A DNA stretch of 64,000 nt from Candidatus Bipolaricaulota bacterium (GTDB lineage Bacteria; Bipolaricaulota; Bipolaricaulia; UBA7950; UBA9294), in contig JANQEA010000035.1 of the NCBI GenBank assembly GCA_028278555.1, positions 152,089 through 216,088 on the forward strand. Direction: 5' to 3'. A model generated the notes under the pieces. That model saw nothing but the letters and a program-made list of their open reading frames with translations, made no database searches and had not been told where the DNA came from. Below are positions 1-64,000 of the stretch, piece by piece; within the stretch, counting starts at the first letter, position 1; every line of letters begins with the position of its first letter. Made by a program: the position numbers and the translations under genes.

Positions 1-1
1 C

Positions 2-109
2 GAATTCCTCGCCTTCCGGGCCGGCGAGGAAGACGAATCCCTCCTCGTCTATCGCTCCGACTTCTTCCCCGACGGGATCGAGATCGCCAGCGTCACCTCC
101 CTCCGCTAG
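2..109 (+). CDS. 3' end of an unidentified upstream gene (partial; product unknown)
   Basis: Open frame 2 (…EFLAFRAGEEDESLLVYRSDFFPDGIEIASVTSLR*) runs in from the window edge and stops at TAG 107-109. Its codon usage is typical of the host, but it is not in the ORF track because it has no start. Confidence 0.3.
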   Translation, partial: EFLAFRAGEEDESLLVYRSDFFPDGIEIASVTSLR

Positions 110-191
110 CCTGCGTGCTGCTACGCAGCACTCTCCTTGTCGCACAGATCGACACTCGGTAGCCTTCCCCTAGCAGTTCGAAAGGGATGGG

Positions 192-1100
192 ATGCTCATC
201 ATGCGAAGCGGATTCCGTCGAGCGATCGTTCTTGCGTTCACGCTCGCCTGTGCCCTTCCGATCGCGGGGTCGGAGACCGAGTTGGCCCCTCTTCGCATCG
301 GCATCTTCGCCGACCTCCACGCGCACGACACAAACTCGCCGCTCGACGACTTCGTCCTGGCGAACTGGGCCGAGCGGCTGCAGGCCTGCGTCGACGCGAT
401 GAACGCCTGGCCGGCCGATCTGATGATCCAGATGGGTGATTTCGTCAACGGCCGGTTCGTCCTCGGGGCGGAGTTCGGCGATCCGGAACGGATCCCCGCG
501 ATCCTCGAGGCGGCCGAGGCGGTCTACGCCGGGTTCGACGGCCCGCGGCATCACGTCCTCGGCAACCACGACGTCGAGGACCTGACCAAGGCCGAGTTCC
601 TCGAGCGGGTCAACGTCGACGCGACGTCCTACTCGTTCGACGCCGGCGCCTACCACTTCGTCGTTCTCGACGCGCAGTACCGCCCGGACGGGACCGATCG
701 GGAGAACGAGTTCTGGTTCATGCAGGGCTACGTCCCGCCACCCCTCCTCGAATGGCTCCGCGACGACCTCGCTGCGACCGACCGGCCGACAATCGTCTGC
801 GTGCATCAGCGGCTCGATCTCGACTTCGAGATCCGCCACGGTGGACCGGAGATCGCCAACCATACCGAGGTCCGCGACGTCCTCGTCGAGGCGGGGAACG
901 TCATCTGCGTCTTCCACGGACACGACCACTGGGGCGGCTACTCGGAGATCGACGGGATCCACTACGTCACGTTCAACGCGCTCCTCGACATGTCGTGGGG
1001 AAAGCCACACACGTGGGCTTTCGTCACCCTCGATCCGGCAGCACGGACGATCACCGTCGAAGGCGCCGGCGAGCAGCCGAACCTGATGCTCGACTACTAG
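192..1100 (+). CDS. Secreted calcineurin-like metallophosphoesterase
   Basis: 302-aa ORF with an N-terminal signal-like segment (AIVLAFTLACALPIAG) and metallophosphatase motifs (GDFVNG…GNHD…GHDHW). The alternative ATG at 201 is also possible. Confidence 0.85.
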   Translation: MLIMRSGFRRAIVLAFTLACALPIAGSETELAPLRIGIFADLHAHDTNSPLDDFVLANWAERLQACVDAMNAWPADLMIQMGDFVNGRFVLGAEFGDPERIPAILEAAEAVYAGFDGPRHHVLGNHDVEDLTKAEFLERVNVDATSYSFDAGAYHFVVLDAQYRPDGTDRENEFWFMQGYVPPPLLEWLRDDLAATDRPTIVCVHQRLDLDFEIRHGGPEIANHTEVRDVLVEAGNVICVFHGHDHWGGYSEIDGIHYVTFNALLDMSWGKPHTWAFVTLDPAARTITVEGAGEQPNLMLDY

Positions 1101-1111
1101 GAGGTCCCTTG

Positions 1112-2101
1112 ATGAAGGCGTTCGTCACAGGCGGAACCGGGTTCCTGGGAGCCAACGTCGTCCGCGATCTGCTCGAACGGAACATCGGCGTCCGCGCCCT
1201 CTGCCGGCCGACGCCGTCGCGCGGAAACCTCGAGGGCCTCGACGTCGAGATCGTCGAGGGGGATCTTCGTGATGTGCAGTCGCTCCGCCGCGGGATGGCC
1301 GGCTGCGAGCTCGTCTTCCACGTCGGCGCCCTCTACTCGTTCTGGGTCCGACCTCCCGGTCTGATCTACGAGGTCAACGTCGATGGAACGCGGAACGTCT
1401 TCGACGCCGCCCTCGAAGAGGGGATCGCGCGGGTCGTCTACACGAGCTCGGTCGCGGCACTCGGCCTCCGCGACAATGGACATCCGGCCGACGAGACGAC
1501 CGCGACGTCACTCGCCGAGGTCGTCGGCGACTACAAGAAGACGAAGTACCTCGCCGAGCAGATCGCGCTCGAGTACAGCGCGAAGCTCCCGATCGTCATC
1601 GTCAATCCGAGCTTCCCGGTCGGACCGTGGGACGCGAAGCCGACTCCGACCGGCCAGACGATCGTCGACTTCCTCAACCGGAAGATGCCCGCCTACCTCG
1701 ATACCGGGATGAACGTCGTCGACGCCCAGGACGTCGCTCTCGGCCACTGGCTGGCCCTCGAGAAGGGGACGGTCGGCGAACGGTACATCCTCGGTGGCGA
1801 AAACGTGACGATGAAGGGGCTGTTGGATCTGCTCGCCGAGATCACCGGGTTGCCATCACCTAGAATCAGGCTCCCGTACACGCCGATCCTCGCGATGTCC
1901 TACCTAAACGCCGGGTTCTGCAAGCTCTTTCCTCGGATCACCCCGCGGATGACGCCGGAGACGATCCGGATGTCGAGCCACTACATGTACTTCGATCCGA
2001 CCAAGGCCGTCCGAGAGCTCGGTTTCCCGCAGACCCCTGCCAAGGACGCCCTCGCCAAGGCCGTCGACTGGTATGGGGAGAATGGGTACGTGAAGAACTG
2101 A
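1112..2101 (+). CDS. NAD-dependent epimerase/dehydratase (SDR-extended family, HpnA/dihydroflavonol-reductase-like)
   Basis: MKAFVTGGTGFLG Rossmann N-terminus with a YxxxK region, 329 aa. The true start is at 1112 (RBS GGAGG at 1100-1104). The track ORF 752..2101 is an in-frame upstream extension overlapping the previous gene. Confidence 0.9.
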   Translation: MKAFVTGGTGFLGANVVRDLLERNIGVRALCRPTPSRGNLEGLDVEIVEGDLRDVQSLRRGMAGCELVFHVGALYSFWVRPPGLIYEVNVDGTRNVFDAALEEGIARVVYTSSVAALGLRDNGHPADETTATSLAEVVGDYKKTKYLAEQIALEYSAKLPIVIVNPSFPVGPWDAKPTPTGQTIVDFLNRKMPAYLDTGMNVVDAQDVALGHWLALEKGTVGERYILGGENVTMKGLLDLLAEITGLPSPRIRLPYTPILAMSYLNAGFCKLFPRITPRMTPETIRMSSHYMYFDPTKAVRELGFPQTPAKDALAKAVDWYGENGYVKN

Positions 2102-2250
2102 GAGGCGGAAGTATTCGACGCGTGGCAGCTGTGAAACATCGACTTTCCACTCTCAGCGCTACGCTCACTCGACTCGCAGCGCCTGGAACACCGTCAGATC
2201 AACACTGTCTCTTCGAGCAGCGGCTTCTTGACTCTGATCGAAAGGATCAA

Positions 2251-3579
2251 CTACGGCAGCTTCTTGAGAATGGCCTTGATCTTCGAATCCAGCTTGTTCT
2301 TGAGAGTAGTGATGTTCGGGTAGAACACCACCGCGAAGTCCTTGATGTCGAAATGGAGCATCGTTCCTTCTCTTGCAGTAAAGATGACTCTCTTGTTGAC
2401 GCCGTGAGTGTATCCGATTTCGTAATAGACATTGGGTCTTTCGTGCGTGAGATCCGCAATGACGAATTGCGCTGAATCTATCGATTCCATGATCTTGTCA
2501 GTTATCTTCTCCGTATCCTCAACATCATCGACCCTGTAGGCCTTCAGATCGTTCTCTTCACATACCTCCTTGATCGCAGCGTGAACATCGTCCAGGCCTG
2601 GATCTTCCTTTGTCATGGCCATGATGATGAACACCTCTCTCGATAGCTGCGGTATCCCCGCACCGGTTTCTGCAGATGCCACAACTCCACCTCCCAATTC
2701 CCGATACAGATTAGCCAGCTTCTCCTGCTCAGCTGCAAGTTGGTGAGGTGTCTTCTTGCTTGAGTGCAAATCCTCGACCAGACTTGCAAGCCGAGCATAG
2801 CTCTGAAGCCATGCCTCTGCGATGAACCCAATCCAACGATTGTGATCCTCCACTTCGTCTACAGCGAGCAGTTCCTCGTAGTACTCAGCTCTGTTTCCCA
2901 GAAAGAAGCGATCGGTACCAATGAGCGTATGGTCGAGTCTGTATCCACCAATGAGCATAGCATAATTCGCTAGTAGACGCGCAACACGCCCGTTTCCATC
3001 TAGAAACGGGTGGATTCGGGCAATCCCGTAGTGCACAACAGCTGAGACTACCACCGGGTTAGCATCGGGATTGGATTTCACCCAGTGCAGCATAGCCTGG
3101 AGAGCAAGCGAAACTGTCTCTGGCTTCGGCGGAGTGTAGAGGATCTTGCGGTCCGGCATTCTGATAACGTAATTCTGTACTTCACGCAGCTTTCCTCCGC
3201 CGCTTCCGGGAGTGAGGCGTCGGTGGGCCTCCTGGATGAGCGGAAGACTGATGGGCGCGTCTTCTGCCGCACAATCCATTAGGTATTCGATCGCCTCTGC
3301 GTAAGCTTGAATCTCGTGTCCAGATACACCAGCATCGGGCGTGCGGATACCCCGGGGGATGCCCAGAGGGGTGTCTATCCCTGTAGCCGATAGGAACTCA
3401 CCAGATTGAAGAATGCTGATAATCTCGTCCCGGTTCTTGGAAATCGACAGTACTGTTTGAACGTAGGTGTAGTGACGCGTGATTCCCTGTAGCTTTGAGA
3501 CTAGATCAGGAGTGTAGCTGAACTCGATGCTGAAACTGTCAGTCATCTTGGACTCTGCGTTTCTCTCAACGACAGACAT
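2251..3579 (-). CDS. Fic/Doc-family protein fused to a C-terminal DNPH1 / nucleoside 2-deoxyribosyltransferase-like domain
   Basis: 442 aa. Canonical Fic motif HPFLDGNGRVARLL at aa 190-203. The C-terminal ~110 aa (…QFVIADLTHERPNVYYEIGYTHGVNKRVIF…) aligns with the catalytic core of Rcl/DNPH1 and NDT enzymes (ADVVVAEVTQPSLGVGYELGRAVAFNKRIL). The gene is visibly AT-richer than its neighbours. Confidence 0.85.
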   Translation of the reverse strand: MSVVERNAESKMTDSFSIEFSYTPDLVSKLQGITRHYTYVQTVLSISKNRDEIISILQSGEFLSATGIDTPLGIPRGIRTPDAGVSGHEIQAYAEAIEYLMDCAAEDAPISLPLIQEAHRRLTPGSGGGKLREVQNYVIRMPDRKILYTPPKPETVSLALQAMLHWVKSNPDANPVVVSAVVHYGIARIHPFLDGNGRVARLLANYAMLIGGYRLDHTLIGTDRFFLGNRAEYYEELLAVDEVEDHNRWIGFIAEAWLQSYARLASLVEDLHSSKKTPHQLAAEQEKLANLYRELGGGVVASAETGAGIPQLSREVFIIMAMTKEDPGLDDVHAAIKEVCEENDLKAYRVDDVEDTEKITDKIMESIDSAQFVIADLTHERPNVYYEIGYTHGVNKRVIFTAREGTMLHFDIKDFAVVFYPNITTLKNKLDSKIKAILKKLP

Positions 3580-3865
3580 GGTGAGACATCAGACACGCCA
3601 TTCGAGCCTCCCTTCGCTGAACCCAGACTGCCGCCACATGTTCTGACTCTCTCCCATACCAGATTACCACTGGAACTCGCGCAGTGTAGGTTACCATTGT
3701 GGAGTACGTCGATCAATGCTCCGCCAGCGAGCCAACTTCCCCCCACCTCTTCAGCCTTGCTTGAGAATCGCAATCCCATCTCCCACAGGCCGCAGCGGCC
3801 TCTGAACGGCGCGGCGTATCTCGTACTACTCGTTGATGCCGTGCAGACAGAATGCCGCCTCCAGT

Positions 3866-4309
3866 TCATCTCCTACGGAGCGGGTGCTTCCGCGCCTTCA
3901 GTGTCAGCAGACCGAACGCAATGAGCCCTGCTATTAAGGACGCGATGAATGAGAACTCCAGCTCCGGCCATGGTTTTGCTTCAAGCTGAAGACCACAGAA
4001 CGGAGCAATGAATCCGACGGCGATAGCAGCTGCAATGCCCAGGCTCAAACTCGCCATCGCACGTGTCAGAAGGTCACGCGCAAGCGATCTTCCGATTTGC
4101 AGGGCGGCCAGACCAACCAGTGCGCCAACAAGCAGATCCCAGCTGTCGTAGGTGCCAGGCGCATACTCGACTGCAAGTAACGCAGCTAGAAGGGTAGCTC
4201 CCGCCGCTCCACGGCCGACGGTAGTTTCTTGAGTCGCGTTTCTCACTAGTACTCCTCCTCTCGCGATCCTCTCCCACACGCGCATCGGCATCAATGATTT
4301 CTGAGCCAA
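3866..4309 (-). CDS. Small polytopic membrane protein (about 3-4 TM helices), function unknown
   Basis: Hydrophobic helical stretches (GAAGATLLAALLAV…LVGALVGLAALQIG…LGIAAAIAVGFIAPF…IASLIAGLIAFGLLTL) ending in a basic tail. The track start at 4309 is TTG. ATG codons at 4291 or 4285 are alternative starts, and the SD is weak. Confidence 0.5.
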   Translation of the reverse strand: MAQKSLMPMRVWERIARGGVLVRNATQETTVGRGAAGATLLAALLAVEYAPGTYDSWDLLVGALVGLAALQIGRSLARDLLTRAMASLSLGIAAAIAVGFIAPFCGLQLEAKPWPELEFSFIASLIAGLIAFGLLTLKARKHPLRRR

Positions 4310-4462
4310 TCCTGCGGATGAGGACTTGCTCGATCAAGAGCGACTACCATCCCGCTCGGAGCATCCCTGCAAGATTCACTCGAACACGTTGCCAGTGACG
4401 TTCCCTGCGGCATCGGTTTCTAGCAGTCCTTTGGACGAATCCAGGAGTACGAGTTCATTCTC

Positions 4463-4773
4463 TCACGAGTCGCGAACCACGACGCAACGACCGATCCGGA
4501 TGTCGAACGGTTGGGCAACTGTCGTACCGCCCGCTTCCGTGAAGCAGACAGCGGCCTCGTCGGCGTTCGATACCTTTAGGTCGATCTCGGGCGGCTTGGG
4601 CTCCGTGTGAAGCACGATCTCCGTTTCGTCCTTCCCTAGCGCTAGCCAACCTCATCTTCGGTCCGCCAAAGGAGTTCCAGCCTAAGCTTGTCTCGGTAGA
4701 ACGACAGACCCGATTCGAGGTCGTCCACGGACAGCTGCACACAATCCACCTTCTCGATGAGCGGTTCGGTCAC
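4463..4773 (-). pseudogene. VOC/glyoxalase-family gene interrupted by a frameshift
   Basis: GTG start at 4773 preceded by GGAGGA. The N-terminal part (VTEPLIEKVDCVQLSVDDLESGLSFYRDKLRLELLWRTEDEVG*) ends at TAG (~4642-4644). The C-terminal part (…LGKDETEIVLHTEPKPPEIDLKVSNADEAAVCFTEAGGTTVAQPFDIRIGRCVVVRDS*) continues in the adjacent frame, and the two halves together make a typical VOC fold. Confidence 0.5.
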
Positions 4774-4790
4774 GGTTTCCTCCGGAGTCT

Positions 4791-6170
4791 CTACCTCTTC
4801 AGCGCAGCCTTGACCAGCTGCCGACCTAGATCCCAGAGTCCGCCGCGGAGCTTGTGCGCTTTGTCGAGGGTCGCGTCAATGGCTGAGAGCGCGAAGTCCA
4901 CATCCTCGTCCGAGAGGATCAGCGGCGGGAGGAACTTGATGATGTTCACCCGGTGGCCCGACACCTGGGTGAGGAGCCGGTGGTCGCGCATCAGACCCAT
5001 GACAACGAGCTGGGCGAAGAGCCCGGCCTGCATCGTTTCGAGCGCCTTCCACGCCGCCTTCAGCTTGAGCGACTTCGGTGGCCCGAACTCCATCCCGATC
5101 ATCAGTCCCTTCCCGCGGACGTCGTGGAGCATCTCGTACCGCGACTGCATGTCACGGAGGCCGGCGAGGAGCCGCTCCCCCTGCCGAGCGGCATTCTCGA
5201 TCAGGTTCTCCGACTCCAGCACTTCGAGCGTCGCTAGGCCTGCCCCCATCGCCAGCTCGTTCATCCCGAACGTGTTCGAGTGGACGACGCACCGCTCGAG
5301 TCCGGAGAACGTCTTCTTGTGCAGGTCGCGGCGGATCAGGATCGCGCCGACCGGGATGAACCCGCCGGAGAGGGCCTTCGAGATCGGAACGATGTCCGGT
5401 TCGAGGCCCCAATGCTCGCCGCCGAAGAAGCGGCCGGTCCGGCCGAGTCCGGCCTGGATCTCGTCGACGATGAAGACCGTCCCGTGCTTCCGGCAGAGCC
5501 GCTGCGCCTCGGGGAGGTACTCGTCGTCCGGCATGTAGACGCCCTTTCCCTGGATCGGCTCGGCGATGAACGCGGCCACATCCGCGCGCTCAAGCTCGCG
5601 CTTGAGCGCGTTCAGGTCGTTCAACGGGACGCCCGTGGAGGGAAGGAGCTGTCCGAACCCCTCGCGGAAGTGCGGGCTCCCGTTCACCGAGAGGGCCCCG
5701 AGGGTGAGTCCATGGAACGCGTGATCGATGTAGACGAACCGGTCACGCTTCGTCGCGGCACGGGAGAACTTCAGCGATCCCTCGACCGCTTCGGCCCCGG
5801 AGTTGGTGAAGAAGACAGCGTCGAGCCCAGGGTAGCTACGCTGGGCCCGTTCGGTCAGTCGCTCGGCGAGGAGGCCGGCGAGGAGCGGACAGTCCATCTG
5901 GATCAGGTTTGGCCGATCGAGGTCGAGCAGTTGGTGAAGGGTCTCCTTCAGGACCGGATGGCTCCGGCCGACCTGGTAGACGCCGTAGCCGGAGAGGAAG
6001 TCGAGGTACCGATTCCCACCGTCGTCGTAGAGGTACGCCCCCTCGCCGCGTGTGTAGGCTACGTCGTAGTCGATGATCTGCAGGACCCTCGCCAACGCCG
6101 GATTGACGTGGCGCTTGTGCAATTCGATTTGTTCCCCGAGCCGTTCTTCGATCAGCTTCGCGATCTCCAT
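4791..6170 (-). CDS. Class III PLP-dependent aminotransferase (acetylornithine/GABA/omega-amino acid aminotransferase family)
   Basis: 459 aa with the typical AT-III architecture (…FTNSGAEAVEGSLKF…DEIQAGLGRTGRFF…SKALSGG…). Confidence 0.9.
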   Translation of the reverse strand: MEIAKLIEERLGEQIELHKRHVNPALARVLQIIDYDVAYTRGEGAYLYDDGGNRYLDFLSGYGVYQVGRSHPVLKETLHQLLDLDRPNLIQMDCPLLAGLLAERLTERAQRSYPGLDAVFFTNSGAEAVEGSLKFSRAATKRDRFVYIDHAFHGLTLGALSVNGSPHFREGFGQLLPSTGVPLNDLNALKRELERADVAAFIAEPIQGKGVYMPDDEYLPEAQRLCRKHGTVFIVDEIQAGLGRTGRFFGGEHWGLEPDIVPISKALSGGFIPVGAILIRRDLHKKTFSGLERCVVHSNTFGMNELAMGAGLATLEVLESENLIENAARQGERLLAGLRDMQSRYEMLHDVRGKGLMIGMEFGPPKSLKLKAAWKALETMQAGLFAQLVVMGLMRDHRLLTQVSGHRVNIIKFLPPLILSDEDVDFALSAIDATLDKAHKLRGGLWDLGRQLVKAALKR

Positions 6171-6239
6171 CCCCCACCTCCGGATCGATCATACCACTGC
6201 CGGCTCGCCCGGGTGCCGCTCGCTGGGTATCCTGACCGC

Positions 6240-7112
6240 GTGTCCGGTTCGAGGGGGTTCGCCATCCGATCGGTCTTCGCTGCAGCGCTCGTGCTGTTGG
6301 CTGTCTCGCTCTTGATCTTCGCCGACGAGCCAGACGCTGAGGCGCTCCTCGCCAAGGCCGACGCGGCCTACGATCGGTGGAGCGAACCGTTCGACTTCGC
6401 CGTCTACGAGATCGCCCTCCGCGAGGCGATCGACCTGTGGGAAGAGGCTCTTCCGCTACTGCCCGACGAGGAGCCGGCAACGCGGATCCGCGTTCTCAAT
6501 CGCCTAGCGCAGGCGTTGTTCGAACTCGCGACGGCGTACCAACCCGAGCCGCGCGATCGAGAGGCGACCTTCGAGCGTGCCCGGGACTTCGGCCTGCAAG
6601 CGCTCGAGCTCGATCCTGCATTCGTCGCGACGCGCGAGGCGGACGGCTTCCGCGCTGCCCTTCGCGCGGCGACCGACGTGAAGACGATCTTCTGGTACGG
6701 GAACACGCTCGGTTCGTGGCTCGACTTCCACCGAATGAAGGCGATCTTCGGCGGCGTTCGTGACGTCGGTGCAGCGTTCGAGCGGTCGATTGAGATCGAC
6801 GAGACCTACGATGGCGGCGGGCCGCACCGAGCGATGGGCATCTTCATCGCCCAGGCCCACTTCCTCGTCGGGAAGAGCCGCGCCGATTCGGTCGTCCACT
6901 TCGAACGGTCGATCGAAATCGATCCGACCTACCTCGAGAACTACGTGAACTACGCCGAGTACTACGCACGAGGGACCGACGACGAGCTGTTCGATCGGCT
7001 GATCGAGACCGTGCTCGCAGCGGCCGAGGATCCGGCGATCGTCGGCGCCCATCCGCTCTACAACCACCTCGCGATCGAACGGGCGCGCGGACTCGCCGCC
7101 AACCGGAAGTAG
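6240..7112 (+). CDS. Secreted TPR-like repeat protein
   Basis: The in-frame GTG at 6240 gives a signal-peptide-like N-terminus (SGSRGFAIRSVFAAALVLLAVSLLIFA) followed by helical repeat-like segments. The upstream portion of track ORF 5280..7112 is antisense to the aminotransferase and was not used. Confidence 0.6.
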   Translation: MSGSRGFAIRSVFAAALVLLAVSLLIFADEPDAEALLAKADAAYDRWSEPFDFAVYEIALREAIDLWEEALPLLPDEEPATRIRVLNRLAQALFELATAYQPEPRDREATFERARDFGLQALELDPAFVATREADGFRAALRAATDVKTIFWYGNTLGSWLDFHRMKAIFGGVRDVGAAFERSIEIDETYDGGGPHRAMGIFIAQAHFLVGKSRADSVVHFERSIEIDPTYLENYVNYAEYYARGTDDELFDRLIETVLAAAEDPAIVGAHPLYNHLAIERARGLAANRK

Positions 7113-7138
7113 GGCGACCTCGAGCGGAGTCCGCCCGC

Positions 7139-7831
7139 CTATTCAACGCGCCCGAGACGGGTGACGGCTTCGTAGGCGACCATGTAGCTCGCCGCGTGCA
7201 GCGGGCCGAGGAAGAGCGTCCCACTGAGCAGGATGAACAGCTCGATCGCCCAGGGCGGGATGACCGGGGCTTCCGCAATCGCGGAGAGCCCGAAGACGAT
7301 CCCCAGGACGATCGTCGGGAGGATCAGCAACAGGCTGATCCCGAAGAGTGTCCCGCGGTAGCCGGAGGTCAACTCCTTGCTCCGACGCATCGCCTCCCGT
7401 GCCCGGACAGGTGGGCCATGGGGGTTCTGCACCTCCCGATCGAGGACGACGATCGGCGCCCATGAGAACATGAGCGCGAAGACAATCGCCGGGATGACGA
7501 GCAGAACGAACCCGCCAGCGATCGCCAGGATCGTCAGAGTCTGGACGCCGGCGATCGGCGCCCAGTGCCTGAACCCCCGGAAGAGATCACGGAAGGTCGC
7601 GGGCTCGTTGCGCACGGTCTGCAGCGCGAGGAAGTACTGTCCGGCGTAGAGCGGCGCAAGCAGGACGACGTACAGCACCAGATCGAGCCAGACCCACAGA
7701 CCCGAGTCGGGGAGCACGAGGTCGATCGCCTGCTGCACTGCGAGAATGACCAGCCACGCGCCGAGGAGAAGCGGCAGCCGTCGGACGATCACGTCGACAC
7801 CCTCCCGAAGGCAAGACCACACGGAAATCAT
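7139..7831 (-). CDS. Polytopic membrane protein of unknown function
   Basis: Start moved to the ATG at 7831 (MISVWSCLREG…), which has an AGGGGGG SD 5 nt upstream. The product has about 6 hydrophobic helices. Confidence 0.65.
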   Translation of the reverse strand: MISVWSCLREGVDVIVRRLPLLLGAWLVILAVQQAIDLVLPDSGLWVWLDLVLYVVLLAPLYAGQYFLALQTVRNEPATFRDLFRGFRHWAPIAGVQTLTILAIAGGFVLLVIPAIVFALMFSWAPIVVLDREVQNPHGPPVRAREAMRRSKELTSGYRGTLFGISLLLILPTIVLGIVFGLSAIAEAPVIPPWAIELFILLSGTLFLGPLHAASYMVAYEAVTRLGRVE

Positions 7832-7902
7832 TGAATCCCCCCTAACGTCAGGAAGTACAACGAGAATAGCGGGGCCACCTGAGGCCGACAAGCGCGCGGC
7901 GG

Positions 7903-8442
7903 CTAGACGAGCCGGAGGCCCATCTCGGGCAGCTCGTCCCTCGTCTTGAAGCCGAGGTTTTCGTACAGGTTCCGTCCATCGCGCGATGCGTGGAGGCTGG
8001 CTGTCGGCACCCCTTCGGATCGGAGGACGGCGAAGACATGTTCCAACAGCGCGCGGGCGATCCCCCGCCGGCGCCAGTCCGGAAGGGTCACGAGGTTCAT
8101 GATATAGCCTTCCTTGCCGACGCGGTTGGACGGACCCGGCGGGATCGAGTGGACGACGAGACCAATGCTACCGACAAGCTCACCATCGCAAGTTCCGGCT
8201 TCATCGGAACTTGCCCCGGGCTTGATGCCGCTCTCGTCGGCATCAAGCGCGACGGCGATCCAGACGCGGAAGACCTCCGTCGGGAGGGTCGCTTCGAAGT
8301 AGGCACAGCAGTCGCCGCGGATCCTCTCCCGGTTCTCCTCGTCGAGGAGGTCCATCGCGTCGAACATCGCCATTCGCAGGTCGACCAGGCGTTCGATCTC
8401 ATCGACGGCCGCCTGCCGGATCGTCCACTCGGGTGACGTCAT
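7903..8442 (-). CDS. GNAT family N-acetyltransferase
   Basis: 179 aa with GNAT motif A (…MNLVTLPDWRRRGIARALLEHV…). Its start overlaps the stop of the upstream methyltransferase gene (ATGA). Confidence 0.85.
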   Translation of the reverse strand: MTSPEWTIRQAAVDEIERLVDLRMAMFDAMDLLDEENRERIRGDCCAYFEATLPTEVFRVWIAVALDADESGIKPGASSDEAGTCDGELVGSIGLVVHSIPPGPSNRVGKEGYIMNLVTLPDWRRRGIARALLEHVFAVLRSEGVPTASLHASRDGRNLYENLGFKTRDELPEMGLRLV

Positions 8443-9140
8443 GGTTTCCTCGCGACGTACAGCCCGCGGCCGGTCAGGCCCTCCGGATCATGCCGGACGT
8501 CGAGTCCGGCGGCGATGAACGCCTCGGTCATCTCCTCGACCGTGTACAGGCCGAGTTCGTGGTGCTCGACGACGTGCTCCGTCTTCTCCGGCGTCCCGAT
8601 CAAGTGATGGAGATCGAAGATCGAAACGTGTCCCTCGACGGCACTCGAGTTGATCCGCGCAATCTTCAGCTCCGGATCGTCGATGAACATGCCGTGAACG
8701 GAGTTTGGCATCCACGCGTCCGGCGTGATCCACGGCTCGATGATCAGCAGGCCGCCCGGAACGAGGTGGTCGGCCATCCGGCCGATCGCACGGTGAAGGT
8801 CGTCGTGAGTCGTCATGTAGCCGATCGAGCTGAACAGGCAGGTGATGACGTCGTAGCGCGTCTCAAGCTCGAACGTCTGCATGTCGGCGGCGTGGTACGT
8901 CAGCTCCGGGCTCCGCTCTCGGGCGATGGCGAGCAGATCCGGCGAAAGATCGAGTCCCTCGGCGTCGAAGTGCGCCTTCAGGTGTTCCAGGTGGAGCCCG
9001 GTCCCGCAGGCGACGTCGAGAAGTCGCCGCCCGCCGGTCTGAAGCTCGGCCTCGACGATCGCGACGACCTTCGCCGCCTCGGCGGCGTAGTCCTTGAATG
9101 CGTAGATCCGATCGTAGTAGCGCGCTGTCTGAGCGAACAT
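8439..9140 (-). CDS. Class I SAM-dependent methyltransferase (TylM1/DesVI-like small-molecule N-methyltransferase family)
   Basis: ARYYDRIY N-terminus, an LLDVACGTG SAM-binding motif and a DVITCLFSSIGY region, 233 aa. Confidence 0.85.
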   Translation of the reverse strand: MFAQTARYYDRIYAFKDYAAEAAKVVAIVEAELQTGGRRLLDVACGTGLHLEHLKAHFDAEGLDLSPDLLAIARERSPELTYHAADMQTFELETRYDVITCLFSSIGYMTTHDDLHRAIGRMADHLVPGGLLIIEPWITPDAWMPNSVHGMFIDDPELKIARINSSAVEGHVSIFDLHHLIGTPEKTEHVVEHHELGLYTVEEMTEAFIAAGLDVRHDPEGLTGRGLYVARKP

Positions 9141-9200
9141 CCCGCCCCCTTTGACGATGGATCGTACCGACGCGCCCGCGGGCGATCCAGGGAGGATCGG

Positions 9201-10268
9201 CTATTCGTCGTCGGGCGGGCGATTCACCGGGCGATCGTCCTTCGGCGTCAGATCGCGCGTCCGGCCCTCGTACCAATCGAAGTACTTCAGCGTCCCGGTC
9301 TTCCCCTGCTCGATCAGCTTCCGCTTGTCGGCGCGACTGATCCCGAAGTCGGTCGTCTTGATCTTCAGCGTGTTGATGTAGACGGTCCGATGCCAGTCGT
9401 CGCTGTGGAGGTGCCGGTTGTTCTGCGCGTTCAACAGTGTCTTGATCAACGACCAGCTGTACTCGAACAGGTCGTCGATATCCCGATGAGCCGGCGGCTT
9501 CTCCCGACGGAAGACGGCGATCTCCTGTTCGGTATCGAGTCGGAAGCCGAGCGTCTGCCGGTTGTAGAAGTAGGGATTCCCCTTCGCTTCTTTCCGACGG
9601 TTGATCTTCATGTAGTACGGCGTCTTCCGGAGATGGGTCGCCCGCTCCTTCGACGGAACGTACTTCTGTCGGTCGAACAGCTTCACCGGGTAGTTGTCGA
9701 GCACCCCACCGTCGACGTAGACGTCGCCGCGTCGATTTCGGACGGCGGCGAAGAAGAGCGGGATCGACATCGACATCCGGACCGCCTTGGCGACGCGCAT
9801 GTTCGGCGTCCGCTCGGCCGAGAAGACCTCCTCAAACCCGGTGCTCAGATTCGTTCCGATCAGGTAGAGCCCCCGATGGCCCGTCCGCTTCAGCTGCGCG
9901 AAGGTGACGTCGGCCGGCTGACCTTTCGTCTCGATCCGCTTGCCGATCCACTCCTCGAAGTAGTCCCCCTTGAACCATCCGAACTCGTCGCGGAGCCGAT
10001 CGAAGTTCCGGAGCAGCCCCCATGACTTGTCGAGGAAGTTCCGGAAGTCGAGTTTCAGGAGGATGTCGAGCATCTCCTTCCTCGTGTAGCCGAGCGCGAG
10101 CAAGACCGCGTTGATCGCGCCGGCCGAGGCGCCGCCGACCCGGACAACGTCTTTCAGGATCTTCCTCTCCTCCAGGACTTCCAGGGCTCCAACGTATGCG
10201 ATCCCCTTCACTCCGCCGCCTTCGAACACGAGATTCCGAAACGGGTACTTCACACTCGCCACCTCCAT
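9201..10268 (-). CDS. Patatin-like phospholipase
   Basis: FEGGGVKG oxyanion motif, GASAG nucleophile elbow and a DGG catalytic Asp region. The start is either the ATG at 10268 or the ATG at 10292. Confidence 0.85.
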   Translation of the reverse strand: MEVASVKYPFRNLVFEGGGVKGIAYVGALEVLEERKILKDVVRVGGASAGAINAVLLALGYTRKEMLDILLKLDFRNFLDKSWGLLRNFDRLRDEFGWFKGDYFEEWIGKRIETKGQPADVTFAQLKRTGHRGLYLIGTNLSTGFEEVFSAERTPNMRVAKAVRMSMSIPLFFAAVRNRRGDVYVDGGVLDNYPVKLFDRQKYVPSKERATHLRKTPYYMKINRRKEAKGNPYFYNRQTLGFRLDTEQEIAVFRREKPPAHRDIDDLFEYSWSLIKTLLNAQNNRHLHSDDWHRTVYINTLKIKTTDFGISRADKRKLIEQGKTGTLKYFDWYEGRTRDLTPKDDRPVNRPPDDE

Positions 10269-10407
10269 GTGGATCCCGATTCTTGCGCACATCCTAACGG
10301 ATGGTGTTCAAAGGAACGAAACGCGGCCTCGACCACCGTTCGGGCCGGCGCTACACTTGAACCGAGTTCTCAGCCGGAGGAAGGCGGGCGGACGATCCGA
10401 TTTGACG

Positions 10408-11400
10408 ATGGACCGGTACGAACAGATCCCGGAATCGGAGAAGCGCGATCGCTACGAGCGGCTCGCGCGGAAGGCCCTCGCCGCGTACGGGCTGCCCGAC
10501 GTGCGGCTGACCCCGATCGGCACGTCGACGCTTGACGTCTTCGAGGTATCGACGGGCGATCCTTCGAGGCACTACGCACTTCGGATCTGTCCGCCGGAGG
10601 TATCGACCGACCGACTCCAGCGTGAGATCCTCTGGCTGACGGCCCTCCGTCGCGACACGAACCTGTCGGTCCCCGAGCCGATTCTCAGCCTGGACGGTGA
10701 GCTGATCCGGAAGGTGGCTGTCGCGGGGGTTCATGGCTTCCGTCCGTGCATCCTCTTCCGCTGGGTCGAGGGCGAAACCTCCGGCGAGCTGACGCCGGAG
10801 CAGCTCCACGCCGTCGGTCGACTGATGGGACAGCTCCACGCACATGCCGAGACGTTCCGCTGGCCGGAGGAGATCACGCCGCCGCGGCGGAACGCGACGA
10901 TGATGTCCGAGGTTCTCGACGAGGATCTGGTCGCGGCGCACTACGGGCCCGTTCGTCTCGACGTCTTCCGAAAGGCGATCGAGTCGATCGCAACAACGAT
11001 GGGCCGTCTTCGGGACGGGTCGGGCGTCGCCGGCGTGATCCACGGCCGGCTGAACCCACGCCGTCTTCTCTTCGCTGAGGAGGGCGTGGGTGCCGTCGGG
11101 TTTGCGGCCTGCCGATGGGGGTACTACGCCTACGATCTCGCGACGATCCGAAGCCACGTTGCAGGACGGGAGATCGGCGCCGCGCTCGTCGCCGAACTCC
11201 TCAAAGGGTATCGATCGGTCCGCGAACTCCCGCCGGAGGTCGAGCGAGCGATTCCCGCATTCGAGGCGCTTCACTCGATCGACCGAATCCAGAAGGCGCT
11301 ACGACGGCCCGATCGAACAAGTGCGAGCGATCGGAACCTCAAGGGAGAATTCGAGGCGCTCCATCGCGGATGGACGTCCGCGGACCACTTGGAGAGATGA
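10408..11400 (+). CDS. Phosphotransferase-family protein (APH / homoserine-kinase-II-like kinase fold)
   Basis: The in-frame ATG at 10408 gives MDRYEQ…AAYGLPDVRLTPIGTSTLDVFEV…, with an HGRLNPRRLLF (Brenner-like) motif and a D…IDRIQ segment. The upstream part of track ORF 10111..11400 overlaps the patatin gene and was rejected. Confidence 0.8.
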   Translation: MDRYEQIPESEKRDRYERLARKALAAYGLPDVRLTPIGTSTLDVFEVSTGDPSRHYALRICPPEVSTDRLQREILWLTALRRDTNLSVPEPILSLDGELIRKVAVAGVHGFRPCILFRWVEGETSGELTPEQLHAVGRLMGQLHAHAETFRWPEEITPPRRNATMMSEVLDEDLVAAHYGPVRLDVFRKAIESIATTMGRLRDGSGVAGVIHGRLNPRRLLFAEEGVGAVGFAACRWGYYAYDLATIRSHVAGREIGAALVAELLKGYRSVRELPPEVERAIPAFEALHSIDRIQKALRRPDRTSASDRNLKGEFEALHRGWTSADHLER

Positions 11401-11451
11401 GGGGGTTGGGTGTGCCGCCCGAAGGCGACACACCCGGGTAGGTGGGTTGAG

Positions 11452-12267
11452 CTAGAAACCCCAAACGGTCGGATCGAACGTCGTCAGGCTGTCCGGCGAG
11501 AAGACCTCATCGGCGATCTCGGCGTCGGGCCGTCGACGCTCGATCAAGGTGATCAGCGTCGAGCTTTCGTCGAGCACATCGGTGCTCAGCATTTCCGCAA
11601 ACGTCAGCATCCCCTCGAACTCGGTCAGGGAGATGACTTCGATCGTCGACGAGAGGTTCCCGAGGTCGTTGTACGACTCGGCCTTCAGCATCAGGAACGC
11701 TTCGGTATCGACCCAGATGATCGAGCGGGGCGTATCGGTGTCGACGCCCTCCTTCGCGACCGATTCGATCACGTAGGCCATCCGCGTCTCCTCGCCGATC
11801 ACCAGCTCCTCCTCACGAAGGATCGTCGCCACGAAGTCGTCCCGGTCGTTCTCGCCACCGAGATCGTCGTACGACATCGAGCTCCCGGCAAAGCTGCCGC
11901 CGCGCTCCTCGTCCGAAACGAGTTCCTTCGGGATGCCGAGGAGCGGAAGGTAGAGCCAGAGGCGCGAGTCGTCGCCGTCATCGATCTCATGGGTCAGGAA
12001 GATCGTCCCGGCCACGTCGGTTGGCTCGATGAAGTAGATGAGCGAGAAGCCGGGCTTCGACAGCATCCCGAACAGGTTGCCTGAAGTCGTCCCGTCGCGG
12101 TACGTGTTGTCGAACCGAAGCGTCCCGATCATGCTCCCTTCGGCCAGCTTGTCGGCTTCCTCTTCCATCCGGTCGAGGATCTCGTCGGCGGTCAACGCCG
12201 CCGCCGCGAATCCCGCCAGAAGCACCATCACTGCCGTGATCGTCCAAACCATCGTCTTCTTGTACAT
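11452..12267 (-). CDS. LolA-like / outer-membrane lipoprotein-sorting-like periplasmic protein (MMPL partner)
   Basis: 271 aa with a signal peptide (MVWTITAVMVLLAGFAAAALTA). The family commonly sits beside MMPL/RND exporters. It lies 46 nt downstream of the MMPL gene on the same strand. Confidence 0.7.
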   Translation of the reverse strand: MYKKTMVWTITAVMVLLAGFAAAALTADEILDRMEEEADKLAEGSMIGTLRFDNTYRDGTTSGNLFGMLSKPGFSLIYFIEPTDVAGTIFLTHEIDDGDDSRLWLYLPLLGIPKELVSDEERGGSFAGSSMSYDDLGGENDRDDFVATILREEELVIGEETRMAYVIESVAKEGVDTDTPRSIIWVDTEAFLMLKAESYNDLGNLSSTIEVISLTEFEGMLTFAEMLSTDVLDESSTLITLIERRRPDAEIADEVFSPDSLTTFDPTVWGF

Positions 12268-12313
12268 GTCGTTCCTCCCTAGGTGATCTACCTGAATTCG
12301 TTGATCTCGTTTG

Positions 12314-14620
12314 CTATCGATCGCGCTTCCACGCTGCTCGCGACAGGAACTTCGGTTGCCACTGCACGAGGATCGCCGGGATGATCGAGATCGCCGACAG
12401 GGCGCTCACGCCCATCGTCAGTGCAATCTGCCAGCCGAACGTTCGGATTCCCTTGAACGAGGCGAAGATCAGGATGAAGAACCCGAGCGCAACCGTAAGG
12501 GCGTTGTAGGTAATGCCGCGTCCCGTCGTCTGGATCGTCGCCTGGAGCGATCGCTCGGCATTCCGGTCCTTTCGGTACTCCGCACGGAAGCGGGAGATGA
12601 AGTGGATCGAGTAGTCAACCCCGATGCCGATCGCGACGACCGAGACCATCAGCGTCATGATGTCGAGCGGCTGGCCGGTGTAGGCCATGATCCCCATCGA
12701 GAACGTCACCGTCAGGATCAGCGGAATCGCCGCAATCAGGCCGGCGACGACCGATCCCATCAAGATCATGACGAGCACGGCGACGGCAGAGATCGTCGTT
12801 GCCAGACCGATCAGCTGGCTGTTCTGCATCTGGGTGAACATCCGGTTCATCAGCGTCGTTCCGCCGATCATCCGGACTCTCATGGTTCCATCTGCAGGGA
12901 AGTGCTCGTCGAGGTAGCCTTGCACGAGCTTCGCGAGGCGGGAGACGTTGCCGGATGAGCCCATCTGATACATCCCGGTCACCGTCCCGGCGGAGAAGTC
13001 GCCGACGGCCATGTCGCCGAGTGTCCCACCCTGGAACGTGTACAGAAGCAAGAGCTGCGAGATCATCTCCCGACTCTCGGGGATGACATAGTAGGCCGGA
13101 TCGTCGGCGTTGAACTTCTCGTTCATCTGCCGGACGAGCGTCGTCAACGAGAAGGTCTTTGCGACACCGTTGTCGAGGAGGAACGCCTCCAGATCGAGCA
13201 TCGCGTTCAGCACCACCGGATCCTTCAATCCGTCCCGGCGCCCCGTATCGAACTCGACCATCAGACTCATATCACCGGAGAAGTACTCCGACGTGAAGTC
13301 GAGGATCTGAACCGCCTCGTGCTCCTCGCCGAGGAATTCCTCGTTCGACGTCTCAATTCGCAGACGCGGGATCCCGGCGACCATCACGCCGAAGATGATC
13401 AACGCCACGAGAAGGACCGTCTTCCGGTGTCCGACGATGACCTTTTCGAACGCAATGAGGACGCGCGTCAGTGGCCGGAACCCCTTCTTGCTCAGATCTC
13501 GAACTCTCGGCTTCTTCAGCAGCGAGAAGACGGCCGGAATCATCACGAGCGAGAAGAGCATCGCAGCCAAGACGCCGATTGCCGTGACGATGCCGAAATG
13601 GCGCTGAGGTACGAGGAACGCCGAAAGAAGTGACAGGAAACCGACGGCGGTCGTCAGCGAGGTCATGACCACCGGCGCCTTCATCTCCTGCATCGTGTTG
13701 AAGATCGCTTCGCGCTTCTCGATCCCCTTGGCGATCTCCTCGTTATAGCGGTTCAGGACGTGGATCGCATCGGCAATACCGATCGCCAGGAGGAGGATCG
13801 GCGCGATGAACGACATCGTCGTCATCGGGAAGCCGAGAAGGACCATTGCCCCCATCGCAACGATCACCGACAACAGCACGATCGCAATCGGCAGGAGAAT
13901 CCCGCGGATCGTCACGAACGATGCGAACAGGAGCGCGACCATCACGAGGATCGCCAGCGGAAAGAGGAGCGTCGTGTCGGCTTCCATCTCCTCCGCCATG
14001 ACCGTGTCGAAGTACGCGTCGCCGTAGATGTACAGGGTGTCACCGTCGCCGCGGTTCTCGTCGACGATGGCGACGATGTCCGGCGTGATGCCGTACTCGT
14101 CGGCCCCGACCTCGAGTTCGATGTTGATCAGCGCAGCCTGCCCGGACTCGCTGACAACGCCACCGATCAGGTTCTCATCGGCCATCAGCCGCTCGCGGAA
14201 GATCTCCATGTCTTCCGGTGTCCGCGGCGCGACGCCGTCTGGCGCGGCCTTGCGGACAGAAAGCGCCGTCTCGGTTCCGACAATCGTCTGGGAGTTCAGC
14301 GGCGTGCTGACCGCCTTGACCCCCGGAATCGCCTCGATCCCGTCGGTCATCCGCTCGATCTTTCCGAGCGTCGTCTCGTTGAAGATGCCGCCCTCGTTGA
14401 ACAGCATCACCATGATCCCCCACGACCGGCCGTACCGCTCCTCCGCCTCGTCCATCAGGACGATGATCGGATCGTCATCGGCCATGAACTCGCGGAAGTC
14501 GGTCTCCTGCTCCAGAAACTGGATCGGGTACGCAAGAGCCACGGCTAGCAACAGCGTCGCGGCGATCGTCCAGATTGGATGATCGACCGCAAATCGAATC
14601 AATCGGTTCATCGGATCCAT
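12314..14620 (-). CDS. MMPL-family RND-superfamily transporter (HpnN-like lipid exporter type)
   Basis: About 770 aa with 12 predicted TM helices and two periplasmic loops. The ATG at 14611 forms an ATGA overlap with the stop of the upstream gene. The ATG at 14620 and the track start at 14659 are alternatives. Confidence 0.9.
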   Translation of the reverse strand: MDPMNRLIRFAVDHPIWTIAATLLLAVALAYPIQFLEQETDFREFMADDDPIIVLMDEAEERYGRSWGIMVMLFNEGGIFNETTLGKIERMTDGIEAIPGVKAVSTPLNSQTIVGTETALSVRKAAPDGVAPRTPEDMEIFRERLMADENLIGGVVSESGQAALINIELEVGADEYGITPDIVAIVDENRGDGDTLYIYGDAYFDTVMAEEMEADTTLLFPLAILVMVALLFASFVTIRGILLPIAIVLLSVIVAMGAMVLLGFPMTTMSFIAPILLLAIGIADAIHVLNRYNEEIAKGIEKREAIFNTMQEMKAPVVMTSLTTAVGFLSLLSAFLVPQRHFGIVTAIGVLAAMLFSLVMIPAVFSLLKKPRVRDLSKKGFRPLTRVLIAFEKVIVGHRKTVLLVALIIFGVMVAGIPRLRIETSNEEFLGEEHEAVQILDFTSEYFSGDMSLMVEFDTGRRDGLKDPVVLNAMLDLEAFLLDNGVAKTFSLTTLVRQMNEKFNADDPAYYVIPESREMISQLLLLYTFQGGTLGDMAVGDFSAGTVTGMYQMGSSGNVSRLAKLVQGYLDEHFPADGTMRVRMIGGTTLMNRMFTQMQNSQLIGLATTISAVAVLVMILMGSVVAGLIAAIPLILTVTFSMGIMAYTGQPLDIMTLMVSVVAIGIGVDYSIHFISRFRAEYRKDRNAERSLQATIQTTGRGITYNALTVALGFFILIFASFKGIRTFGWQIALTMGVSALSAISIIPAILVQWQPKFLSRAAWKRDR

Positions 14621-15114
14621 CCCTTCGTCGAATAGGCGGCCCAGAGCAGGCCGGGCCAAAGGTCTTCGGTCACGTCAATCCCCTCGCCGATCCCGGCAAA
14701 AACCTGCTCGATGATTCCTGCGATTGCGTCGAGCCCGGCAGCCACGCTCGGCGACAGTGCGCTCATCCCGGCGCTGACGATCCATATGTGGCTCGCCGTT
14801 CCGTCGTCCAATCCTCTCGGAAGGATGACGATCAGGTCATACGGCTCCTCGTCCACGCCGGGGAGCCGGTCGGCAAGTGGGTCGTCGTAGCTCGACATCA
14901 CATCGGCGAGCGTGATCCCCACGTCGAACATCCCAACGGAGCGGAGCGCTCCGACCAATCCTGCGACGCGCATCGTCGAGTTGAACGTCTTTGTCTCGTC
15001 GACGACCAGCACCCTGACGAGGGGCGGAGCGTCCTGCGCGAGCCCGCCAAGCGGGATCGCGATCGCGACCATCATCAGCGCAATCAACAGAGCGTGCGAG
15101 CGTTTCGACATCAC
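14608..15114 (-). CDS. Secreted/periplasmic protein of unknown function (operon member)
   Basis: 168 aa with a signal peptide (MMSKRSHALLIALMMVAIAIPLGGLAQDA). It is translationally coupled at both ends, with a 4-nt overlap to the regulator upstream and to the MMPL gene downstream. Confidence 0.55.
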   Translation of the reverse strand: MMSKRSHALLIALMMVAIAIPLGGLAQDAPPLVRVLVVDETKTFNSTMRVAGLVGALRSVGMFDVGITLADVMSSYDDPLADRLPGVDEEPYDLIVILPRGLDDGTASHIWIVSAGMSALSPSVAAGLDAIAGIIEQVFAGIGEGIDVTEDLWPGLLWAAYSTKGWIR

Positions 15115-15617
15115 GAACCTCCTCCGTATTCGGCCATCCGTTCCTTCTTCAGTTCGGGGTATCGAACCTTCCAGCGGTCGGCCAATCGCGGAAGCTCTTC
15201 CTCGACGTAGTCGAAGAAGACCATCATCTCCAATAGTCGCTCTTTCGCCTCGATCGGTTCACCTTCGAGCGCGGCAAGACCGAGGGCCGCCAGTTCCTTG
15301 TGCCGCTGGAGGTGCTCCGTCCGCTGGACGTACATGTCCATCCAGATCCCCGGACGGATGCGATAGTAGTGGCGCCGATGTCCGGGAAGGCTCACCTTCT
15401 CAATCACACTAAGCCGCAGGAGCAGCCGGGTTGCCATGCTGATCGAACCCCGGCTCGCCTGGAGGCGCTCGGCCAGTTCGTCCATCGATAGGTACGGGGG
15501 CACACAAACCTGGAGTGCCCCCAGAACGCGGCCGGCCATGTGCGAGAGGCCATGCTCTTCCATCATGTCACCTGTCATCTCCACAAATCGCCTCTCGGCA
15601 TCGAGGGTCTTCACCAT
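15111..15617 (-). CDS. MarR-family (GbsR-like) transcriptional regulator
   Basis: 168 aa. A winged-HTH core (…YLSMDELAERLQASRGSISMATRLLLRLSVIEKVSLPGHRRHYYR…) is followed by a C-terminal extension. The start has an AGGAGG SD. Confidence 0.75.
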   Translation of the reverse strand: MVKTLDAERRFVEMTGDMMEEHGLSHMAGRVLGALQVCVPPYLSMDELAERLQASRGSISMATRLLLRLSVIEKVSLPGHRRHYYRIRPGIWMDMYVQRTEHLQRHKELAALGLAALEGEPIEAKERLLEMMVFFDYVEEELPRLADRWKVRYPELKKERMAEYGGGS

Positions 15618-15641
15618 GGATCCTCCTTCGAGCAGAGCACT

Positions 15642-15669
15642 ATTCTAATTGTTTTGTCTCTTCAGTCAA
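15642..15669 (-). promoter_or_regulatory. Candidate sigma70-type promoter for the MarR-MMPL operon
   Basis: On the minus strand: TTGACT, a 16-nt spacer, then TAGAAT, about 25 nt upstream of the AGGAGG-ATG of the regulator gene. The region is AT-rich. Confidence 0.4.
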
Positions 15670-15732
15670 GTTTGAAACCAGCGAACAGAAAAGGGATTGT
15701 TCACTGCCCGTTATTCACGAAACCTACACATT

Positions 15733-16518
15733 CTAGCGAGGCCGCGCCAGGAAGAGGGTTGCAACTTGGGGCCGATCGATCGACCCGCCGAATCGATCGA
15801 TCGTCGAACGGACGGCCTCCGAGAGGCTCCCGAACGTCGCACGATCGAGGGCGAGATGGTCGGAGTGCGTCCGGAGGAGTCGAAGGTATCGTTCCGTCGC
15901 GTAGGTGGATGTCCACGGGACTCTCACGACGTCTGGCTCGTCGAAGAGGCCCGAGGCGCGGATTTCGCGCAGCGTACGCTCGACCCGATCTTCCAGCGAC
16001 GACCGCCAAGAGGCACGGCCAAGCTGCGGCGCGCATGAGCGATAGACCTCGTCGAGCGCCCGGTAAACCGGTGCATCGGATCCTGGGAAGAGGTTCCAGA
16101 TGAGCGCGAGGTGGCCGGGCGATCGAAGCGCCGCGTGGGCTTTTCGGTAGCCAATCGTCGGTTCGATCCAGTGAAACGCCTGCGCCGAGACGACAAGCTC
16201 GTAGGCGCACGGCTCGACGTCCCAGGTCTCGAAGTCGGCGCAGTCGACGGTCGCATTCGGAAATCGTTCGAGGTTGTGCGCCGCCAGCCGACTCAGTTCT
16301 TCGCCGAGTTCGACCGCGGTGATCGCGTATCCACGCTTCGCCAGGAGGACGGTCAGCTGCCCGGTCCCGCAGCCGATCTCGAGAATCGATCCGCCGCCCG
16401 GGATCCCTGATCGAGCAACCAGCTCGTCGATCAGCTCCACCGGATACCCAGGACGGGCAGCATCGTAGTCGGCTGCAGCCCCGTCAAACAGCCGGCGATC
16501 GCTTCGATTGAACGTCAT
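15733..16518 (-). CDS. Class I SAM-dependent methyltransferase
   Basis: LEIGCGTGQLTVLLAKRGYAITAVEL SAM-binding motif, 261 aa. Confidence 0.85.
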   Translation of the reverse strand: MTFNRSDRRLFDGAAADYDAARPGYPVELIDELVARSGIPGGGSILEIGCGTGQLTVLLAKRGYAITAVELGEELSRLAAHNLERFPNATVDCADFETWDVEPCAYELVVSAQAFHWIEPTIGYRKAHAALRSPGHLALIWNLFPGSDAPVYRALDEVYRSCAPQLGRASWRSSLEDRVERTLREIRASGLFDEPDVVRVPWTSTYATERYLRLLRTHSDHLALDRATFGSLSEAVRSTIDRFGGSIDRPQVATLFLARPR

Positions 16519-16744
16519 GCCGTGGTCCTCCTGTTCAGGAATCCGGGGATTCTACGCAAGCGGATCGCCTCCGGCGAACCGGACACTCCGATTGCCGGAG
16601 ACGACGCGTTGGGCCCACCGCATCGCAGGTGGAGATCTCTCCCTTCTGCCGTAGACACACGGCGAGTCGGGGGGAGAGACGGACGCGAGACGATTCCGGG
16701 GATGCTCGGACTGTCAGTTCGCACCGTGAAGGAGGAAATCACCA

Positions 16745-17860
16745 ATGGATCCGATCGATGTTCGTGCCAAGTGGGTCGAGCCTCAGGCCGTCACTTCGTC
16801 TCGCTGCTTCGTCAAGGATCAGCACGACGTCCAGGCTGCCATCCGTGAGCTTCGCGAGAAGGCCGGAGCCACAGCGAGCGGGCCACCCGTCTGTCTCTTT
16901 CTGGGGCACGACCCGGAGAAGGGGTTCGAAGTCGAAATCGGCCTTCCGGTGTCCAATGCGGGATCGATCGGTGACCTCGAGATCAAGACGCTTCCCGGCG
17001 ATCACGTCCTCTGGACGCAGCACATCGGTCCGCACACGAAAGCCAACGGCGCGGCCGGGCTCCGCGAAACGGCCGAGCGGATGTGGGGATTCATTGCCGA
17101 GAAGAACCTTCTCGCCGGCGACAACCCGACACGCTACGTCTACCTCGAAGGGGGAGAGACACACGGCGAGCATGCCGAGCGGTACGTCACGGAGATCCAG
17201 ATCTCCTATCACTTCCCGCTCTGGATCGAGTCGCTCGAACGCGGCTTGAAGGAGCAGACCGGTGCCGAGACGGCCGCAGCCGTGACCGCCGGCGCCGATG
17301 CGGTCCGCCACAACTTCGACTCCGAGACACTCCGGTCGTGGGTCCTCGGAACGCTCGATCGCCTCGACGAATCGGTTCCGTCCGAGCGGACACGCGCCTG
17401 TGTCCTCAACGGGTGTGCCCATCGATACCCGAAGATCCAGCTCCTTCGGATGAAGGCGGCCTACGAAGAAGAAGGCGACATCCTCCGGTTCATCGAACGG
17501 CTCAATCGCGACAACGACCTGTTCCCGGCACGAATCTTCTGGAAGGGTGGGGACCCGAAGAACGTCATTTGCATCGAGAAGGTGATCCCTCCGTGGAATC
17601 GGCAGGCGTACGAGAAGGCAACCGATCCGGTTGAGAAGCGATACCTCGGCTGCTTCTGCTCGCTGGTGAAGGAGGTCATCCGCACCGGCGAGGAGCTGTC
17701 GCCGTCGTTCTGTCACTGCTCCGCCGGGTGGTTCGTCCAGATGTGGGAGACGGTTCTCGATCGAACCCCGATCCGCGTCGACATCGTCGAGTCGGTCCTC
17801 CGCGGAGACGACCGCTGCGTCTTCGCCATCCACCTTCCCGAGGAGCTGTTCGCCAAGTAA
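16745..17860 (+). CDS. GyrI-like small-molecule-binding domain fused to a cysteine-rich C-terminal domain of unknown function
   Basis: The N-terminal ~150 aa resemble the GyrI/AraC effector-binding fold. The C-terminal half carries clustered Cys/His (CVLNGCAH…CIEKV…LGCFCSLV…FCHCSAGW…RCVFAIH). An RBS (GAAGGAGG) precedes the ATG. Confidence 0.7.
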   Translation: MDPIDVRAKWVEPQAVTSSRCFVKDQHDVQAAIRELREKAGATASGPPVCLFLGHDPEKGFEVEIGLPVSNAGSIGDLEIKTLPGDHVLWTQHIGPHTKANGAAGLRETAERMWGFIAEKNLLAGDNPTRYVYLEGGETHGEHAERYVTEIQISYHFPLWIESLERGLKEQTGAETAAAVTAGADAVRHNFDSETLRSWVLGTLDRLDESVPSERTRACVLNGCAHRYPKIQLLRMKAAYEEEGDILRFIERLNRDNDLFPARIFWKGGDPKNVICIEKVIPPWNRQAYEKATDPVEKRYLGCFCSLVKEVIRTGEELSPSFCHCSAGWFVQMWETVLDRTPIRVDIVESVLRGDDRCVFAIHLPEELFAK

Positions 17861-17866
17861 TGGGTG

Positions 17867-19096
17867 TCAGAACTCCCACTCTTCGGTGCTGAGCGTGAAG
17901 CCGCTGACGTGCTGTGGAATCGGGTCGTACAACAGCGATTCGCCTGTCCGGATCGCGTGCTCGCCGAAGCGATCTCGGATCCGATCGACTGCCTGATTCA
18001 GCCGCTCACGGCGCTGATCCTCTTGCAACAGAGGCCCGGGAAGACCGGCCTTATCCGTAAGGTTGCGAACTGAGACGCCAATCTGCGTGACCTCCTTCGG
18101 TTTCATGGGGATCTTCCGGAAGGCCGCCAGACAGGCTTGATAGATGCTGTCTCGATCATCGGTAGGCGATGCCAGTGTCACTTGTTTCCCGCGATACTCG
18201 GACGTGTCCGCACGAAACCACGCGTGGACTGTCCGCCCGACGTACCCGAGCCTTCGCAGCCGACGCGCAACCAGATCGCACAAGTTCAGAAGAACTCGAA
18301 GAGCACTCTCGATCTCGCGCAAGTCGGGCCGCAGGGTTCGCGAATGGCCGACCGATTTCGCCGCGGCAGGCTCGGTGTACGGAATCACAGGGTTCGGATC
18401 TCGGCCTTCCCCGACGGCCTTGAGGAATCGACCGTACGCCCCGAATTCGCCTTTCAGATAGGCTTCCGACGCCTTCCCCAGCTCGGCTAGGGTTCGGATC
18501 CCCGCTCTCGCCAACCGTGGTTCGATCCGATGCCCGATCCCGCAGAGCTCCCCGACGGACGTTTCGACCAACAGCTCCGGAATCTCCTCGTCGTCCAGGA
18601 AGCCGATCCCATCCGGCTTGTGTCGATATCCGATCAGCTTGGCAAAGGCCTTGCCCGAGGCAATTCCGATCGTCGCCGTGATGTACTCCCCCAGCTCATC
18701 GCGGAAGTCCGCCTTGATCTCACGCGCCATCGGGATCGGTCCCCCGCGGCGAGGCGCCTCCTGCGTGACGTCCATGAAGACCTCATCGACGCTGAAGACC
18801 TCGATCATTGGGGTGTAACGTTCCAGAATGACAAGGAATTCCTTGGTTGTTGAGAGGTAACGTTCGGCGCGGCCGGGAACGAGTACGAGGCTGGGACAGA
18901 GACGCCGCGCTTCCCAGACCGGCATCCCTGCGATCAATCCGTACTTCTTCGCTTCTCGCGATGCCGCGACGATGATCGACTTCTCCGTTGGGCGACCTGT
19001 GACGCCGATCGGTTTGCCCCGCAGGCTCGGATCATGCTGCTGTTCGACGGACGCGAAGTAGGAGTCCATGTCGAGATGCATGATCACACGTCGCAC
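17867..19096 (-). CDS. dinB: DNA polymerase IV (Y-family translesion polymerase)
   Basis: …IMHLDMDSYFASVEQQ… N-terminus, a palm/fingers/little-finger layout and a C-terminal beta-clamp-binding-like tail. The track 'M' at 19096 is a GTG codon. Confidence 0.9.
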   Translation of the reverse strand: MRRVIMHLDMDSYFASVEQQHDPSLRGKPIGVTGRPTEKSIIVAASREAKKYGLIAGMPVWEARRLCPSLVLVPGRAERYLSTTKEFLVILERYTPMIEVFSVDEVFMDVTQEAPRRGGPIPMAREIKADFRDELGEYITATIGIASGKAFAKLIGYRHKPDGIGFLDDEEIPELLVETSVGELCGIGHRIEPRLARAGIRTLAELGKASEAYLKGEFGAYGRFLKAVGEGRDPNPVIPYTEPAAAKSVGHSRTLRPDLREIESALRVLLNLCDLVARRLRRLGYVGRTVHAWFRADTSEYRGKQVTLASPTDDRDSIYQACLAAFRKIPMKPKEVTQIGVSVRNLTDKAGLPGPLLQEDQRRERLNQAVDRIRDRFGEHAIRTGESLLYDPIPQHVSGFTLSTEEWEF

Positions 19097-19269
19097 AGTG
19101 CCTCCCGATCGCTCCGTATGCCGATGTCTTCTCGCCCCTCATTGCGGCTGATCGACGCCGTCGGGGACGTTTCCCATCCCACAAGAATACCCTCCGCAAT
19201 CGTTGAGGGAATAGCGAGCGCGAAAACGAGTGCGGGACGGCGCGATCGGCCGTCCCGCGTGAGATGATT

Positions 19270-20910
19270 CTAGAGTTCGAGCGCCTGCCGCATCAGGCGC
19301 GGCGGGAGCGATCCTTGCGAGAGGAGGGTGTCGTGCATCTCGCGGAGGCTCGCGTCCGGATGCGCCTTCTTGTAGTCATCGATCAGATCGAGGATCTGGA
19401 GCTTCCCCATCAGATACGACTGGGGCTGCGTCGGCGTCTGCGTGTACCGCCGAACCTCGGCCGTCGCGTTTGCCGGCTCGAGCTGAACCTTCTCGACCAT
19501 GAAGTCGACCGCTTCCTGAACGGTCATTCCGCGGGTGTGAAGCGACACGTCGAGGATGATCCGCGCGGCACGCCAGAGCTGATCGTGAAGGCGTCCCAGC
19601 CGCTGGATCGGCTTGGCGATCCAGCCGAGCTGCTCCATCAGCTCTTCGCAGTAGAAGGCCCATCCCTCGATGAACAGCGTCGCCAGGAACGATCCCATCC
19701 GCCGCGGAATCGTTTCGGCTCGGTTCGCCCAGACGAGCTGCAAGTGATGCCCCGGATACGCCTCGTGGAGAGCGACAACGGGGAGCTTCACGTGGAAGTG
19801 CCCCTTCAGCTTCGCCTCCTTCTCCTCGTCCGACGCATTCGGATCGACCGGGGTGACGACGAAAATCCCATCCTGCTGTTCTTCGAAGATCCCGGCGTTC
19901 TGGTAGGCGGCGTAGGGGATGAGCGGGCGGATGTAGACGGGGGTCTCGATGATCTTGAGCGACTCGTCCTCGGGGATCGTGACGATCTCGTGATCGATCA
20001 CGTATTGCTTCGCACTCTCCATCGCCTCTTCGTACGCCCGGAGGAGTCCTTCGGCCGTCGGATGATCGTTCTTCGCTTCCTCGAGGAGCTCCTCGACCGA
20101 CTTCGTCGGATCGATCTCCTTCGCGACCTCCTCCATCTGCTTCTTGGTCAGCTCGAACTGCTCCCAGCCGACCTCGATCAATCGGTCGGCGTCGTAGTCG
20201 ACCATGTGGTTCTCGCGGAGGATCTCGTCGAAGAGTTCCTTCCCTACGGCGTACTCGCCTTCGGCGTTCGGGAGGACCTCGTCCCGGATGAACGCGACAT
20301 ACGCCTCCACGGCCTTCGCCGCCTCGGCGCCGACGGCGGCGATTTCCTCGGCGAGGTCGGGGGCCGCCTGCTGCGCAAGACCCGGCAGAAGCGCGCTGAA
20401 GAGCATCGGCGCCATCTGACCCTGTTCGAGTGCCGTCTCCGCCCAGACCCGCGGGACTTCGCTCGGTATGAGGACCGCCTTCGCCTCCTCGAGGACTCTC
20501 GGCACTTGGCGCGTCCGCTCGAGGGCCAGCTTCAACCGTTCGGGGAGCGGAGCGAAGTCCTTCATGAGAAGGAGGATCACGCTCCCGGTGGTCGCATCCA
20601 GGTATTGACCCGGGTTCCGGAACTGACCGCGCTGCTTCTCGTAGCCGCGGACGAAGCCTTTGAAGATCTGCGTCATCAGCGTGTGATCGACGACGGCATC
20701 GTTCGGCCAACCCGTTGTCTCCATCGCGCCCAGCTCGGTTAGGATCTCATGAATCTCTCCGTTCTGTGCATCCTGAGCCGCGCGTGTGAAATCGCCGAGT
20801 CGATCGTCGAAGCGATGATCTCCGAGTTGCGTCGCCGCGATCGGATTCAGCTCCATCAGCCGTTCGATCCAGGCGTCGGAGCGGTCGTAGAAGTGCTTCG
20901 GGTCCGTCAC
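19270..20910 (-). CDS. DUF885-family protein (HEXXH-like HEAYPGHH metallo-motif)
   Basis: 546 aa containing …LHEAYPGHHLQL…. A hairpin at about 19238-19262 downstream is a likely terminator. Confidence 0.8.
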   Translation of the reverse strand: MTDPKHFYDRSDAWIERLMELNPIAATQLGDHRFDDRLGDFTRAAQDAQNGEIHEILTELGAMETTGWPNDAVVDHTLMTQIFKGFVRGYEKQRGQFRNPGQYLDATTGSVILLLMKDFAPLPERLKLALERTRQVPRVLEEAKAVLIPSEVPRVWAETALEQGQMAPMLFSALLPGLAQQAAPDLAEEIAAVGAEAAKAVEAYVAFIRDEVLPNAEGEYAVGKELFDEILRENHMVDYDADRLIEVGWEQFELTKKQMEEVAKEIDPTKSVEELLEEAKNDHPTAEGLLRAYEEAMESAKQYVIDHEIVTIPEDESLKIIETPVYIRPLIPYAAYQNAGIFEEQQDGIFVVTPVDPNASDEEKEAKLKGHFHVKLPVVALHEAYPGHHLQLVWANRAETIPRRMGSFLATLFIEGWAFYCEELMEQLGWIAKPIQRLGRLHDQLWRAARIILDVSLHTRGMTVQEAVDFMVEKVQLEPANATAEVRRYTQTPTQPQSYLMGKLQILDLIDDYKKAHPDASLREMHDTLLSQGSLPPRLMRQALEL

Positions 20911-20975
20911 GTCCCAACCTCCTTCTGATTCCTCATTTACATCTGTTTGTCGCAGCTCCGAAGCGTTCGGTTCAG

Positions 20976-21533
20976 CTAGACCTGATAACCGCTGATCTCA
21001 TCCTCCGTCGCCTCGACCCCGAGCCCGAGAACGATCCGGTTGACGAAGTTGAAGTAGGCGACAATCAGGGCGATTGAGAGGATGTCTTCATCGGAGAAGC
21101 CCGCTGTGCGGAGGGACTCGATGTCCTCCTCGATGACGTTCTCCGGGGTCTCGGTCAGCTTCTGCGCGTACTCGAGCGCGACCGTCATTTTCGGGCCGAC
21201 GTCGACCGCCTCGCGATCCTCGACGAAGCGGGCGAGACGTTCCGGATCGCGCCAGTAGTGTCCGAGCGCTTCGGCGTGATGGCGGATGCAATACGGACAG
21301 CGATTCGACGTCGAGACGACGACGGCGATCATCTCGCGCTCCTCGCGGGAGAGGTCGGACCGCGAGAACATCGTCGCCAGGTAGAGATCCATGTGCGCCG
21401 TCATCGCCTCCGGCCGAAGGCTGTGGACGGCCATGATGTTCGACAGCTTCCCGCGCTTCCCCTTGACCCTCTCGAACGCAGCGCGTAGTTCGTCGTCCGC
21501 CTCGTCTTCACCGATCACGCGGATCCAGGCCAT
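20976..21533 (-). CDS. Carboxymuconolactone decarboxylase / AhpD-like peroxidase-family protein
   Basis: CxxC-H core (SNRCPYCIRHHAEALG). Start moved to the ATG at 21533 (MAWIRV…), which has GGAGG 5 nt upstream. Confidence 0.8.
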   Translation of the reverse strand: MAWIRVIGEDEADDELRAAFERVKGKRGKLSNIMAVHSLRPEAMTAHMDLYLATMFSRSDLSREEREMIAVVVSTSNRCPYCIRHHAEALGHYWRDPERLARFVEDREAVDVGPKMTVALEYAQKLTETPENVIEEDIESLRTAGFSDEDILSIALIVAYFNFVNRIVLGLGVEATEDEISGYQV

Positions 21534-21622
21534 CGATGCCTCCTCAGTCTGGCAGAATGGTCCGATCATATCCCGCCTCTTAGTGCGCATCAGCCGCTAT
21601 CGATCTCGCTCGCTCGATAGCC

Positions 21623-21650
21623 TTGACAATCGAATTCCGGAGCGTATACT
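21623..21650 (+). promoter_or_regulatory. Near-consensus sigma70-type promoter
   Basis: TTGACA (21623-21628), a 16-nt spacer, then TATACT (21645-21650), about 40 nt upstream of the 21693 ATG (GGGAGAG SD). Confidence 0.5.
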
Positions 21651-21654
21651 GCAG

Positions 21655-21677
21655 AGTACTTTGCGCTGCAAAGTACT
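21655..21677 (+). promoter_or_regulatory. Perfect inverted repeat AGTACTTTGC-gct-GCAAAGTACT (candidate operator)
   Basis: Perfect 10-bp arms with a 3-bp spacer, lying between the -10 element and the RBS. It is a likely binding site for the winged-helix regulator encoded at the end of the operon. Confidence 0.5.
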
Positions 21678-21692
21678 TGACGGGAGAGAACT

Positions 21693-22352
21693 ATGAACCA
21701 ACTGAGTCTTCGAAACATCGAGCGCAAGAGCTGGCAAAGCACGATGGGCGGCGGGGTGATCGAGATCATGTTCGGGATCATGATGTTCGCCGGCGCGACG
21801 TCGTATCTCGTCTCCGATCTCGGCGCGCCATCCGCTGCGAGCACCGCTACGTTGATCGCCCTTCACGCCGTGGCGCTTCTATTGATGCTTTGGCTGCGGA
21901 AGCGATACGTCCTTCCGCGGGTCGGGCGGGCCGCCTTCTCGGCGAACCGAAAGCGGCGTCTCCATCGCATGCGGATCCTTCTGGGGATTTGCGTCGCGGT
22001 GACGGTCGCGCTCGTCGTGCTGACGGTCCTCGCAACGCGGACCGGGACCTCTCTCCTCGGGCCCGTTTCGGCCGCTCCCGTGGTTGCCGTCGTTGCCGTG
22101 ATCGTTCTCGTGCCGCTCGGCGCGCTCGCGATCTTCCTCGACTACCCTCGATTCCTCCTTCTTGGCGGATTGGTCGTCGGGGCGGAGGCGATCCTCGCGC
22201 TGCTCGACAAGTACGGTTCGCCGCCGTTCGACCGGACACTCGTCTTCGGCTCGATCGGCCTGATCAGTCTGATCCTCGGGTTGGTCATCTTCGCTCGCTT
22301 CCTCCGCCGCGTACCACGACCCGAACACGAGGTGATCGATCATGCCGGCTAG
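21693..22352 (+). CDS. Polytopic membrane protein, paralog A (unknown function)
   Basis: 219 aa with about 5-6 TM helices. It shares a motif (LPRVGRAAFSANRKRRL versus VPRIGHATFRGRRKRSL) and topology with the next gene. Confidence 0.6.
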   Translation: MNQLSLRNIERKSWQSTMGGGVIEIMFGIMMFAGATSYLVSDLGAPSAASTATLIALHAVALLLMLWLRKRYVLPRVGRAAFSANRKRRLHRMRILLGICVAVTVALVVLTVLATRTGTSLLGPVSAAPVVAVVAVIVLVPLGALAIFLDYPRFLLLGGLVVGAEAILALLDKYGSPPFDRTLVFGSIGLISLILGLVIFARFLRRVPRPEHEVIDHAG

Positions 22353-22971
22353 TCCGGGATTGAGGGAACTCGAGCGGCGCGTCTGGCTGCGGACATTCGA
22401 ACACGGGCTCTGGGACGTCGCCATCGGCCTGCTGTTACTGGCGTTCGGGATCGGCATCCTGACGGAGTTCTACTGGCTCTCCGCCATCATCGTTCCGGTC
22501 AGCCTGCCTGCGATGCGAGACCTTGCCCGACGGGCGATTGTCCCGAGGATCGGGCACGCGACGTTCCGCGGGCGGCGAAAGAGGAGCCTTGTTCACGTTC
22601 AGCTGATCCTGACCGGCCTCGCCGTCGCCGGTGCCGGGATGTTCGCGTTCACGAGCTTCGCGTCACGGGGGACGGCGCCCGACTGGATGCTCTGGATACG
22701 GTCTCACTTCATCGTCGTCATCGGGCTGATCTGGGGCGGGGCACTCGGCGTCGCCGGGTGGACCGTCGATTTTCCCCGTCTCTACGCGTACGGCGCGATC
22801 CTCTTCGGAGCTCTGCTCGCCGTCGACCTCATCCCATCCGGCTACCACCTTGCCCACGCGCTGATCGCCGTCGGCGGACTGATCGCGCTCGTCGGGGCCG
22901 CGCTGTTCATCCGCTTCACCCGTCGGTATCCGCGTCACCCCAAACCGCTCGAAGGAGCGGCCGATGACTGA
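22342..22971 (+). CDS. Polytopic membrane protein, paralog B (unknown function)
   Basis: 209 aa. It overlaps the upstream gene by 11 nt and the downstream regulator gene by 8 nt. Confidence 0.6.
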   Translation: MPASPGLRELERRVWLRTFEHGLWDVAIGLLLLAFGIGILTEFYWLSAIIVPVSLPAMRDLARRAIVPRIGHATFRGRRKRSLVHVQLILTGLAVAGAGMFAFTSFASRGTAPDWMLWIRSHFIVVIGLIWGGALGVAGWTVDFPRLYAYGAILFGALLAVDLIPSGYHLAHALIAVGGLIALVGAALFIRFTRRYPRHPKPLEGAADD

Positions 22972-23284
22972 GGCGGAGCGCGACGATGCCCGCGGCCTGC
23001 AGATCGACCGCGCGATTCACGAGCCAGCACGCCTGCTGATCACCGCCCACCTCTACGTCGTCGAATCGGCCGACTACGTGTTCCTGATGGGGAACACCGG
23101 CCTGACATGGGGAAACCTCTCGTCGCACCTCTCCAAATTGGAGGCCACCGGCTACGTCGAGATCACCAAGGAGTTCGTCGAGAAGAAACCGCACACGATG
23201 GTCAAGCTGACGGAAGAAGGCCGGACGGCGTTCGACACCTATCGCCGCCAGATGAAGGCCCTGTTCGAGGATCTCCCGGACTGA
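22964..23284 (+). CDS. Small winged-helix transcriptional regulator (HTH_34/ArsR-MarR-like)
   Basis: 106 aa containing …LMGNTGLTWGNLSSHLSKLEATGYVEITKEFVEKKPHTMVKLTEEGRTAF…. Confidence 0.75.
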   Translation: MTEAERDDARGLQIDRAIHEPARLLITAHLYVVESADYVFLMGNTGLTWGNLSSHLSKLEATGYVEITKEFVEKKPHTMVKLTEEGRTAFDTYRRQMKALFEDLPD

Positions 23285-23316
23285 CAAGCGCAACCACCCG
23301 ATGGAGGAGGTGACCT

Positions 23317-23400
23317 ATGGAAGGAACCACGTGGATCCTGATCGGCCTCGGCGTTCTCGCCGTGATCGGCGCGATTATCCTCCTGTCACAGGCGAAGTAG
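23317..23400 (+). CDS. Candidate 27-aa single-pass membrane peptide (MEGTTWILIGLGVLAVIGAIILLSQAK)
   Basis: A GGAGGAGG SD lies 6 nt upstream of the ATG, and third codon positions are G/C-rich. It is too short for the ORF track. Track ORF 23301..23537 is an alternative reading in another frame with an R-rich composition typical of wrong-frame high-GC sequence. Confidence 0.3.
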   Translation: MEGTTWILIGLGVLAVIGAIILLSQAK

Positions 23401-23729
23401 AACATCTGGTCCGCCCGGTCGTTCTTCTTACGGCCGGGCATCTGTTTCCTCGACCGGATCGGCAATCCGAGATCGACGGCCAGGCTTCCGGACAGAAGGA
23501 CGGCGTCGATCACCCGGCTGAAGCTACCGGAACGTAAGCTTCACGGAACCGAGGTCGACTCGGACTCTCCAGCCTGTAGCCCCTATCGTGATGTACACAA
23601 CGACGTTCATGTCCCTCCTTGCACATCCAAGCGGTTCTCAGGACTGGCTCGTGAAGGTCGCATGCCGATTGCAGTGTAAGACCCAACCCTAATTCCGCGT
23701 AGCTCGTCTGTTCACATGAATGCTCAGAT

Positions 23730-23759
23730 TTGACATTCACAGAACTTCCATGATATACG
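23730..23759 (+). promoter_or_regulatory. Candidate promoter for the glycine-rich protein gene
   Basis: TTGACA (23730-23735), an 18-nt spacer, then TATACG, within a ~390-nt AT-rich intergenic region. Confidence 0.35.
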
Positions 23760-23791
23760 GTCCCTGATTTCGACTATGGGAGATGGTTCAA

Positions 23792-25789
23792 ATGTCGAAA
23801 CTCGGGAAACGCATCTGCGTTGTGTGCGCGATCATCCTTGTGGCAGCTGTTGCTATGACCTGCGTTGCGCAGGAGTACGGAAAGGATAACCCACAAGCGT
23901 GGGGCGGATACCCTGAGGGATACAAGTTTGGTGCTGATGGAACCCAGCCGGATCATCCTGACGGATACGACGGCTGGCCAGCAGACCATCCCAACAATCC
24001 CAACAAGGGCTACGCCGGCAAAGGCGGCAAGGGCGCGGACGCGACTAAAGAAGGCCACGCAGCTGGGAATGGAGGGAAGGGTGGTGCTGGACCAAAGAAT
24101 GATGATGGCCCCCTTAATTCCTGGAACGGCGGCAAAGGCGGAGCCGGCGGAGGCAGCTCAGTTCCGGGAATACGCGGTGGAAATGGCGGCAAAGGCGGCG
24201 ATTCCACACACGGAGCCGGAGGCGATGGCGGCAATGGCGGCGATGGCGGCGAGGACGATGTGACGGTGAAGCACTCCGCCGGCGGTAACGGCGGCAAAGG
24301 CGGAGACAGCGTCAACGGTAACGGCGGCAAGGGCGGAGACGCTGGGAAGGGTAGCGACAGTGCGCCCGGCGGAAACGGCGGCGACGGAGGCACCAGCATT
24401 CATAAGACAGGAGGAGCGGGGGGTGACGGCGGCGACGGCGGCAGCAATGGCGAGGGTGGCAACGGAGGAAGTGGCGGTCACACGAGACATGGGACGGGCG
24501 GACCGGGCGGCAATGGCGGAAACGGCGGCGCGAGCAAGATTCCAGGACAGAAGGGAAAGACGGGAGGTGAGGGCGGCGATGGCGGCAATGGGTATGTCGG
24601 CGGTCCCTGCGACAAGGTAGGTAACGGGGCCGGAGGCAAGGGCGGACAAGGCGGGCAAGGCGGCGCGGGTTACTCTGGCGACGATGAGAACGACGCAACG
24701 GGCGGCGGGGATGGTGGGAAAGGCGGGGCCGGAGGAAATGCCGGAGACGGGGAAGATGCATCCGCGGGCAATGGCGGGGATGGTGGGAAAGGCGGCACAG
24801 CGAACAAGAAACCTGCAATTGGGGGCACTGGCGGGAAGGGTGGCAAGGGCGGCCGCTCTGGGCTCGGCAACAAAGGCGGCACTGGCGGAAAGGGTGGACC
24901 AGGAGGAGATGGACCAGACAAGCATGGCGGAGAAGGCGGGGCTCCTGGTGAAGGCGGAGACTATTCCCCATCTGGCCCCATGAAGCCTGGCAAAGGAGGC
25001 ATGGGTGGCAGCGGCGGAAAGGGAAGCCCCGAAAAAAAGGATCGAAGTCGTGAGAGAGGTGCCTCCGGCTCTTGTGTGAGATACGTCTGCCTTCCCTTCT
25101 CAGGTTTCGGATGGGAACGGGCTTGGACCTCGGACACTGATCGGGCCGAGTGTGTTGGCTTGGGCCTTTGCTGCGTCGGCCTAGATGTGGGCGTCGAAGT
25201 CGTGACAGTCGACCATGCCGGAATGCTGTCCGACATCATAGATCTCACACCACTGCTAGGCTGGTGGAGCAGCGAGTCGTACTCCCCGATGATCGGCGTG
25301 GCCATCACTGCGCTTCTCCCGGAATGCGGAACCGGGCTACCTCTTGTCGACATAGCCTATGGCTCGGCCAGCATCCCTGTGAGTGGTCACGCCGAGTGGA
25401 TCCTCGAAGATTCCGATTATGGACTCGCGGAGATCCAGGGCATCCTTGGCATAACCCGTGCGTCCTTGGGATTCGGGATGCGCATCGGTGCACTCTGCGA
25501 ATGCCCTGTGCTGACACCGTACGTCGACCTCAAAGCGGGAATCGCACAGTCGTGGTTAGAGTTCGAGGATGTCCAATCCGGGATGGATTCGGTAGATCTG
25601 CGGACACTGCTAGAAACTAACACAAGTGCTATCACACAGTACTACGTGCAAGCTTCCATGGGAGCCTCGTTCTCACTCGGTCCACAGCTTGACCTTCGTC
25701 TTGTCGGGACTGGAAGGATCTCGGGGGGAGCGGATCAATCAACCCATTTCGAGTTCGGGGGAAGTCTGTCACTGGGGCTCCGCTTCTAG
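23792..25789 (+). CDS. Secreted glycine-rich repeat protein (PGRS-like GGxGGxGG modules) with a C-terminal beta-barrel-like domain ending in Phe
   Basis: Start moved to the ATG at 23792 (MSKLGKR…), which has GGGAGA 8 nt upstream. Signal peptide RICVVCAIILVAAVAMTCVAQE. About 300 aa of GGNGGKGGD / GGDGGNGG modules. A Cys-rich linker precedes a ~200-aa C-terminus of amphipathic beta-strands ending …FGGSLSLGLRF. Confidence 0.75.
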   Translation: MSKLGKRICVVCAIILVAAVAMTCVAQEYGKDNPQAWGGYPEGYKFGADGTQPDHPDGYDGWPADHPNNPNKGYAGKGGKGADATKEGHAAGNGGKGGAGPKNDDGPLNSWNGGKGGAGGGSSVPGIRGGNGGKGGDSTHGAGGDGGNGGDGGEDDVTVKHSAGGNGGKGGDSVNGNGGKGGDAGKGSDSAPGGNGGDGGTSIHKTGGAGGDGGDGGSNGEGGNGGSGGHTRHGTGGPGGNGGNGGASKIPGQKGKTGGEGGDGGNGYVGGPCDKVGNGAGGKGGQGGQGGAGYSGDDENDATGGGDGGKGGAGGNAGDGEDASAGNGGDGGKGGTANKKPAIGGTGGKGGKGGRSGLGNKGGTGGKGGPGGDGPDKHGGEGGAPGEGGDYSPSGPMKPGKGGMGGSGGKGSPEKKDRSRERGASGSCVRYVCLPFSGFGWERAWTSDTDRAECVGLGLCCVGLDVGVEVVTVDHAGMLSDIIDLTPLLGWWSSESYSPMIGVAITALLPECGTGLPLVDIAYGSASIPVSGHAEWILEDSDYGLAEIQGILGITRASLGFGMRIGALCECPVLTPYVDLKAGIAQSWLEFEDVQSGMDSVDLRTLLETNTSAITQYYVQASMGASFSLGPQLDLRLVGTGRISGGADQSTHFEFGGSLSLGLRF

Positions 25790-25976
25790 AGTCTTGAGTT
25801 GGGAGGGTCTCAGAGGTACAGGCACAAGTTCCCGGAAGCCAAGCCTGTGGCTACTGGTGAAGGTGGCCCAGGGCCGATGACGCAATACGCCGGAGGTTCA
25901 GTCATTGCATTCATGATGGGCCACTTGTCTTGGCGGCTGGACTCCCGCCGCCAGAATTCGCGCAACGTGAACTGCG

Positions 25977-26924
25977 CTACTTGTACCGAATTCTCGGATT
26001 GACGGCGGCGTAGAGGATGTCGGCGAGCAGGTTGGCGAAGACAACGCCGATGACGACGACGATCGCGATCGCCTGGAGGAGCGGGAAGTCGCGCCGGTCG
26101 ATCGCGAAGAGGAGCAGCCGGCCGAGCCCCGGGTAGTTGAAGACGTTCTCGATGACGATGATCCCGCCGATCAGCCAGCCGAAGCTGATCGCGATCACCG
26201 TGATCGTCGGGAGGAGGGCGTTCCGCAGAACGTGCTTGAAGACGACGATCCACCTCGGGAGCCCTTTCAAGACGGCCGTCCGCACGTATGGCCGACGCAT
26301 CTGCTCAGCAACCTCGGCGCGGGTCAGCCGCGCGATGTACGCGAGGAGGACGAACGTCGCCGTCAGCGACGGGAGGATGAGGAACGGAAGCGCCTCCCAG
26401 AAGCCGGTCCCCGGCGCGATCGGCGAGCTCGCCGGGAGGAGATCGAGCCGGTGCGCGAGAAGCTCGATCAGCAGGACGCCGGTGACGAACTCGGGGAGAC
26501 CGACAACCGCCAGGCTTCCGAGGCTGATCACGTGATCGGCGATCCCGTGCTCCCGGAGTCCGGCCCAGACGCCGAGGACGACGGAGAGCGGCACGGCGAG
26601 GACGAGGGCGACGACTGCAAGCATCAGCGAATTGCGGAGCCGTTCGACGACAAGCGGTCGAACCGGAAGATCGGTCCCGAATGACGTCCCCCAGTCGCCG
26701 CGGACGAACCGTCCAAGCCACGACCCGTACTGCACGATCGCCGGTCGATTGAGGCCGAGCTCTTCGCGGAGCGCGGCGACCGCTTCCTCGCCGGCTTCGC
26801 GCCCGAGGATCACCCGCGCGACGTCCCCGGGAAGGAACTGTGTCGCCGCGAAGATCAACGCCGACGTCAACAGAAGCGTCAGCAGAAGGAAGCCGAGCCG
26901 CTGGATCAGAAGGCGTCCCATCAT
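25977..26924 (-). CDS. ABC transporter permease (DppB/OppB type)
   Basis: 315 aa with 6 TM helices and the binding-protein-dependent transport signature region. Confidence 0.9.
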   Translation of the reverse strand: MMGRLLIQRLGFLLLTLLLTSALIFAATQFLPGDVARVILGREAGEEAVAALREELGLNRPAIVQYGSWLGRFVRGDWGTSFGTDLPVRPLVVERLRNSLMLAVVALVLAVPLSVVLGVWAGLREHGIADHVISLGSLAVVGLPEFVTGVLLIELLAHRLDLLPASSPIAPGTGFWEALPFLILPSLTATFVLLAYIARLTRAEVAEQMRRPYVRTAVLKGLPRWIVVFKHVLRNALLPTITVIAISFGWLIGGIIVIENVFNYPGLGRLLLFAIDRRDFPLLQAIAIVVVIGVVFANLLADILYAAVNPRIRYK

Positions 26925-29911
26925 GCATCTCCTTCGAAGAGCGGCTTCTGCATCCCCCGGAGCTCCGCGACCGGGATATGGCAGAAGATCGCGTGCCCCG
27001 ATTCATCCTGCTGCCACGGGGGAATCTCCTCGACGCAGATCGGCCCGATCCTTCGCGGACATCGCGTGTGGAATGGGCAGCCGCTCGGCCGATCGATCGG
27101 ACTTGGGATTTCGCCTTCGAGGCGAACTGCTTCCCGACCAGTCCCGCCTCCGATCGTCGGGACCGCTGACAAGAGCGCCTCCGTGTACGGGTGGTACGGC
27201 GGCGCGAAGATCTCCTCAACGCTTCCGATCTCCATCAGCCTTCCCAGATAGAGAACAGCGATGTCGTCGGAGAGATGCGAGACAACGGCCAGATCGTGGG
27301 TGATGAACAGATGTGCGCTGTCCCCGCCCGACTGGAGCTCGTCGAGAAGGTTGAGGATCCGCGCCTGGACCGAGACATCGAGCGACGAGGTCGCTTCGTC
27401 GAACAGAACGAGATCCGGACCGGCGGCAATCGCACGGGCGATCGCGACGCGCTGTTTCTCGCCGCCGGAAAGCTGATCGGGCAGCCGTGACGCGTAGGCC
27501 GCCGAGAGGCCGACGCGATCGAGAAGATCGTTCATCCGCAGGCGGACCTCGCGTCGGCCGACCTCGCCCAATCGGATCAGCGGGCGGACGAGCGTCGCTC
27601 CGACCGACAGATGCGGGTTAAGCGCCTGATCCGGATTCTGAGAGACCGACTGCAGGCGCCGGAGGGTTCCGCGCTTTCGCCCCCGGAGACCCGGGGGAAG
27701 AAGTTCATCGTCGAGGTGGATCGCGCCGGCATGGCGCGGTTCCAAGCCGAGGATCGTTCGGGCGAGCGTCGTCTTCCCGGATCCGCTCTCGCCAACCAGC
27801 CCGAGCGTCCCCCCCTCGTCGATCGACAGACTGACCCGATCGACCGCCCGGACGGCACGGCGCTCCCGGCGGCGGACTACGTCAATCAAGGAGCGGGAAA
27901 TCGGGAAGCTCGCCTCAACGCCCTCCACGCGGAGGACGGTCTTCTGGCGTTTCGTTCGGCGCTCTGGCGCCTCGCCGACGAAATCGGACTCCCAGTCCGC
28001 CTGAGAGATTTCCGCCCAACGATGACAGCGGACCGTGCGTCCGCCGTCGATCGACTCGAGGAGTGGTCGCTCCTCGCAGACCCCCGCCGCCCACGGGCAT
28101 CGCGGGCGGAAGACGCAGCCGATCGGAATCGCGTCGAGCGCCGGGATCGATCCCTCCATCGACGACAGTCGCGCGCCCCGAGCCTCTGCGCGGGGGAGGC
28201 TCGCCAGCAGTCCGGCCGTGTACGGATGGCGCGCGTTCCTCAGGAGCGCATCCGTCGGACCGGCTTCGACAAGCTCCCCGGCGTACAGAACGGCAACGTC
28301 GGTCGCGACACGCGCAATCACCCCGAGATCGTGTGTGATGTAGAGGGTTGACCGGTCTCCCTCCTGAAGAAGGTCGGCGATCAGGTCGAGGATCGTTGCC
28401 TCCGTCGTCACGTCGAGCCCGGTCGTCGGCTCGTCGAAGAGAAGAAGGCGCGGCGATGTCGACAGGCCCATCGCGATCGCCACCCGCTGCTGCATCCCGC
28501 CGGAGAGCTGGTGCGGATACCGGCGGGCAACGCGCTCCGGATCGGCGATCTGCACGCTCCGAAGAAGCTCGGTCGCCGCGCCCCGGGCCTCCTTCCGGAG
28601 CAGCGACCCATGTTGTCGAAGAATCTCAGCGATCTGTTCGCCGACCCGGATCGATGGATTGAGCGAGGCGAGCGGATCCTGCGGAACCAGACCGATCTCG
28701 GCGCCCCGGATGGCGCGCAGCTCGCGGGAAGAGAGCCCGAGCAGATCCTTCCCGTCGAAGCGAATCCCTCCGGCGCGGACCGCCCCGTTCGCCGCCAGGT
28801 ACTGCGCGAAGGCGAGGGCCAACGTCGACTTCCCCGACCCGCTCTCGCCGACCACGCCGAGCGTCTCGCCTAGGCGGAGTTCGAGATCGACGTCGCGGAC
28901 CGCGTCGAGCCATCGACCCTCTTGGAAGTACGAGACGGTCAACTGCTCGATCGACGCAATGGCCTCTCCGTTCTCGGCTGGTAATTCTGAGCCTCTCCCG
29001 GCGGACGTCCGCGCACGGAGGATCCTCCGTCGGGCTCGGGGAGAGAGCGATTCGGTCGTCGGACGAAGGGCTGTCTTCAGTCCGTCGGCGGTCAGATTGA
29101 CGCCGACGACCAGCAGCGAGATCGCTCCGGCCGGGAAGTAGAGCGACCACGGCGCAAGCCGGATGTAAATCCGCGCCTCCTTGACCATCAGGCCCCAATC
29201 CGGGCTCGGCGGCTGGACGCCAACCCCGAGAAAGCCGAGGGATGCTATGAGGAAAATCCCGTACGAGAACCGAAGGGCCGCTTCGACTGACAATGCTGGG
29301 AGGACGGACGGGAGGATCTCGCGAAGGAGGATCCACGGGAGTCGCTCGCCCCGGAGGCGGGCGGCCTCGATGAATCCGAGTGACTTGATCGCCAGGGTCT
29401 CGCTCCGGACGACGCGCGCGACGATCGGCGTGTAAACGACGGCGATCACCGCGAGAACGCTCGCCTGTGACGGACCGACCGTCCCGAGGAGGACGAGCGC
29501 AAGGAGGAGGGCCGGGATCGCGAGGAGGCTGTCAAAGACGCGCATCAACAGCTCGTCGAACAGCCCGCCGACGTATCCTGCGAGGAGCCCGAAGAGCGTC
29601 CCGGCCGTTACCGCAAGGAGGGCACCGAGCCCGGTCAGCGAGAGGATGCTCCGCGCCCCGTAAACGATCCGGCTGAAGACGTCCCGCCCGAGGTGATCGG
29701 TCCCGAACCAGTGCGCCGTCGACGGTGCCTGCCGCGCGTCGGCGTAGATCTGCTCTGTCGGTCCGTACGGCGCGATCCACGGCGCGAGGATCGCAAGAAG
29801 GACGAACAGGCAGACGATGCTCGCCCCGAACGCCGACGACGGTTTCCGATACAGGTCACGCAACACCCTGATCACCGGCCACCGCCCGCGCTTCATCTCA
29901 GAACAGTCCAT
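26921..29911 (-). CDS. Fused ABC transporter: DppC-type permease plus two tandem ATP-binding cassettes (DppD-like and DppF-like)
   Basis: 996 aa. An N-terminal 6-TM permease is followed by two Walker A / LSGG(M/E)QQRV / Walker B units, each with an oligopeptide-type Cys-rich C-terminal extension. There is an ATGA overlap with the dppB-like gene. Confidence 0.9.
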   Translation of the reverse strand: MDCSEMKRGRWPVIRVLRDLYRKPSSAFGASIVCLFVLLAILAPWIAPYGPTEQIYADARQAPSTAHWFGTDHLGRDVFSRIVYGARSILSLTGLGALLAVTAGTLFGLLAGYVGGLFDELLMRVFDSLLAIPALLLALVLLGTVGPSQASVLAVIAVVYTPIVARVVRSETLAIKSLGFIEAARLRGERLPWILLREILPSVLPALSVEAALRFSYGIFLIASLGFLGVGVQPPSPDWGLMVKEARIYIRLAPWSLYFPAGAISLLVVGVNLTADGLKTALRPTTESLSPRARRRILRARTSAGRGSELPAENGEAIASIEQLTVSYFQEGRWLDAVRDVDLELRLGETLGVVGESGSGKSTLALAFAQYLAANGAVRAGGIRFDGKDLLGLSSRELRAIRGAEIGLVPQDPLASLNPSIRVGEQIAEILRQHGSLLRKEARGAATELLRSVQIADPERVARRYPHQLSGGMQQRVAIAMGLSTSPRLLLFDEPTTGLDVTTEATILDLIADLLQEGDRSTLYITHDLGVIARVATDVAVLYAGELVEAGPTDALLRNARHPYTAGLLASLPRAEARGARLSSMEGSIPALDAIPIGCVFRPRCPWAAGVCEERPLLESIDGGRTVRCHRWAEISQADWESDFVGEAPERRTKRQKTVLRVEGVEASFPISRSLIDVVRRRERRAVRAVDRVSLSIDEGGTLGLVGESGSGKTTLARTILGLEPRHAGAIHLDDELLPPGLRGRKRGTLRRLQSVSQNPDQALNPHLSVGATLVRPLIRLGEVGRREVRLRMNDLLDRVGLSAAYASRLPDQLSGGEKQRVAIARAIAAGPDLVLFDEATSSLDVSVQARILNLLDELQSGGDSAHLFITHDLAVVSHLSDDIAVLYLGRLMEIGSVEEIFAPPYHPYTEALLSAVPTIGGGTGREAVRLEGEIPSPIDRPSGCPFHTRCPRRIGPICVEEIPPWQQDESGHAIFCHIPVAELRGMQKPLFEGDA

Positions 29912-29975
29912 ACGGCTCCGATTCGCACGGGGCGAGTATAGAGTCTTACCTTGCTGTGCCGCATTTCAGAAGTGT

Positions 29976-30086
29976 GAAGGGAGGCCATCGGCCTCCCTTC
30001 GCGGCACTCAGATTCGCAGCTCACCCACACGAGAACAGAGGCCATGCCACTGTTCTCGTCCGCGTCAGGGGGCTAGCCCCCTGACG
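29976..30086 (-). terminator. Three consecutive GC-rich stem-loops in the SBP-permease intercistronic region
   Basis: GAAGGGAGGCC-atc-GGCCTCCCTTC (29976-30000), GAGAACAG-n11-CTGTTCTC (30031-30057) and CGTCAGGGGGC-ta-GCCCCCTGACG (30063-30086). The SBP stop codon lies in the loop of the last one. Confidence 0.4.
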
Positions 30087-31572
30087 CGAAGACGATGCGG
30101 AAGTCGGTCCTCCCGGGGAACGCCTTCAGCTCGAGGCCGTCGAACCGATCACTGTATGCCGCAACTGCGGCGAAGAAGTAGGGGATGATGACCGGCCCGC
30201 GCTCGATCAAGATCCGCTGGATCTCGGCGTATGCGGCGACACGCTCCGCTTCGTCGAGGGTCGTTCCGGCCGTTGCAGCGAGCCCGTCGAACTCGCTGTC
30301 GCAGAAGCGAGATTCATTCCACGACGCCGCGCACGTCAGCATCGAGTTCATGTAAAACTGCGGGTACGGACGCGATCCCCAGCCGGTGATCCCGAGCTCC
30401 TTGTCCATCCAGTGGTTCTCACCGTAGTAGATGGATTCTGGCTCGACGATCACGTTGACCGTGATCCCGGCTTCGGCCCACTGCTCCTTCAGGACGACCG
30501 CCAGGTCGGGTCGGCCACCGGTGTCCGGGGTGTAGAGATCGATCGTCAGACCGTCCGGGTATCCGGCGCTGGCAAGGAGGGCCTTGGCGGCGAGCGGATC
30601 CCGCGCCGGGATCGGGGTCGATTCATCGTAGTACTCGGCGTAGAGCGGGCCGACCGGGCTATCCCGCCCGACGGCGCCGAGCCCGAGCTGAACGATCTGG
30701 AAGATCGCCTCGCGATCGGTCGCGAGCTTCATCGCCTCGATAACGAGTGGATCGTTCCCCGGTGGAATGTCGGAGCGGAGCCGGACGAGGTCGAATCCGT
30801 TCGTCGGCACGTCGACGGCAACGATTCCCGGCTCACCTTGAAGCGTGAGGAAAAGGGCCGACGACATCCGCCACGCCATGTCGACCTGCCCGCCGCGGAG
30901 CGCGTCGACCGATGCAACCTGATCGCCGAAGAAGATGAACTGCAGGCCGTCGATTCGCGGGAGACCCTCAATGAAGTAGTCCGAATTCGCCCGCATCACG
31001 ATCCGATCTTCCGGACGGTAGTCCTCGACGATGAACGGACCGGTCCCGTTGAATGCCAAGAAGTCGGTCGTCCCTCGCTTAACGATCAACGCGTGGTTGT
31101 CGCTCAGATCGTAGAGGAAGAACGGATTCGGCTCCTTCAGCTGGAACGTCACTTCGTTCGGCCCGGTGACGTCGATCCTGTCGACGTTGGCGTAGACCGA
31201 CTCGGTTGCGAACCCATTCTCCGGATCGCGGAGCCGATCGAAGGTCCAGGCGACGTCGCCAGGGACGAGCGGGCTCCCGTCGTGGAATCGAATCCCTTCC
31301 GTCAGGATGAACGTGTACTCCGTTCCGTCCTCGCTGACGACCCAGGTTGCCGCCAATCGCGGAATGATTCGGCTTCCAGCATCGACATCGACCAGGTAGT
31401 CGTAGACCGCATTTGCTACCGCGACCTCCGCGTCCGAAGAGATCAGCGCCGGATCAACCTGAACGATCGGCTGCATCGCAACGCGGAAGACCGACTCAGC
31501 GAGAGCGGCGCCCTGAATGCTCAGCAGGAGTACCACCGCCAACAGAAAGACTCGGACGATTCCTCTACGCAT
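30073..31572 (-). CDS. ABC transporter substrate-binding protein, family 5 (peptide/opine/nickel type)
   Basis: Start moved to 31572 (MRRGIVRVFLLAVVLLLSIQGAALA), which has AGGAGG 7 nt upstream. Confidence 0.9.
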   Translation of the reverse strand: MRRGIVRVFLLAVVLLLSIQGAALAESVFRVAMQPIVQVDPALISSDAEVAVANAVYDYLVDVDAGSRIIPRLAATWVVSEDGTEYTFILTEGIRFHDGSPLVPGDVAWTFDRLRDPENGFATESVYANVDRIDVTGPNEVTFQLKEPNPFFLYDLSDNHALIVKRGTTDFLAFNGTGPFIVEDYRPEDRIVMRANSDYFIEGLPRIDGLQFIFFGDQVASVDALRGGQVDMAWRMSSALFLTLQGEPGIVAVDVPTNGFDLVRLRSDIPPGNDPLVIEAMKLATDREAIFQIVQLGLGAVGRDSPVGPLYAEYYDESTPIPARDPLAAKALLASAGYPDGLTIDLYTPDTGGRPDLAVVLKEQWAEAGITVNVIVEPESIYYGENHWMDKELGITGWGSRPYPQFYMNSMLTCAASWNESRFCDSEFDGLAATAGTTLDEAERVAAYAEIQRILIERGPVIIPYFFAAVAAYSDRFDGLELKAFPGRTDFRIVFASGG

Positions 31573-31734
31573 GATGATTCCTCCTTCGATTCTCGACACA
31601 ACGACCCGGTTCAGCGGCCTCGCGCGGCCACTTCGACCAGCCTACCCGAGCCGTGTCGTTCCGATCAAGGTCAGCATCGAACGGTTCCGTCTCGGCTCCG
31701 TTTCCGAGTGCTCTGCGGCGGCTGCCCGGCTAGA

Positions 31735-32673
31735 ATGGCAGAGATCATGTCGGGAAGGACCGCACCACCGCATCGCCACATCTGGAGCGGACTCGCCAGC
31801 GTCTCCAGCGCTGGAGACGAAGCGGTCGGAATCCTCGGGATTCCATTCGACGGCGCATCGAGTTTTCGCCGTGGCTCGGCCGAGGCGCCGGACCGAATCC
31901 GCTCGCTGACGCCGCATTGCGCACCGTTCACCGAGGACGGAGCGCAGCTCGCCGGGCTCCGTCTCCGCGACTACGGGAACGTGGCAGCCAGCCCGTCGTG
32001 GGAACGGTTCGCCAACTCGGTCAGCGAAGCAGCATTGCGTGCACTCGCGCATCGGTTCGCCCTCTTCCTCGGCGGAGATCACTCGGTGACGATCCCACTC
32101 GTTGCCGCGGCCGCAGGTACAGTTTCCGGTCAGCTCGGGATTCTCCACCTCGATGCCCATCTCGATCTGATGGACACGTTCGAAGGATCGCCGTGGTCAC
32201 ACGCCTGCACGGCTCGCCGGGTCCTTGAACTCCCGCAGACCGATCCGTCTCTGATGGTGTTCGTGGGTACCCGGTCGTGGCTCGGCCGGGAGAAGGACCT
32301 CCTCTCAGCTCACCCACAGGTCGGGGTTCATACCGCCCGCGACGTCTTCGTCAACGGCGTCGGTCCGATCGCGGAAGCCGTCTGCCGGCAGCTGGAGAAT
32401 GCAGAAGCCGTCTACGTCACGATCGACATCGATGTGCTCGATCCAGCCTACGCCCCCGGAACGGGGACCCCCGAGGCCGGCGGACTCTCAACCCGCGAGC
32501 TGCTCGAACTCCTTCGGTTCGTCCTTCGAACTCTGCCGGTTCGCGCCCTCGACATCGTCGAGGTCTCCCCGCCGCTCGATCCGTCCGACGTCACGTCGTT
32601 CGCCGCGATCAAGCTGATCTACGAAGCGCTAGGGGCCATCCGGGCGGAACTCGGACAACCTGCAAGCGGCTGA
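31735..32673 (+). CDS. Arginase/agmatinase/formiminoglutamase-family ureohydrolase
   Basis: GGDHSVT, DAHLD and DIDVLDPA metal-binding motifs. The in-frame ATG at 31735 is used. The upstream portion of track ORF 30412..32673 is antisense to the SBP gene and was rejected. Confidence 0.85.
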   Translation: MAEIMSGRTAPPHRHIWSGLASVSSAGDEAVGILGIPFDGASSFRRGSAEAPDRIRSLTPHCAPFTEDGAQLAGLRLRDYGNVAASPSWERFANSVSEAALRALAHRFALFLGGDHSVTIPLVAAAAGTVSGQLGILHLDAHLDLMDTFEGSPWSHACTARRVLELPQTDPSLMVFVGTRSWLGREKDLLSAHPQVGVHTARDVFVNGVGPIAEAVCRQLENAEAVYVTIDIDVLDPAYAPGTGTPEAGGLSTRELLELLRFVLRTLPVRALDIVEVSPPLDPSDVTSFAAIKLIYEALGAIRAELGQPASG

Positions 32674-32674
32674 A

Positions 32675-33040
32675 TCAGGCGGCGCTCGTATCGGACTGCA
32701 TCATCCCGTGGAGATTCCCTTCGGGATCCTTGAAGTACGCCATCCAGCCGACGCCGGGGACGGCCATCTTCGGGAGGACGATCTCTCCGCCGTGCTCCTC
32801 GACCTTCGCGATGTACGCATCGAGATCGGGGACATCGATCGTGTTCGCGACCATCGAGTCTTCGCCCTCGCGGCGGGTGATTCCGCCATCGATCCCGTGC
32901 TCTTCCTCCCCGGTCATGACGAGCCAGTAGTCAATCGGTCCGTCCCATTTCTCGATCCGCCAGCCGAACGTCTTCTCGAAGAAACCGATCACCCGCTCCG
33001 GATCGTCCGCAGGAATCTCGAAATGCACTACGCGTGGCAT
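32675..33040 (-). CDS. VOC/glyoxalase-family protein
   Basis: 121 aa with a typical beta-alpha-beta-beta-beta module (MPRVVHFEIPADDPERVIGFFEKTFGW…). Confidence 0.8.
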   Translation of the reverse strand: MPRVVHFEIPADDPERVIGFFEKTFGWRIEKWDGPIDYWLVMTGEEEHGIDGGITRREGEDSMVANTIDVPDLDAYIAKVEEHGGEIVLPKMAVPGVGWMAYFKDPEGNLHGMMQSDTSAA

Positions 33041-33098
33041 GATGCCTCCTTTTCATCCCATCCTGACTCGATCGGTGAGGCCACGCTGAAGATCCGTG

Positions 33099-34535
33099 TC
33101 AGATTCGGTGAACCTTGATGAAGTTCGTCCGTCCTTCGCTTCCGGCCGGAATCCCCCCGGCGACGACGACCATCTCACCCGGTTCCGCCTCGCCGCGCTC
33201 CAGGAGGAGGCTTCTGACCATCTCCAGCATCTCGTCGGTCGAGCCGTACGGCGGGACGAGGATCGGCGTGATCCCCCAGACGAGCGCAAGCTGCCGGAGG
33301 GTCGTCTCTCGCGGCGTGAGTGCGACGATCGGGCGCGTCGGACGCTCTCGCGCGATCTGGCGCGCTGTGTAGCCGCTCCGGGTCGAGGTGACGATCAATG
33401 CCGCGTCGATCTCACGAGCGACACGGACGGTCGCCTTCCCGATCGCGTCGGTGATCGGACGAGATCGATCGGTTCTGTCATCGATGGTCCCCTCGTCGCG
33501 ACAGGAGACCTCTCGCTCAGCGATCGCCGAGATCTCGCGGATCATCGACACGGCCTCGACCGGATGCCGTCCGACGGCCGTCTCGGCCGAGAGCATCACC
33601 GCATCGGAACCGTCGAAGATCGCGTTCGCCACGTCGCTCGCCTCAGCGCGGGTCGGCCTTGGACTCTCGATCATCGACTGGAGCATCTGCGTCGCGGTGA
33701 TCACCGGGATTCCGAGTCGGTTGCAGCGCCGGATGATCTTCTTCTGGAGAACGGGGACCTGCTGAGGCGACGTCTCAACGCCCAGATCGCCGCGGGCGAC
33801 CATCACACCATCGCTGGCGGCGAGGATCGCCGGGAGCCGCTCGATCGCCTCGCGTTTCTCGATCTTGGCGATGATCCCCACATCGATTCCCCCGGGACAC
33901 CCGTCGAGCAGCTCGCGAAGTCCGTTCAAATCGTCGGCGGCTCGGACGAATGACAGCGCGACATAATCGACACCTTGCTCGATGGCGAACCGCGCGTCCG
34001 CGCGATCCTTCACTGTCAACGCGGTGATCCCTGACGTCCCGCTCGGAGCGGCAATCCCCTTCTGCGACGACAGCTCGCCTCCAACAACGATTCGCGCGAT
34101 TAGCGTCTCCGGCCGAACCTCGCGGATCTCGGCCTCGATCAGCCCATCGTCGAGCAGGATCCGATCCCCGACGCACGCGCCGACGATCAGCTCGGGATGC
34201 GGCAACGGGATCGCGTGATCGGTTCCGTCGGATGGTCGCGTCGTGAATGCCACCCAATCACCAGCGTCGAGTCGGAGCGAGTCAACCAGTCGGCCGATCC
34301 TGAGCTTCGGTCCCTGCAGGTCGGCGATCACAGCGACGATCCCCTTCTCCTCGGCTGCGATCTCACGGACGCGCTGGATCGTCTCGGCGTGTGTCTCGTG
34401 CGTTCCATGCGAGAAGTTGACCCGCGCGACGTCCATCCCGGCACGGATCAACCGCCGGATCGCCTCGCGATCGCTCGATGCCGGCCCGAGGGTGCAGACG
34501 ATCTTCGTCTTCGTCTCCGACGCGTGGCTGACCAT
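33099..34535 (-). CDS. pyk: Pyruvate kinase
   Basis: Start at the ATG at 34535 (MVSHASETKTKIVCTLGPAS…), 2 nt after the upstream gene's stop. The upstream part of the track ORF reaching 34922 is an overlap artefact. Confidence 0.9.
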   Translation of the reverse strand: MVSHASETKTKIVCTLGPASSDREAIRRLIRAGMDVARVNFSHGTHETHAETIQRVREIAAEEKGIVAVIADLQGPKLRIGRLVDSLRLDAGDWVAFTTRPSDGTDHAIPLPHPELIVGACVGDRILLDDGLIEAEIREVRPETLIARIVVGGELSSQKGIAAPSGTSGITALTVKDRADARFAIEQGVDYVALSFVRAADDLNGLRELLDGCPGGIDVGIIAKIEKREAIERLPAILAASDGVMVARGDLGVETSPQQVPVLQKKIIRRCNRLGIPVITATQMLQSMIESPRPTRAEASDVANAIFDGSDAVMLSAETAVGRHPVEAVSMIREISAIAEREVSCRDEGTIDDRTDRSRPITDAIGKATVRVAREIDAALIVTSTRSGYTARQIARERPTRPIVALTPRETTLRQLALVWGITPILVPPYGSTDEMLEMVRSLLLERGEAEPGEMVVVAGGIPAGSEGRTNFIKVHRI

Positions 34536-34537
34536 CG

Positions 34538-35398
34538 CTAGGCCTCGTCCGCCGGCGAGACGATCCGATACTGCGCGGAGTCCGAGACCGGTCGGAATCC
34601 GATCTGTTGGTAGATCTTGTTCGACGTCGGATTCGCCAGGTCGGCGTAGAGCGTGCAGAACGCCTTCCCTGCGCCGAGCAGCCGCTCGCAGAGGGCTGCG
34701 ACACAGGCCGATGCGTAGCCGTTCCTCCGCTTCTCCGGAGGGGTATAGACCGCGCTGATCGTCGCGGCGTTCTCCGTTCCACGAGAGCTTCCAGCCAGAG
34801 AGGCCGGTCCATCGTGATCCCAGACGACCAGGTTCCCCGACTCCATGAACCGACGGGCGATCCCCTTCGGATCGGAGGGCGGATCTCCCGGGACGGCCTC
34901 GGTCTGGAACCCGACGATCCATTCCGCGATCAGATCGAGCTCCTCGTCAGCCACAGACCGCATCCGGCCGGGTACGCCGCTCGGCGGCTTGACGTCGTAC
35001 AAGGCGTAGATCCGCATCCGTCGTTCGACCTCCAGGCAAGAGCCCGTCCGTTCCGTCCACGCCTCCGCGAATGCCGCGGCGACACCAGCTTCCCCATTCA
35101 GCCCGGGAAGCTCTGGATCGGCTTTCGAGAGGTGCTCGACAAGCGGAACGATCGTGTCGAGGCGGCCTTCCTCGCAATGGAGAATCACCGGGAACGGGGG
35201 CGTCCGGATTGCAGCGGCCACGAGATCGGCGCCGTCCTCGACGCTCACGAAGTACGGTGGATCGCCGCCGTAGGACCGTCCGGCGCGGACGCGATCGGCG
35301 ATCCCGAGGATCAGGTTGTTCTTCGCTTCCTCGACGAGCAGGCGTTCTTCCGTCGCTTCGAGGAACGCCTTCGGGCTCGGATAGGTCGTCAGTTTCAT
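34538..35398 (-). CDS. GNAT family acetyltransferase (two-lobed)
   Basis: 286 aa with a C-terminal GNAT core (…ISAVYTPPEKRRNGYASACVAALCE…). Confidence 0.8.
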   Translation of the reverse strand: MKLTTYPSPKAFLEATEERLLVEEAKNNLILGIADRVRAGRSYGGDPPYFVSVEDGADLVAAAIRTPPFPVILHCEEGRLDTIVPLVEHLSKADPELPGLNGEAGVAAAFAEAWTERTGSCLEVERRMRIYALYDVKPPSGVPGRMRSVADEELDLIAEWIVGFQTEAVPGDPPSDPKGIARRFMESGNLVVWDHDGPASLAGSSRGTENAATISAVYTPPEKRRNGYASACVAALCERLLGAGKAFCTLYADLANPTSNKIYQQIGFRPVSDSAQYRIVSPADEA

Positions 35399-35913
35399 CG
35401 GCTTCCTGTCTCCAGCAAATCGATATACGCTCCGCTCACGCGATCCGCGTTTTCGATGCCGAGTGACTCCAGCAGTCGATCGGCGGTTGCCGCTCCCTCC
35501 TCGGTCGATTCTCCCTCCTCGAGAACGACCTCGAGTTCCATGAACGTGCCGAGGCCCTCGACTTCATCGAGGTGGATTCGCGTTCGGCCGATACGATAGA
35601 GGAACCGACGTTTCACGACCACTCCCCGAACCTCGAGTACCGCCGTGAGCATGCTCAGGAACGTCTCGGGATCGGTCGACCAGACAAGGGCGTACTCCGA
35701 GACCTTTGCGGACGAGTCGTCCGGCCGCTCGTAGTAGATCAGCTCGCACGCGTCCGGCGCGAGAACGCGGAGCTTCAGCCGACCGCGTGGCACGACGAAG
35801 AACGTGTCGTGCTGATCGAGGTTCTCAACCGGAGTCTCAGTCAGCGCTTCGGCGCGTCGGCGGAAGGCGTCGACCTCCCTGACGCGCGCCTTGACCTCAA
35901 CGTTTCTCGCCAT
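35395..35913 (-). CDS. CYTH-domain protein (class IV adenylyl cyclase / triphosphate tunnel family)
   Basis: EVKARV N-terminus and an ExE motif (FMELEVVLEE), 172 aa. Confidence 0.7.
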   Translation of the reverse strand: MARNVEVKARVREVDAFRRRAEALTETPVENLDQHDTFFVVPRGRLKLRVLAPDACELIYYERPDDSSAKVSEYALVWSTDPETFLSMLTAVLEVRGVVVKRRFLYRIGRTRIHLDEVEGLGTFMELEVVLEEGESTEEGAATADRLLESLGIENADRVSGAYIDLLETGSR

Positions 35914-36676
35914 CGTTCTCCTCCCACACCTTCAGCTGTCGATCGAGCGCGGCTCGGAGACTCGGATCGATTGGTTCACGATCCGGGTCTTCGCGGCGAT
36001 GGAGCACTCGAGGCCGTTCCTCCCCATAGGGAGTGAAGCGGAGTGCAACGTGCTCCAGATAGAACCGCGCGTTCCCCGGAGGCACCGGGTCGGCGTACAA
36101 CCAATCGTCGACAAGCGGTGCGCCGAGATGCGCCATCGTCGCGCGGATCTGATGATACCGCCCGGTGTGCAGCCGGAGGAGGGCATGCGCTTCGTCCTCA
36201 CGATCGGGTGTTGGTGCAAGCGCCAGGATCTCGGTGACCGCGCGTTTCCCACCGCTTCGAACGACGATCGAACGGCCGCCGCGCGTCCGAAGGTGGACCA
36301 TGTGTACGCCGATCCACCGCTCAGGCCGATCCGACAGCGTTCCATTGACCCGCGCCAAGTAGACCTTCTCCCAGGTGCGATCTCGAAGGCTCTCGTTGTG
36401 GAATCGGATCGCGTCGGCCGACAGCGCAACCACAACGATCCCTCTCGTCACCCGGTCGAGCCGATGCGGAAGCTTCGGAGCGGCATCTCGCGCCGCCGCC
36501 GCCCGGACCCGCGCGATCAGCGAGACGCCCTTCGGATCGCTCGTCAGCTCGGTCGCCATACCGGCCGGCTTGATGACGGTGAGTTCGTGCGGACCCTCGA
36601 AGAGGATCGGCAGCCCGAGCGCGTCCCAACCGACGTTCTCTCCCCCGGCGCTGGCAACAGGCTCCACGCGTTCCAC
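35897..36676 (-). CDS. RluA-family pseudouridine synthase
   Basis: HRLDRVTRGIVVVA catalytic Asp motif, 259 aa. Confidence 0.85.
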   Translation of the reverse strand: MERVEPVASAGGENVGWDALGLPILFEGPHELTVIKPAGMATELTSDPKGVSLIARVRAAAARDAAPKLPHRLDRVTRGIVVVALSADAIRFHNESLRDRTWEKVYLARVNGTLSDRPERWIGVHMVHLRTRGGRSIVVRSGGKRAVTEILALAPTPDREDEAHALLRLHTGRYHQIRATMAHLGAPLVDDWLYADPVPPGNARFYLEHVALRFTPYGEERPRVLHRREDPDREPIDPSLRAALDRQLKVWEENDGEKR

Positions 36677-37056
36677 CTCCGTCTGCCCGAGAGTCTATCG
36701 CCAGGGACCGAACGCCGAAATGGTTCGACACAAGAAAGCGAGCGCACGAGATCCCGGAGCTTCTCGCACGCTCGCCGGTGGGCGACCTTCGGTTCACGAC
36801 ATCATGGGTACTCTGCATCCTTGAAGGGCCGATGTGCGTGCCGTGATGCGGGTGTGTTCCCGCAAGCTGGCGAAAGGTGAGAGCCCGGGCCGTATTGTGC
36901 AAGGCCCAGGCTCTCGTGACTCCTCAGCGTAGGGCAACCGTAGCTCGAAGGCGTGAACCGACTGTGAACCGTCGGTGTCGTCCGTGTGTCCTGTCCATCA
37001 GCCGCGGCCCAGAGTTCGGAAAGGCTTATCCCAAGGACATTTCGCCGCTTAGGGTC

Positions 37057-37085
37057 TTGACAAGGCCTGGGGACCGGCCTATAGT
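37057..37085 (+). promoter_or_regulatory. Consensus sigma70-type promoter (TTGACA-17-TATAGT)
   Basis: TTGACA 37057-37062, an exact 17-nt spacer, then TATAGT 37080-37085, inside the 750-nt intergenic region between the divergent rluA-like and ABC SBP genes. Confidence 0.5.
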
Positions 37086-37098
37086 GGCCGCGATATGC

Positions 37099-37163
37099 TA
37101 GAAGCAGGTAGTCCTCGGATGAGCCGGATGGGTTCGAGCGGCGTCTGCTTCTATTGGTTTTGG
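37099..37163 (+). ncRNA. Candidate short transcript / attenuator: long hairpin closed by TAGAAGCAG…CTGCTTCTA followed by a TTGGTTTTGG tract
   Basis: The hairpin starts about 10 nt after the predicted TSS. A U-rich run follows the 3' arm, about 260 nt upstream of the SBP start codon. Further hairpins (GCCCGCCCGCGAG…CTCGCGGGCGG, GACGATC…GATCGTC, GGTCC-GAA-GGACC) follow in the leader. Confidence 0.3.
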
Positions 37164-37424
37164 TACGAGTCCGGCTCCCGCGCTGCACGCTAGCCACGAC
37201 TAGCTAGCAAGAGCAGCGAAGGGGCCGGAAGACGACTGCGGGCAACCGCGGTCTTTTCTTTTTGCGCGGAGGTGACAGGAAGCAGGAAGCGAGTCGGAAC
37301 AGGCCCGCCCGCGAGCGCGCTTGAGAAGCGTTCCCCTCGCGGGCGGACACGGATGGACGATCGGTGCAGATCGTCCGGGTTCGGTCCGAAGGACCACCGC
37401 AAGGATAACGCGGAAGGAGACGAA

Positions 37425-38426
37425 GTGAAACGGATCATTGCGGTTGCACTACTAGGACTTGTTGTCCTCAACGTTGGATTCGCGGCGGCGGCAGCCCCGT
37501 TGAAGATCGGGATCTGCAAGATCGTCGAACATCCGGCGCTCGATGCGGTCGAACAGGGAGTCATCGACACCCTGACGGCCGCCGGATATGTCGAAGGAGT
37601 CGATGTCGAGTACCTGATCGCCAGCGCCCAGGGAGACTTCGGCACGGCGATCTCCATCGCGCAGAACTTTCTAGCCCAGAACGTCGATCTCGTCGTCGCC
37701 ATCGCCACACCGACGGCGCAGGCGGCGGTCGAGGTCTTCCGGGGCACGGACACACCGATCATCTACGGCGCCGTGACGGATCCGGTCGGGGCCGAGCTTG
37801 TGCCGAGCGCCACCGACCCGAGCGGGAACGAAAACGTGACCGGGGTCTCTGACATGATCCCCGTCGCGGCGCACCTCCGGCTCCTGAAGGAGCTGTCACC
37901 CGACATCGTCAGGATCGGAATCGTCTACAACCCGGGAGAAGCAAACTCGGCGATCCTAACGGAGATGGCCCTCGCTGCTGCGTCGGACGTCGGTGTCGAG
38001 ATCGTCACGGCGTCGGCCGATTCGACGGCGAACGTCCCGCTCGCCGCCCAGTCGCTGATCGGACGGGTCGACGCGTTCTACGTCACCACGGACAACACGG
38101 TCGTCTCGGCGATCGACTCCGTCCTGGCGGCGTCCGAGGAAGCAAAGGTTCCTTTCCTAATGGCCGATCCGACGAGCCTCGCGCAGGCGACGCTCGCCGC
38201 CGGCTTCGACTACTACGAGCATGGCTTGACCGTCGGGCAGATTGTCTTGGACGTCCTCTCCGGAGTAGGAACCGACGAGATCCCGGTGACGTACCAGCCG
38301 ACCGCCGAGGTTCACCTGAACATCGATGCGGCAGCACGGATCGGGTTCGTCTTCTCACAGGCGGTGCTCGATCAGGCCTCGGCGATCCTGTACGGCGGGA
38401 TCATCTGGGAGAAGAAACAGCCCTAG
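37425..38426 (+). CDS. ABC transporter substrate-binding protein (ABC_sub_bind / uncharacterised ABC-type periplasmic component family)
   Basis: GTG start at 37425 with a GGAGAC SD, and a signal peptide (KRIIAVALLGLVVLNVGFAAAAA). Confidence 0.85.
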   Translation: MKRIIAVALLGLVVLNVGFAAAAAPLKIGICKIVEHPALDAVEQGVIDTLTAAGYVEGVDVEYLIASAQGDFGTAISIAQNFLAQNVDLVVAIATPTAQAAVEVFRGTDTPIIYGAVTDPVGAELVPSATDPSGNENVTGVSDMIPVAAHLRLLKELSPDIVRIGIVYNPGEANSAILTEMALAAASDVGVEIVTASADSTANVPLAAQSLIGRVDAFYVTTDNTVVSAIDSVLAASEEAKVPFLMADPTSLAQATLAAGFDYYEHGLTVGQIVLDVLSGVGTDEIPVTYQPTAEVHLNIDAAARIGFVFSQAVLDQASAILYGGIIWEKKQP

Positions 38427-38454
38427 TACCGGGGCAAGCAGCGACGGAGGAACG

Positions 38455-39354
38455 ATGGCTGTCCTGTGGATTCACGCGGTCGAACAAGGCCTCGCCTACG
38501 GCATCGCAGCGCTGGGTGTCTTTCTAACCTATCGCGTGCTGAAGTTCCCCGACCTGACGGTCGATGGGAGTTTCGTGACCGGGGCGGCCATCGCTTCCGT
38601 CCTCCTGATCCGATACGGCGTCGACCCGTTCACGGTCCTTCTGGTCGCGTTCGTCGCCGGAGGGATCGCCGGATTGATCACCGGGCTCCTCAACACGCGT
38701 TTGGGGATCACGAACCTCCTCGCCGGCGTGTTGACGATGATCATGCTCTACTCGATCAATCTGCGGATCATGGGACGTCCGAACCTGTCGCTTCTCCGAG
38801 TCTCGACGGCGACGCGGATCGTCGATGCCGCCTGGTCGCCGCTCGGCGCGTTCTCCGTCCTCGCGTTCATCGCGATCCTGACGATTGCGATCAAGTTCCT
38901 TCTCGACGCCTTCCTTCGCACGGAAGTCGGCTTCGCGCTCCGCGCGACCGGCGACAGCGAACGGATGATCACGGCGCAGGGGGTGAATACGAAGACGATG
39001 AAGATCCTTGGATTGGCGCTTTCCAACGGGCTTGTCGCGCTCTCCGGCGCGTTGGTCGCCCAGTACAGCGGCTTCGCCGACGTCGGGATGGGACTCGGGA
39101 CGATCGTCACCGGGCTCGCTGCAGTGATTATCGGTGGAACGCTGATCCGATCGAGTCGCGTCGGATGGATGACCGCCGGCGTTCTCCTCGGTTCGCTCGT
39201 CTACCGGATCGCCGTCATCCTCGCCCTCCGATACGGCTACGTCATCGGGTTCCAGGCGAGCGACTTGAAGCTGATCACGTCGCTTCTCGTCATCCTCGCC
39301 CTCGTTGTCCCGTACCTTCGGGAGCGGCGGATGCGGAAGGTGAGCGCATGCTGA
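38455..39354 (+). CDS. ABC transporter permease (companion of the ABC_sub_bind system)
   Basis: ATG at 38455 with a GGAGGAAC SD, and about 8 TM helices. Confidence 0.85.
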   Translation: MAVLWIHAVEQGLAYGIAALGVFLTYRVLKFPDLTVDGSFVTGAAIASVLLIRYGVDPFTVLLVAFVAGGIAGLITGLLNTRLGITNLLAGVLTMIMLYSINLRIMGRPNLSLLRVSTATRIVDAAWSPLGAFSVLAFIAILTIAIKFLLDAFLRTEVGFALRATGDSERMITAQGVNTKTMKILGLALSNGLVALSGALVAQYSGFADVGMGLGTIVTGLAAVIIGGTLIRSSRVGWMTAGVLLGSLVYRIAVILALRYGYVIGFQASDLKLITSLLVILALVVPYLRERRMRKVSAC

Positions 39355-40136
39355 GCCTCGAACGCCTGTCGAAGACTTTCCAGACCGCCGCCGATCGGGT
39401 CGTCGCGATTCGCGAGACCGACCTGCACCTGGAAGAGGGAGACTTCCTGACGATCATCGGATCGAACGGTGCCGGGAAGAGCACGCTCCTCAACCTGATC
39501 GCGGGAAGCTATCCGCCGACCTCCGGGCGGATCGTGCTAAGAGGCGTCGACTTGACCGGTATCCCGGCCCATCGGAGGGCACGGCGGATCGGTCGGATCG
39601 TTCAGGATCCGCTCGCCGGGACGGCCCCTTCGATGACGGTCGCAGAGAACCTTGCCCTGGCGATGAAACGGGGCCGCCGGTCCCTTCGGCTGGCCCTCCC
39701 TCGAAGGCTCCGCCGCCGCTTCCGCGAGCAACTCACCGCCCTGAACGTCGGGTTGGAGGATCGCCTCCGATGCCGGGTCGATCTCCTCTCCGGTGGGGAG
39801 CGCCAGGCCCTCGCCGTCCTGATGGCCACGCTCGTCCCGCCCGAAGTTCTGCTCCTCGACGAGCACACCGCAGCGCTCGATCCGAGCAACGCTGCGATGA
39901 TCGTCCGACTGACGCGATCGTTCGTCGAACGTCTCAATCTGACGACCCTGATGGTCACCCACAACATGGAGCAGGCGATCGACGTCGGAACGCGTCTGAT
40001 CATGATGCACAAGGGGGAGATCATCGAGGAGCTCCACGGGGTGGAGAAGAGCCAGGCGACCGTTCCACAGCTCGTCGACCTCTTCTCGCAGCACCACGTC
40101 GTCGACGACGAGCTTCTCCTCGAACGGGTCGTCTAG
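39348..40136 (+). CDS. ABC transporter ATP-binding protein
   Basis: GSNGAGKST Walker A, LSGGERQAL signature and LLLDEHTAALD Walker B. It overlaps the permease stop by 7 nt. Confidence 0.9.
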   Translation: MLSLERLSKTFQTAADRVVAIRETDLHLEEGDFLTIIGSNGAGKSTLLNLIAGSYPPTSGRIVLRGVDLTGIPAHRRARRIGRIVQDPLAGTAPSMTVAENLALAMKRGRRSLRLALPRRLRRRFREQLTALNVGLEDRLRCRVDLLSGGERQALAVLMATLVPPEVLLLDEHTAALDPSNAAMIVRLTRSFVERLNLTTLMVTHNMEQAIDVGTRLIMMHKGEIIEELHGVEKSQATVPQLVDLFSQHHVVDDELLLERVV

Positions 40137-40801
40137 TCCGACTTCGCCGGCCAACCGACCGGCATGATCGCCAGCGGATCTTCGGTGATCGCGAGATTGA
40201 TCTTCACCGCTTCATCGACGAACGCTCCGACGATCACCGTCCCGAGTCCGTGTGCGCCGGCCTGGAGATAGATGTTCTGGCAGACGTGTCCAACCTCGAT
40301 GTGAACGTAGCGTTCGGTACGATCTCCGTACTTGCCCGCGGTCCGGTCGAAATCGGCTACGATGACGATCATCGCCGGAGCGTCGGCCATCCAAACCTGA
40401 CCGTGCGCGGCAATCGCCACCTCGAATCGCCAATCGCCCTCGCGATGGAATTCGAGCCGGTGCCCGGACGGTTCGTAGCGGTAGATCCCCGGATCGACCC
40501 CATCCACGTTCCCGACGACCACGAAGATCTCGAGCGGGTAGAGCGCTCCGGCCGACGGGGCGGTCCGTCCGCCCCAGACGGACGTAATCCCCTGCGCCGC
40601 CCAAAGGATCTGACCAAGCTCCTCGAGTGAGAGCGGCACGTCCTGGTAGTCGCGGATCGAGCGCCGCGAGGCGAGGGCGCTCTCGACGCTCACTTCCCCG
40701 TCGAACCGCGGCTCCGGAAGATGGACGTCCTCGGCGAACAGGCATACGGAAACGCCGATCAGGAGAAACAAGCAAAACGCAGAACCTATCATCGTCTTCA
40801 C
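40133..40801 (-). CDS. SagB-type dehydrogenase (nitroreductase superfamily) with an N-terminal signal/TM anchor
   Basis: The GTG at 40801 (VKTMIGSAFCLFLLIG…) follows AAGGGAGG. The core (…RRSIRDY…RTAPSAGALYPLE…YVHIEVGHVCQNIYLQAGAHGLG…) matches the SagB/ThcOx domain. Confidence 0.8.
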   Translation of the reverse strand: MKTMIGSAFCLFLLIGVSVCLFAEDVHLPEPRFDGEVSVESALASRRSIRDYQDVPLSLEELGQILWAAQGITSVWGGRTAPSAGALYPLEIFVVVGNVDGVDPGIYRYEPSGHRLEFHREGDWRFEVAIAAHGQVWMADAPAMIVIVADFDRTAGKYGDRTERYVHIEVGHVCQNIYLQAGAHGLGTVIVGAFVDEAVKINLAITEDPLAIMPVGWPAKSD

Positions 40802-40897
40802 AAGCGGCCTCCCTTGCATTCAGAGACTCGCTACGACACCCACCCAGGGAAGCGTCCTATGCTTCCCCGACGTGATGGCTGCGCCGAAGCGCAGCCA

Positions 40898-42364
40898 TCA
40901 CGCCTTCATCACTCCGATCTGCACGTTCCGGAACCGGGCCGGCGCCGTCCCGTGGCCGGTATGCGCCCGTTGACCGGGCTGCCCCTTGCCGCAGTTCGCC
41001 GTTCCCCAGACGTTCCAGTGATCGGCATTGCAGACCGCATCGCAGTTGCCCCAGAACTCGGGCGTGATCCCGGTGTAGGTCGCGTTCTTCAGCATCCGCC
41101 CGAGCTTCCCGCTCTTGACCTCATAGGCAAGCTCGGTCCCGAATTGGAAGTTGAGCCGGCGATCGTCGATCGACCAGCTCTTGTTCGTCAGCATGTAGAC
41201 CCCGTCGTCCGTGTCGGCGATCAGGTCGTCGAGCGACCAGTCCCCGGGCATCAGGCTCACGTTGTTCATCCGGATGATCGGCACCCGGTTCCATCCGTCG
41301 GCCCGCATCGTCCCGTTGCTCCGTTCCGGAGCATCCGGGTGGATCGTCCGGAGCTGGCTCGCCGACTCCCGCGAGGTCAGGTACCCGACGAAGACCCCTT
41401 CTCGGACGATGTCGGTCTTCTGACCGGGGACGCCCTCGTCGTCGTAGCCGTAGGTCCCAAGCCCGGTCGGGGTGATCGCATCGGAGACGAGGTTGACGAC
41501 CTCCGAGCCGTAGCGGTACGTCCCGTACTTCTCCGGGGTAAGGAAGCTCGTTCCGGCAAACGCCGCCTCGGTCCCGAAGACCCGATCGAGCTCGATCGGA
41601 TGCCCACACGACTCGTGGACCTGGAGAGCCAGCTGAGGCCCATCGAGGATCAGCGTCGTCGTCGCGCTCGGACACTGCGGCGCCGACAGCAGGGCGACCG
41701 CCTCTTCGGCCGTTTGTCTCGCGTGCCCGGGGAGATCCCACGCACGGATGAACTCGTAGCCGGCCGTTCCCTGATGTCTCCCGAATGAATTCGGGTAGCT
41801 ACGCTGCTGCACTTCTCCCTCGGCGATTGCACGGACGGTGATACCAAGCCCCGACTCGACAATCGTCTGCTCGATGAAGCTCCCCTCGCTGCTGGCGAAC
41901 GTCTTCGTCTCTCGCAGGAATCCCATCGTCCCCTGGGCGATTGCCACGCCGCTGACGGCTCTCGCCTCCTTGTCGGCGGTGAGGAGGACTTCGATCTTCT
42001 CCTCCAGCGAGACCTCGAACGGATCGATCTCGAACGGAGTCCGGTAGGTATCGACGTGGACTTCGGGCGGGCCGAGGTTCACGTCTGCTTCCTTCACCCG
42101 GGCGCTCGCCATTGCGATCTCGACCGCTCGCGCCGCCACCCGGTCGATCTCATCGATCGTCAGCCGGTTGCTCGAGGCGAAACCCCACGCTCCATTGGCG
42201 ATGACCCGGACGCCGAACCCGAAGTCCTCGTCGAGGGTGAGGGTCTGGACGATCCCGTTCTTCACGCCGATATCTTGGTTCTCGCGACGGACGATCCGGA
42301 TGTCTGCATATGTTGCGCCGCCGCTCTGTGCCGTGTCGAGTGCTCGATCGGTGTATTCGCGCAT
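40898..42364 (-). CDS. tldD: TldD-family metalloprotease
   Basis: 488 aa with TldD/PmbA fold signatures including …HESCGHPIELDR…. It lies 17 nt downstream of the pmbA-like gene. Confidence 0.9.
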   Translation of the reverse strand: MREYTDRALDTAQSGGATYADIRIVRRENQDIGVKNGIVQTLTLDEDFGFGVRVIANGAWGFASSNRLTIDEIDRVAARAVEIAMASARVKEADVNLGPPEVHVDTYRTPFEIDPFEVSLEEKIEVLLTADKEARAVSGVAIAQGTMGFLRETKTFASSEGSFIEQTIVESGLGITVRAIAEGEVQQRSYPNSFGRHQGTAGYEFIRAWDLPGHARQTAEEAVALLSAPQCPSATTTLILDGPQLALQVHESCGHPIELDRVFGTEAAFAGTSFLTPEKYGTYRYGSEVVNLVSDAITPTGLGTYGYDDEGVPGQKTDIVREGVFVGYLTSRESASQLRTIHPDAPERSNGTMRADGWNRVPIIRMNNVSLMPGDWSLDDLIADTDDGVYMLTNKSWSIDDRRLNFQFGTELAYEVKSGKLGRMLKNATYTGITPEFWGNCDAVCNADHWNVWGTANCGKGQPGQRAHTGHGTAPARFRNVQIGVMKA

Positions 42365-42381
42365 TTGGTTTCCCCTCCTCT

Positions 42382-43728
42382 CTAGAAGTCGGTCGTCCCG
42401 GTGAACCGGAACCCACGGATTTTCGCGGCCGGCGCAAACGTCACGATGTTGCCGAATCCCGCCTGGACCGGCTTCGCTTCGCGGCCGAGCGCCTCGACGT
42501 TCTCGAACGCTCCGAGGATGCTCTGCGTGAATCGAAGGTTCTTGAGCGGTTTCGTCACCTTCCCGTTCTCGATCAGGAATGTCCCGTCGCGCGTCATGCC
42601 GGTGAAGATCGTCTTCACCGGGTGGACCGGGTTCGTGTAGTGGAACCGTGTCACCCAGATTCCGCGCTCCGTCGACGCGATCATCTCGTCGATCGACGCC
42701 GACCCCGGAGACATCGCCAAGTGAATCGGGATCGGGCCGAGCGCATTCGGCGCCGCCAGCGCATGGCCGGTCGATGCCTTTCCCTCTTCCCGACCGGCGG
42801 TGAACGAGTCGTAGACGACGCTCCTCGCGATGCCGTTCTCGATCAGCGAGACCTGCTGTCTCGGGACCCCCTCGAAATCGAACGGAAGTGGAAAGCCCCG
42901 AGGGTCGAGGCCATTGTCCCGGATGGTGATTGCGTCGCCGGTGATCGCCTCCCCGAAGCGATCGTTCATGAAGCTCCGCTTCTCCTGAACGGAGAGCGCG
43001 CCGAGGCCGAGATATCCGAGGAAGAAGACCATGTTCGCGACAGCGGACTCTTCGAGGATCACCGTATACTCGCCGGGCTCGATCTTGACCGGATCGGCGC
43101 TCCGAACCGCCTTCTCGACGGCGATCCGGCCGACTTCCGTCGGGTCGAGGCCGGCGACGTCCTGTGCGGCCTCCGAACCATAGCCGGAGCCCGTCTCGCC
43201 CATCACGACGGTCATGACGTTCGCGGTCGTTCCGGCGTGATAGGCGCGGACCCCGAGCGAATTGCCGACGAACAGCTCGTTCGCGCTCGTCGAGAAAGCG
43301 CCCGAGGCCTCGAGGCCGTTCGCCTTCGCCTGCCGGACGATCGAACCGACACCCTCGGCACGCGTTTCGGGCGAGCAGGCGGCCGTCGACTCGACGTAGG
43401 CATTGACCGGTTGAATCGGATTGGGCTCGGGGAGAGATCGAAACTCCGGGTTCTCCTGCTGAAAGCCGGCTGCCGTCTCCGCGTTCCGGACGAGCTCGGT
43501 CAACGCAGCGTCCGTGATGTCGTTCCCCGTCGCCACACCGATCCGCTTTCCGAGGATCGATCGGACGCGCACGTTCACGTCCGTCTCCGCGACATTCTGA
43601 TGGATCGTGTTCATCGCGAACCGCGTCAGCGCTTGATCCTGGGTCGTGACCAGAACCTCCGTCTGATCCGCCGTTGCCGCGCCGAGGACAGCCTCGACAA
43701 TCGTTCTTAGTCGTGCTTCGCCTAGCAC
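42382..43728 (-). CDS. pmbA: PmbA/TldE-family protein (TldD partner)
   Basis: Start moved to the GTG at 43728 (VLGEARLRTIVEAVL…), which has AAGGGGG 5 nt upstream. The 48 aa upstream in the track ORF are Arg/Pro-rich and non-protein-like. Confidence 0.8.
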   Translation of the reverse strand: MLGEARLRTIVEAVLGAATADQTEVLVTTQDQALTRFAMNTIHQNVAETDVNVRVRSILGKRIGVATGNDITDAALTELVRNAETAAGFQQENPEFRSLPEPNPIQPVNAYVESTAACSPETRAEGVGSIVRQAKANGLEASGAFSTSANELFVGNSLGVRAYHAGTTANVMTVVMGETGSGYGSEAAQDVAGLDPTEVGRIAVEKAVRSADPVKIEPGEYTVILEESAVANMVFFLGYLGLGALSVQEKRSFMNDRFGEAITGDAITIRDNGLDPRGFPLPFDFEGVPRQQVSLIENGIARSVVYDSFTAGREEGKASTGHALAAPNALGPIPIHLAMSPGSASIDEMIASTERGIWVTRFHYTNPVHPVKTIFTGMTRDGTFLIENGKVTKPLKNLRFTQSILGAFENVEALGREAKPVQAGFGNIVTFAPAAKIRGFRFTGTTDF

Positions 43729-43984
43729 CTTCGCCCCCTTCGTACGGTCGTTGATCGAAGTCCGCTCAGGAGAGTACCGAGCGGCCGGCGTCGCCGCCAG
43801 AGGAGGACGAGAACGAGTCACCGCTCGTTCTCGCGACGTGCGCCCTCGCAGCGTGCATCGCCGATTCGTCATCCGTCATGAGAAGCGAGGCGTTCGGCCA
43901 TCAGCCGATCCAGAGATACGAGCCATTGCTCGTTTCTCTCCCGCGACTCCGAAGGAGTCGCGCACTATACTGACGGCAGTGACC

Positions 43985-44671
43985 ATGGCAACGAAGGTCC
44001 TGGTTGTCGACGACGAACCCTGGGTCGTTCAGGCGGTCCGGAGCTACCTCGAGGAGGCACACTTCGAGGTGATCAGCGCGTACAACGGTGCCGAGGCGTT
44101 GACGCAATTCGACCGGCACGAGCCCGACCTGATCATCCTCGACTGGATGCTTCCCGAGCTCGACGGCCTGTCGGTAGCGCAGCGGATCCGCCACACGTCG
44201 AACGTCCCGATCATCATGCTGACCGCCAAGGTCGACGAAGAGGATCGGATCGCGGGCCTGGAGACCGGCGCCGACGACTACGTTGTCAAGCCGTTCAGCG
44301 CGCGGGAATTGGAGGCCCGCGTTCGTGCCGTCCTCCGTCGTTCGGCCGGTCGGAAGGCACCGATCCTGGAAGTCGGGGATCTGAGGATCGATCAGGCCGA
44401 GCGCCGGGTCTGGATCCGAGGCGAGCCCGTGGAATTGACAGCGATGGAGTTCGACCTCCTCGCGTTCCTGATGACGCATCCCGGGCGCGTCTTCACGCGA
44501 CTCGAACTCCTCGAGGGGGTCCGGGGGGAGACCTACGAGAGCTTCGAGCGCTCGATCGACTCCCACATCAAACGCCTCCGGCAGAAGATCGAGCCGGACC
44601 CGAAGAGCCCTCGGTTCGTCCTGACCGTCTTTGGTGTCGGATACAAGCTCGCCAGGGAGGACGATCAGTGA
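43985..44671 (+). CDS. OmpR-family response regulator
   Basis: A receiver domain (VLVVDDEP…DLIILDWMLPELDG…) with a winged-helix output domain. Confidence 0.9.
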   Translation: MATKVLVVDDEPWVVQAVRSYLEEAHFEVISAYNGAEALTQFDRHEPDLIILDWMLPELDGLSVAQRIRHTSNVPIIMLTAKVDEEDRIAGLETGADDYVVKPFSARELEARVRAVLRRSAGRKAPILEVGDLRIDQAERRVWIRGEPVELTAMEFDLLAFLMTHPGRVFTRLELLEGVRGETYESFERSIDSHIKRLRQKIEPDPKSPRFVLTVFGVGYKLAREDDQ

Positions 44672-46005
44672 AGCTCTTCCGGAGGATGTCGTTTCAGACG
44701 AAGCTCCTCGCCGCGTTCATCGCGATCATTCTCCTGACGTCCGCCGCCGGGTACCTGTTCATCAATCAATCGGTGAAGCGCGCCTTCTCCGAGTTCGCCA
44801 CGTCGACGTACTCACCGCAGGAGCGGGCCGTCCTCGAGCTCGTCCGCACCTTCTATGAGCGGACCGGGGACCTGGAGTCCGTTCTCGACTTCCTCGGACG
44901 GGGCCGCCGCGAGGTCCCCGTTCTCCTCGCCGATCCGGAGAGAACGGTCGTCTACGCGCCCGACGAGCGATTCGTCGGGCGACGTCTCTCGGTCGACGAA
45001 CTCGCAGAGGGCACCGAGGTCGTTCTGGCGAACGGCGAAGTCTGGACGGTCATCCCCTCCCGGATCGTCCTCGGCCAGGAGATCGTCGAGCGCGGCTTCC
45101 TCTGGACGACCCGTCGAGCACTCTGGCTCGCCGGCTTCGTGGCGATCCTCGTCGCAGTTCTCCTCTCGTTCCTCCTCCTCCGGCAGATCACCCGACCACT
45201 ACGGCGCCTCGACACGGCGACCCGGCAGATCGCTCGCGGGGAATTCTCCGAGCGGGTGTCGATCGAGTCGTCCGACGAGATCGGTCGTCTCGCGCGCTCG
45301 TTCGACGAGATGGCGGAGAGCCTCGAACGGGCCGAGCGAACGAAGAAGCAGATGATCGCCGACGTCTCGCACGAGCTGCGAACGCCGCTTGCTGCGGTTC
45401 GGGGCGCGCTGGAGGGGCTCCGTGACGGACTGATCGAACCGACCTCCGAGACCCTTGCGTCGCTACATGACAAGATTCTGCTGACAACGCGGCTCGTTCG
45501 GGATCTCCATCAGCTGACGCTCGCCGACGCCGGCCGCCTGTCGATTCACCCGGCGCCATGCCGGATCGGTGAGATCGTCGGAACGATCGTCGAGACAATC
45601 GGCGTGCAGCTCGAGGATGCAAACATCCGGCTCGAGAAGCGGACGCCGGACAGTCTTCCGATGCTCATCGTCGATCGGCAGCGGATCGAGCAAGTCTTCC
45701 TCAACCTGCTCGCCAACGCGATCCGCCACACGCCGGAAGGCGGAACGATCTCGATCGAGGCACGCGAGCACACCGAAGGCGTTCTCACCAGCATCTGCGA
45801 CAGCGGGCCCGGCCTGGCGGAAGCCGACTTGGCGCACGTTTTCGACCGGTTCTACCGGGCTGATGACGCGCGGACGAGCGACAGCGGAGCCGGCCTCGGT
45901 CTCTCGATCGCCAAGGCGTTGGTCGACGCGCACGGAGGGCGGATCTGGGCTGAGAACGCGCCGTCCGGCGGCGCTTGCTTCCACGTTCTTCTCCCGACGG
46001 GGTAG
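44668..46005 (+). CDS. Sensor histidine kinase (2 TM, HAMP, HisKA, HATPase_c)
   Basis: ATGA overlap with the response regulator gene. H-box SHELRTPL, and N / G1 / G2 boxes present. Confidence 0.9.
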   Translation: MKLFRRMSFQTKLLAAFIAIILLTSAAGYLFINQSVKRAFSEFATSTYSPQERAVLELVRTFYERTGDLESVLDFLGRGRREVPVLLADPERTVVYAPDERFVGRRLSVDELAEGTEVVLANGEVWTVIPSRIVLGQEIVERGFLWTTRRALWLAGFVAILVAVLLSFLLLRQITRPLRRLDTATRQIARGEFSERVSIESSDEIGRLARSFDEMAESLERAERTKKQMIADVSHELRTPLAAVRGALEGLRDGLIEPTSETLASLHDKILLTTRLVRDLHQLTLADAGRLSIHPAPCRIGEIVGTIVETIGVQLEDANIRLEKRTPDSLPMLIVDRQRIEQVFLNLLANAIRHTPEGGTISIEAREHTEGVLTSICDSGPGLAEADLAHVFDRFYRADDARTSDSGAGLGLSIAKALVDAHGGRIWAENAPSGGACFHVLLPTG

Positions 46006-46110
46006 CCGTCCCCGATTCCCGTTCCGAGAAGAGACGTGCCGCCGTCCGTAGACGACGGCACGCGCGGGAACTGAACCGGTGGCCCAGAGGGCCGAGACTT
46101 GTCTTGGCTC

Positions 46111-46878
46111 TTAGTCGCTCACTCCTAGCTTCAACTCGAGGACTTCGATCAGCTGTTCGATCCAGTCGAGACCGCGCTGTTTCATGCCGACATGCTGGAA
46201 GCCGCCGCCAAACTGGCTCTGGCCGCCCATCCGGCGCCCCATCATCATCGATCCCCGCATTCCGTGGGCGTCTGGGGACTGCTGCGTTTGGGATGAATCT
46301 CCGAACCGCTGGCGGAACCCTTCGGCCATCTCAGATTGGTTCTCGAATCGTCCCCTGAGCCGTTCGGCGATCTGCTCACGGAGGCTGAACGCGGAACCTT
46401 CGCCCGGCTGGCCGAGCCGTCCGCGGACTCCGACGTCCCGTCCGCCGAGGAAGCCGGGGAAGATCGAATCGAGAAGCTCGCCCTGCTTCGCGGACAGGAT
46501 CTCCTTGATCCGGTCGATCGTTTCAAGCGCATGTTCACGTGCCGCCTCGAGCTGGGGTTCTGTCTCAGCGCGGAACGCCTCCAGGACCGCGTCGAGCTCT
46601 TCCGCCGTCCCGTTGAAAGCGATCATCGCCTCCTCGAGTTCGGCTCGACGGATCTCGAGTGCCTCACGCTCCTCGACGAGGCCGACGAGGAGCCCGTGGA
46701 TCTCCTCCATCTGCTCCGTTGTCAGCTCCATCCGGTTGACGAGGATCAGCAGCGGCAGATGATCCGCCTCCTCGCCTGCTCCGGCCGATTTCATGAGGAC
46801 CTGCGTGCTCGCCGGAATCGCCGCGATCACCGCGAGCAGGACCACCACCGATGCGATCCGCAGTCGTTTTCGCTTCAT
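46111..46878 (-). CDS. Periplasmic LTXXQ-motif protein (CpxP/Spy-like stress protein family)
   Basis: Signal peptide, an LTTEQMEEI motif and long acidic/helical segments. It is convergent with the histidine kinase gene. A hairpin (GTGCCGCCGTC…GACGACGGCAC) at about 46030-46060 is a possible bidirectional terminator. Confidence 0.65.
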   Translation of the reverse strand: MKRKRLRIASVVVLLAVIAAIPASTQVLMKSAGAGEEADHLPLLILVNRMELTTEQMEEIHGLLVGLVEEREALEIRRAELEEAMIAFNGTAEELDAVLEAFRAETEPQLEAAREHALETIDRIKEILSAKQGELLDSIFPGFLGGRDVGVRGRLGQPGEGSAFSLREQIAERLRGRFENQSEMAEGFRQRFGDSSQTQQSPDAHGMRGSMMMGRRMGGQSQFGGGFQHVGMKQRGLDWIEQLIEVLELKLGVSD

Positions 46879-47043
46879 CCGTTGTTCCTCCTTTTCCTCA
46901 ACATCGTGGCTCGAACGGTATCGGCCCGCCGTGAACGGGCCCGTCCAAACCTGTGGCAGGACTGTGAAGAGCTGGGCGCTTGAAGCGGAGGAGGAGGCTG
47001 TGACAAACTCGCCTTACGATCCTCAAGCGAGAAGGAGCGAACC

Positions 47044-47334
47044 ATGTCGAGAGTCGGGTGTTTGGTGCTGGTCGTCGTCTTCGCGTTGTCCGGATCCGCG
47101 CTGGCAGCACGGATCGTCTGCACGACGACGATCGTCGGAGACGTCGTCGCGCAGGTCGCCGGAGAGGGCCATTCGCTGACGGTCCTCCTTCCGATCGCCG
47201 CCGACACCGGGAGGCGGATCGTCCTCCTCTACACCGGATCGTTGAGCGGACCGGACGGGCCGGCGCCGACGTACCTCGACAAGATCCGGTTCGACGTCCG
47301 AGCAATCGTCAAGGGGTTGTCGGAGACGCCGTGA
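47044..47334 (+). pseudogene. Truncated TroA/ZnuA/MntC-like metal-binding lipoprotein remnant (96 aa)
   Basis: A signal peptide plus the canonical SBP N-terminus (RIVCTTTIVGDVVAQVAGEGHSLTVLLP) loses family similarity after about 50 aa and stops about 200 aa short of a cluster-A-1 SBP. Its stop overlaps the GTG start of the ATPase (GTGA). Confidence 0.5.
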
Positions 47335-48152
47335 GTCGCCGACGGACGCACGCGGTCCATCTGGCCGATGCCCCGGCCGTCGCCGTTCGCGATCTCTCCG
47401 TTACGCTCGACGGGGAGATCGCGCTGAGCGGAGTCACGTTCGAGCTGGAACCTGGCCGACAGCTCGCCGTCGTCGGTCCGAACGGCGCCGGGAAGACGAC
47501 GCTCCTCCGCGTCCTCGCCGGACTGATTGCCCCGGCAAGCGGCGACGTCCGGATCCACGGCCACGGTCCCTGCGGCCACATCTGCATCGCCTATGTCCCG
47601 CAGAAGAGCGGGATCGACTGGAGATTCCCCGTTACCGTCCGCGACGTCGTGATGATGGGACGGATCCAACGGATCGGCCCGTTCCGCAGGCCGAGCGCGG
47701 ACGACCGACGCGTCGTTCATGACGCGCTCGAAGCGGTCGAGCTTGCTGACCTCGGGAACCGGCAGATCGAGGCCCTCTCCGGCGGTCAGCAGCAGCGGAT
47801 GTTCCTCGCCCGAGCTCTCGCACAGGAGGCAGATGTGATCCTGTTCGACGAACCGCTCGCCGGCCTCGACATCCACTCCCGCGGTGAGATCCTCGGCGTC
47901 ATCGGCCGCCTCCGTGAGCGGAACGTCAGCGCCATCGTGGCGCTTCACGATCTCGGAATCGCCGCCGCGTCGTTCGATCGGGTCCTCCTCCTCCAGCGCC
48001 GTATGATCGGCCACGGCCCGGCCAGCGAGGTCTTCACCGAGGCAAACCTCCGCGAAGCATACGGAACCTGCCTCCACATGACCGATGGACCGTCGGGACC
48101 GTTCGTCATCCACGACACCGCCTGCACCGGAGGCGATGATGAACCTCGTTGA
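47331..48152 (+). CDS. Metal (Mn/Zn/Fe) ABC transporter ATP-binding protein
   Basis: GPNGAGKTT Walker A, LSGGQQQRMFLARAL signature and ILFDEPLAGLD Walker B. In-frame GTG start at 47331. Confidence 0.9.
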   Translation: MSRRRTHAVHLADAPAVAVRDLSVTLDGEIALSGVTFELEPGRQLAVVGPNGAGKTTLLRVLAGLIAPASGDVRIHGHGPCGHICIAYVPQKSGIDWRFPVTVRDVVMMGRIQRIGPFRRPSADDRRVVHDALEAVELADLGNRQIEALSGGQQQRMFLARALAQEADVILFDEPLAGLDIHSRGEILGVIGRLRERNVSAIVALHDLGIAAASFDRVLLLQRRMIGHGPASEVFTEANLREAYGTCLHMTDGPSGPFVIHDTACTGGDDEPR

Positions 48153-48999
48153 GCTGATCGTTGAGCCTCTCCGCTATCCGTTCATGATCCGGGGAATCGT
48201 CGCCGCGATGGCCGTCGGAGGTCTCTGCGGGATCGTCGGTTCGTTCGTCGTCCTCCGCGGGATGGCGTTCATGGGCGATGCAATCGCCCATTCGATCCTC
48301 CCCGGCCTCGCCGGGGGCGTCCTCGTCGCGGGACGCGGAGATCGCCGCGCTCTCTTCTGGTGGGCCCTCGGAACAGCGATCCTCGTCGCCCTCGGGATGG
48401 GTTGGATCAGCCAGCGTGGCCGCGTCCGCGAGGACACGGCCATCGGGATCGTCTTCGCCGGGATGTTCGCCCTCGGGATCGCACTCATCTCGACCGTCCG
48501 CGGCTTCGCCGTCGATCTCGTCCACTTCCTGTTCGGAAACGTGCTCGGCGTTGCGACCGTCGATCTCATCCTGATCGGAGCATTCGGCGGTGCTGTCCTC
48601 CTTCTCGTCCTCCTCTTCTACAAGGAGCTGGTCGTCGTCTCATTCGATCCGACCCTCGCGCGAACCCTCCGCCTCCCGACGGCCGCCTACCGATATCTCC
48701 TGTTCGTTCTCGTCGCGATCACCGTCGTGGTATCGCTTCAGACAGTCGGCGTCGGGCTGATGCTCGCCATGTTGATCGTCCCGGCGTCGACTGCGTTCCT
48801 CCTCGTCCGACGCCTGCCGCGGATGATGGCGATCGGAGCCCTTCTCGGCATCCTGTCCGGCGCGATCGGGCTCTATCTTTCCTTTTACTGGAGCGTCGCC
48901 TCCGGCGCGGCGATCGTCCTCGTCTCGATCGGGCTCTTCTTCGTCGCGCTTCTCGTCTCCCCGCACCGCGGACTCCTTGCACGGTTGCGGAAGGGCTGA
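48136..48999 (+). CDS. Metal ABC transporter permease (ZnuB/TroC/MntB family)
   Basis: About 8 TM helices. ATG at 48136, overlapping the end of the ATPase gene. Confidence 0.9.
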   Translation: MMNLVELIVEPLRYPFMIRGIVAAMAVGGLCGIVGSFVVLRGMAFMGDAIAHSILPGLAGGVLVAGRGDRRALFWWALGTAILVALGMGWISQRGRVREDTAIGIVFAGMFALGIALISTVRGFAVDLVHFLFGNVLGVATVDLILIGAFGGAVLLLVLLFYKELVVVSFDPTLARTLRLPTAAYRYLLFVLVAITVVVSLQTVGVGLMLAMLIVPASTAFLLVRRLPRMMAIGALLGILSGAIGLYLSFYWSVASGAAIVLVSIGLFFVALLVSPHRGLLARLRKG

Positions 49000-49116
49000 C
49001 CAAGCCGTCTCCTCAACCTCACGAGAATCTCACCGATCGGACACTATACGCCCACCCGCACGGTCTACGACTTGGTCGTGATCAACATCAGGGCTTCAGA
49101 ATCGTAGGAGGTTCGT

Positions 49117-49698
49117 ATGAGCAGAAAGGGGCTTCGCGTTGTAGGAGCAGGGGTCGCGATTGCAGCTCTAGGATTCTCGATCTTTTTCGCCGTCGATCTT
49201 CTCTCGGCGCGGCCGGGAATGGCTCAAGAGTCGGAGGAGGGCGAAGCCGCTTCGATTGAGCTCCCGGCGTGGGCCGACTTCGAGCTCGTCGATGCGATCA
49301 CCGGGGAATCGTTCACCATCGCCGATTTCGCCGGGAAGCCGATCCTCGTCGAGAGCTTCGCCGTCTGGTGCTCGATCTGCCTCCGCCAGCAGAAGGAGAT
49401 GGCAAAGCTGATCGAGCTTGAAGGGGAATCGATCGTGCACATCTCGCTCGACACCGACCCGAATGAAGACGACATCGCAGTTCGACTGCACGCAGAGAAG
49501 CACGGGTTCACGTGGCTGTTCGCCGTTGCGCCGGTCGAGATGACGCAGGCGCTGATCGATGCGTTCGGGCTGACGGTGGTCAACGCGCCACGCGCCCCGG
49601 TGATTCTGATCGATGTCGATGGCTCGGCGAGGCTGCTCCGGAACGGCGTGAAGTCGGCGGAGGATCTCCTCGAGGAGATCTCGGGAACCGAGGAATGA
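49117..49698 (+). CDS. TlpA/ResA-like periplasmic thiol:disulfide oxidoreductase (thioredoxin fold, WCSIC)
   Basis: Signal anchor, a CxxC active site and an AGGAGG SD. Confidence 0.8.
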   Translation: MSRKGLRVVGAGVAIAALGFSIFFAVDLLSARPGMAQESEEGEAASIELPAWADFELVDAITGESFTIADFAGKPILVESFAVWCSICLRQQKEMAKLIELEGESIVHISLDTDPNEDDIAVRLHAEKHGFTWLFAVAPVEMTQALIDAFGLTVVNAPRAPVILIDVDGSARLLRNGVKSAEDLLEEISGTEE

Positions 49699-50384
49699 CG
49701 CTCCTCGCCGATCTCGCGGAATCGTTCGTCCTCGGCGTGTTGACGCCGCTTGGTGCAGTCTGCGTCCTCCCTCTCTATCCCGGCTTCCTCGCCTATCTCT
49801 CCAACCGGCTCGCAGGGCGAGAAGCGAAACGGAGCACGATCCTCCTGTTTGCGTTGAACGTGACCGGCGGGGTGGTCGCGTTCATGTTCCTGCTCGGTCT
49901 CGTCTTCACGACGATCCTGCAAGTTTCACTGACCCGCGTGATCGGTGTCATCTCGCCGATTGCGTTCGGCGTCCTGTTCGTCCTCAGCTTCCTCCTTCTC
50001 TTCGACGTCGACATCGGTCGATTTCTCCCGAAAGCGAAGGTCCCGAAGTCGAAGAGCCCGTGGTGGACGGCCTTCCTGTACGGCTTCTTCTTCGGGGCAA
50101 TCGTCGTCCCGTGCAATCCGCTGTTCATCGCCATCTTCTTCACGCGATCGGTCTCCGTCCTCGGGTTCGGGGCGAACCTCCTTCGGTTCCTCGCATTCGG
50201 GATCGGCATCGCCGCTCCGTTGCTCGCTCTCGCCGTCGTTTCGACCGCGGCATCCGGCACGGTGATCCGGTTCCTGACCCGCTACAAGTCGGTCATCAAC
50301 CGGGTCGCCGGTCTGATCATGCTCGGCATTTCGGTCTACTACCTCGTCTTCGTCTTCCGGATCTTCGACACGCTGTTCGGATAA
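49695..50384 (+). CDS. ccdA: Cytochrome c biogenesis protein CcdA / DsbD-core transmembrane electron transporter
   Basis: ATGA overlap with the tlpA-like gene. Six TM helices with the two conserved Cys (…GAVCVLPLYPG… and …VVPCNPLF…). Confidence 0.85.
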   Translation: MTLLADLAESFVLGVLTPLGAVCVLPLYPGFLAYLSNRLAGREAKRSTILLFALNVTGGVVAFMFLLGLVFTTILQVSLTRVIGVISPIAFGVLFVLSFLLLFDVDIGRFLPKAKVPKSKSPWWTAFLYGFFFGAIVVPCNPLFIAIFFTRSVSVLGFGANLLRFLAFGIGIAAPLLALAVVSTAASGTVIRFLTRYKSVINRVAGLIMLGISVYYLVFVFRIFDTLFG

Positions 50385-50396
50385 GGAGGGATCCCG

Positions 50397-51416
50397 ATGA
50401 AACACCCTCACAGGAGAAGGCTCTACTTCGGATTGGCGACCGTTGTGGTGGCAGCCGGTCTGGCGATCGGCCTGGCACAGAGCCAGCCAGATTCCACGAC
50501 CGAACCGCACGTCGAGATCGTCAACGGACGTGAGGTCTACGTTACGGAGTCCGGGTTCCGGTACATCGTCCATCCATCGGAAATCCTGAGCGGCGGCCCG
50601 CCGATGGACGGCATCCCGTCGATCGACCGGCCAGTCTACGTTTCGGTCGAAGAGGCCGACGCGTGGATCGAGGACAACGAACTCGTCCTCGCCCTGATCC
50701 ACGGCGACGTCGTTCGCGTCTATCCGCTCCAAATCCTCGTCTGGCACGAGATTGTCAATGACACGATCGGCGGCGATCCGATCCTCGTCACCTACTGCCC
50801 CCTCTGCGGATCCGGGATCGCCTACGAGCGACGGATCGAGGGGGTCGAGGTCGAGTTCGGGACCTCGGGGAAGCTGTACAACTCGAATCTCGTGATGTAC
50901 GACCGGCGGACCGAGACCTACTGGAGTCAGATCGACGGCCTCGCGATCGTCGGCGAGCTAACCGGGATGGAGCTCGTGCCGATCTCGATCGACACGGTCG
51001 TCTGGCGTGACTGGAAGGTCGCGTATCCTAAGTCCGAGGTCCTCAGCCAGGAGACTGGCTTCAGCCGGCCGTACGGACGCGATCCGTACGGGAGCTACTA
51101 CGAGGACAGCTTCATCTGGTTCCCGGTCGCCGGGCGTGACGATCGGATTCACCCGAAGACGGTCATCTTCGGGGTCGAGGTCGATGGTGTCTACGCCGCC
51201 TACCGCGAGTCCGACCTGATCGAGCTTGGATCGATCGAGGACGTGGTCAACGGGATCCCGATCCGGATCGTCCGCGATCCGGCTGGGGTCGTCACGATCA
51301 CCGATCTGAGCACCGGCGAGGCAATCGTCAAGGAACGCGACTTCTGGTTCGCCTGGTACGCGTTCCACCCGGAGACGCTCCTCTACCTGCCTGAGGCTGA
51401 GTCGGACGGCGAGTAG
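50397..51416 (+). CDS. DUF3179-like periplasmic protein (CPLC motif)
   Basis: Signal peptide, and a TYCPLCGSG motif after WHEIVND. It is probably co-transcribed with the tlpA-like and ccdA genes. Confidence 0.6.
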   Translation: MKHPHRRRLYFGLATVVVAAGLAIGLAQSQPDSTTEPHVEIVNGREVYVTESGFRYIVHPSEILSGGPPMDGIPSIDRPVYVSVEEADAWIEDNELVLALIHGDVVRVYPLQILVWHEIVNDTIGGDPILVTYCPLCGSGIAYERRIEGVEVEFGTSGKLYNSNLVMYDRRTETYWSQIDGLAIVGELTGMELVPISIDTVVWRDWKVAYPKSEVLSQETGFSRPYGRDPYGSYYEDSFIWFPVAGRDDRIHPKTVIFGVEVDGVYAAYRESDLIELGSIEDVVNGIPIRIVRDPAGVVTITDLSTGEAIVKERDFWFAWYAFHPETLLYLPEAESDGE

Positions 51417-51510
51417 AAGAGGAAACCCGATCACCTGCGCCCGCATTCGACGATCCATCACATGCAGGTTTTCTTGATCGCGCCTCTGCGTACTGCTACT
51501 GTCTTCGACC

Positions 51511-52389
51511 ATGCGCGTTGAGGTTCGTCCGCTGATCGCCGAGGATCGATCGCGCGTCCTCGAGATCTCCTCACAGATCTGGGAGGGCGACGACTGGGTT
51601 CCGAATGCGATCGACTCGTGGTTCGGCTCTGAGGAAGGCGAAGCAGTCGCCGCCGTTCTCGACGGAAGACTGATCGGCTTCGGTCGTCGCACATGGATCC
51701 TCCCCCGCCACGCTTGGTTCGAGGCGCTCCGATCCGATCCTGCCGCTCGCGGCGTCGGTGCCGGGCGGGCGATCACCGAGCATCTGATCGACGGTGCCCG
51801 GCGTGACGGTGCCGAGGCAATCCATCTGTCGACGTACATCGACAACGAGGCATCGATCCACATCATCGAATCCTGCGGGTTCGAGCGCGTTGCGACCTTC
51901 GCGGCGGTCGAGAAATCGGTCGACGCGAACCCTGAGAATGGGGACTTCGAGACAGGAATCGTCAGTGTATCCCAGGAGGAAACCGCGGAGTTCGTCGACC
52001 GTTCGAACTTCCTCGACCTGGCAAATCGGCGGTTCCCACGGGGGTGGAAGTTCATTCCGTTCGATCTCGATCCGCTCGAGGCCGTCGCGCGACTGGAAAC
52101 GCGGATCGGCATTCGCCGTGGCGGCAGACTCGTTGCCCTCATGTGCCTGCGCCAACCGGTCGGAGAGGCTGATGGAACCGCTCTCAACTTCGCCGACGGG
52201 GAACCGGACGACCTGAGACGGCTGCTCCGCCATGCTCACACCCTCTACCCGAGATGGAAGATCGCGGCAATGGTTCCGAAGGTCGGAAAGGAGGAGGCCG
52301 CCCTCCTCCCGATCCTCAGGGAGTTCGAGTACACCTCGTGGGACGACTACGCTCCGGCCGTCTTCGTCTACGAACTCGACCTTCGCTGA
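51511..52389 (+). CDS. GNAT family acetyltransferase (N-terminal GNAT plus C-terminal extension)
   Basis: …RGVGAGRAITEHLIDGARRDGAEAIHLSTYIDNEASIHIIESCGFERV…. Confidence 0.75.
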   Translation: MRVEVRPLIAEDRSRVLEISSQIWEGDDWVPNAIDSWFGSEEGEAVAAVLDGRLIGFGRRTWILPRHAWFEALRSDPAARGVGAGRAITEHLIDGARRDGAEAIHLSTYIDNEASIHIIESCGFERVATFAAVEKSVDANPENGDFETGIVSVSQEETAEFVDRSNFLDLANRRFPRGWKFIPFDLDPLEAVARLETRIGIRRGGRLVALMCLRQPVGEADGTALNFADGEPDDLRRLLRHAHTLYPRWKIAAMVPKVGKEEAALLPILREFEYTSWDDYAPAVFVYELDLR

Positions 52390-52484
52390 CGGATCGTCCC
52401 CCGAAGAAGTCATGGCCATGACTTCTCCGACGCGTCTGCGCAGCAGACGCGCAAGCCGCTATGATGTAACCATCGGAGGCAACC

Positions 52485-53261
52485 ATGGGCCCACGTGAAC
52501 TCCCAGAACTGACGCCGAGCGAGCGCGATCGATACGCGCGGCACCTTGTCTTGCCGGCGATTGGCGAGGAGGGGCAGCGGAGACTGAAGGCGGCCCGCGT
52601 CCTCGTCGTCGGACTCGGCGGTCTCGGCAGTTCAATCGTCCTCTACCTCGCAGGGGCCGGCGTCGGGCGGATCGGCGTCATCGATGACGACCGTGTAACC
52701 TTCTCCAATCTCCAGCGACAGATCGTCCACGGAGAGGCGGCCCTCGATCGCCCGAAGGTCGAGAGCGTCGCGGCTCGCCTGGCCGATCTGAATGCCGGCA
52801 TCGTCGTGGAGCCGTTCCCCGAGCGCTTCGACCGGTGTAACGGGCGACGGATCGCCGCGGAGTACGATCTGATCGTCGATGGGACGGACAACTTCGACAC
52901 CCGCTACGCGATCAACGAGGTCTGCCTGACGCTCGGGATCCCCTACGTCTACGGGGCGATCTTCCGCCTCGACGGGCAGCTCAGCCTCCTCTGCACCGAA
53001 GAGGGACCCTGCTACCGATGCCTCTTCCCCGATCCGCCTCCGCCGGGGTCCGTACTGACCGGTGAGGAGGCGGGGATCCTCGGCGCCGTGCCCGGAACGA
53101 TCGGAACGCTGCAGGCGACCGAGGCGATCAAGTGGATCGTCGGGATCGGGCAGCTCCTCGTCGGCCGCCTCCTCGTCTACGACGCGAGCACCATGCGATT
53201 CGAGGAGATCGGAATCGAAAGGAATCCTGCCTGCCCGGCCTGCGGCAGCAGGAACTCCTGA
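52485..53261 (+). CDS. ThiF/MoeB-family E1-like adenylyltransferase
   Basis: VVGLGGLGSSIVLYLAGAGVGRIGVIDDD nucleotide-binding loop and a C-terminal CxxC…CPACG zinc motif. Confidence 0.85.
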   Translation: MGPRELPELTPSERDRYARHLVLPAIGEEGQRRLKAARVLVVGLGGLGSSIVLYLAGAGVGRIGVIDDDRVTFSNLQRQIVHGEAALDRPKVESVAARLADLNAGIVVEPFPERFDRCNGRRIAAEYDLIVDGTDNFDTRYAINEVCLTLGIPYVYGAIFRLDGQLSLLCTEEGPCYRCLFPDPPPPGSVLTGEEAGILGAVPGTIGTLQATEAIKWIVGIGQLLVGRLLVYDASTMRFEEIGIERNPACPACGSRNS

Positions 53262-53277
53262 GCGAGAAAGGACCCCC

Positions 53278-54276
53278 ATGAAGCTACTCATCCTCGGCGG
53301 AACGGTCTATCTCGGGCGTGCGATCGTCGACCGCGCTCTGGCCCTCGGTCATCAAGTCACCCTGTTCCATCGCGGCCAGTCGAATCCAGACCTATTCCCG
53401 GAGGCCGAGCACATTCTCGGCGACCGCGAGCACGATCTCGATCGCCTCTCAGGGAGATCGTTCGATGCCTGTGTCGATACCTGCGGTTACGTCCCGAGGA
53501 TCGTCGGTGCGTCAGTCCGCGCCCTCACCGATGCGGTCGATCGGTATGCGTTCGTCTCGTCATTGTCGGTCTACGGCGATCCGTCCCCCGACGGCACCGC
53601 CGAGGACGGGACGCTTGCGACCATCGACGACCCGACAGTGGAGGAGATCAACGGCGAGACCTACGGCCCGCTGAAAGCACTCTGCGAAGCGGCTGTCCGC
53701 GACGCGTTCGGAGAACGAGCCCTTCTCGTCCGGCCGGGTCTGATCGTCGGACCTCACGATCCGACCGATCGGTTCACCTACTGGCCTTGGCGCGTCGCCC
53801 GTGGCGGCGAGATCCTCGCACCGGGGCGACCGGAGCGAGCAATTCAGCTGATCGATGTTCGAGATCTCGCGGCATGGATCGTCAACCTGCTCGAGATGCA
53901 GCAGTCGGGAGCGTACAACGCCGTCTCCCCTCCCGGGATGATGTCGATGGAGAGCATGCTGTGCGCCTGCCTCGAAGTCGCCGGATCGGATGGAACGCTC
54001 CAGTGGGTCGATGACGCGTTCCTCGTCGACCACGAGGTTGGCGCCTGGATCGAACTTCCGCTCTGGATCCCCGAAGACGAGCCGATCGCCCGCGGGTTCT
54101 TCGCGTTCCGACCGGATCGCGCCGTGTCGAACGGGCTGACCTTCCGACCGATCGAGGAGACCGTCCGAGCGACGCTCCATTGGGCACGCACCCGTCCCGA
54201 CAACCACGAATGGCGCGCCGGCCTGAAACCGGACCGCGAGGACGATCTACTTCGCGCATGGCGAGACGGGCCGTAG
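53278..54276 (+). CDS. NAD-dependent epimerase/dehydratase family protein
   Basis: The in-frame ATG at 53278 gives MKLLILGGTVYLGRAIV…. The upstream part of the track ORF overlaps the moeB-like gene. Confidence 0.85.
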   Translation: MKLLILGGTVYLGRAIVDRALALGHQVTLFHRGQSNPDLFPEAEHILGDREHDLDRLSGRSFDACVDTCGYVPRIVGASVRALTDAVDRYAFVSSLSVYGDPSPDGTAEDGTLATIDDPTVEEINGETYGPLKALCEAAVRDAFGERALLVRPGLIVGPHDPTDRFTYWPWRVARGGEILAPGRPERAIQLIDVRDLAAWIVNLLEMQQSGAYNAVSPPGMMSMESMLCACLEVAGSDGTLQWVDDAFLVDHEVGAWIELPLWIPEDEPIARGFFAFRPDRAVSNGLTFRPIEETVRATLHWARTRPDNHEWRAGLKPDREDDLLRAWRDGP

Positions 54277-54291
54277 CAGTCCGGGCGACGA

Positions 54292-55866
54292 CTACCGAGC
54301 CGGGATGATGATCTCGATCTTCGCCTCATAGACAACCTGTCGATCGCGATCGACGGCCGCCTGTCTGAGCATGAACTCGATGTCCAAAGCGACGTCCCCG
54401 AAGAACGACTCTTTCCCGTTGGTGATCACGCGAATCGGCGAGGTCAGATCGAACTGCTCCGAGCTGAGGAAGATCGTGTACTGTGCGATATTCCGCGTCG
54501 TTACAGCGATCTCGTTCCCCTTCGCGCTGACGTAGATCGAGCCGGTCAGCTGGTCCCGTCGGTAGACGGAATCAGGCATCGGGACCAGTCCGAGCAGGGT
54601 CACCGAGGTTTCGTCGCGGAGGACCTCGATCTCGATCGGTTCTCCGGGGATCTTCCGCTTGATGACCGCCGCCACTTCCTGATCGGTACGGGCCGCCTGG
54701 CCATCGATCGCGACGATCTCGTCCCCGACCTCGATCCCGATTCGGTGCGCGATCCCGTCCGGTTCGACACCGACAACGACGAACCTCCCGCTGCTCGCCT
54801 CGTACGCGATACTCGCCGCGAGCCGCTTGGCGTCCTCGATCCACTCGAGGTTGATATCCTCGAACCCGGCTCCGCCCCATCGCTCGGCGATCTCATCGAT
54901 CCGAACCCAGTCGCAGCGCCCCGTCTCCGGTTGGGATGTCTCCCACAGAACCTTGGGCCGGTACGGATCCCTCTCCCACTCGGCGAGGAAAACGGTCGTC
55001 CTCGGCCACTCGTAGGGGATCATCAGAAAGAGGTTGTGCGTCGTCGGGTAGATCTCCCACTCAAATCCGACCCCCTGCATCCGCAGTTGGGCGATCAGCG
55101 AACTCTCATGGTTGATCGGGATCCCCTCGTCGTAAAGGCCGTTCGCGGCCAAGATCGGTCGGTTGATCAGGTTGCGAGGGTAGCACGGATACGGTCCGAG
55201 GCTCGGCCCGGAGACCGACCCGTACAAGGGGATGAACCCGGCCCACGGCGTCGGATCGTGGAAGGCCATCCAGTAGCTCCCGTGAGCCCCGGCGGAGAAC
55301 CCTGTGAGGAAGACACGGTTCTCATCGATGTTGCAGAGGTGCTTCACATGCGTGAGCTGTGCGAGGATGTTCTGACGCCCGGCCTCGCTCCACCACGTGG
55401 CATCGCGATCGCCGTGCGGCATGACGACGATGAAGCCGTTCTCCTCCGCCAGCTCTTCCCACATCGCCCGCTTCGGGAGGAACTCCTCGATCGTGTAGGG
55501 TCGCTGATTGACCGCCCCGTGCAGACTGAACAGGGCGGGCGTCGGAAGACTCGGATCGTACGATTCGGGGATGAAGACGTGGTAGACGCGCGTGACGCCG
55601 TCTGAGCAGACCCGATCGAGGATCCGCCAGCCGGTCTCCTCGATCGTGGAATAGGTTCGTCCGCGTCGGAGGCGTGCCGCCAGCTCCTCGCAGCCGGTTC
55701 CAAGGGCGATCAGTCGATCGATCGCTTCGTCGATCGCCGTAGGGGTGTCCGCCGCAAAGAAGGTCTCCATCGCGGCATCGAGTTCGGTCTGTCCGACGAG
55801 GATCGATCCGAGACACAAGAGAAGCAGTCCGACACCGAGGAGCACCTCACCCGATCGTCTGAGCAT
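54292..55866 (-). CDS. Secreted alpha/beta-hydrolase (esterase/PHB-depolymerase-like GFSAGA) with a C-terminal PDZ domain
   Basis: Signal peptide, a GxSxG nucleophile elbow and a PDZ segment (GVEPDGIAHRIGIEVGDEIVAIDGQ). Confidence 0.75.
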   Translation of the reverse strand: MLRRSGEVLLGVGLLLLCLGSILVGQTELDAAMETFFAADTPTAIDEAIDRLIALGTGCEELAARLRRGRTYSTIEETGWRILDRVCSDGVTRVYHVFIPESYDPSLPTPALFSLHGAVNQRPYTIEEFLPKRAMWEELAEENGFIVVMPHGDRDATWWSEAGRQNILAQLTHVKHLCNIDENRVFLTGFSAGAHGSYWMAFHDPTPWAGFIPLYGSVSGPSLGPYPCYPRNLINRPILAANGLYDEGIPINHESSLIAQLRMQGVGFEWEIYPTTHNLFLMIPYEWPRTTVFLAEWERDPYRPKVLWETSQPETGRCDWVRIDEIAERWGGAGFEDINLEWIEDAKRLAASIAYEASSGRFVVVGVEPDGIAHRIGIEVGDEIVAIDGQAARTDQEVAAVIKRKIPGEPIEIEVLRDETSVTLLGLVPMPDSVYRRDQLTGSIYVSAKGNEIAVTTRNIAQYTIFLSSEQFDLTSPIRVITNGKESFFGDVALDIEFMLRQAAVDRDRQVVYEAKIEIIIPAR

Positions 55867-55989
55867 CTCGACTCCGCCTTCCGCCTCGCAGGATTCCCGA
55901 ATTCCCTCCGTCCGTTGTCGGGCGGCGCCCAGTCTAGAGCCCCGAGATGGAGAGAATGTGGAGACCGGCCGTTTCGACCCTTCTTCGGG

Positions 55990-56796
55990 CTATCCGGCCG
56001 ATCGCTCGAGATGCTCCAGTCCTGCCCAAATCCCTTCGGGAATGGAGATCCCGTCCGGCGGGTGGACTTCGAGAACCCCCGTCCCGGCGAACCCGATCCG
56101 GTCGAGCGCGTCGAGGGTGCGCTGCCAATCGATCGTCCCTCCGCCGGGGACGAGATGTTCGTCCTCTTCGCCATGCCCGTCGTGGAGATGGAGATGGACG
56201 AGCTGTCCGGCGTAGCGCTCGATGTAATCGACGATCGGCTCCCGCCCGGCGTCTCGAGAGAGATGCGCATGCCCGACATCGATACAGATCCCGACGTTTG
56301 ACGTCTCGGGGTCGTCGCCGACTTCCTCGAGAACCCGATCGAGTGTCGAGATCGAGTGTCGGACGTTCTCCACCGCCAATCGGACGCCCCGTTCCGCGGC
56401 GTAGCCGGCGATCCGTCGAATCTCAGGTGTATCGATCCGATCGTCCGGATCTTTCAGTCCGAGGCATACGGGATGGAGGACGAGCATCTCTCCGCCGACG
56501 CATGCGGCAAAATCGATCTCTCGCCGAAGGCTGGCCGGATCCCATCTCCAGTAGATTCCCCGAGTATGAACCGTGACGAACGCCGCCGCCCGGCAGGCCT
56601 CCGCAAGCTCGGTGATCTCCGCTTCGTCCGTCTCCGGAGCGTCGAGCGCCTTCGAACCCCAAACCTCGACACCAAGCGCCGGATCGATCGCCAAGATCGC
56701 TCGGACGGCTTCCGAGAGTGACGGCCACTCCCCGGGAGGGCGACGCCCGTAGAATCCCCAGATACTCGCTCCGAGCCGGAACCCGACGTCGGTCAT
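55990..56796 (-). CDS. Sugar-phosphate isomerase/epimerase (xylose-isomerase-like TIM barrel)
   Basis: Start moved to the ATG at 56796 (MTDVGFRLGASIWGF…) to remove a 56-nt overlap with the upstream gene. Metal-binding motifs …VENVRH… and …GICIDVGHAHL… are present. Confidence 0.75.
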   Translation of the reverse strand: MTDVGFRLGASIWGFYGRRPPGEWPSLSEAVRAILAIDPALGVEVWGSKALDAPETDEAEITELAEACRAAAFVTVHTRGIYWRWDPASLRREIDFAACVGGEMLVLHPVCLGLKDPDDRIDTPEIRRIAGYAAERGVRLAVENVRHSISTLDRVLEEVGDDPETSNVGICIDVGHAHLSRDAGREPIVDYIERYAGQLVHLHLHDGHGEEDEHLVPGGGTIDWQRTLDALDRIGFAGTGVLEVHPPDGISIPEGIWAGLEHLERSAG

Positions 56797-56812
56797 CGAG
56801 GGGCCTCCTTGG

Positions 56813-58132
56813 CTAGACAGTCTCGATCGTCTCGCGGAACGAGACCCCGAGTTCGGCCAACTCGGCAAGGACCGGCCCGTAGATCTCCGGGATCACCGGG
56901 GTGTGGACCCCCGTCAGCGCGATCTCGCCCTGGAGGATCCTTCGCGCCGCGATCGCGGCCGGCAGCCCGACGAGCCTCGACATCGACGAATCGCCGTTCG
57001 GAATCCCATAGTCGATCATCGTCGAGGTTACCTTTTCCGTCCGGTCCGAATACTCGGCAACGAACTCATGCTGCATAACGAGCATGTCTCGTTCCCCGGA
57101 CGTGTACTCCATCTTCGAGAGCATCCGCGAGGCGACGACGTCGAGGTAGGTCGTGTCCCTTGCCGGGATCGGATCGCTTCCGAGAAGGCCGAGCCATTCG
57201 AAGTCGGTGATGGGTTTGGCGTCGACGGCGATCCCGAGACGGTTCGCCAGATCCGCCTTCAGATCTGTTCCGTCGGAGCCGATCAGGCGCGCGAGCAGCT
57301 CGCCGAACGTCAGCCCGGCGAGATCGTCTCGCTCCGTCTCGTCCAAGAGGCCGAGATCGACGACCGCCTTCAGCGTATCGCACCATTCCGGGTAGCGGAG
57401 CGTCCCTCGGAACATGCTCCGGACCGTCGGGATGTCATAGGTCTCGATGTAGGGGATCGAGTCGCGATTCGGATAGACCTCGAGGTGTCCGAATCCGACG
57501 ATCGGGCAGACCCAGTGGTGAGCGAACAGCTCCGGGCCGGGGACGTCGACAACCTCGCCGTCCTTCAAGAATCGCGCCGGATTCTTCCCCGCGAGGATCA
57601 CCCCGCGTGGCGCCCACGAGAATTTGTAGCCGAACGGGTTGTCGTTCGCGTCGGGCGCGGGGAGCCCTCCGGTGTTCGAGGTGAACGACACGAGCGTTCC
57701 GCCGGACTCCCGAATCCGATCGATGACCTGCATCGCCGACATGTGATCGATTCCCGGATCGACGCCGATCTCGTTCAACAGAAGGACGCCGGCCCCACGC
57801 GCCGCGCTGTCCAAGGCTCGCATCTCGTCTTTCACGTAGGAGGTCGTCACCATCTGCTTCCGGTGCTCGACGCAGAATCGCGCGACGAGTGGGTGGTAGA
57901 CATACGGGAGAAGGCTGATCGATAGATCGTGCTCGGCGATCAGGCGTTCCAGCTCTGTTTCTTCCGTGACGTCGAGCGCCAGCGCCGTGCCGTTCGATGC
58001 GCCGCCGATCAGCCGCTTCGCCTTCTCCACCGTCCGGCTGGCGATGGTGACATGAAACCCTTCCACATCGAGCAGGTAGCGAACGAGCGGACCGGCAACG
58101 AGGCCGGCCCCGAGGACGAGTACGCGCTTCAT
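56813..58132 (-). CDS. Saccharopine dehydrogenase (NADP-dependent, Sacchrp_dh family)
   Basis: Start at the ATG at 58132 (MKRVLVLGAGLVAG…), which has AAAGGAG upstream. The track 'M' at 58189 is a GTG in an Arg-rich leader. Confidence 0.85.
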   Translation of the reverse strand: MKRVLVLGAGLVAGPLVRYLLDVEGFHVTIASRTVEKAKRLIGGASNGTALALDVTEETELERLIAEHDLSISLLPYVYHPLVARFCVEHRKQMVTTSYVKDEMRALDSAARGAGVLLLNEIGVDPGIDHMSAMQVIDRIRESGGTLVSFTSNTGGLPAPDANDNPFGYKFSWAPRGVILAGKNPARFLKDGEVVDVPGPELFAHHWVCPIVGFGHLEVYPNRDSIPYIETYDIPTVRSMFRGTLRYPEWCDTLKAVVDLGLLDETERDDLAGLTFGELLARLIGSDGTDLKADLANRLGIAVDAKPITDFEWLGLLGSDPIPARDTTYLDVVASRMLSKMEYTSGERDMLVMQHEFVAEYSDRTEKVTSTMIDYGIPNGDSSMSRLVGLPAAIAARRILQGEIALTGVHTPVIPEIYGPVLAELAELGVSFRETIETV

Positions 58133-58136
58133 CGAT

Positions 58137-59474
58137 TCACTCCTTTGGCGCGGCCGTGCCGGCCGCTTCGAGGTGTTTGCCAATGCCACGATATTCGGGG
58201 GCCAGGTCGCCGCGATGACAGATAACGGCCCGTTTCAGTTCCGGGGGAAGGTCAAGCCCGTCGAACGGCTCGCGATAGTCGGCCGCGGCGATCGCGGGGA
58301 CGAACCCCTTCAGAATCGCGCTGAAGTAGGTCGATGCCTCACGCGGAAGCTCGGTCGGAAGGATCTCGACCGCCATCATCACCGGCCCGGTCCCCTCGAT
58401 TCCCGGACGGATCGATCCGTTCGTTGGATCGTAGACGTAGACAGGATTGTCCGGTTCGGTCCCCTTGACAGTGATCTGGATCGATCCCTCGACGTCGCAA
58501 GAGATGTCGCCGATAACGCGGAGGGTCGGCTGGCCTGCCGCGTAGAGATCTCGGATCGACTCCACCGTCACCAGGCGGGGGTACTTCGGCTCCCAGTAGA
58601 TGCAGTTGACGAGCGCGTGGAGCTTCGACAGATACCGATCGAACGCGCCGCGGTAGCGCTCCGGATGGGCGTAGTACTCCTCCAGATCGAACGGTTTTCC
58701 GTCGACCAGCGGAAGGACCGTATCCTCCTCGCGGAAGACTGTCACGACGACCGGCCGGTTCGGATCAGCCGTCGGACCTTCTGGGGCGAGGAGATCACTC
58801 GGAGGGACGACCGTCGTCGGGAGAAGGTTGAGGATCTCTTGCGCCCCTTTCGAGACGTTCCCGTACCCGGCGACCCCGATCATCAACGGGTCAATCGCCT
58901 CCGGCAGACCTTCCGATGCGATCCGCTCGCCGACGGCGCGGATCGCGCGTTTCGCCTCGTCGAGGTCCGCATACGCCGATGCCTGCCGGATCTCTTCGAG
59001 CGGCGTCGAAATCCCCTCCCAGGCGAGCCGTCGCCCGAGCGTCCAAAGCGTGTCGATCGCTCCGGCCAGGCCGGCGTAGTTGCCGAAGAAGATAAGTCGT
59101 CGCCCGGCTTCGTCGACGATCCTTTCGTAGTCGATGATCGTGCAGCGAAGGTCGAGACACCGCTGGAGCATCGGCATGTTCGCCGGCTGCGCCTTGATCG
59201 TGTGGGAGAAGAAAACGTAGACCGTCTCCGCCTCGAAAGCATCGACGGGGATCTCCTTCAGGCCGATGACGATCGGACACCCTGAGAGTCGATCGACGAC
59301 CTCCAGACCCGCATCGCGGTACTCGGCGTCGCTGAAGGCTCTCTTGGCCGATGACTCAACCGAAAACGCAAGGCCCGTCTCTTCAGTCAGCGCGTGAAGG
59401 TGTTCTGGGGTCAGGGGAACGCGCCGCTCCCACTCGTACATATCCTCGTGTCGAATCCCGATCCGATCGCCCAT
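58137..59474 (-). CDS. Lysine-ketoglutarate reductase-like protein (alanine dehydrogenase/PNT N- and C-domains)
   Basis: The ATG at 59474 (MGDRIGIRHEDMYEWERRVPLTPEH…) follows GAAGGG. The product ends 4 nt before the saccharopine dehydrogenase gene starts. Confidence 0.8.
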   Translation of the reverse strand: MGDRIGIRHEDMYEWERRVPLTPEHLHALTEETGLAFSVESSAKRAFSDAEYRDAGLEVVDRLSGCPIVIGLKEIPVDAFEAETVYVFFSHTIKAQPANMPMLQRCLDLRCTIIDYERIVDEAGRRLIFFGNYAGLAGAIDTLWTLGRRLAWEGISTPLEEIRQASAYADLDEAKRAIRAVGERIASEGLPEAIDPLMIGVAGYGNVSKGAQEILNLLPTTVVPPSDLLAPEGPTADPNRPVVVTVFREEDTVLPLVDGKPFDLEEYYAHPERYRGAFDRYLSKLHALVNCIYWEPKYPRLVTVESIRDLYAAGQPTLRVIGDISCDVEGSIQITVKGTEPDNPVYVYDPTNGSIRPGIEGTGPVMMAVEILPTELPREASTYFSAILKGFVPAIAAADYREPFDGLDLPPELKRAVICHRGDLAPEYRGIGKHLEAAGTAAPKE

Positions 59475-59594
59475 CCGCACCGCCCTTCAAACGTGCTTGC
59501 CTGCTCAGGCGCGAAGTATACCGAACCGCCTGAAGAGGGACAAAAGCCCGTCCCTGACAGTGATACCGCCCGTGCGCCGACGACGATGGCTGAC

Positions 59595-60389
59595 CTAGCG
59601 GAGACCCCACCGCTCGAAGGCCCGTTTGCCTTCCCGGGAGAAGAAGAGCCAGCGTTGGATCCCCTCCATGTCGTGGTGGAACGTCTCGCCAGATTCGTCG
59701 AGGAACGCCCGGACCGCCTCGACGAGTTCTCTCGTCTGCTCGGATTCCGGAACCCCTTGCAGACAAACGGCACGAGAGAGGAGATCGTCTGGAACGCCCA
59801 GAAGTCGCAGTTCCTCCTCGCTCCAGTGCTTCGTCGCCGCCCACGAGCCCTTCACGAGGAAGAGGAGCTTGACGAGTGCGTTGAGTGCATCGCCGTAGAG
59901 AAGGCGAAGGTCGAGTGTCGGAGCGGTCTCGACTCGATTCGACGTCTTTCGCGCTCGGCCGAGCCGGTAGAGGAACTCGAGGAAGTGGATTGTCATCCGT
60001 TCCTGCCGAACGTCCTCGGGGAGTTCCGCGAGACGCTCGATGACCGGTCCGATCCGCCCCTCCGGATCGTGAAGGACCACCGCGTGCTGATACGGCTGAT
60101 GGAAGAGGTCGAGCGTCGAGTCGGTCAGCCCGACGAAGTCGGACCAGGGGATCAGATAGAACTCGTAGTCGACGATCGGCCGTTCGCCTTCCGGCGTTCC
60201 CTCCTTGTAGACGAAGACCTGCCGCTCCTCGTCGGGAGTCCGCTCGTAGACGGCGTTCTCGACGATCACCTCGATGTCGTAGTCGGACAGTCCATCCCGA
60301 TACGGGCGTGTCATCGACCCAAGAAGGTAGATCCCAACCACGCCCTCTCTCCCGACGTACGGCTCGATCAGTTCACGCGCTCGCTCCAT
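59595..60389 (-). CDS. Nucleotidyltransferase-domain protein (KNTase/ANT-like minimal NTase fold)
   Basis: Start at the ATG at 60389 (MERARELIEPYVGREGVVGIYLLGSMTR…DYDIEV…), which has GGGAGG 6 nt upstream. The N-terminal part of the track ORF reaching 60485 runs through tRNA-Val and is an artefact. Confidence 0.75.
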   Translation of the reverse strand: MERARELIEPYVGREGVVGIYLLGSMTRPYRDGLSDYDIEVIVENAVYERTPDEERQVFVYKEGTPEGERPIVDYEFYLIPWSDFVGLTDSTLDLFHQPYQHAVVLHDPEGRIGPVIERLAELPEDVRQERMTIHFLEFLYRLGRARKTSNRVETAPTLDLRLLYGDALNALVKLLFLVKGSWAATKHWSEEELRLLGVPDDLLSRAVCLQGVPESEQTRELVEAVRAFLDESGETFHHDMEGIQRWLFFSREGKRAFERWGLR

Positions 60390-60416
60390 CGGCAACCTCC
60401 CGATCCCACAAAGATG

Positions 60417-60440
60417 AAGCCCGCGAGTGGCCTCGCGGGC
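60417..60440 (-). terminator. Stem-loop downstream of tRNA-Val
   Basis: A 9-bp GC stem (GCCCGCGAG / CTCGCGGGC) is followed on the minus-strand RNA by UUCAUCUUUG. Confidence 0.35.
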
Positions 60441-60516
60441 TGGTGGGTGGTACAGGGCTCGAACCTGTGACCTCATGCACGTCAAGCATGCGCTCTCCCA
60501 GCTGAGCTAACCACCC
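60441..60516 (-). tRNA. tRNA-Val (anticodon GAC)
   Basis: Cloverleaf folded by hand: 7-bp acceptor stem GGGTGGT/ACCACCC, D-arm GCTCAGCTGGGAGAGC, anticodon stem CATGC/GCATG with loop TTGACGT, T-arm GGTTCGAGCCC, and an encoded CCA. Confidence 0.9.
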
Positions 60517-60527
60517 ATCTCGTGCTC

Positions 60528-60602
60528 TGGAGGCGGCGACCGGATTCGAACCGGTGAATCAGGGATTTGCAGTCCCTTGCCTTACCGCTTGGCTACGCCG
60601 CC
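60528..60602 (-). tRNA. tRNA-Cys (anticodon GCA)
   Basis: Acceptor stem GGCGGCG/CGCCGCC, anticodon stem AGGGA/TCCCT with loop CTGCAAA, T-arm ACCGGTTCGAATCCGGT, discriminator U, and an encoded CCA. Confidence 0.9.
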
Positions 60603-60664
60603 GACAGGCCCTCGATTATACGAGACCCGGAAACCCGGATCAATTCACGCTTCCGCTCGGCCGA

Positions 60665-62110
<1,446 letters not shown>

Positions 62111-62122
62111 CTATCCCACGGA

Positions 62123-62974
62123 TCAGGTCGTTCGAAGCGCCTCCGCTCCCCCAATGATGTCAGCGATCTCTCGCGTGATCGCCTGCTGTCTCGCCTTGTT
62201 GTACGCGCGGGTCAACCCCTTCAGCAGATCCTCGGCATTGTCGGTCGCGTTCTTCATCGCTTGGCGGCGGATCGCGTCCTCGCTCGTCTTCGTCTCGAGG
62301 AGCGCCGCGTAGAGCCTCCCCTGCAGGCTCAGCCGAAGCGACACGTCGAGCATCTCGATCACGCTCGGCTCGACGAGCACGTCGTTCAGCACCGACTCTG
62401 TCGTAACCGGCAGGAAGTCCTCCACAACAAGCGTCTGCTTCAGATCGGAGACGAACCGCATGTAGACCAGCACGATCCTCCCGACGCGCCCTCCGAGGTA
62501 GAGATCGATCAGATCCCCGGCCATCCGCCGCGCCGTCTCGGCGGACGGCGGATCGTAGGTGTGCGAGTAGCTGAGGAGCGGCTCGACGCCGCGCCGGGAG
62601 AAGTAGGAGCGCGCCTTCTCGCCGCCGGCAAGCAGCTCCGCTTCCGTGCCCTCCTGGAGCAATTCCTCGCCTTTCCGGTTGATGTCCCCCTTGTAGCGGC
62701 CGCAGAGTCCCCGATCGGAGTTGAGGACCATGACGCCGAGTGCCTCGGATCCGTTCGGCGCCATCAGCGGATGCGGTTCGACGTCCGGGGGAATCCGACC
62801 GATCAGCTGCGCAATGTAGCCATCGAGCTCCTCGAGGTACGGGCGAACCTCGGCGAGGCGTCGCTTCATCCGCGTCACCTTCGTCATCGCGATCGCGTTC
62901 ATCGCACGGGTAATCTGCGCGATGTTCTCGATGTTCCCGATGCGCCCTTTAATCGCCCTGACGTGTTGTGCCAC
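62123..62974 (-). CDS. atpG: F1 ATP synthase gamma subunit
   Basis: 283 aa with typical gamma N- and C-terminal helices (…ITKAMNAIAMTKV… and …ITREIADIIGGAEAL). Confidence 0.9.
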   Translation of the reverse strand: MAQHVRAIKGRIGNIENIAQITRAMNAIAMTKVTRMKRRLAEVRPYLEELDGYIAQLIGRIPPDVEPHPLMAPNGSEALGVMVLNSDRGLCGRYKGDINRKGEELLQEGTEAELLAGGEKARSYFSRRGVEPLLSYSHTYDPPSAETARRMAGDLIDLYLGGRVGRIVLVYMRFVSDLKQTLVVEDFLPVTTESVLNDVLVEPSVIEMLDVSLRLSLQGRLYAALLETKTSEDAIRRQAMKNATDNAEDLLKGLTRAYNKARQQAITREIADIIGGAEALRTT

Positions 62975-62999
62975 ATCTTCTCCTCTGCTTCATCGACCA

Positions 63000-63026
63000 G
63001 GAGAACGGCGCTCGTCGCCGTTCTCC
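63000..63026 (-). promoter_or_regulatory. Intercistronic stem-loop between atpA and atpG
   Basis: Perfect 11-bp stem GGAGAACGGCG-ctcgt-CGCCGTTCTCC. A second imperfect hairpin lies at about 63031-63060. Confidence 0.4.
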
Positions 63027-63057
63027 ACCGTGATCGGCGGTCGGCTTCGACCGTCGA

Positions 63058-64000
63058 TCACGCAAACGTCTTCTTGAACTCGCCGATCGCCTCTTCCAGC
63101 TGCGAGCGGATCTCGTCGGTCATCCGCCGTTCCTCGCGGATCATCGTGAGGATCTCGCCCCGCTCCTCACGGATGAACTTCAGCCACTCCCGTTCGAACC
63201 GACGGACATCAGCGACCTCCACATCGACGACGTGGTTCTCGACCCCGACATAGATCGCGACAATCTGCTCCTCGACAGGCATCGGCTGGTACTGCTCCTG
63301 CTTGAGGATCTCCATCAGACGATCGCCCCGCGCCAGCTGCGCCTTCGACTCGTCGTCGAGGTCGGCCGAGAACTCGGCGAACGCCTCCAGTTCGCGGTAC
63401 TGAGATAGCTCGAGCCGGAGCGGACCGGCGATCTGAGACATCGCCTTGATCTGCGCCTCGCCGCCGACGCGCGACACCGAGAACCCGACATTGATCGCCG
63501 GACGGAATCCCTGGTTGAACAGATCGGTCTCGAGATAGATCTGACCGTCTGTGATGCTGATTACATTCGTCGGGATGTAGGCGGTGATGTCTCCGGCCTT
63601 TGTCTCGATGATCGGGAAGGCTGTCAGCGAGCCTCCGCCCTGCTCGTCGGCGAGGCGGACCGCCCGCTCGAGGAGCCGCGAGTGGGTGTAGAAGATGTCG
63701 CCAGGATAGGCCTCGCGCCCCGGCGGTCGCCGGAGGAGGAGGGAGAGCTCGCGATAAGCAACGGCGTGCTTCGACAAATCGTCGTAGACGATGAACGCAT
63801 CCCGTCCCTGGTAGGTGAAGTACTCGGCCATCGCGCATCCGGCGTAGGGGGCGAGGTACTGCATCGGTGTCGGCGAGTTCGCGTCGGCGACGACGACGAT
63901 CGTGTAGTCCATCGCATCGTACTTGGTCAGGGTGTCGACGATCCGCGCGACCGTCGACGCCTTTTGCCCGATCGCAACGTACACGCAGACAACGTCCTCT
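63058..64000 (-). CDS. atpA: F1 ATP synthase alpha subunit (3' part; the 5' end lies beyond the window)
   Basis: The C-terminal two-thirds of the alpha subunit run to the window edge. Confidence 0.9.

Follow-up and report, generated by a model that had tools for sequence, protein, structure and literature searches.

A horizontally acquired gene in a Bipolaricaulota genome encodes a SoFic-like Fic core fused to a putative TIR-DrHyd(NDT)-class cassette, a candidate conflict protein

Results

A low-G+C insertion between two convergent core genes

In the window (the whole 64-kb stretch of Candidatus Bipolaricaulota DNA analysed here), an island of 2.69 kb (positions 2102..4790, no strand assigned) separates the stop codons of two core genes that converge on it, one for an NAD-dependent epimerase/dehydratase (1112..2101, + strand; PF01370, E = 2e-30) and one for a class-III aminotransferase (4791..6170, - strand; PF00202, E = 1e-88) whose orthologues in Bipolaricaulota MAGs are 72-89% identical. 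The initial annotation had described this island as poorer in G+C than its surroundings, and windowed computation bears this out (54.6% G+C versus 63.3% for the window). The extreme is reached in its main gene, a Fic fusion, which at 51.6% G+C is the lowest 1329-bp stretch of the 64 kb (~4.9 SD under the mean) and has a GC3 of 58.5% versus 87-88% in three flanking genes. The codon richness that had been reported alongside is evident in the fusion gene for GAA (29 versus 15 per 1000) and ATT (23 versus 0.9 per 1000), but not for AAA, which occurs once (2.3 per 1000), or TTA, which is missing from the gene.

Horizontal acquisition, previously suggested on circumstantial grounds, is seen directly at the empty site: because the epimerase and aminotransferase orthologues of two relatives (L009 and L014) lie only 8-9 bp apart, with the island genes absent, the whole 2102-4790 stretch is an insertion acquired horizontally, and it combines the two hallmarks of a genomic island, atypical composition and an uninterrupted site in related genomes. 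The comparison is thereby also a record of genes entering Bipolaricaulota, a candidate phylum for which metagenomes are the only source. No integrase, tRNA or other RNA gene was found near the island, and a search for repeats at its boundaries returned short matches at chance level.

Two further elements were inserted with the fusion gene. A VOC/glyoxalase pseudogene (4379..4758, - strand), rightly recognised as decayed in the initial annotation, is interrupted by one frameshift near position 4645 and by a stop codon in frame at 4463-4465, and its reconstructed sequence matches PF00903 with 24.7 bits (cut-off 20.6). Given the decay of this neighbour, the island may itself be in the course of being lost. 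The other element, also noted before, is an ORF for an orphan small membrane protein (3866..4309, - strand; 147 aa, 141 aa in the public gene call) with a GC3 of 56%. Its profile matches are weak and limited to transmembrane families, it matched only itself among 5.8 billion proteins, and none of the other Fic-fusion loci carries it.

The main gene is an intact Fic fusion under purifying selection

The gene call at 2251..3579 (- strand, stop codon included) holds: it encodes 442 aa, with an alternative start at M12 (position 3546), and the full-length homologues P0002 and P0003 (56% identical) begin near residue 10. Such Fic fusions form only four clusters among 5.8 billion proteins, and the two-domain arrangement is kept in these homologues. 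L019 holds the closest copy, which is 5'-truncated, shares 77% nucleotide identity and lies in a background of ~50% G+C. Compared with this copy, dN/dS is 0.08 for the whole gene and is higher in the Fic half (0.15) than in the C-terminal module (0.03); both halves are under purifying selection, much of this history predating the transfer. In the literature searched, we found no description of a Fic domain and a deoxyribosyltransferase in one polypeptide, in keeping with the earlier remark that their combination is not a named system.

The absence of a separate antitoxin gene was likewise borne out, as neither the 149 bp downstream nor the 286 bp upstream of the gene holds a credible or conserved antitoxin-like ORF. 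An upstream ORF of 35 aa, shared by L001 and L002 and overlapping the start codon, was considered as a conserved partner and rejected, since L001 and L002 are close relatives, 7 of its ~30 residues differ between the two, and it has no counterpart in the window. A sigma-70-based promoter scan, of a kind that is not informative for this phylum, and a terminator scan returned no signal over shuffled expectation. The full-length AF2 model (pLDDT 55), disordered or of low confidence over aa 58-87 and the C-terminal domain, was discarded.

The Fic half retains a SoFic-like core and the AMPylation motif

The Fic core (aa 88-290; 2710..3318, - strand) is SoFic-like, with matches to PF02661 (E = 1.4e-19; 71.1 bits against a cut-off of 24, over aa 110-207), to the PADLOC SoFic model (E = 5.9e-38) and to SoFic in the PDB (3eqx, E = 5e-14). 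The canonical Fic active site, named in the initial annotation with correct residue numbers for H190 and for E387 of the C-terminal module, was located by regular-expression search as HPFLDGNGRVAR at aa 190-201 (2977..3012, - strand). This string has the AMPylation-competent form HxFx(D/E)GNGRxxR, is identical in all four fusion proteins and falls in invariant columns of an alignment with relatives (A2).

Preceding the core, residues 1-87 (3319..3579, - strand) form a divergent region with no detectable Fic_N or inhibitory-helix similarity, and a profile of 111 SoFic-like relatives aligns from aa 88 only. The inhibitory motif [ST]xxxE[GN], present in 97 of these 111 relatives, could not be located by eye in the initial annotation and is indeed found nowhere in the protein or in any of the four fusions (P0001-P0004). 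As a side observation, E61 and D69 are conserved in a non-canonical context (A2), and homology of this region, which would make E61 the inhibitory motif shifted by one column in A2, has no support in the profile alignment. Following the core, a linker (aa 291-314; 2638..2709, - strand) that is conserved in the fusion clade is placed by A2 at the start of the relatives' winged-helix C-terminal domain (CTD); no HTH Pfam model matches the protein, and the NDT-like module stands in place of that domain (A2). Two elements of its relatives have been lost from the Fic core, namely the canonical inhibitory-glutamate motif and the winged-helix CTD.

The C-terminal module resembles both NDT-type hydrolases and TIR effectors

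The remainder of the protein (aa 315-442; 2254..2637, - strand) is a candidate C-terminal effector cassette of the TIR-DrHyd class (NDT-like), 128 aa in length and modelled as Rossmann-like (AF2 pLDDT 91). Its top structural matches are MilB, DNPH1, BcmB and NDTs, and TIR domains score nearly as high; the model shows the NDT/DNPH1 fold as well as a TIR-like fold with a glutamate in the corresponding place. The predicted catalytic residue, E387 (codon 2419..2421, - strand), opens the helix that follows strand 3, where NDT/DNPH1 enzymes carry their glutamate nucleophile, and occupies invariant columns in alignments A1 and A3. Its aligned counterparts are the glutamates of the motifs GYELG in DNPH1 and FELGYA in the Leishmania NDT. 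Like D376, N383 and F410, E387 is invariant across 138 diverse family representatives, while F317 and M320 are conserved family-wide.

The DNPH1/NDT-like character that the initial annotation gave to the C-terminus stands in part. The strings on which it was based (VFIIMAM and FVIADLT...NVYYEIGYTHGVNKRVIF) are present, as are E387 and the fold, but the PF05014 (NDT) score stays under the gathering cut-off of 28.8 (21.6 bits for the full protein, 24.5 for the domain alone), and the 5'-phosphate-binding loop of DNPH1 is absent after strand 1. In DNPH1 this loop is Gly/Ser/Arg-rich; in the module it reads FIIMAMTKEDPG, or FIIMAMTKEDPGLDD as delimited when the phosphate loop was sought. PDB sequence searches with the module gave E = 0.19-0.28, DNPH1 itself being matched at E = 0.28. 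On the TIR side, no classical TIR Pfam model matches the module, and PF10137 (Cap12/PycTIR) reaches 13.2-17.4 bits against a cut-off of 24.7; the strongest profile match is to the PADLOC 'Effector (TIR)' model PDLC00733, whose parent system is not stated.

These comparisons bear on the alternative of a C-terminal domain that is a genuine enzyme of the DNPH1/NDT type, acting on (deoxy)nucleoside monophosphates or nucleosides, so that the protein would be a nucleotide-pool toxin and not an NADase. The closest sequence and Foldseek matches are indeed nucleotide (CMP/dNMP) hydrolases and not NADases, a point against NADase activity, yet the sub-threshold Pfam NDT scores, the marginal PDB similarity to DNPH1, the altered loop after strand 1, the much stronger match to the PADLOC effector model and the nearly equal score of TIR folds all weigh against the DNPH1/NDT alternative, which we regard as rather unlikely though worth serious consideration. 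The module is better described as a distinct, widespread effector cassette of the TIR-DrHyd(NDT)-SLOG class. Because of this placement, and because PADLOC models it as an 'Effector (TIR)', DNPH1-like cleavage would be one possibility among others, and the substrate is no less likely to be NAD+ than a (deoxy)nucleotide.

The module is a cassette carried by many unrelated proteins

The module family comprises 16,842 clusters, and 2,494 of its members are strong matches at E <= 1e-10. It is C-terminal in 239 of 257 proteins and is preceded by at least 51 unrelated N-terminal groups, among them T6SS Hcp (in P0044 and 2 of the 138 representatives), nucleotide cyclase, guanylate-kinase-like, RuvB-like AAA+, P-loop kinase and HEAT partners, and it is strongly conserved, with ~50% identity across unrelated architectures. 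PF05014 is matched by 59 of 63 members and, at E <= 1e-3, by 98 of the 138 representatives; PF10137 is matched by 4 of the 138 at the same threshold, and the PADLOC 'Effector (TIR)' model by every one of them (best E = 6.4e-23).

Several relatives reside in conflict-related or mobile contexts. At L001, a ThsB-TIR gene adjoins the Fic fusion; the neighbours of P0015 include ThsB-TIR, SLATT and QueC; P0090 adjoins a toxin-antitoxin (TA) pair; a relative on a Leptospira plasmid has a SEFIR gene directly upstream; and others lie beside an integrase or within a phage lysogeny module. A toxin or defence role is therefore plausible from genomic context. Counting against such a role, some relatives are found in unremarkable contexts, and no other defence gene was seen adjoining the island in the window; the lack of an antitoxin gene and of a recognisable promoter there points the same way. 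The substrate of the cassette, once found, would annotate thousands of proteins.

Discussion

A stand-alone conflict protein as the favoured explanation

Taken together, the evidence tips us, by a little more than an even chance, towards the view that the one intact and conserved gene of this horizontally acquired insertion encodes a stand-alone conflict protein (an abortive-infection, anti-phage or similar toxin) composed of a SoFic-type Fic core and a TIR-DrHyd(NDT) C-terminal cassette. The protein is most likely a combination of two known parts that has not been described before, acting as a self-contained toxin or anti-phage protein. In this model, the cassette would be an N-glycosidase with E387 as catalytic carboxylate, working with D376, N383 and H409-F410-D411, and would destroy an essential nucleotide cofactor once the protein is activated or oligomerised, most probably NAD+ or else a (deoxy)nucleotide. 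The Fic half would occupy the variable sensor/regulator position seen across the cassette family, where it might deal a second blow by AMPylating a protein of the cell or of a phage, or else control the effector. Fic AMPylases and TIR/NDT-class N-glycosidases are each established weapons in bacterial conflicts.

The gene might instead be inert cargo, that is, a recent remnant that has not yet decayed, the fusion being real but biologically silent in its host. The pseudogenisation of the adjacent VOC gene, the orphan status of the membrane-protein neighbour, the unameliorated composition and the truncation of the L019 copy all fit such a scenario, as does the lack of promoter- or terminator-like signals over chance, although the sigma-70 scan is not informative for this phylum. 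On the other hand, the 442-codon ORF is uninterrupted and keeps all its catalytic motifs, and the dN/dS of 0.08 speaks for constraint, even if much of it was exerted before the transfer; we therefore hold silence of the gene to be improbable. Least probable of all, to the point of being very doubtful, is an exported or contact-dependent antibacterial toxin with the orphan membrane protein (or an unrecognised factor) as immunity protein: while the T6SS Hcp fusions suggest by analogy that the module can act as a delivered toxin, and the membrane-protein gene is co-inserted directly upstream on the same strand, the fusion protein has no signal peptide or secretion-associated domain and its gene no adjoining secretion genes, the membrane protein has no homologues and is missing at the other Fic-fusion loci, and the N-terminal domains that accompany the module are mostly of cytoplasmic type (kinases, AAA+, HEAT).

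Within the conflict-protein explanation, the Fic and N-glycosidase halves could be mechanistically coupled and not merely two toxins on one chain, a prospect to which we give little credence. For instance, a Fic domain devoid of its inhibitory glutamate might AMPylate the N-glycosidase module or be gated by it, or both domains might act in sequence on one nucleotide, making or breaking down a nucleotide-derived molecule outside the known repertoire of either family. Should coupling prove true, it would constitute a new single-protein immune mechanism and offer a way into the function of a cassette family that numbers over 16,000 clusters, nearly all of them uncharacterised.

Relation to known systems

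The module is related at a distance to DNPH1/Rcl, MilB, BcmB and the NDTs (PF05014, 'DrHyd' superfamily), with which it is 9-22% identical and scores under the Pfam gathering threshold. [quoted passage not shown] Where DrHyd domains take part in conflict systems, they are considered the equivalents of TIR, acting as NADase effectors (PMC9503650). With respect to the TIR NADase effectors of bacterial immune systems (PycTIR, Cap12 TIR-STING, TIR-SAVED and ThsB), among which PycTIR has been tested experimentally, the PF10137 score of the module is under the cut-off, and the fusion differs in having no cNMP-, STING- or SAVED-type sensor and no cyclase partner at the locus.

Retron Ec86 (Retron-Eco1) sets a precedent for anti-phage systems whose toxic component is an NDT-like domain, the role predicted here for the module. 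The retron effector works as a dimer and reportedly depletes adenine along with adenine derivatives (bioRxiv 10.1101/2023.08.16.553469). The Retron-Eco1 effector is a two-lobed protein with the NDT-like domain at its N-terminus, whereas the module is C-terminal, and the island has no reverse transcriptase or msDNA. A PADLOC scan detected no close sequence relation between the module and this effector.

The closest counterpart of the Fic half is SoFic, a class II Fic protein of Shewanella and E. coli that serves as a single-gene anti-phage system; this AMPylase has proved toxic in experiments and is employed against phages (PMC12249575). The two Fic cores are homologous over ~190 residues and share an identical type of catalytic motif, HPFxDGNGRxxR, as well as the YTPP flap region. 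However, the fusion reaches 69.6 bits against the NCBIfam NF046030 equivalog cut-off of 550, and the PADLOC SoFic model matches it over the core only (positions 91-282 of 361). It differs further from SoFic in having neither Fic_N similarity nor an (S/T)xxxE(G/N) motif, no AS1-like downstream ORF, and a predicted enzymatic cassette in exchange for the winged-helix CTD, a domain reported to be essential for the toxicity of EcSofic (PMC12249575). Because it replaces exactly the SoFic-type regulatory parts, inhibitory motif and CTD, the fusion amounts to a natural experiment on the control of Fic toxicity.

An insertion of low G+C between two conserved genes

The 2,689 bp between the stop codons of the epimerase gene (1112-2101, +) and the class-III aminotransferase gene (4791-6170, −) hold an ORF encoding the 442-aa Fic fusion (2251-3579, −), an orphan 147-aa membrane protein gene (3866-4309, −) and a decayed VOC gene (4379-4758, −). 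The initial annotation had judged this island (2102-4790) by eye to be poor in G+C, and we indeed found 54.6% G+C versus 63.3% for the window. The main gene (51.6%) is the lowest-G+C 1329-bp stretch of the 64 kb, about 4.9 SD under the mean, with a GC3 of 58.5% versus 87-88% in three neighbouring genes; its reported codon enrichment holds for GAA and ATT, but not for AAA (a single occurrence) or TTA (zero). The membrane protein gene is also atypical in composition, and its product has no homologue except itself among 5.8 billion proteins. Decay of the VOC gene was borne out by a frameshift near 4645 and an in-frame stop, the reconstructed sequence passing PF00903 (24.7 bits, cut-off 20.6).

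Orthologues of the aminotransferase in Candidatus Bipolaricaulota/Acetothermia MAGs share 72-89% identity, and in two Bipolaricaulota loci carrying both flanking genes (L009 and L014) the aminotransferase and epimerase genes are convergent, oriented as in the window and 8-9 bp apart. The Fic fusion, membrane protein and VOC genes were found in none of the 11 relatives' loci in this flanking-gene comparison. The empty site therefore shows directly that the island is an insertion and, together with the atypical composition, upholds the proposed horizontal acquisition; no integrase, tRNA or flanking repeats of the island were found. The closest copy of the gene (77% nucleotide identity, locus L019) lies in DNA of roughly 50% G+C, matching the island, and the DNA surrounding two full-length Fic-fusion relatives has 35-41% G+C.

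Two further ORFs of the window deserve comment. A listed 610-aa ORF (5280-7112, +) is mostly antisense to the aminotransferase gene, an artefact of high G+C, and its sole real conserved part is C-terminal (~6200-7112, +), adjoining the aminotransferase gene in relatives too. A 668-aa ORF (23783-25789, +) has an N-terminal signal-like segment, a glycine-rich stretch of ~400 residues made of GGxGG-type repeats (GGKGG/GGNGG/GGDGG) and a C-terminal region resembling a beta-barrel; this ORF explains the strong local GC skew of +0.20 and AT skew of +0.16 at 24-26 kb.

A Fic domain related to SoFic

The coordinates of the gene, the numbering of H190 and E387 and the canonical Fic active site (HPFLDGNGRVAR, aa 190-201) were all given correctly, and a profile search with PF02661 recovered the expected Fic domain at 71 bits (cut-off 24). 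The PADLOC SoFic model matched the core (E = 5.9e-38), and the best PDB sequence matches were SoFic structures (E = 5e-14). Nonetheless, the fusion clade, found in only four clusters, falls far under the SoFic equivalog cut-off (69.6 vs 550 bits), and its nearest non-fusion relatives, with the SoFic architecture Fic_N + Fic + HTH, are only 30-36% identical. The profile of 111 SoFic-like relatives covers the Fic fusion from aa 88 onward only, their winged-helix C-terminal domain is replaced in the fusion clade, and the inhibitory [ST]xxxE[GN] motif present in 97 of them occurs in none of the four fusion proteins, in agreement with the initial annotation, which had located none by eye. A MAFFT alignment puts a conserved E61 one column off the relatives' inhibitory Glu, in a region that lacks profile-level similarity and where the full-length AF2 model (pLDDT 55) is unreliable. 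EcSofic is a toxic AMPylase that requires its CTD for toxicity and is counteracted by a 47-aa protein encoded downstream (PMC12249575); no comparable downstream ORF exists at the window locus. Judged by its motif, the Fic domain is best regarded as catalytically competent and devoid of the canonical brake.

Two low-G+C Fic-fusion loci share a 35-aa ORF (L001:2659-2766 and L002:2-109) that has a 4-nt overlap with the Fic start codon. Its two versions differ at ~7/30 residues, and the window contains nothing corresponding; the ORF might encode a leader or partner peptide, or merely be conserved upstream DNA.

A C-terminal module of the TIR-DrHyd-SLOG class

Modelled alone (aa 300-442, 63 homologues), the C-terminal module (aa 315-442) adopts a confident Rossmann-like fold (pLDDT 90.9, pTM 0.85), for which Foldseek ranked DNPH1 and the CMP N-glycosidase BcmB on top, and matches in a viral fold library were labelled CMP/hmCMP hydrolase, Cap12/PycTIR TIR or NDT. 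Both strings singled out earlier, VFIIMAM and FVIADLT...NVYYEIGYTHGVNKRVIF, are present; in alignments, E387 falls on the catalytic Glu of both DNPH1 and an NDT, and D376, N383, E387 and F410 are invariant in 138 diverse representatives. The proposed NDT/DNPH1-like identity thus stands for the fold and the aligned Glu, but PF05014 scores only 21.6-24.5 bits (cut-off 28.8), and the loop after strand 1 (FIIMAM...DP) is unlike the phosphate-binding loop of DNPH1. Among relatives, PF05014 matched 59/63 and 98/138, PF10137 only 10/63 and 4/138, and PADLOC PDLC00733 'Effector (TIR)' all 138 (best E = 6.4e-23), the latter matching this protein (E = 9.5e-13) much more strongly than Pfam. Names are similarly mixed, PGAP calling plasmid relatives 'nucleoside 2-deoxyribosyltransferase' and UniRef calling one member a Cap12/PycTIR TIR-domain protein. 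That the module is a true DNPH1/MilB-like enzyme, making the fusion a nucleotide-hydrolase toxin, has perhaps one chance in four, favoured by the fold ranking and disfavoured by the loop. [quoted passage not shown]

Relative to the L019 copy, dN/dS is 0.08 for the gene as a whole, 0.15 for its Fic half and 0.03 for the module, indicating that both halves have been kept as functional proteins. That the gene is silent, decaying cargo, as its decayed VOC neighbour might suggest, is improbable. The L019 copy itself lacks its 5' end, the truncation lying at about aa 147. On either side of it stands a perfect 55-nt direct repeat (GCCGATTTGGTCGCCTGACGCGGCAAAATCGTGGTCTGTCCCCGATTGTTCTCCC; L019:1-55 and L019:1145-1199), which does not occur in the window and of which a partial copy lies inverted nearby (L019:1000-1038); the gene looks disrupted by a repetitive or mobile element.

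A promiscuous cassette in conflict-related contexts

An exhaustive phmmer search of 1.84 billion representatives with the module returned 16,842 clusters at a threshold of E <= 1e-3, of which 2,494 passed E <= 1e-10. The module is C-terminal in 239 of the 257 closest proteins, and 242 N-terminal regions of these fall into 51 unrelated similarity groups, 33 of them singletons, while the module itself remains 40-58% identical. Recognisable partners include guanylate-kinase/PhnN-like P-loop, RuvB-like AAA+, HEAT repeats, CBS, nucleotide cyclase and T6SS Hcp. A conserved C-terminal enzyme with variable N-termini is the pattern of sensor-effector immune proteins. P0044 and two of the 138 aligned representatives carry the module fused to the T6SS Hcp tube protein, constituting specialised Hcp effectors; of the representatives, another has a nucleotide cyclase domain of class III joined to it and a further one CBS domains. 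The Hcp fusions speak for toxicity of the module by itself once delivered.

In L001, the Fic fusion has a ThsB-TIR gene, along with an HNH-like remnant, 1.5 kb away; other module genes adjoin ThsB-TIR + SLATT and a QueC-family gene (P0015), a DUF4160/DUF2442 pair (P0090) or, on a Bacillus plasmid, an integrase gene, and distant copies reside in the lysogeny region of Streptococcus and Staphylococcus temperate phages. On a phage-like plasmid of Leptospira interrogans (p4, NZ_CP043897.1; L021:4964-9776), a SEFIR gene directly upstream, the module gene and a gene for a 772-aa class I methyltransferase downstream stand head-to-tail with gaps of 12-67 bp, an array that may represent a multi-gene conflict system, so far uncharacterised, using the same effector module. 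The context of P0014, which joins a P-loop kinase to the module, is unremarkable; a stand-alone Fic gene ~5 kb away on this unrelated metagenomic contig (L003:14438-15481) is probably coincidental. No partner gene is conserved across the relatives' loci, in keeping with a single-gene system. That the fusion is an exported toxin against which the orphan membrane protein, encoded next to it, confers immunity is very unlikely.

Interpretation

The best-supported reading is that the Fic fusion is a stand-alone conflict toxin or abortive-infection protein; its enzymatic activities, substrate, trigger and biological role we all infer. The module would act as an N-glycosidase effector through E387, in place of the regulatory CTD of SoFic, most likely on NAD+ and otherwise on a nucleotide, and the Fic domain might serve as a second effector or as a sensor/regulator. 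No description of this combination was found in the literature searched. The fusion lacks precisely those elements by which SoFic-type enzymes are known to be regulated, and it brings to notice a huge effector cassette that is so far uncharacterised. Each half nevertheless belongs to a known kind, and conflict proteins commonly shuffle their domains; the fusion, very rare as the combination is, therefore does not form a new category.

Follow-up and report, generated by a model that had tools for sequence, protein, structure and literature searches.

In the BlaR1-BlaI and MecR1-MecI systems, a membrane sensor gene leads and the gene of a small winged-helix autorepressor ends the operon, whose promoter carries a palindromic operator. 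Regulators of the PadR family are paired with membrane proteins of the DUF1700 or DUF1129 type, in pairs that are largely uncharacterised. In Bacillus subtilis, SdpI sequesters the ArsR-type autorepressor SdpR (PMC2910880). Here, we describe an operon of a Candidatus Bipolaricaulota bacterium, located within the 64-kb stretch of DNA that was analysed (hereafter the window), that encodes two paralogous membrane proteins (MemA and MemB), an HTH_34 winged-helix regulator and a 27-aa transmembrane (TM) peptide (pep27). New here are a conserved operator and regulator that are common to Bacteria and Archaea, and a fixed module architecture.

The stretch running from memA through memB and the regulator gene to pep27 is a genuine compact operon, and all the elements described in an earlier note on this DNA were found where it had placed them when coordinates were checked on the sequence. 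A sigma-70-type promoter on the forward strand (21623-21650), comprising TTGACA (21623-21628), a 16-nt spacer and TATACT (21645-21650), matches the consensus at 11 of 12 positions and is the sole sigma-70-like site in 21300-23900, where shuffled sequences average 0.4. The announced inverted repeat, a perfect 10-3-10 palindrome with the halves AGTACTTTGC-gct-GCAAAGTACT, stands at 21655-21677, and the Shine-Dalgarno sequence GGGAGAG (21682-21688, forward strand) precedes the ATG of memA at 21693; orthologous loci keep a GGAG-type Shine-Dalgarno sequence at this spacing. The four genes are all on the forward strand: memA (21693-22352, 219 aa) is followed by memB (22342-22971, 209 aa), which shares its first 11 nt with the end of memA, and by the regulator gene (22964-23284, 106 aa), which shares its first 8 nt with the end of memB, both overlaps being as first read. 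The pep27 unit (23303-23400) consists of the Shine-Dalgarno sequence GGAGGAGG (23303-23310) and an ORF for a single-pass TM peptide (23317-23400). A terminator-like GC-rich hairpin on the same strand (23413-23439), with a ten-pair stem that includes 8 GC pairs and with a weak T-tract, marks the operon end.

The palindrome begins 2-5 nt past the -10 box and spans the predicted transcription start. An imperfect extension stretches it to 13-3-13 (21652-21680), the interval that we annotate as the predicted operator, and the functional operator, of about 27-29 bp, reaches beyond the 10-3-10 repeat. Its conserved core, ACTTTGC-GCT-GCAAAGT (21658-21674), corresponds across loci to a general core ACTTTGY-N3-RCAAAGT, which occurs once in the window when up to two mismatches are allowed, against 0.02 occurrences expected. 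Of 30 loci drawn from genomes, plasmids and protein lookups, 24 have this core shortly upstream of the first membrane gene, once per locus and at a distance of 23-145 nt, and 41 of 43 usable metagenome loci have it within 200 nt upstream of that gene. In almost every locus it falls between the -10 box and the Shine-Dalgarno sequence of the first membrane gene. Bacterial loci carry the motif directly 3' of the -10 box, and the same -35/-10 layout directly 5' of the palindrome recurs in Bipolaricaulota, Planctomycetota and Firmicute-like loci; in Bathyarchaeota the motif abuts the TATA box, and two loci (L016 and L017) have a second site past the box. Thermomicrobium roseum carries a perfect 12-3-12 operator and the haloarchaeon Natronosalvus has also kept the operator, with upstream membrane proteins that do not detectably belong to the memA/memB family; since the motif persists beside these non-family proteins, the operator tracks the regulator. 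The earlier reading of the palindrome as an autoregulatory operator thus gains strong support from phylogenetic footprinting, and we consider it highly probable that the HTH_34 regulator binds the palindrome and represses, a prediction drawn from sequence conservation. Additional copies of the operator with one mismatch, in L054, L058, L060 and L068, were considered as possible regulon members and rejected as chance matches because they lie inside ORFs and have poor flanks.

The regulator matches Pfam PF13601 (HTH_34) over profile positions 2-79 of 80 (E 4.1e-24, 85 bits against a cutoff of 27), in line with its original assignment. Across 81 distinct homologs it consists of a winged helix and dimerisation helices with no extra domain, and conservation of its recognition-helix motif, TxGNLSxHLxKLE, reaches 90% or more. 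These same 81 homologs have no Cys in any column and no alpha5 metal site, the C-terminal helix being devoid of conserved His. Conservation reaches 90% or more at H19 and H55, which belong to the alpha1 HEPxRL motif and to the recognition helix, and about 70% at H29 and H77. An ArsR/SmtB metalloregulator identity was rejected, the HTH_metalloreg model NF033788 scoring 20.3 bits against a cutoff of 55, and canonical metal sensing was rejected on the same sequence grounds (no Cys, no alpha5 site, sub-cutoff model). Among PADLOC and PHROG models, the regulator shows only generic winged-helix similarity, to Csa3 for example. A literature search for HTH_34/PF13601 returned no characterised member of the PF13601-type regulators examined. 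The closest solved relative is PH1061 of Pyrococcus horikoshii (PDB 1ub9; E 2.6e-5, residues 17-104), which shares the ArsR-like winged helix, the length class and the GNL.SH recognition-helix motif, although the relationship is distant and the deposit names a hypothetical protein only; a full-text literature search for PH1061 found nothing relevant.

MemA and MemB align over their full length (28% identity, BLASTP E 5e-14), which bears out their proposed paralogy, and MemA matches the family HMM with an E value of 1.3e-44. The AlphaFold2 model of MemB (pLDDT 81, pTM 0.74) has six TM helices, in keeping with the polytopic topology first proposed, and an N-terminal amphipathic helix. About 100 MemB homologs were found, mostly in Bipolaricaulota, and a profile search extended the family to no fewer than 2,461 clusters (50% identity). 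Copies are arrayed in tandem, one to six at a time, and are translationally coupled through overlapping start and stop codons. The cytoplasmic-loop motif that had been noticed in both proteins, PR(V/I)G...F, corresponds to the nearly invariant P68, R69 and G71 of the family. The conserved motifs face the cytoplasm; the K/R-rich cytoplasmic segments are the most conserved, and the variable outer loops are short. That neither protein can be assigned to a characterised family also holds: MemA and MemB have no match in Pfam or NCBIfam, where the family as a whole has no entry, no PADLOC or PHROG model matched MemA, MemB or pep27, and in the PDB the family profile found nothing below E 0.1 among sequences and no fold match. 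No known transporter resembles the family in sequence or fold.

Two natural tandem fusions of the membrane protein (P0115 and P0123) occur, both on short metagenome contigs. A 314-aa ORF that joins a membrane protein in frame to a regulator, in locus L011, is the only such fusion seen within the membrane family. It was rejected as evidence of an interaction because close relatives all have separate 208-aa proteins, and is probably an indel artefact; no reliable Rosetta-stone link between regulator and membrane protein therefore exists. Frameshifts also occur in neighbouring MAGs of that project. Similar doubts apply to the hybrid proteins P0319, P0325, P0327 and P0328, which were set aside.

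The core of the conserved module is the operator, a variable number of membrane paralogs and the regulator. One to six membrane genes followed by an HTH_34 gene are found in Bipolaricaulota, Chloroflexota, Planctomycetota, a Firmicute-like contig, Bathyarchaeota and others, so that of the four-gene order whose conservation had been raised as a question, the succession of membrane gene(s) and regulator stands but not a fixed unit of four. Identity across phyla reaches 61-77% for the regulator and 23-42% for its membrane partner, and many bacterial phyla as well as archaea have the regulator-operator pair. Two cultured hosts carry it: Chloroflexota ZRK35, at JR338_13035/13030, in which the pair accompanies a membrane protein of the memA/memB family, and Thermomicrobium roseum DSM 5159, at TRD_RS10025/10020 on NC_011961, in which it accompanies an unrelated one. 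The predicted peptide is a genuine gene, but one confined to the Bipolaricaulota clade. Its Shine-Dalgarno sequence, start codon, length of 25-27 aa and hydrophobic core are kept directly after the regulator in nine of ten Bipolaricaulota-type genome loci, and in the tenth (L002) the peptide lies 1.9 kb downstream. Codon differences between the peptides divide into 121 synonymous and 130 non-synonymous, and pep27 is not annotated as a gene in the protein collection. It is probably a clade-specific accessory subunit.

We favor, with some confidence in the model as a whole, an autorepressed operon whose membrane complex may also control the repressor. RNA polymerase would initiate at the TTGACA/TATACT promoter, and a dimer of the last-encoded, 106-aa, ArsR-like HTH_34 regulator would bind the palindrome of about 27 bp; as the palindrome covers the transcription start, binding would block initiation. 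The transcript would yield two translationally coupled six-TM paralogs, for which a hetero-oligomer appears the most likely arrangement, although we put the chances that MemA and MemB form one at about even, and would then encode the regulator and pep27. The membrane proteins may be both the regulated cargo and the input to the regulator, the latter role being suggested by a regulator that has no ligand or metal module and by conserved motifs that face the cytoplasm. A membrane or envelope cue would then make them bind the repressor or let it go, in the manner of SdpI and SdpR. Control of the repressor by the membrane proteins, taken on its own, is a tentative proposal that draws on this analogy. 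Still more speculatively, the six-TM family could represent new and very widespread sensors or immunity proteins that capture a cross-domain ArsR-like repressor by an independent version of the SdpI/SdpR logic, with mixed oligomers of the one to six paralogs adding diversity to what is sensed or resisted.

The evidence on operator and regulator would equally fit a plain autorepressor with its cargo, in which the regulator itself senses a small molecule or physical cue and the membrane proteins act as a transporter, channel or envelope-protective complex without feedback. Genes of related HTH_34 regulators do follow those of unrelated membrane proteins, and the one in T. roseum precedes an ABC transporter, suggesting a generic role as regulator of membrane cargo; as membrane proteins of other families are also found with related regulators, a specific membrane partner may be dispensable for the regulator. 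We nevertheless regard this account as unlikely, if deserving of serious weight, since the 81 regulator homologs offer neither Cys, alpha5 metal site nor extra domain for such sensing, the metalloregulator model stays at 20 bits for a cutoff of 55, the membrane family is unlike known transporters in sequence or fold, and conservation is concentrated on the cytoplasmic face and not on a pore or outer site. The small autonomous layout, with overlapping genes and a promoter palindrome, is also reminiscent of toxin-antitoxin-like or abortive-infection modules, here with one or more membrane toxins, a winged-helix autorepressing antitoxin and the toxin-first order of mqsRA and higBA. Its spread would suit such a module as well, since it extends over phyla and both domains, includes megaplasmids and leaves neighboring genes unconserved beyond close relatives. 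Arrays of one to six six-TM proteins of about 200 aa, however, differ from known toxins of this kind, and conservation is far higher in the putative antitoxin than in the putative toxin, the reverse of the usual pattern. The membrane proteins lack PADLOC and PHROG matches, 2.9 million viral contigs contain no relative of the regulator and no related locus, and the GC content of the operon (64%) matches that of its surroundings (63%), all of which makes this origin improbable.

A further reading takes the palindrome as RNA: a stem-loop at the 5' end of the mRNA that would affect stability or translation, with HTH_34 regulation taking place elsewhere or not at all. In bacteria the palindrome lies just past the predicted start, so that the transcript would form a 10-bp hairpin some 5 nt ahead of the Shine-Dalgarno sequence, and a swap of C-G to G-C between clades, at positions 8 and 22, keeps the pairing. 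In archaea, however, the motif stands upstream of or around the TATA box and would escape transcription, and therefore probably acts as DNA. Left-half T-to-C changes leave uncompensated C/A mismatches in five loci, and several loci carry uncompensated C/A, A/A or T/T mismatches with halves that stay near the consensus, a pattern that fits half-site degeneracy and not RNA pairing. Sequence, and not just pairing, is conserved across phyla, T.TG and CAAA being invariant in the position matrix of the operator, and there was no match to an Rfam family. We consider the RNA reading very improbable.

These findings turn an anonymous pair of "hypothetical protein + transcriptional regulator" into a regulatory system that can be tested directly. 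Should the membrane proteins gate the repressor, the module would provide a second, independent and far more widespread case of signaling through sequestration at the membrane; otherwise, the operator-repressor pair, which spans two domains of life, would still be a candidate orthogonal genetic part.

Among the systems compared, the BlaR1-BlaI and MecR1-MecI operons share with this locus the order from membrane gene to winged-helix regulator and the promoter palindrome. The proteins differ: the peptidase M56 and BlaI/MecI (Penicillinase_R) Pfam families gave no hit on the four proteins at E≤1, HExxH does not occur among those columns of the membrane family that are invariant or nearly so, the window proteins have no penicillin-binding sensor domain, and MemA and MemB are much smaller than BlaR1 and MecR1, with short outer loops. 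The pairs of PadR regulators with DUF1700 or DUF1129 proteins are alike in joining a short regulator to a protein of about 200 aa in which a cytoplasmic N-terminal helix is followed by TM helices. DUF1129 gave weak hits on 2 of 57 family members (best E 2e-4), and since these are sub-threshold and sporadic, homology is not established.

SdpI and the membrane proteins described here are not detectably homologous: the Pfam SdpI model (PF13630) has no match to the window proteins at E≤1 or to 57 diverse family members at E≤0.01. The regulator is of the HTH_34 type and does not belong to the SdpR-type ArsR models, its gene stands last here, in the reverse of the SdpR-SdpI order, membrane genes come in one to six copies here, and no toxin gene was seen linked to them. 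The resemblance lies in the organization. Both are small autonomous operons that combine an ArsR-like autorepressor of about 100 aa without a metal site, autorepression being predicted in our case, with a six-TM protein of about 200 aa, and in both the regulator gene adjoins or overlaps the membrane gene. In the model of SdpI, the repressor-binding motif is cytoplasmic, as are the conserved motifs of the family described here (PMC2910880).

The operon opens with a sigma-70-like promoter on the forward strand, TTGACA (21623-21628) and TATACT (21645-21650) spaced by 16 nt, which matches 11/12 positions and is the sole such site in 21300-23900. Downstream lies a perfect inverted repeat, AGTACTTTGC-GCT-GCAAAGTACT (21655-21677), extended by imperfect flanks to 13-3-13 over 21652-21680; a transcription start about 7 nt past the -10 box would sit within its left arm. 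The window holds one occurrence of the palindrome core at a tolerance of two mismatches, versus 0.02 expected. A Shine-Dalgarno (SD) sequence, GGGAGAG (21682-21688), precedes the ATG (21693) of the membrane protein gene memA (21693-22352, 219 aa), followed on the same strand by its paralog memB (22342-22971, 209 aa; 11-nt overlap with memA) and the regulator gene (22964-23284, 106 aa; 8-nt overlap with memB). Another forward-strand SD, GGAGGAGG (23303-23310), precedes a 27-aa ORF (23317-23400), and a GC-rich hairpin (23413-23439, forward strand) lies at the operon end. The promoter, palindrome, ORFs and SDs all stand where an earlier note had placed them. Its view of the two membrane genes as homologous also holds, memA and memB aligning over their full length at 28% identity (E 5e-14), and its reading of the third gene as an HTH_34-type regulator is borne out by a PF13601 match (85 bits, cutoff 27).

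The operon matches the window in GC content (64% and 63%, respectively), and the window contains no second copy of the membrane or regulator family. Divergent upstream neighbors are a CMD/AhpD-like "peroxidase-related enzyme" gene (20976-21590, reverse strand; TIGR01926, E 1.6e-45), whose true start is probably an internal methionine (MAWIRV), and a DUF885 gene. The same divergent peroxidase-related neighbor is found in several other Bipolaricaulota loci (L002, L054, L058, L060, L068). Directly 3' of the operon, a 668-aa ORF (23783-25789, forward strand) encodes a glycine-rich protein with a hydrophobic N terminus, about 400 aa of GGxGGxGG-type repeats and a C-terminal third free of repeats, for which a Pfam search returned no match. 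The sole Rfam and ARAGORN matches in the window are adjacent tRNA-Val(GAC) and tRNA-Cys(GCA) genes (60441-60602, reverse strand). The nearest relatives are metagenome-assembled genome (MAG) contigs whose label is Candidatus Bipolaricaulota, although some assemblies use "uncultured Thermotogae" instead. Among L001-L006, the latter label marks the closest genome relatives, slightly more distant ones and named proteins being assigned to Candidatus Bipolaricaulota; the discrepancy may reflect inconsistent taxonomy among submitters.

We surveyed the module by scanning for the regulator in one genome per species and then searching the loci with tblastn and HMMs. One to three family membrane genes lie directly 5' of the regulator gene, usually overlapping, in 19/25 genome loci from Bipolaricaulota, Chloroflexia, Planctomycetota and Bathyarchaeota, so that the order of membrane genes followed by regulator described in the earlier note is conserved in other genomes. 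A plasmid of the cultured Chloroflexota ZRK35 also bears a membrane-regulator pair. Of 43 further metagenome loci in which 200 nt or more precede the first detected membrane gene, 13 carry one membrane gene, 27 carry two and three carry three. A Firmicute-like contig (L027/L028, 2709-6783), with a SpoIVB-type peptidase and GreA as neighbors, encodes six tandem, mostly overlapping membrane paralogs and then an HTH_34 gene; a TTGACA-17-TATCAT promoter and the operator precede the array, and the first copy in L028 is divided between two ORFs. Both this contig and a second one, which has a single membrane copy, came to light when the genomic context of distant family members was looked up. Since neighboring genes outside the module are not conserved past close relatives, the module is autonomous.

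Many of these loci come from MAGs or metagenome contigs; a number of them appear in more than one collection, and some are frameshifted. A 314-aa membrane-regulator ORF in a Chloroflexia MAG (L011, 3332-4276) was rejected as a true fusion: it is probably an assembly indel, because sister MAGs (L012, L013) carry separate overlapping genes and extra frameshifts, and the close relatives are all 208 aa. On one Bipolaricaulota contig (L004, 4001-4414 and 6923-7829; L045), the regulator and 27-aa peptide occur twice, one copy behind a 5'-truncated membrane gene and the other with neither membrane gene nor operator, an arrangement that resembles the outcome of a partial duplication or a rearrangement.

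None of the databases searched describes the membrane family. No significant match to memA or memB was found in Pfam, NCBIfam, PADLOC or PHROGs, 57 diverse members matched no Pfam family consistently, PDB sequences gave no match, and Foldseek returned nothing from PDB or BFVD. A profile search of 1.84 billion representatives retrieved 2,461 clusters at E<=1e-3 (1,486 at E<=1e-10); this large census lacks genomic context, so the link to HTH_34 is drawn from about 100 loci, the majority found via the regulator, with three look-ups (L026-L029) that began from the membrane protein. The AlphaFold2 model of memB is confident and all-helical (pLDDT 81, pTM 0.74); it has six transmembrane helices, the first of them continuous with an amphipathic helix at the N terminus. 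By the positive-inside rule, the N terminus, loops 2-3 and 4-5 and the C terminus are cytoplasmic, and these predicted cytoplasmic segments bear the conserved motifs (E11, G22, D25, P68-R69-x-G71, R146 and a C-terminal RF..YP); the three outer loops are short and variable. Two natural tandem fusions from short metagenome contigs (P0115, P0123), the overlaps between start and stop codons, and the occurrence of one to six copies in arrays suggest that the paralogs form hetero-oligomers.

The regulator is an uncharacterised HTH_34 protein; a literature search found no paper mentioning HTH_34/PF13601 in this sense. Among proteins of solved structure, PH1061 (1ub9) is its nearest relative (E 2.6e-5), and it falls short of the ArsR/SmtB metalloregulator model (20 bits, cutoff 55). 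Across 81 distinct regulators, conservation of the predicted recognition helix, TxGNLSxHLxKLE, is 90% or more, and all homologs examined lack cysteine and the alpha5 His/Asp site. Between phyla and across two domains, regulators share 61-77% identity and the adjacent membrane proteins 23-42%.

More distant HTH_34 regulators (L021-L025; 38-64% identity over full-length matches, up to 73% over partial ones) occur in Chloroflexia, Bdellovibrionales, Spirochaetales, Sphaerisporangium and Streptomyces, preceded, often with overlap, by multi-transmembrane proteins of other families (147-297 aa). In several cases this protein has a cytoplasmic helix at its N terminus, and an operator-like palindrome persists in the Bdellovibrionales locus. 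On the megaplasmid of the cultured T. roseum DSM 5159 (NC_011961; L030, 159410-160319 and downstream), a perfect 12-3-12 operator, an unrelated 188-aa membrane protein and an HTH_34 regulator are followed by an ABC ATPase, whose gene overlaps that of the regulator, and a permease. A separate protein (P0326) fuses HTH_34 to an ABC ATPase domain.

Searching with the pattern N[CG]TTTG[CT]-N3-[GA]CAAA[CG]N, at most one mismatch allowed, we found the operator motif 23-145 nt 5' of the first membrane gene in 24/30 loci, nearly always as the sole match in the locus, and at most 200 nt upstream in 41/43 metagenome loci. In a 21-site matrix, T, T and G of the left arm and C, A, A and A of the right are invariant, and a symmetric C/G swap separates clades. 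Bipolaricaulota, Planctomycetota and the Firmicute-like contig have the motif directly after a recognizable -35/-10 pair. Its Bathyarchaeota counterpart adjoins a TATA-like box, the first site lying upstream; in L016 (2535-2580) and L017 (2702-2745) a second, spacer-less palindrome, CAAAGTACTTTG, lies past the box, which is thus bracketed by sites. The motif also tracks the regulator, not the membrane family, since it is present in Thermomicrobium roseum (perfect, GGAGTACTTTGT-ATA-ACAAAGTACTCC) and the haloarchaeon Natronosalvus halobius (ACTTTGCATTGCAAACT), where the family HMM does not detect the upstream membrane protein (E 6 and 0.42, respectively). An inverted repeat could instead act as an RNA hairpin, but three observations favor a protein operator and leave the hairpin very improbable: the first Bathyarchaeota site lies upstream of the TATA-like box, where it would not be transcribed; several loci carry uncompensated C/A, A/A and T/T mismatches; and the sequence itself is kept, beyond mere pairing.

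The predicted 27-aa single-pass peptide of the earlier note is likewise kept in Bipolaricaulota-type loci, as ORF, SD and hydrophobic helix. In 9/10 such genome loci a 25-27-aa ORF that encodes a single hydrophobic helix, and is preceded by a strong GGAGGTG SD, lies directly 3' of the regulator; in the tenth (L002) it is 1.9 kb downstream. Codon differences (121 synonymous, 130 non-synonymous) and conservative replacements indicate purifying selection. It is absent from the other phyla compared, and the protein collection has no gene call for it; we take it to be a real accessory gene specific to this clade.

The operon's architecture is observed directly, as is the conservation of operator and regulator together. 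Given the operator evidence and recognition-helix conservation, the regulator very probably represses its own operon through the predicted operator: the bound repressor would occlude the start of transcription in bacteria and, in archaea, the TATA/BRE region. The most economical model for the membrane proteins, which we hold tentatively, is that they modulate the repressor in the way that SdpI of Bacillus subtilis sequesters SdpR, an ArsR-type autorepressor (PMC2910880); it draws on a regulator without a sensor module and on the conserved cytoplasmic surface of the membrane family. A plain autorepressor with membrane proteins as cargo is rather unlikely, and a toxin-antitoxin-like module distinctly improbable. 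The module's value lies in its breadth, in a regulator-operator pair common to Bacteria and Archaea, and in its testability in cultured organisms.

When tested for membership, the operon proteins fell outside the SdpI and BlaR1/BlaI families. For the proposed pairing of a small winged-helix autorepressor with a polytopic membrane protein, SdpRI is a known precedent; BlaR1/BlaI, which also joins a winged-helix autorepressor to a membrane protein, offers a looser likeness.

Follow-up and report, generated by a model that had tools for sequence, protein, structure and literature searches.

The open reading frame and its spacers

The segment described here lies in a window of 64,000 nucleotides, the whole stretch of DNA that was analysed. 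It contains an uninterrupted open reading frame on the plus strand (23783–25789, 668 amino acids in the ORF list), preceded by a non-coding spacer of 381 nt (23402–23782). The encoded protein comprises a signal peptide, a head motif, a long series of glycine repeats, and a linker with five cysteines that leads into a C-terminal domain of about 205 residues. Residue numbers are counted from the ATG at 23783. Translation most likely begins at the ATG at 23792, because the Shine-Dalgarno sequence GGGAG (23778–23782) lies 9 nt upstream of it, compared to 0 nt for the ATG at 23783. Initiation there gives a coding sequence of 23792–25789 (665 amino acids and a stop codon), the length proposed in the first-pass annotation. 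The ORF is a real gene. Both ends of the protein have non-repetitive homologues in the same frame, which confirms that the frame was called correctly.

Taken up to the preferred start codon (23402–23791, plus strand), the spacer carries promoter-like motifs in addition to the Shine-Dalgarno sequence. A candidate promoter was noted by eye, with TTGACA at 23730–23735, a gap of 18 nt and TATACG at 23754–23759. A consensus promoter scan returned no promoter. The spacer had been described as the most AT-rich part of the window, which it is not: its GC content is 0.556 (0.513 in its lowest 300-nt window), compared to 0.47 at 2100–3500. A regulatory RNA in the spacers was ruled out by the absence of an Rfam match and by unremarkable folding, with z = 0.06 for the upstream spacer and z = -0.52 for the other.

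Four overlapping ORFs of 129, 255, 219 and 83 amino acids run antisense to the repeats, on the minus strand between 24010 and 24971 (24010–24399, 24158–24925, 24312–24971 and 24670–24921). Since the complement of GGN codons gives products rich in Pro, Ala and Arg, as these translations are, the four ORFs can be regarded as by-products of the repeat. Homologues were found for the sense frame only, in agreement with the earlier view that the antisense frames are phantoms. They should be left out of annotation, as should three alternative sense-frame ORFs within the repeat.

No Pfam family (scan at E <= 1) and no NCBIfam family was found in the whole protein. An exact-sequence look-up showed the protein to be absent from the record, with no identical copy in the gene index, and neither the window nor the fetched loci of relatives holds a paralogue.

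Signal peptide, glycine repeats and C-terminal domain

The N-terminus reads as a Sec-type signal peptide (aa 1–29; 23783–23869, plus strand), as had been proposed. Its n-, h- and c-regions can be recognized in MSKLGKR, ICVVCAIILVAAVAM and TCVA followed by QE; the n-region contains Lys and Arg, the hydrophobic core spans 15 residues, and Kyte-Doolittle hydropathy peaks at 2.9 over aa 11–29. Cleavage might occur between AVA and M or between CVA and Q. The conserved head motif follows (aa 40–84; 23900–24034, plus strand; WGGYPEGYKFGADGTQPDHPDGYDGWPADHPNNPNKGYAGKGGKG), a segment containing Tyr, Pro, Asp and His. It is 51–71% identical to that of four proteins (P0003–P0006) and eight metagenome loci (L020–L027), the loci with this motif cover GC contents of 0.33–0.70, and the alignment of head-motif proteins (A2) has 49 invariant columns. 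In total, the head-plus-repeat domain was found in about 12 metagenomic proteins, joined to other partner domains; P0005, for example, carries a pre-toxin HINT module (PT-HINT), and P0006 a dockerin that scores below threshold. The gene neighbourhoods of family members that were inspected (L016–L019, L021, L025 and L026) offered no clue to function; they were short or heterogeneous. The glycine domain was not found in viral contigs, BFVD, phages or plasmids, and an origin of the phage gp38 type therefore has no support.

The glycine-repeat domain itself (aa 97–412; 24071–25018, plus strand) consists of 18 (GGx)nGG runs of 5–11 residues, separated by variable loops of 4–18 residues. This bears out the roughly 300 residues of quasi-regular modules first noticed here: GGNGGKGGD was located at aa 132 and 167, GGDGGNGG at 146 and GGAGGDGGD at 210. 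The strict pattern GGxGGxGG is matched 15 times, glycine makes up 45% of residues 81–420, and its periodicity of three is well above that of shuffled sequences (z = 8.2 at lag 3 and 4.7 at lag 6, with peaks at those lags only). The repeats are weak at the nucleotide level, where Tandem Repeats Finder returned only arrays of 9-nt period (2–6.7 copies, scores 31–57) and no regular tandem array, and the dispersed repeats are 20–43 nt long and 65–92% identical, with a single exact pair (23 nt). The suggestion that the protein evolves by repeat expansion thus finds no support at that level; for a comparison of repeat number, no close homologue of the protein was found.

Two known repeat types were considered and rejected. 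The glycine-rich calcium-binding repeats suggested previously do not fit, as only one RTX nonapeptide was matched by regular expression in 668 residues and HemolysinCabind gave no match. The longest G-nonG-nonG run has two triplets, which rules out a collagen-like triple helix.

The two domains were modelled separately because a full-length MAFFT alignment scattered fragments of the barrel over the glycine region. Built on a very shallow alignment of five sequences, the AlphaFold model of the glycine domain has neither helix nor strand by DSSP. Its pLDDT is 70–80 over the first 210–240 residues or so (to about aa 270) and below 50 in the last 100–150, with a mean of 59; in four of the five models the mean is below 50. 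Foldseek gave a single significant PDB match, the springtail antifreeze protein 7JJV, a polyproline-II (PPII) bundle (chain B, E 4.8e-4, probability 0.93; chain A, E 1.2e-3), and the quality of that match is low, with a TM-score of 0.14 by query and 0.37 by target and an rmsd of 16 Å. The next PDB matches, non-significant, were the snow-flea antifreeze entries 2PNE and 3BOG, and identity to the top three antifreeze matches is 25–28%. Given the mean pLDDT, the low TM-scores and the rmsd, we take the predicted polyglycine-II (PGII) helix bundle as a moderate inference. PDB sequence searches with both domain profiles and with the repeat region gave no match, the barrel profile having none at E <= 10.

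A charged linker (aa 413–465; 25019–25177, plus strand) follows the repeats. It is rich in cysteine, as noted previously (Cys 431, 436, 457, 463 and 464). Residues 413–430 form the tail of the N-domain model at pLDDT below 50, and residues 431–456 lie outside both models. The model of the C-terminal part (aa 457–668, built on a very shallow alignment of three sequences) covers only aa 457–465 of the linker, its residues 1–6 have pLDDT below 50, and it shows no helix before strand 1.

The C-terminal domain (aa 466–668; 25178–25786, plus strand) ends in GGSLSLGLRF and is predicted to be an eight-stranded outer-membrane barrel similar to OmpA, OmpX and NspA. AlphaFold places eight long strands (pLDDT 77, pTM 0.69), which show dyad hydrophobicity, and the alternation of long and short loops in the model is consistent with normal outer-membrane-protein topology. 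Foldseek gave a probability of 1.0 for NspA, OmpA, Ail, OmpX and OmpW. All 25 PDB matches at E <= 1e-3 are outer-membrane barrels, the best being NspA (2.6e-6), followed by OmpA and Ail. Eight-stranded barrels match at E 1e-6 to 1e-4 with TM-scores by target of 0.6–0.7; the autotransporters EstA and EspP are two to four orders of magnitude worse (E 1e-3 to 1e-2, TM 0.29–0.33). The first-pass annotation was thus right that the final 200 residues or so are rich in strands and end in LSLGLRF. Of its two suggestions for this end, the models favour an outer-membrane-type barrel and speak against an autotransporter translocator, as there are eight strands and no match to Pfam Autotransporter. Among 1.84 billion representative proteins the barrel has two remote relatives, P0001 and P0002, in which the terminal Phe (-1) and the hydrophobic residues at -3, -5 and -7 are retained (IGIEF and LGCGF, respectively). 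A word-indexed protein search found no match for the C-terminal domain alone or for the three-sequence profile, and a search of 185,579 species genomes with peptide patterns from this domain yielded no relative.

A variable slot in a Bipolaricaulota-like genome

Bipolaricaulota is a deep-branching phylum that had no reported isolate until 2025, and to our knowledge almost nothing is known of its outer-membrane proteins. Published accounts describe the phylum as Gram-negative and diderm; its outer membrane is reported to be toga-like, and it is said to have Omp-alpha/beta and a BamA-type gene but to lack genes for LPS. The genes flanking our segment are 91–93% identical to those of MAGs labelled as Thermotogae and about 70% identical to those of Bipolaricaulota/Acetothermia MAGs.

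The gene and its spacers form a lineage-specific segment of 2.5 kb (23445–25975), delimited by blastn and by alignments to the three nearest relatives (L002, L012 and L001), with which its flanks are collinear. Homology to the relatives extends through a mini-ORF of 27 aa and a hairpin to about 23445 and restarts at the stop codon of a dppB-like permease gene (25977). The relatives have 1.2–1.8 kb in the same slot; this DNA is unrelated to ours and contains a different gene, which lies on the other strand. That gene was considered as a counterpart of the barrel and rejected, being unrelated to the barrel profile (hhalign probability 0.1). The codon usage of our gene is foreign, with a GC3 of 0.61 compared to 0.72–0.87 in eight neighbouring genes. 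The gene was found only in one lineage of a Bipolaricaulota-like bacterium.

Proposed role and competing explanations

We consider it probable that the product of the gene is a Sec-exported envelope protein, in which a barrel anchors a glycine domain of polyglycine-II type, and that it was acquired into a variable slot. In a Bipolaricaulota-like host with an outer membrane, the protein would be exported by the Sec route and its signal peptide then cleaved. The C-terminal 205 residues or so would enter the toga-like outer membrane as a small eight-stranded OmpA/OmpX-type barrel, and the barrel-assembly machinery would recognize the terminal aromatic motif (...SLGLRF) as its signal. The barrel would be the anchor, and the N-terminal domain of about 385 residues the functional part, with a presumed binding or scaffold role. 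This domain would open with the conserved Tyr/Pro/Asp/His cap, and its approximately 18 GGx-triplet segments may form left-handed polyglycine-II helices that assemble into a bundle or sandwich, flat and rigid, a packing that we liken to that of springtail antifreeze proteins, phage S16 gp38 and the proposed PGRS models. The variable polar loops at the edges of the bundle would be the likely binding surface. The glycine module appears to be mobile, paired with pre-toxin HINT or dockerin-like partners in other uncultured organisms and with a membrane barrel here, and the gene may have come, by acquisition or exchange, to occupy a variable slot that two conserved operons flank. Canonical barrel topology puts an N-terminal domain in the periplasm, and by that rule the glycine domain would face the periplasm. 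Surface display would have no known route, because an eight-stranded barrel has no pore for a passenger.

The side of the membrane is where an autotransporter-like surface adhesin or variable antigen, with a C-terminal barrel that exports and displays a glycine-rich passenger, would differ. Type V secretion has the same order of signal peptide, passenger and C-terminal barrel, and a variable and compositionally foreign slot is frequent for surface proteins. Family members bear modules of extracellular type (PT-HINT and the sub-threshold dockerin), and EstA, EspP and AaaA are among the weak fold matches. We nevertheless find this explanation unlikely, since the model has eight strands and not 12, pore-less barrels (OmpA, OmpX, NspA and Ail) match best and autotransporters poorly, and Pfam Autotransporter has no match. 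In addition, no helical linker is predicted beside strand 1 in the partly modelled linker, and the loop pattern gives the barrel a periplasmic N-terminus. A more ambitious proposal, to which we give little credence, would make the head motif and GGxGGxGG module an undescribed and widely scattered family of extracellular binding domains that fold as polyglycine-II bundles. Here an eight-stranded barrel would display the module at the surface, as a minimal system resembling an autotransporter but outside the known type V classes, in an LPS-free outer membrane of toga type.

The glycine-rich region might also be a disordered, flexible spacer, in which case the gene would encode a small outer-membrane protein with a floppy periplasmic tail. 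The low-complexity composition, with its high glycine content and polar loops, would fit such a tail, as would the low pLDDT over the C-terminal 40% of the domain and in most of the models, the lack of regular secondary structure by DSSP and the poor TM-scores of the fold matches. However, disorder does not need the strict GGx register, which is kept in runs of 8–11 residues that correspond to three PGII turns. Against it also stand a non-repetitive head motif that is conserved across organisms of widely different GC content, a pLDDT of 70–80 over about 210 residues from just five sequences, and a match list topped specifically by PPII-bundle proteins; we regard it as quite improbable. Finally, foreign codon usage, the near absence of homologues and of any identical copy in the gene index, the lack of a consensus promoter and the several frames held open by GGN-rich DNA could all be expected of a decaying, horizontally acquired remnant, or of a frame that is open merely through its composition. 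It is very hard to reconcile such a non-functional locus with a 2-kb frame that stays intact through 250 N- and C-terminal codons lacking glycine richness, with protein-level homologues for both of these parts, with a Shine-Dalgarno sequence well spaced from the start codon and with a confident model of the C-terminal domain.

Very few proteins are known to contain folded glycine-rich PPII bundles, namely springtail antifreeze proteins, gp38, Obg, ALK and acetophenone carboxylase, to which the PGRS models can be added. If the barrel-anchored polyglycine-II reading is true, a bacterial family with a conserved cap and interchangeable partners would widen this class, and its glycine domains would supply soluble constructs to test the PPII fold. 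Likewise, a barrel protein that varies between strains and bears a large extra domain would be a candidate for an envelope spacer, an adhesin or a receptor for phages.

Comparison with known systems

The predicted C-terminal domain resembles the transmembrane domain of OmpA, as well as OmpX, Ail, NspA and OmpW, in fold, size, strand number and C-terminal aromatic residue, and in the model it shares their long extracellular hairpins and short periplasmic turns. In contrast to these small barrels, it has no sequence match to their Pfam families (OmpA_membrane, OMP_b-brl, Ail_Lom and OmpW) or PDB chains, and its host is a toga-type diderm without LPS. The barrel comes first in OmpA, whereas here it is C-terminal, behind an N-terminal region of 430 residues. 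That arrangement is known from BamA, LptD and Tpr/MOSP, in which a periplasmic N-terminal domain precedes a C-terminal barrel. OmpM and proteins of the Omp-alpha type, in Terrabacteria-type diderms, have likewise been described as having a periplasmic N-terminal domain and a C-terminal barrel. Our protein shares with all of these a soluble N-terminal domain followed by a C-terminal barrel, but its barrel is far smaller, and it contains none of the known periplasmic domains, SLH and POTRA included.

Type Va autotransporters have the same order of signal peptide, repetitive passenger-like domain and C-terminal barrel. They differ in having 12 strands instead of eight, and our protein has no match to PF03797; no helix through the pore is predicted in the partly modelled linker, and the passenger is not of beta-helix type. 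The strand number, the missing Pfam match and the TM-scores of EstA and EspP led us to reject a classical autotransporter.

The glycine domain is similar to the PPII/PGII bundles (7JJV and 2PNE, gp38 in 6F45, the Obg N-domain and ALK) in its GGx runs of about three turns with loops between them and in a model that has neither helix nor strand. In gp38 of phage S16, variable loops lie between conserved glycine segments (bioRxiv 10.1101/2023.11.25.568672), and variable loops are interspersed with conserved glycine segments here too; gp38 (6F45) was not among the fold matches of our domain. Unlike the known bundles, the domain has about 18 segments instead of 6–14, carries a Tyr/Pro/Asp/His head motif that is undescribed for those proteins, and shows no match to them at the sequence level. 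An ice-binding role is not expected here.

PE_PGRS proteins have a GGxGGx domain for which a PGII sandwich has been proposed; they are associated with an outer lipid layer and sometimes carry a C-terminal module (PMC9436101). Our protein shares with them a glycine triplet domain, in composition and register only. It lacks the PE domain (PF00934), has a Sec signal peptide instead of an ESX signal and a beta-barrel anchor, belongs to a non-mycobacterial lineage, and, as judged from the window and the fetched loci of relatives, is present in single copy and not as a multigene family; its loops are polar and charged, in contrast to the Phe/Trp-rich edges of PGRS domains. Membership was rejected on the missing PE domain and Pfam match, the Bipolaricaulota-like flanks and the lack of a paralogue. 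The description as PGRS-like therefore holds as a structural analogy, in GGx triplets and predicted polyglycine-II packing, and fails as a family assignment. Set against these systems, the protein is an unusual combination of known kinds of parts, a rare glycine-repeat domain and a small barrel.

Coding frame and gene neighbourhood

The single plus-strand open frame at 23783-25789 (668 aa in the ORF listing) is a real gene, in which known kinds of parts are newly combined. A Shine-Dalgarno-type GGGAG (23778-23782) lies 0 nt from its first ATG (23783) but 9 nt ahead of an ATG at 23792, which makes the latter the likely start and agrees with the 665-aa product proposed by the first-pass annotation. 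Residue numbers used here count from 23783. The N-terminus (MSKLGKR, a 15-residue hydrophobic core with a Kyte-Doolittle maximum of 2.9, then AVA/M and CVA/Q) is Sec-type signal-like, and a linker carries five Cys within aa 431-464.

The same strand carries, upstream, two genes for membrane proteins, a winged-helix (HTH_34) regulator, a 27-codon membrane mini-ORF and a hairpin; downstream is a convergent ABC operon of Dpp/Opp type. Its permease is 91-93% identical to that of three MAGs labelled "uncultured Thermotogae" and 67-71% identical to Candidatus Bipolaricaulota/Acetothermia MAGs. On either side of the gene, the flanking DNA is collinear with two loci of nearest relatives, L002 and L012. 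Homology ends just past the hairpin (about 23445) and restarts right at the stop codon of the permease (25977), and the relatives' DNA between these breakpoints (1.2-1.8 kb) is unrelated. There, a different gene in the opposite orientation (L002 11182-11991; L012 about 11870-12634; plus strand of those loci) encodes a secreted, strand-rich protein of 250-270 aa, and the slot appears to attract genes for envelope or secreted proteins. GC3 of the target gene is 0.61 vs 0.72-0.87 in eight neighbouring genes. Given this low value and the synteny break, the slot is variable, and the gene in it is specific to this lineage and foreign in composition. The slot protein of the relatives starts with a signal peptide that may contain a lipobox (LAISC) and has an acidic Pro/Glu tail and no Pfam match; kinship with the target barrel was ruled out (hhalign probability 0.1).

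The 381-nt upstream spacer (GC 0.556; lowest 300-nt window 0.513) had been taken for the most AT-rich stretch of the window, but it ranks second to the region 2100-3500, which goes down to 0.47. No Rfam family, unusual folding or, by scan, consensus promoter was found in the spacers of the gene. Read by eye, a perfect TTGACA, an 18-nt gap and TATACG (23730-23759) make a weak promoter-like candidate. The true G+C minimum is marked by a minus-strand gene (2251-3579) for a 442-aa Fic/DOC protein (domain E 1.4e-19), whose C-terminus weakly matches nucleoside 2-deoxyribosyltransferase/TIR-like domains; its GC3 of 0.585 makes it another gene of foreign composition, the second in the window.

The mini-ORF (23318-23401, plus strand; MEGTTWILIGLGVLAVIGAIILLSQAK; strong ribosome-binding site GGAGGTGA) is kept at the protein level in both L002 and L012, where its substitutions preserve hydrophobicity. 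It probably encodes a genuine small membrane protein that closes the HTH_34 operon, and is followed by the conserved, GC-rich hairpin (23413-23439). The adjacent, overlapping multi-pass membrane-protein genes 5' of the regulator (21693-22352 and 22342-22971, plus strand; ~210 aa each) have no Pfam match and look like paralogues by length and N-terminal motif (...R.W...E.G.WD/ ...). The minus-strand ORF at 26921-29911 (996 aa) joins an OppC/DppC-type permease and two ABC ATPase domains with oligo_HPY tails in one chain. This DppC-DppD-DppF fusion is unusual in its transporter class and is kept in the relatives' loci L001, L002 and L012.

A rare predicted C-terminal barrel

The protein closes with ~200 strand-like residues, the last of them GGSLSLGLRF, and the beta-barrel suggested at first pass is borne out by structure prediction. 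AlphaFold (3-sequence alignment) predicts eight long strands (pLDDT 77, pTM 0.69), and all 25 Foldseek matches in the PDB at E <= 1e-3 are outer-membrane barrels. The best are NspA, the OmpA transmembrane domain, Ail, OmpX and OmpW (E 2.6e-6 to 1e-3, probability 1.0; TM by target 0.6-0.7); weaker matches are the ten-stranded OmpT/Pla/OpcA and, among autotransporters, EstA and EspP. Hydrophobicity alternates between strand faces. Long connections (478-491, the extended beta3/beta4 hairpin, 595-614) alternate with short ones of 4-7 residues, in the model the pattern usual in outer-membrane proteins with both ends periplasmic. According to the literature, Bipolaricaulota are Gram-negative and have a toga-like outer membrane, homologues of Omp-alpha/Omp-beta and a gene of BamA type, but lack LPS genes. 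The outer membrane and BamA-type gene of the phylum thus make such a barrel plausible in this host.

No Pfam or NCBIfam model matches the whole protein. An exhaustive phmmer search with aa 419-668 against 1.84 billion representative proteins found two barrel relatives, P0001 (E 7.7e-14) and P0002 (E 1.7e-6), each about 376 aa, in which the same C-terminal domain (ending ...IGIEF or ...LGCGF) follows an unrelated, non-glycine half. By this count the barrel is very rare.

The glycine module

Residues 81-420 are 45% Gly and contain 15 strict GGxGGxGG matches, the modules quoted at first pass among them. The (GGx)nGG runs number 18 and are 5-11 residues long, with loops of 4-18 residues between them. 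Compared with shuffles, Gly-Gly autocorrelation is raised at lag 3 (z = 8.2) and lag 6 (z = 4.7) and fades thereafter; the register is a triplet held for only ~3 turns at a time. The underlying DNA repeats are short and degenerate, with Tandem Repeats Finder scores of 31-57 and dispersed copies of 20-43 nt at 65-92% identity (sole exception, one exact 23-nt pair). Neither analysis gave any sign of recent unit expansion, so that the proposed evolution by repeat expansion is unsupported; apart from this and the spacer rank, the first-pass observation was largely correct. The four phantom antisense ORFs it flagged (24010-24971, minus strand) exist, and translate into Pro/Ala/Arg-rich strings because the complement of GGN codons yields such residues. 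The GGN-rich repeat also keeps open three alternative plus-strand frames (23865-24263, 24360-24620 and 24684-24983; 132, 86 and 99 aa; Ala/Arg/Met-rich), which run the same risk of false annotation.

A search with aa 31-448 matched four proteins (P0003-P0006). In these and the target, a non-repetitive head, GYPxGYxFGxDGxxxHPDGYDG[YW]PxDHPNNPxxGxxGKGG, directly precedes GGxGGxGG runs, and the head/glycine alignment has 49 invariant columns; judged from sequence, their kinship exceeds low-complexity glycine. Back-translated head patterns retrieved eight further metagenome loci (contig GC 0.33-0.70) and had no match in viral contigs, phage genomes or plasmids. Members carry 7 to 18 glycine runs. 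Partner domains include a pre-toxin HINT domain in P0005 (E 4.8e-14) and, in P0006, a dockerin-like duplicated Ca-loop under the Pfam cut-off (E 3.7e-3, 17.9 vs 22.9 bits); the others, N- or C-terminal to the module, are unannotated. Head and glycine runs form a small, unannotated, mobile domain family, apparently undescribed so far. Two members from organisms that differ widely in base composition, L021 5974-7395 (GC 0.33) and L026 1443-2831 (GC 0.70), have unannotated C-terminal domains. A conserved post-glycine region common to P0004, P0006 and L026 (...LHP[DE]...V.[VF]V[IV]E[YF]...) may be a second undescribed domain.

The AlphaFold model of the glycine domain (5-sequence alignment; mean pLDDT 59, pTM 0.54) is essentially without helix or strand (DSSP), with pLDDT 70-80 at roughly residues 30-240 of the domain and <50 for most beyond ~240. 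It matches just one PDB entry significantly, 7JJV (for chain B, E 4.8e-4, probability 0.93 and 27% identity; for chain A, E 1.2e-3), a nine-helix polyproline-II (PPII) bundle antifreeze protein of the springtail Granisotoma. Snow-flea antifreeze entries (2PNE, 3BOG) rank next, not significantly, and TM-scores to the antifreeze matches are low. Alternatively, the domain could be a disordered spacer. GGx-register runs of 8-11 residues, however, equal about three polyglycine-II (PGII) turns, the segment length reported for PPII/PGII bundles and PGII-sandwich PGRS models (PMC9436101; bioRxiv 10.1101/2023.11.25.568672). Together with the model and its antifreeze match, this shared length leads us to read the domain, with moderate confidence, as a PGII-helix bundle or sandwich, with the head motif as cap and variable polar loops (rich in D, S, K, N, P and H) at its edges.

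Membrane side and relation to known systems

We propose that the protein would be exported by Sec, that its barrel would then be inserted BAM-dependently, and that the glycine module would thereby be tethered to the outer membrane. Its role could be that of a rigid platform with binding loops, as in the phage S16 adhesin gp38 and as proposed for PGRS, the glycine domain of mycobacterial PE_PGRS.

In OmpM, BamA and LptD the N-terminal domain is periplasmic, and 8-stranded barrels have no pore. By this canonical topology, the glycine domain would lie on the periplasmic side. Its surface exposure, as claimed at first pass, would require autotransporter-like display. The variable slot and the extracellular type of some family partners speak for it; against it stand the canonical topology and the poreless barrel, and we know of no route across an 8-stranded barrel. 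We therefore regard display as unlikely and the claim as unsupported. A classical autotransporter is rejected on the modelled 8-stranded barrel and the lack of a PF03797 match, in line with the worse EstA and EspP scores, and the likeness once drawn to that class is unsupported.

Other named families were also rejected: RTX (a single nonapeptide match, none in Pfam), which leaves the suggested Ca-binding repeats unsupported; collagen (GXY runs of <=2 triplets); and PE_PGRS (no PE domain, a Sec-type signal, a non-mycobacterial lineage), so that "PGRS-like" holds as an analogy and not as membership. With this gene, a poorly known phylum yields a domain family that has apparently not been described before and a barrel that is very rare. 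As a putative anchor the barrel resembles the OmpA/OmpX class, but no curated sequence family includes it. The glycine module is similar to known PPII/PGII bundles in its register and predicted packing, and different from them in having its own conserved cap.
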